In this document: in pieces, positions 1 through 10,870 of the stretch | Position numbering within the stretch: the first letter of the stretch is position 1 | Layout: the number at the start of each line of letters is the position of its first letter | From: Cyanobacteria bacterium P01_A01_bin.123 | GTDB lineage: Bacteria > Cyanobacteriota > Cyanobacteriia > Phormidesmidales > Phormidesmidaceae | DNA length: 10,870 nucleotides | Direction of reading: 5' to 3' | Assembly (NCBI GenBank): GCA_039815185.1 | Contig: JBCBZT010000106.1 | Location: forward strand, 1 to 10,870 | The notes under the pieces: model-generated | The model's input: only the letters and a program-made list of their open reading frames with translations | Databases searched by the model: none | What the model was told of the DNA's origin: nothing | Translations under genes and position numbers: made by a program

Positions 1-2160
1 ACCTTGGCTAGAGGACCCAAAACAACCACTTGGATTTGGGATCTTCACGCTGACGCTCACGACTTTGATAGTCACACCAGTGACTTAGAGGACATTTCTC
101 GTAAGATTTTTAGCGCTCACTTTGGCCATTTGGCCATCGTGTTCATATGGCTGAGTGGCATGTATTACCATGGCGCTCGGTTTTCTAACTATGAAGCTTG
201 GTTGGCGGATCCCGTCAATATTCACCCCAGTGCTCAGGTGGTTTGGCCTATTTTTGGTCAAGAGATCCTGAACGGTGAAGTTGGCGGCGGTTTCCAAGGT
301 ATTCAAATCACGTCTGGTTTATTCCAGATGTGGAGAGCATCTGGTTTCACCAACTCTTTCCAGCTTTTGTGTACCGCCATCGGTGCCCTGGTAATGGCTG
401 GTTTGATGGTGAATGCTGGTGTATTCCACTACCACATCAAGGCTCCTAAGCTTGAGTGGTTCCAGAATGTGGAATCCATGATGAATCACCACTTAGCTGG
501 CTTGTTCGGCTTAGGTTCACTAGGTTGGGCCGGTCACCTAATTCATGTATCCCTTCCTACTAATAAGCTGCTTGATGCAGGCGTGGCGATCAAGGATATT
601 CCTTTGCCCCACGAGTTCATCCTGGATAAGGCACTGATTGCAGACTTATATCCAAGTTTTGCTGAAGGGATCAAGCCATTCTTCACCCTCAATTGGGGTG
701 TGTACTCTGACATCTTGACCTTCAAAGGTGGTCTCAACCCCGTTACGGGTGGCCTTTGGATGACTGATATTGCCCATCACCATGTGGCGATCGCAGTGAT
801 GTTCATCTTTGCTGGCCACATGTACCGCACCAACTGGGGTATCGGCCATAGCATGAAGGAGATCCTAGAAGGTCAAAAGGGCGATCCGTTGCTCTTCCCT
901 GCTAAGAATGGCCATGATGGCTTGTTTGAGTTCTTGACCACCTCGTGGCATGCTCAGCTGGCAATCAACCTGGCTATGGGTGGTTCGGTGACGATTATCG
1001 TGGCTCAGCACATGTATGCGATGCCGCCATATCCTTACCTAGCAACTGATTACGCCACTCAGCTCTGCCTATTTACCCACCATATGTGGATTGGTGGATT
1101 CCTGATTGTGGGTGGTGCTGCTCACGGTGCGATCGCAATGGTCCGCGACTACGATCCGGCCATGCATGTCGACAACGTGCTCGACCGCGTTCTTCGCGCT
1201 CGTGATGCCATTATTTCCCACCTCAACTGGGTCTGTATTTTCCTCGGCTTCCATAGCTTTGGTCTATATATCCACAACGACACTATGCGTGCCTTGGGTC
1301 GTCCCCAAGACATGTTCTCTGACAGTGCAATTCAGCTGCAGCCAATCTTTGCCCAATGGGTGCAAAGTCTGCACACTTTAGCAGCTGGCGGTACCACGGC
1401 TCCCAATGCCATGGGTCCCACCAGTATTGCGTTTGGTGGCGATATGGTTGCCGTTGGCGGCAAAGTGGCGATGATGCCCATTGCCCTCGGCACGGCTGAC
1501 TTTATGGTGCATCACATCCATGCGTTCACCATTCACGTTACTGTCCTCATCCTGCTCAAGGGTGTGCTGTACTCCCGTAGTTCTCGTCTTATCCCCGATA
1601 AGAGCGAGCTGGGTTTCCGCTTCCCTTGCGACGGCCCCGGTCGTGGTGGCACCTGCCAGGTTTCTGGTTGGGACCACGTATTCCTCGGTCTGTTCTGGAT
1701 GTATAACTCCATCTCCATTGTGATTTTCCACTTTAGTTGGAAGATGCAGTCGGACGTATGGGGAACGGTTTCCGGGGGTTCGGTAGCTCACCCGGCGGGT
1801 GGTAATTTCGCCACGAGTGCGATTACTATCAACGGCTGGCTCCGTGACTTCCTTTGGGCACAGGCTTCTCAAGTTATCAACTCCTACGGTTCGGCTCTGT
1901 CCGCCTACGGTTTGATGTTCTTGGCCGCTCACTTTATCTGGGCGTTTAGTCTGATGTTCCTGTTCAGTGGCCGTGGCTACTGGCAAGAGCTGATTGAGTC
2001 CATCGTTTGGGCCCACAATAAGCTCAAGGTCGCTCCTGCAATCCAACCTCGCGCACTGAGCATTACTCAGGGTCGTGCAGTTGGCGTAGCTCACTACCTC
2101 CTCGGCGGTATTGCTACAACTTGGGCGTTCTTCCATGCTCGAATTCTCTCGTTAGGCTAG
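1..2160 (+). CDS. psaA: Photosystem I P700 chlorophyll a apoprotein A1 (5'-truncated by the window edge)
   Basis: Frame is open from base 1 ([13 protein letters not shown]...), so the TTG at 4 is not the real start. Contains HDFDSHT, the FX motif [12 protein letters not shown] (1621-1656), the P700/A0/A1 region [24 protein letters not shown] and C-terminal [10 protein letters not shown]. Stop TAG ends at 2160. Confidence 0.99.
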
Positions 2161-2163
2161 CAG

Positions 2164-2168
2164 GGAGG
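2164..2168 (+). promoter_or_regulatory. Shine-Dalgarno-like GGAGG in the 23-bp psaA-psaB spacer
   Basis: GGAGG lies 15 nt before the psaB ATG, which is longer than optimal spacing. The short spacer fits psaAB co-transcription. Confidence 0.5.
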
Positions 2169-2183
2169 ACTTAATAGAACACT

Positions 2184-4397
2184 ATGGCAACTAAATTTCC
2201 AAAATTTAGCCAAGATCTCGCACAGGATCCAACTACGCGTCGGATCTGGTACGGGATTGCCACTTCCCACGACTTTGAAAGCCACGATGGCATGACGGAA
2301 GAAAATCTTTATCAAAAGATTTTTGCTTCCCACTTTGGTCATCTGGCAGTCATCTTCCTCTGGGTGTCTGGCAACCTGTTCCACGTAGCTTGGCAAGGTA
2401 ACTTTGAGCAGTGGATTCAAGACCCTCTCAACGTTAAACCCATCGCCCATGCGATTTGGGATCCTCACTTTGGCCAGAATGCGGTGGATGCGTTCACCCA
2501 GGCTGGTGCTACCGGCCCCGTTAACGTCGCGTTTTCTGGGGTTTACCACTGGTGGTACACCATTGGTATGCGGACCAACGGCGACCTCTATGCGGCGTCC
2601 TTGTTCTTGCTGGTGCTGTCCTCAATCTTCCTGCTTGCAGGTTGGTTGCACCTACAGCCCAAGTTTCGTCCCAGCCTGTCCTGGTTCAAGAATGCTGAGT
2701 CTCGCCTAAACCACCACCTAGCTGGTTTGTTTGGTGTTAGCTCCCTGGCTTGGACGGGTCACCTGGTACACGTTGCAATCCCCGAGTCTCGCGGTGTACA
2801 CGTTGGTTGGGATAACTTCCTAACGGTTTCGCCTCACCCCGCTGGCTTGGCCCCCTTCTTTACCGGAAACTGGGGTGTGTACGCCCAGAGCCCTGACACG
2901 GCTAGTCATGTGTTTGGGACCTCTGAGGGTGCAGGTACTGCAATTTTGACCTTCTTAGGCGGCTTCCATCCTCAGACTGAGTCCCTGTGGCTCACTGACA
3001 TGGCTCACCACCACCTAGCCATTGCGGTCATCTTTATCATTGCTGGCCACATGTACCGGACTAACTTCGGTATTGGTCACAGCATTAAGGAGATCCTCAA
3101 CGCTCACCAGCCTCCTGCTGGTGGTCTGGGTGAAGGTCACAAGGGTTTGTATGACACGCTCAACAACTCCCTGCACTTCCAGCTAGCGCTGGCCCTGGCT
3201 TCCCTGGGTGTGATCACCTCCCTGGTTGCTCAGCACATGTATGCGTTGCCTCCCTATGCCTTTATGGCTCGGGACTACACCACCATGGCTGCGCTTTACA
3301 CCCACCACCAGTACATCGCTGGCTTCATCATGATGGGTGCCTTTGCCCACGGTGCGATCTTCTTGATTCGCGACTACGATCCGGCTGCGAATGCTAACAA
3401 TGTGTTGGCTCGTATTTTGGATCACAAAGAAGCGATCATCTCTCACCTGAGCTGGGTATCTCTGTTCCTCGGTTTCCACACCCTGGGTCTCTACGTCCAC
3501 AACGATGTGGTAGTTGCCTTTGGTACTCCTGAGAAGCAGATCCTGGTTGAGCCTGTGTTTGCTCAGTGGGTGCAGGCGGCGTCTGGTAAGGCCCTCTATG
3601 GCTTTGATACGCTGCTATCCAACCCTGACAGTGTGGCATTTACGGCATTCCCCAACTATGGAAATGTCTGGCTACCGGGCTGGTTAGAGGCTATCAACAG
3701 TGGAACCAACTCTCTGTTCTTGGCCATTGGTCCTGGTGACTTCCTAGTTCACCATGCGATCGCACTGGGTCTTCACACCACCACTTTGATCTTGGTCAAG
3801 GGTGCGTTGGATGCCCGTGGTTCCAAGCTAATGCCCGACAAGAAGGACTTTGGCTACAGCTTCCCCTGTGACGGCCCCGGTCGTGGCGGTACTTGCGACA
3901 TCTCTGCATGGGATTCCTTCTACCTGGCCATGTTCTGGATGCTGAATACCATTGGCTGGCTGACCTTCTACTGGCACTGGAAACACTTGGCGATCTGGTC
4001 TGGGAACGTAGCGCAGTTTAACAACAGCTCTACTCATCTGATGGGTTGGTTCCGTGACTATCTGTGGTTGAACTCTTCCCAGCTGATTAACGGGTACAAC
4101 TCGTACGGTATGAACAACCTGGCGGTTTGGGCTTGGATGTTCCTCTTTGGACACCTGGTTTGGGCCACTGGCTTCATGTTCCTCATCTCTTGGCGGGGTT
4201 ACTGGCAAGAGCTGATCGAGACCATCGTTTGGGCGCATGAGCGTACTCCTCTAGCTAACCTGATTAGCTGGAAGGACAAGCCGGTTGCTCTATCCATCGT
4301 TCAGGCTCGTTTGGTTGGTTTAGCTCACTTTACGGTGGGATATGTCCTGACCTATGCGGCCTTCCTGATAGCATCAACGTCTGGGCGATTTGGCTAG
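2184..4397 (+). CDS. psaB: Photosystem I P700 chlorophyll a apoprotein A2
   Basis: 737 aa. Canonical N-terminus [24 protein letters not shown] motif [18 protein letters not shown], and [25 protein letters not shown]. Lies directly downstream of psaA. Confidence 0.99.
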
Positions 4398-4423
4398 CGT
4401 TTGATTGCTCCATTAGGAGAATG

Positions 4424-4457
4424 AAAAAGCCCTTCAGCGAAGCCTGAAGGGCTTTTT
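4424..4457 (+). terminator. Intrinsic terminator of psaAB, probably bidirectional
   Basis: AAAAAGCCCTTCAG-cgaagc-CTGAAGGGCTTTTT is a perfect inverted repeat with an A-tract before and a T-tract after, starting 26 nt after the psaB stop. Confidence 0.93.
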
Positions 4458-4477
4458 GTATTTTGTTTATTACTGAG

Positions 4478-4499
4478 GTGGATAACCGCGTGGATAACC
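4478..4499. repeat. Tandem 10-bp direct repeat GTGGATAACC x2 (12-bp period), DnaA-box-like
   Basis: GTGGATAACC at 4478-4487 and 4490-4499. Each reverse complement contains TTATCCAC, an 8/9 match to TTATCCACA. Confidence 0.55.
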
Positions 4500-4539
4500 T
4501 AGGCCCCGCGATCGCAGCTGGTTGTAAAAGATGAAAATC

Positions 4540-4574
4540 AGAACCCTGACTACGATACGAGTAGTCAGGGTTCT
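4540..4574 (-). terminator. Perfect 14-bp inverted repeat; possible minus-strand terminator
   Basis: AGAACCCTGACTAC-gatacga-GTAGTCAGGGTTCT. A T-rich tail follows only on the minus strand (GATTTTCATCTTTT). The hairpin is certain; the terminator role is inferred. Confidence 0.5.
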
Positions 4575-4623
4575 AAAGACTTAGACAGTAAAGTGTGATG
4601 TACGTATCTACATTGATTAGGTG

Positions 4624-4680
4624 TTTAACATAGGGTTAACAAAGAATTAAATGATACAGTCACACCCCCTTAAATATAAT
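4624..4680 (+). promoter_or_regulatory. Three TTAA-core boxes at exact 11-bp spacing plus a TATAAT -10 element; OmpR/PhoB-family-like regulated promoter
   Basis: TTAA at 4625, 4636 and 4647 (TTTAACAT-agg-GTTAACAA-aga-ATTAAATG). TATAAT at 4675-4680 lies upstream of the ATG at 4768. Confidence 0.4.
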
Positions 4681-4767
4681 TGGGGCACAGTGACAGGCTG
4701 CTAGTGCGCATCAGCCACATCTACCTACTATCCGTGCTGCTGGCCAACGTCAGCGAGACGGTCTCCT

Positions 4768-5517
4768 ATGACCACAAATAATAAGAAAAAGAATTTACTG
4801 CACTCTCTCCTTCGATATTGCAAATCCAGCTTGCCTCTGGTGGCTCTAATCGCAGCTGTTTCAATACTTTTTTTAGGAATAGTGGTGTATCTCCATATTT
4901 GGAACAATATACCCATTAGTGATTTAACAAGAGATACAGCGGCGATCGGTCTGCTTCCTTTCTATGCAAGGTTTCTATCTCAAATAGGTATCCTTTTGTG
5001 GGCCGCATCAGCCATGATCTGTTTCTTTAGTGCAACCGTTCTTCCCAGTCATCGTGCAAGCTATCGAAAGCTCAAACGATTTTTGTTTGTTTCAGCCTTG
5101 CTGACACTTCTTCTGGGCCTCGATGACGCCTTCTTGCTACATGAGACTGTATTCCCTCAGTTGGGCATTTCCGGCAGAGCTATATATGCTACCTACGGTG
5201 TCCTGTTACTGTCTTATCTTTTTAGGTTTTATCCGCTCATCCTCACGACAGACCATATCCTAATCGCGATCGCACTGGGCTTTTTCGGCATGTCAATCGC
5301 TGTAGATATGCTCGATCTCTCAGGTCAACGTGCATTTTTGCTTGAGGATGGTGCAAAATTTGTGGGCATTGTGAGTTGGCTTGTGTACTTCTTTCAAACC
5401 GGGAAATACTCAGTTCACCTTAGCCAGCCCGCCATTGAGCTGGGCCCCAGCTCTCAAACCGACAGAGAAAGCACGACTGTGCCTCTACAAACGACTCCTG
5501 CTAAACCCTTCAGTTAA
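4768..5517 (+). CDS. Hypothetical multi-pass membrane protein (about 6-7 TM segments)
   Basis: 249-aa ORF with alternating hydrophobic stretches, a basic N-terminus, and polar motifs LTRD, LDDAFLLHE and EDGAK near helix ends. Contains a HIP1 site. Confidence 0.85.
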   Translation: MTTNNKKKNLLHSLLRYCKSSLPLVALIAAVSILFLGIVVYLHIWNNIPISDLTRDTAAIGLLPFYARFLSQIGILLWAASAMICFFSATVLPSHRASYRKLKRFLFVSALLTLLLGLDDAFLLHETVFPQLGISGRAIYATYGVLLLSYLFRFYPLILTTDHILIAIALGFFGMSIAVDMLDLSGQRAFLLEDGAKFVGIVSWLVYFFQTGKYSVHLSQPAIELGPSSQTDRESTTVPLQTTPAKPFS

Positions 5518-5540
5518 CAAAGTCCCCCCTGTACCTCTTT

Positions 5541-5565
5541 CCCTTTCCCCCCTTCCCCCTTCCCC
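5541..5565 (-). repeat. C-rich short tandem repeat tract; G-quadruplex-type motif on the minus strand
   Basis: Plus strand reads CCC TTT CCCCCC TT CCCCC TT CCCC; minus strand reads GGGG-AA-GGGGG-AA-GGGGGG-AAA-GGG. Confidence 0.6.
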
Positions 5566-5640
5566 AACACTCATATTATTTTGACCCACACCCCTCTTAC
5601 CCCATTCATAGGATTTAGCGATCGCACCCCTAATTTCTAC

Positions 5641-5669
5641 TTGACCACAGCGAACCTGTGGTTTACTCT
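5641..5669 (+). promoter_or_regulatory. Sigma70-type promoter with a palindromic operator-like site in the spacer
   Basis: TTGACC (5641-5646)-N17-TACTCT (5664-5669). The palindrome ACCACAG-cgaac-CTGTGGT (5644-5662) overlaps the -35 and fills the spacer. Confidence 0.65.
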
Positions 5670-5675
5670 TTCTTC

Positions 5676-5790
5676 AAGGCTGTAATTTGCGTTGTGGCCT
5701 TAACTCAGAACTCAATATCTGGCACTGCTAGCAGGTGCATCCAACACCCACTAGCAGCTACTCCCAAACTGAGTAAGCAGTTCGGCAGCT
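5676..5790 (+). ncRNA. Putative structured 5' leader RNA (multi-hairpin)
   Basis: Hairpin 5676-5701 has 11 bp including 4 G-U pairs and starts at the predicted TSS. Hairpin 5725-5757 is CTGCTAG-ca-GGTG-catccaa-CACC-ca-CTAGCAG. ACTCAG (5703-5708) can pair with CTGAGT (5769-5774) to enclose it. Confidence 0.5.
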
Positions 5791-5902
5791 TTGGTCATTA
5801 TGCCTGAGCCACCGCGATTTGCACACATTTTGCGGAGGCGCTGGCTGTTGGGTTCTGGTCACCCTTGCCCCGCTGGGGCTACACTATCTGGAGACCAGAC
5901 CC

Positions 5903-6148
5903 ATGTTTCAAGACTTTACCCAGGGCGCAGGCGCGTCCAATCTGCCGCCTATCGTGCCATCGCTCCCCGAGTATGAGTACGAAACCGTCAACCACACGCT
6001 GTTCGGCAGCCTGACGGCGATACGTAACACCATTCAACTGCTCCACAAGCTCAACTACTCTGAGCCCAACGACTGGAGCAAACCCCTACCCACCGGTCGA
6101 GCCAACGAAATGATGGCCATTTTGACCAGACGGGTGAGGGTAAATTAA
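5903..6148 (+). CDS. Small hypothetical protein (81 aa), resembling a conserved cyanobacterial family
   Basis: ATG at 5903 with GGAG at 5890-5893 is preferred over the TTG at 5819. The C-terminal pattern HTLFGS..AI.NTI..LH.LNY.E..DWS.PLPT....E.MAIL.R resembles an uncharacterised small-protein family I recall from filamentous cyanobacteria (not verified by search). Confidence 0.8.
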   Translation: MFQDFTQGAGASNLPPIVPSLPEYEYETVNHTLFGSLTAIRNTIQLLHKLNYSEPNDWSKPLPTGRANEMMAILTRRVRVN

Positions 6149-6381
6149 ACCCAACTGGGGGACAGCAAACTTTAAATCCGTTTCATTAAACCCTCCGTAA
6201 CTGTTAGTAAAACCTGACCTCCTTAGCTCTAGATTTTTGGTCAACCGATAACCTGCTGGGTTTCTGTTTTCCAAAGGCCGCCGTTAGCCTATTGCCCCAA
6301 GAAAATAAGGACAACAGGCTAATCGGAATAGAGATGGAGGTCAAGTTTGAATTTGGTGAAAGTACGCGGAGTTTTTAAAGA

Positions 6382-7065
6382 ATGCAATTTGGTATACTGC
6401 CCGCCGTGTTGGGCGCAACAACTCTTACGGTGGCTTCAACTATTGTGGTGCCGGCCCACGCTGCGGACTTTACAGTTGAGTCCGGGGTCACTAGCGTATT
6501 CCTTGATGTTGACACCCTAAATACAGTTGGTCTGGCACTCACAGGTACTGTTGGAGATGTGGAAGCACCGATCTCTGATGAGTTTCTAGTCGGGTTTACA
6601 ATCACCCCTGAAACTGACTTCTCCTTTAGTGATGAAGGCGGATTCACATTGCTGGGTGGTTCTATTGAACATACGGGTGGGGTTGAATTTAATGGTGGCA
6701 CAGCCAGCGCGCTTGCCGTTGGTAACTTTTCCATTGGTTTCGATGCGGCACGAGCTGACACAACAACTGGAGCAACCGGTTTCTTTGTACAGGATCTGCT
6801 AACGACAAATGCCGTTTTGTTTGACGTTGCAGAGGTGGCCCCCAGCTTTGATGGAGAGAATCTGACCATTGATGGCAGCCTGCTCGTTTCTGAAGAACTC
6901 AGTGGCGTATTGGGGAATCCTGGTTTAATTGGGGCAGCCGTAGGTAGTGCCCAGGTCAATGCCTCAACCATCGAGGCAACTGCTTCTGTGCCTGAACCTG
7001 CAACCGCCGCAGGACTTTTCCTCGCAGGCATGTTGGGGATCGCAACCCGCCGTAGGTCAGCTTAA
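6382..7065 (+). CDS. PEP-CTERM sorting domain-containing secreted/surface protein
   Basis: Signal peptide ending in PAHA|A, an acidic Gly/Thr-rich body, and C-terminal VPEP (6988-6999) followed by a hydrophobic helix and an RRR tail. Confidence 0.93.
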   Translation: MQFGILPAVLGATTLTVASTIVVPAHAADFTVESGVTSVFLDVDTLNTVGLALTGTVGDVEAPISDEFLVGFTITPETDFSFSDEGGFTLLGGSIEHTGGVEFNGGTASALAVGNFSIGFDAARADTTTGATGFFVQDLLTTNAVLFDVAEVAPSFDGENLTIDGSLLVSEELSGVLGNPGLIGAAVGSAQVNASTIEATASVPEPATAAGLFLAGMLGIATRRRSA

Positions 7066-7092
7066 GCCACTTTGTTATCAATTTTTTCCTCG

Positions 7093-8697
7093 TTATCCTA
7101 TTGGACCGTCGTGCCTTACGCTACGGCGGTCTTTTGTCGTCTGAGCTTCCGACGTCAGGGGTGCTGGTGCCTCGGATACACGGACAGTACGGTTTAAGGC
7201 TTTTGCCAAAATCTCACTGTTTTGCTGAGCGGCCCAGAGTTCGATTTTGATGTCTCCAGCCCCAGCAACGACAATCTCAATACGCTTGTCTGAAAGGCGA
7301 CAGACAACAGTTTCAACCTGTTGATTTTTAGTACGCTCCAAACCCACCGCTATTCTAAGGAGCCCCGCTAATACCCATATAATCTGACGGTGTTGTTTGG
7401 AGAGGCGCTTAAACTTTTTATGCTTGAGCTTGGGCTTGGCTTTGCGATGGTAGCGAATCACGTGGCCGATCAGCAGCCTTTCCTCATCGGTAAACCCTTT
7501 TGGGCAGGCTTTTTCAATAATGTAGCGCGATTTTTTATGATACCCCTGGAATGTCAAAAATTGACCAATGTCATGCAAAAGTGCGGCATAGTCTAAAATA
7601 TTTCGCTCAAAGTCGCCGTATTGGTGCAAGTCCTGCGTTTGGTCAAATAGCTGCCGTGCCAGGACAGAAATATGACAGTTATGGGTCCAGTCTGATTCAT
7701 ATTTATAAACGAGCTGGGCCGCTTTACGCTGCCGCAAGTTCTCATAGTCTTTTCCTGGCGCTATTTGTTGGGGATGACGTTCTAGGTAGTCTAAAATCAT
7801 CCCTTCTCGTAAAGAGGCATCACACAAGGTAAGTTGTTGAGCATTGGCCATCTGCAGCAGCTGCACTAGCAAAATTCCCCCCAGGTGAATGGTGTCAGTG
7901 CGTTTATCGCTAATACCGCCAAGGTTCGTACGGTTATCGGTTTTGAGCTCAACGAGCCGATCGGTTACCGCTTGCAGCTCACTCAGTTGAACAACTTCAG
8001 CATTAATAGATAGAAGTGACTGTTTACGATTCGCTAAATAGGCGGCTTCGCCCAGGTTACGGATAGTGCCTGAGGTGCCAATAACTTGAGTAAACCCGAT
8101 TGGCTGCACCTTGGCTAAAACGGGCTCAGCGATAAAGCGGATGTGGGCTTCTAGAACACTACGAGCGTCGGTACCCATCGGCCCCTCATCTGCGACCATA
8201 TCTAGCAGCCGCTGCACCCCCAGCTTCATACTGGTGCCAAATAGAACTAAATCGCGGTTGCCTACAACCGCCTCGGTGCTGCCACCGCCGATGTCCAGCA
8301 CTAGCGCATTTCGATCGGCTAGCGGGATTGCGTTGCGCACGGCTAAGAAAATCAGACGGGCTTCTTCTTGTCCTGAAATTATTCGCGGGGTGACCTGGGT
8401 CCGGCGAATCACCTCCCGTAAAAAGGTCTCTCCGTTTTGAGCTTCTCGAATTGCGCTAGTCGCCGCAGTAATAATCTCATCTACGCCCAGCTGTTCTGCA
8501 AGATTGACATATCGCTCAATTGTCTCTAATCCGGCGTGAAAGGCGCGATCGCTAAGTTGATGAGTTGCAAAAACCCCAGCGCCGAGCCTAACCATTTCCT
8601 TCTCACGGTCTATAACCTCAAAATTTCGTTGCTGCAGCACCTGGACCACAATCATATGAATGGAATTGGTTCCTATATCAATAGCAGCTAATTTCAT
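7093..8697 (-). CDS. ppx: Ppx/GppA family exopolyphosphatase with C-terminal HD-like domain
   Basis: 534 aa. ASKHA motifs AAIDIGTNS, ATSAIREA, ISGQEEARL, DIGGGSTE, GTSGT and LREG. C-terminal H...LLHDIG...RYHRK. Confidence 0.95.
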   Translation of the reverse strand: MKLAAIDIGTNSIHMIVVQVLQQRNFEVIDREKEMVRLGAGVFATHQLSDRAFHAGLETIERYVNLAEQLGVDEIITAATSAIREAQNGETFLREVIRRTQVTPRIISGQEEARLIFLAVRNAIPLADRNALVLDIGGGSTEAVVGNRDLVLFGTSMKLGVQRLLDMVADEGPMGTDARSVLEAHIRFIAEPVLAKVQPIGFTQVIGTSGTIRNLGEAAYLANRKQSLLSINAEVVQLSELQAVTDRLVELKTDNRTNLGGISDKRTDTIHLGGILLVQLLQMANAQQLTLCDASLREGMILDYLERHPQQIAPGKDYENLRQRKAAQLVYKYESDWTHNCHISVLARQLFDQTQDLHQYGDFERNILDYAALLHDIGQFLTFQGYHKKSRYIIEKACPKGFTDEERLLIGHVIRYHRKAKPKLKHKKFKRLSKQHRQIIWVLAGLLRIAVGLERTKNQQVETVVCRLSDKRIEIVVAGAGDIKIELWAAQQNSEILAKALNRTVRVSEAPAPLTSEAQTTKDRRSVRHDGPIG

Positions 8698-8722
8698 CGT
8701 ATTTGTGAGGTTATTAGTCTGT

Positions 8723-8728
8723 ATTATA
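8723..8728 (-). promoter_or_regulatory. Candidate -10 element (TATAAT) for ppx
   Basis: Perfect TATAAT on the minus strand 25 nt upstream of the ppx ATG. No recognisable -35. Confidence 0.45.
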
Positions 8729-9005
8729 GGAGGGACCGTGGTTTGGGTGGGGCGTACGTTACTATCCTTGTCCCCAGAGTCCTTTTGCTGACTCCTTCAT
8801 CCGTAGCAAAACCAAAGGCCAGGGTGCACTGCAACGAATAGCGTTCCCTGGCCTGGATGACCTCAAAGAGCCCATAAAATTAAGACATTTTAAGTGGACT
8901 ATTCTCAGCTGCTTCAGGGATGTTTTGCTGGCCGAGCCGCCCAAAGCAAGAGACACCCACAACGTTCAGGCTTCAGAAACCACCCGAGCCAGCCTCTACG
9001 GTTCT

Positions 9006-10870
9006 TTACGTTTGCTCATCATCACCATTAGAAGTGGCATCCCGCATATTCACCTGACGTTCTTTGAGATATCTGACTCTTTCTAGAGATGGAGCGCTGC
9101 CAAGGGTAAGACTCTCAAAAACTGTGATGTTCTCTGGCTCCTCAAAAAAATCTGGATCAAACAGATGTAGAATCCTCCCTGCATAGAACTCCATACATTT
9201 TTTTTCAAAGATCTTTGATCGTAAAGAAGCTATCTGCGCTATGGGTTCAGACGTATTGCGAACAGGTTTTTTCTGAGCATCTCGAAAAAGATCGGCGCAG
9301 CGTAAACAGTTTAGAATCTCATTCACCTTTCTTCTCGACAGGTTGGATTCTGTCTGGACGCTGTCACGAAGACTTTTTGTAATGTCGTTAAAGCTGATAG
9401 TAGATCCGTCCAAGCCTTTAAATAATTTGATTAGTTCGTTAAACACAAATTTTCTAGACTCTGGTGCCAGATTAAGGTTTCCTTTTTTGAAAAAGGTCTC
9501 AAGGCTGTCATCGTCGGATGCTGCCGCAGCTTCTTTTCCAGCCTCTTCCTCTTCCTCACCATTATCGACTAAAGATTGAGAAGCTCCGTGGGTCTCTATG
9601 AGACTCTTTATCCGATCCAAAAAGTTATTCTGGTCTGCAACCGTAATGTCCCAGTGATGAGTCCGAATGTGAGCCTCTGCTTCATCAATATCAAGCACAA
9701 CAAAAATAGCGTTGTCGGAGTTAAGGTCTAACCGTTGACCATGGGTATTAAACTTTTCTATGCCTGCATGATATTGCTGACCCGCCTTACACTCAATTAG
9801 CAGCGGCTTCCCATTGACCAGAAAGAACAAATCGAGTTCCGATAAATCTCCATTTTCATATGCGATTTTCGGATTTCTAAGATACTGGTAGTCAACGCCT
9901 TCTGAGTCAAACAGTTCGACTACTTTGTCATAAATAAAGCGCTCAAACCAACCGCCATCAAAAAAACCTTGTATATCGGGGCGATTGTAGGAATCGGCTA
10001 TGATGAAGTCTGAAGATTCTTTATTTTTAATTAGCCTGCCGTTTAACAAATAATCGCATGATTTGAGTTTTTTAATATATTGGTTATGGATACGTTTAGC
10101 GCGTGCGTCATAGTCTCGTAGGTCAAACCGGGTTCTCTTTCCTACGCTGCTTCTCAACTTTCGATGAAACCCTTTAAGAATGGCATAATTATCGCCAAGA
10201 TAAAGAGACAGTTCATCTAATAAGCCGTCAATTTTAGGATCGGGTTCATAATAGTTTTGAACTTTAATATTTTTACCTTTGAACCACTCCAACACTCGCT
10301 GAGCCGTCTTATCTTCTAAAATTTCTTCTTGATCTGTCGTAGCTGGTTCTTCGATATTATTAAAAGTCTCTTGATCGTTGCCAGGGAGAGCTGGTTCAGT
10401 AGTCAAATTTGCCTGGTTTTCTAATTCTCTCGAAGCTGTCTCAATACGATCAGCATCATTAGAAATGTTATCGTCAGGGCTGACTGAGTTTCTATTAATC
10501 TTTAATTCGAGCTCTGCTAACTTTGTCTGGATACCGTTAATTTCATCCGAGTTTAATGCTGGCTGACTGGAATGTGAACCATCTCTAAGTTCAGTCAGCC
10601 TTGTTTGGTGCTGTTTGCTCGCCAGGAAAACTTTTTCGACGTTTTTTCTATTTTGGGCCGTTACAGCTGTCAGACTGTTTACTTTTATTTGATGTGCGTT
10701 ATTGATTTTTTGTTGCTTAGCCATAAGGTGTCTAAGCCGTCTATCTTGTTGGACATGTCCGGCAGCTACGGCTGCACCGGCCGCCGCGCCTGTTATTGCC
10801 CCTTTTGCTTGACCTGGCATCAACCAAAAGCCAGCTGAACCAAAGAGAATACTTGAAACTAAAACGGTTA
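9006..10870 (-). CDS. Probable membrane-anchored coiled-coil protein with Card1/DUF1887-like PD-(D/E)xK endonuclease domain (5'-truncated by the window edge)
   Basis: The frame stays open past 10823 to the window end, adding hydrophobic TVLVSSILFGSAGFWL. A coiled-coil-like and acidic linker follows, then the nuclease-like core GGWFERF...NPKI...ELDLFFLVNGKPLLIECKAG, and a further C-terminal domain. Confidence 0.8.
   Translation of the reverse strand, partial: TVLVSSILFGSAGFWLMPGQAKGAITGAAAGAAVAAGHVQQDRRLRHLMAKQQKINNAHQIKVNSLTAVTAQNRKNVEKVFLASKQHQTRLTELRDGSHSSQPALNSDEINGIQTKLAELELKINRNSVSPDDNISNDADRIETASRELENQANLTTEPALPGNDQETFNNIEEPATTDQEEILEDKTAQRVLEWFKGKNIKVQNYYEPDPKIDGLLDELSLYLGDNYAILKGFHRKLRSSVGKRTRFDLRDYDARAKRIHNQYIKKLKSCDYLLNGRLIKNKESSDFIIADSYNRPDIQGFFDGGWFERFIYDKVVELFDSEGVDYQYLRNPKIAYENGDLSELDLFFLVNGKPLLIECKAGQQYHAGIEKFNTHGQRLDLNSDNAIFVVLDIDEAEAHIRTHHWDITVADQNNFLDRIKSLIETHGASQSLVDNGEEEEEAGKEAAAASDDDSLETFFKKGNLNLAPESRKFVFNELIKLFKGLDGSTISFNDITKSLRDSVQTESNLSRRKVNEILNCLRCADLFRDAQKKPVRNTSEPIAQIASLRSKIFEKKCMEFYAGRILHLFDPDFFEEPENITVFESLTLGSAPSLERVRYLKERQVNMRDATSNGDDEQT

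What the first reader, a model, noticed from the sequence alone, without database searches (positions are those of the whole stretch)
5641..6148. Self-contained module: promoter, long structured RNA leader and 81-aa protein of unknown function
Seen: a TTGACC-N17-TACTCT promoter and a predicted TSS near 5676 that coincides with the first base of an 11-bp stem. That stem has four G-U pairs, so it folds well only as plus-strand RNA. A second long stem capped by GGTG-N7-CACC lies at 5725-5757. CTGAGT (5769-5774) can pair either with ACTCAG (5703-5708) or within a local hairpin CCAAACTG/CAGTTCGG (5764-5785), and the two are mutually exclusive. The leader runs about 227 nt before GGAG-N9-ATG. Inference: this much control over a tiny gene suggests an undescribed cis-regulatory RNA, or a type I toxin-antitoxin-like or antisense-controlled cassette. 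The GGTG..CACC stem reminds me of leaders upstream of SymE-like and phage genes (unverified).
Basis: partly seen in the sequence, partly recalled or inferred. Interest (0 to 1): 0.72.

Follow-up and report, generated by a model that had tools for sequence, protein, structure and literature searches.

The report
Antisense-RNA-controlled multicopy cyanobacterial gene cassette
A tiny gene of unknown function, repeated many times in filamentous cyanobacteria, carries a folded leader that hides its ribosome-binding site and most likely encodes its own small silencing RNA on the opposite strand, the layout of a toxin-antitoxin pair, although neither the RNA nor any toxicity has been measured.

Summary
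The module is real, but the central hairpins are best read on the opposite strand. Relatives show a promoter-to-stop cassette in unrelated neighbourhoods. A leader model finds it in 46 of 151 cyanobacterial genomes; one genome gave 22 loci. Wobble pairs switch strand along the leader: the two central hairpins (5724-5789) favour the minus strand, the flanking helices the plus strand. A conserved minus-strand -10 box (5797-5802) would start a ~75-nt two-hairpin antisense RNA near 5790. Its loops differ between copies and it weakly resembles Rfam SymR (29-31 bits, cut-off 61). On the mRNA, segment B (5847-5863) pairs either with upstream A (5706-5716) or with the ribosome-site segment C (5890-5902), with three-way covariation. 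The 81-aa protein is soluble, under purifying selection, predicted to dimerise, and has no family or fold match. Best reading: a type I toxin-antitoxin-like cassette silenced from a distance, as in pSK41 rep control. Antisense control about 0.75; toxicity about 0.45 and untested. No strand-specific RNA data were available.

The parts
5641..5669 (+). Sense sigma70-type promoter: -35 TTGACC (5641-5646), 17 nt, -10 TACTCT (5664-5669); +1 inferred near 5676
   Evidence: Sequence; top-scoring plus-strand site at this position in 44 of 44 leaders. TSS not measured.
5676..5701 (+). P1, 5' stem-loop of the mRNA (11 bp, 4 G-U); variable among homologues
   Evidence: (47 G-U pairs on plus, 17 on minus across 44 leaders)
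5706..5716 (+). Segment A (anti-anti-SD); pairs long-range with B
   Evidence: 94% of cells paired, 6 of 11 pairs compensatory, 0 of 500 shuffles; found unprompted by RNAalifold
5716..5790 (-). Predicted ~75-nt cis-antisense RNA, 5' end near 5790, two adjacent hairpins; 3' end uncertain
   Evidence: -40.1 kcal/mol, z -5.7; minus-strand z lower in 43 of 44 leaders; same two-hairpin fold in the 44 of 87 copies printed. Not detected as RNA.
5724..5758 (-).
   Evidence: 94.9% paired on minus, 85.2% on plus; 11 of 13 pairs compensatory
5760..5789 (-). Hairpin H2, variable loop about 5772-5777
   Evidence: 36 A-C (G-U on minus) against 6 G-U cells on plus in 87 copies
5797..5824 (-). Predicted antisense promoter: -35 GTGCAA (5824-5819), 16 nt, -10 CATAAT (5802-5797)
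   Evidence: Top-ranked minus-strand site falls in this 18-nt slot in 25 of 44 leaders; -10-type motif in 86 of 87 copies, 23 in shuffles, 58 on the plus strand
5807..5846 (+). Hairpin H4 of the mRNA; its loop holds the antisense -35 box
   Evidence: 91.9% paired, 7 of 10 pairs compensatory; 97 G-U against 18 A-C cells
5847..5863 (+). Segment B (anti-SD); pairs with A or with C, mutually exclusive
   Evidence: (I10, I22)
5867..5879 (+). Small optional hairpin inside the B:C helix; absent or much longer in homologues
5890..5902 (+). Segment C with Shine-Dalgarno GGAG (5890-5893)
   Evidence: B:C core 93.7% paired, 2 of 7 pairs compensatory; -27 kcal/mol, z -3.2
5903..6148 (+). 81-aa soluble protein; low-confidence N-terminal ~20 aa, beta-alpha-beta-beta core; predicted homodimer
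   Evidence: median dN/dS 0.14, no stop in 81 of 81 cores; no family match

Best explanation
A stand-alone two-gene cassette: a small protein gene and a cis-encoded antisense RNA that keeps it off. SUPPORTED BY COMPARATIVE DATA: two overlapping convergent transcription units; a two-hairpin minus-strand RNA with copy-specific loops; an mRNA switch in which B pairs with A or with the ribosome-site segment C. INFERRED: while the mRNA is being made, A:B forms first and leaves the ribosome site free for a short time; the finished leader relaxes to B:C (off). The antisense RNA meets H1/H2 of the nascent mRNA by loop-loop kissing, extends into a duplex that reaches A or is cut by RNase III, and so removes the translatable window from about 100 nt upstream. 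Different loops keep the many copies from cross-reacting. COMMITTED BUT UNTESTED (about 0.45): the protein inhibits growth, so each copy is a type I toxin-antitoxin addiction or stress module derived from a mobile-element early gene.
For: Strand switch of wobble pairs in 27 copies outside the training set, found with a plus-strand model: H1 24 A-C vs 1 G-U, H2 16 vs 1, A:B 3 vs 25, H4 1 vs 35. Composition-controlled z lower on minus for H1+H2 in 43 of 44, but for H4 in 7 and B:C in 10 of 44. Minus -10 box conserved with a variable middle. Three-way covariation at 5708/5855/5898: G-C-G 31, A-T-A 10, G-T-A 2 of 43. A:B probability above 0.5 in 72 of 80 nascent leaders; in full-length leaders A:B 23 and B:C (above 0.4) 47 of 80; window 1.00 nascent, then 0.01 A:B and 0.68 B:C. 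All 60 loop pairs distinct; loop identity 0.69 and 0.63 against 0.77 at fourfold sites in the 9 closest pairs. SymR matches lie on the predicted antisense strand and span. Leaderless relatives often sit beside an HTH or RHH gene (19 of 27 hand-picked candidates), some on plasmids or near integrases. 140 neighbouring ORFs fall into 104 clusters. Homodimer model 0.85 against best control 0.01, pLDDT 91, runs agree in all contacts; this mark was reached by 20 of 30 solved dimers and 1 of 23 monomers.
Against: No RNA from either strand was observed. The window's own antisense promoter is weak (score 4.4, spacer 16, C at -12) and the strict scan lists neither it nor a minus-strand terminator at H1. 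The loose -10 motif also occurs on the plus strand in 58 of 87 copies. Blocking only H1-H2 did not break A:B in nascent leaders (72 of 80 unchanged), so the RNA must reach A or act by cleavage. In many distant copies (such as L104, L107, L109, L110, L147, L151, L153) B:C does not cover the ribosome site in the model. The U-turn motif is not clearly strand-biased in H1 loops (22 minus, 18 plus of 60). The window copy itself gives no SymR match, and SymR hits at E<=1 also occur in 6 of 14 control genomes. Nothing shows toxicity: no transmembrane segment, no invariant column in 114 homologues, no fold match above Z 4.7. Homologues are related, so the counts are not independent.
Confidence: 0.7

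Rival explanations
1. Same antisense control, but the protein is not a toxin: it is a dosage-limited regulator or accessory factor of mobile-element origin (antirepressor-like or early gene) whose cassette was kept and multiplied on the chromosome. This shares the RNA mechanism with the best reading and differs only in what the protein does.
For: Leaderless relatives beside HTH/RHH genes on plasmids, one between a ParG-like gene and a replication gene; soluble predicted dimer; plasmid countertranscripts control non-toxic Rep proteins (PMC5703833 passages).
Against: Cassettes with the leader have no conserved partner gene; one distant hit in viral contigs and none in phage records; hard to see why up to 22 copies of a neutral factor stay intact.
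Confidence: 0.3
2. The leader is a ligand- or protein-sensing cis element (riboswitch-like): H1, H2 and H4 form a sensor closed by A:B, and B:C is its expression platform; no antisense RNA exists.
For: A:B closes a multi-stem junction with 29 of 35 pairs compensatory; mutually exclusive anti-SD pairing is typical of translational riboswitches (established knowledge); conserved single-stranded linker letters.
Against: Loops are the least conserved part; H1 and H2 carry mismatches on plus that are wobble pairs on minus; the conserved junction motif reads as a minus-strand -10 box; no metabolic gene is controlled; no Rfam cis-regulatory match in the leader above chance level.
Confidence: 0.08
3. 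The minus-strand RNA exists but acts in trans or on the protein: its two variable loops address other RNAs, or it binds the dimer directly as in type III toxin-antitoxin pairs.
For: Stable two-hairpin fold with variable loops; the protein core resembles half of a ferredoxin-like fold found in many nucleic-acid binders, only at Z<=4.7.
Against: Loop variation is expected for cis-antisense specificity (AapA/IsoA passages); the A/B/C switch is explained by cis action; many protein relatives lack the RNA.
Confidence: 0.1
4. The minus-strand hairpins are a terminator for convergent transcription or a DNA-level feature of a small mobile repeat, not a gene.
For: Cassettes sit in unrelated contexts with an abrupt end at the stop codon; G-U and G-T wobbles also fit single-stranded DNA.
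Against: A conserved -10 box lies about 7-9 nt before the first hairpin; no terminal repeats were evident and DNA after the stop codon is not conserved; H4 and B:C favour the other strand.
Confidence: 0.06
5. A P1 c4 / P4 CI-type system in which a processed sense-strand RNA pairs through its loops with sites in the same transcript.
For: Cloverleaf-like plus-strand fold with variable loops.
Against: An exact same-strand complement of the H1 loop was found in 2 of 60 loci against 6.1 expected; no C4 Rfam match.
Confidence: 0.02

Closest known systems
SymR / symE of E. coli (Rfam RF01809; PMC1891008, abstract in listing and passages read)
   Same: About 75-nt cis-antisense RNA of two adjacent hairpins with a UUAGC-type linker (77 of 87 copies) and a GUG-loop-CAC 3' hairpin; full-length sub-threshold CM matches on the predicted strand in related copies; soluble small target protein.
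   Different: Scores 21-31 bits against a cut-off of 61, none for the window copy. The SymR promoter lies inside the symE ORF; here promoter and RNA lie about 100-190 nt upstream of the start and need the A/B/C switch. The protein is not AbrB-fold SymE. LexA control was not tested.
pSK41 RNAI / rep and pT181 RNAI / repC plasmid countertranscripts (PMC5703833, passages read)
   Same: ~83-nt two-stem-loop antisense RNA about 100 nt upstream of the translation start that favours a ribosome-site-hiding stem-loop; a 'pre-emptor' pairing equivalent to A:B.
   Different: The target here is an 81-aa protein, not a replication initiator; chromosomal, multicopy, cyanobacterial. Sequence homology was not tested.
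AapA / IsoA type I toxin-antitoxin modules of Helicobacter pylori (PMC5416894, passages read)
   Same: Small repeated chromosomal module; antisense RNA with two stem-loops against the 5' leader; loop sequence gives paralogue specificity.
   Different: AapA is a 30-aa peptide; the IsoA duplex masks the ribosome site directly; activation needs 3' processing and 5'-3' pairing, whereas here nothing after the stop codon is conserved.
MsoT1 / MsoA1 of Microcystis aeruginosa (PMC12390103, first ninth of the text read)
   Same: Presented as the first candidate type I system in cyanobacteria.
   Different: MsoT1 has predicted transmembrane helices; this protein has none. The sequences were not compared.

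Membership tests
Type I toxin-antitoxin system | Antisense RNA with its own promoter, complementary to the toxin mRNA | tested here: inconclusive
   Strongly predicted by strand signature and promoter conservation; no strand-specific RNA data (one search held only contigs).
Type I toxin-antitoxin system | Protein inhibits growth or kills | not testable with these tools
   Needs expression in a host; no family or fold clue.
Type I toxin-antitoxin system | Antisense RNA prevents toxin synthesis | not testable with these tools
   Only folding models, which support an indirect route in most close copies and not in many distant ones.
Type I toxin-antitoxin system (classical membrane toxins) | Short hydrophobic peptide with a transmembrane helix | tested here: not met
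   Highest 19-residue hydropathy 0.61, GRAVY -0.38; beta-alpha-beta-beta model.
SymR (RF01809) | Score at or above the 61-bit gathering threshold | tested here: not met
   Best 31.1 bits; no match in the window copy; 0 of 61 genomes over cut-off.
SymR (RF01809) | Two adjacent hairpins, ~77 nt, antisense to the leader of a small gene | tested here: met
   model positions 1-77 aligned in L139, L153, L162. Met as a prediction, not as a measured RNA.
SymR / symE | Antisense promoter lies inside the target ORF | tested here: not met
   Predicted promoter 5797-5824 ends about 80 nt before the ATG at 5903; the SymR arrangement is from PMC1891008.
SymE toxin | AbrB-superfamily fold and SymE family match | tested here: not met
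   No SymE match among Pfam hits of 114 homologues at E<=0.05; predicted topology is beta-alpha-beta-beta with a beta1-beta1 dimer.
Plasmid countertranscript copy control (pSK41/pT181 type) | Leader with pre-emptor, anti-SD and SD in mutually exclusive pairing downstream of the antisense target | tested here: met
   for the window and close copies.
Plasmid countertranscript copy control (pSK41/pT181 type) | Controls a replication initiator on a plasmid | tested here: not met
   First ORF is this family in 25 of 29 model-found loci; leader DNA has no match in plasmid records; the window lies behind psaA-psaB.
P1 c4 / P4 CI antisense RNA | Loops complementary to sites on the same transcript | tested here: not met
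   2 of 60 loci against 6.1 by chance for the H1 loop.
Riboswitch | Conserved loop or junction nucleotides forming a ligand pocket, upstream of functionally coherent genes | tested here: not met
   Loops hypervariable; one uncharacterised gene family downstream. Ligand binding itself cannot be tested here.

The most novel reading that the evidence does not exclude
This is a large, unrecognised family of type I toxin-antitoxin modules in cyanobacteria with a new soluble dimeric toxin. A SymR-related antitoxin has moved off the ribosome site and acts through a kinetic three-way switch, and each of up to dozens of copies per genome has a private two-loop code, which makes a natural library of orthogonal antisense translation switches that spread as selfish addiction units.
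Probability: 0.35. Interest if true: 0.82.

Novelty: new variant of a known kind. Interest (0 to 1): 0.66.

Why it matters
Type I toxin-antitoxin systems were reported from three phyla only, with one recent cyanobacterial candidate (PMC12390103, abstract). This cassette occurs in about three in ten sampled cyanobacterial genomes, in up to 19 or more copies, with no Rfam family for the RNA and no name for the protein. If the model holds, it joins a SymR-like RNA to pSK41-like remote control, adds a protein family of no known fold family to antisense-repressed genes, and offers many natural loop-specific switch pairs for cyanobacterial engineering. Each step can be tested with a reporter, a promoter mutation and a growth curve.

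Tried and rejected
Rfam on the window: nothing in the module at E<=1; on 5630-5930 only chance-level hits at E 2.1 and 8.6. Protein: no Pfam or NCBIfam match for the window protein; across 114 homologues no PHROG family in more than one member and no Pfam family in more than four, the only strong hit being one member with a nucleotidyltransferase part; PDB sequence best E 0.06; Foldseek no E<=0.001 in PDB or viral models; VIA-align best Z 4.7, generic half-ferredoxin matches including MinE, CutA and ACT domains, not taken as evidence; ESM Atlas returned only hypothetical cyanobacterial clusters; no longer fused forms, weak evidence. Phage records no match; viral contigs one 31% hit. Pairing of B with sequence after the stop codon (repeat I1) rejected because that DNA is not conserved. 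The palindrome in the sense promoter spacer is not evident in homologues. A U-turn bias in H1 loops was not found. RNA evidence: for related locus L107, 16 runs on record as RNA held parts; contigs of four runs cover leader and ORF, but contigs show neither strand nor ends, flanking repeats are covered too, and DNA carry-over is not excluded, so no conclusion. An antisense-RNA model found no credible match in 24 loci without the long leader (best 17 bits, partial) nor in four family f7 genomes. No empty site was identified among 40 relatives, as no genome matched both flanks. A natural tandem fusion (P0035) was not folded. Paper searches listed nothing that describes this family; the library lacks most subscription papers.

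Full report
Setting. The window is cyanobacterial: psaA and psaB fill 1-4397 (recognised from the translations), followed by a 249-aa ORF without family match, the module, a PEP-CTERM protein and a Ppx/GppA gene. It is contig C4 of genome G000.

Observation. The 241-nt leader folds better than shuffles on both strands, z -3.5 on plus and -4.2 on minus. The 5' stem is a plus-strand structure (-7.5 against -3.2 kcal/mol), but the two central hairpins are much better on the minus strand (-40.1, z -5.7, against -23.4, z -1.9).

A family of cassettes. The protein found 231 related stretches in species genomes; the best 80 were kept, 22 of them from Leptolyngbya cf. ectocarpi LEGE 11479. A profile of 114 homologues matched 37 of 301 genomes of the phylum, 1 to 17 matches each, 7 in G000; 733 proteins scored in the large collection, and every name shown among the best 120 was 'hypothetical' or 'uncharacterized'. 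Conservation starts just before the -35 box and ends at the stop codon. The 140 nearest ORFs of the 80 loci form 104 clusters; 94 of them were scanned and are a mix of housekeeping, nuclease, toxin-antitoxin and transposase genes. The coding core has median dN/dS 0.14 over 1304 pairs and no stop in 81 of 81 copies. A covariance model of the leader (38 sequences) matched 46 of 151 genomes of the class, up to the 19 candidates scored per genome, and a second copy in G000. In 25 of 29 loci returned, the first ORF belongs to the family; one of the four misses (L160) precedes a different 212-aa ORF.

The mRNA switch. Of the 80 loci, 59 had a usable leader; with the window that makes 60, reduced to 44 below 90% identity; 43 were aligned to the ATG. 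RNAalifold recovered a long-range helix between A (5706-5716) and B: 94% of cells paired, 6 of 11 pairs compensatory, 0 of 500 shuffles, slid controls 16-54%. B also pairs with C, which holds the Shine-Dalgarno sequence: 94% paired but only 2 of 7 pairs compensatory. One position changes in all three segments together: G-C-G in 31, A-T-A in 10, G-T-A in 2; another changes three-way in one copy. In folding models of the 80 of 87 copies with a family ORF, A:B exceeds 0.5 in 72 leaders cut just after B; at full length A:B exceeds 0.5 in 23 and B:C exceeds 0.4 in 47. For the window A:B goes from 1.00 to 0.01 and B:C is 0.68. Five of the 80 had an upstream ATG picked by the script, and in many distant copies B does not pair over the ribosome site, so occlusion is not universal.

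The antisense RNA. After composition control, H1+H2 has the lower z on the minus strand in 43 of 44 leaders, H4 in only 7 and B:C in 10. H1 is 85% paired on plus and 95% on minus. In 27 copies outside the training set, found by a plus-strand model that penalises A-C, H1 has 24 A-C against 1 G-U cell and H2 16 against 1, while A:B has 3 against 25 and H4 1 against 35. Between H2 and H4 the minus strand has a -10-type hexamer in 86 of 87 copies (shuffles 23, plus strand 58), with variable middle letters, by eye 7-9 nt before the first hairpin, and an extended TG form in 13. With a recalled sigma70 matrix the best minus-strand site falls in this 18-nt slot in 25 of 44 leaders, where about 3 would be expected. 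In the window it reads GTGCAA-16-CATAAT and is weak. The predicted RNA runs from about 5790 to about 5716; its 3' end is uncertain, with no terminator call there. All 60 loop pairs differ. Among the 9 closest pairs the loops are 69% and 63% identical against 77% at fourfold sites; at 90-95% leader identity 51% and 50% against 62% (pairs were chosen on non-loop identity, which inflates the other leader columns but not the fourfold sites). The nearest relative, L001, differs from the window in both loops and by a compensatory pair in H1 (omits it).

Link to SymR. Rfam symR was the top family in two scans of related loci, full length and on the predicted antisense strand: 2 of 6 and 3 of 20 loci, 28.8-31.1 bits against a cut-off of 61. 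In five whole genomes the best four of six symR hits at E<=1 lie antisense inside modules. Hits at that level also occur in 6 of 14 control genomes; at E<=0.01 only the second G000 copy and the E. coli control remained among 61 genomes. The window copy has no hit. I read this as distant kinship or convergence, not membership.

The protein. AlphaFold2 gives a low-confidence N-terminus and a confident core of strand 25-35, helix 37-49, a short strand and strand 70-80. A two-copy model of residues 20-81 scored 0.85 against 0.01 for the best control, pLDDT 91, with strand 1 paired across the interface; 20 of 30 solved dimers and 1 of 23 monomers reached that mark. There is no transmembrane segment and no family or fold assignment. 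Relatives without the long leader often lie next to, mostly divergent from, a small DNA-binding gene: 19 of 27 candidates that I picked by eye from 63 upstream ORFs matched HTH or RHH families. Eleven plasmid records carry a relative, one between a ParG-like gene and a replication gene. So the family is paired with a putative repressing device in two different ways, which suggests a product that is costly when unchecked; this is inference.

Mechanism and comparison. The layout matches pSK41 RNAI, an ~83-nt two-stem-loop RNA about 100 nt upstream of the rep start that induces a ribosome-site-hiding hairpin, and the pT181 pre-emptor (PMC5703833, passages). Loop-encoded paralogue specificity matches AapA/IsoA (PMC5416894, passages). 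RNA size and build match SymR, whose promoter however lies inside symE (PMC1891008, passages). One gap remains: blocking H1-H2 alone did not break A:B in the model, so the RNA must extend into A, disturb the helix stacked on A:B, or trigger RNase III cleavage.

Novelty. Ten paper searches listed no description of the family. A 2026 screen of 202 cyanobacterial genomes was anchored on KEGG gene groups and states that it misses antisense RNAs overlapping genes (PMC12873609, abstract and passages); its supplements were not seen and could hold this motif by adjacency. Earlier notes of this scan describe SymR-like antisense RNAs before phage-satellite and nuclease genes in other genomes; they are unchecked, were read after my SymR hit, and concern RNAs that mostly cover the ribosome site directly. 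Look-ups by sequence returned nothing.

Verdict. Real and undescribed as far as searched; a new variant of cis-antisense control. Antisense-controlled cassette about 0.75, full switch model 0.7, toxin 0.45. Interest 0.66.

Noticed in passing
window 5644-5662: Perfect 7-bp inverted repeat with a 5-nt centre fills the sense promoter spacer (possible operator); shared with L001 but not evident in other homologues.
   Followed up: partly
L057, L078, L080, about 110-170 nt upstream of the ATG: The leader is interrupted at the same site, just after the predicted antisense start, by the same foreign sequence beginning GTGCG on the minus strand; this looks like a group II intron 5' end (label recalled, not tested).
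   Followed up: partly
L004, L020, L037, within about 0-95 nt of the ATG: The same foreign sequence, probably an insertion-element end, replaces the leader at three different points, separating the ORF from both promoters.
   Followed up: no
L160:1501-2400 (G002:C5): A full leader with antisense features precedes an unrelated 212-aa ORF without Pfam match: possible capture of the control cassette by another gene.
   Followed up: partly
L082, L083, L085, L086, L088, L124, L111: Relatives in family f7 genomes and on a Trichormus plasmid have a short leader with one hairpin and a variable 6-7-nt loop, sometimes duplicated in tandem; the antisense model does not match it.
   Followed up: partly
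L053, L072, L073, upstream of the module: A tyrosine integrase gene (integron-integrase-like by eye) lies directly upstream of three copies.
   Followed up: no
many of L001-L080, just after the stop codon: Different REP-like palindromic repeats follow the stop codon in many copies; a role in cassette mobility was not tested.
   Followed up: no
P0035 (163 aa): Natural tandem fusion of two family domains, consistent with the predicted homodimer.
   Followed up: no
L122:771-3504 (G141:C23): Two near-identical cassettes 2.4 kb apart with different loops; a HicA toxin gene lies just upstream of the second.
   Followed up: partly
window 9006-10823 (-): 605-aa protein with a weak Card1-like endonuclease domain (E 1.7e-4), possibly defence-related.
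   Followed up: no
window 1-4397: psaA-psaB pair; whether it is a standard or an alternative (far-red or low-light) copy was not examined.
   Followed up: no
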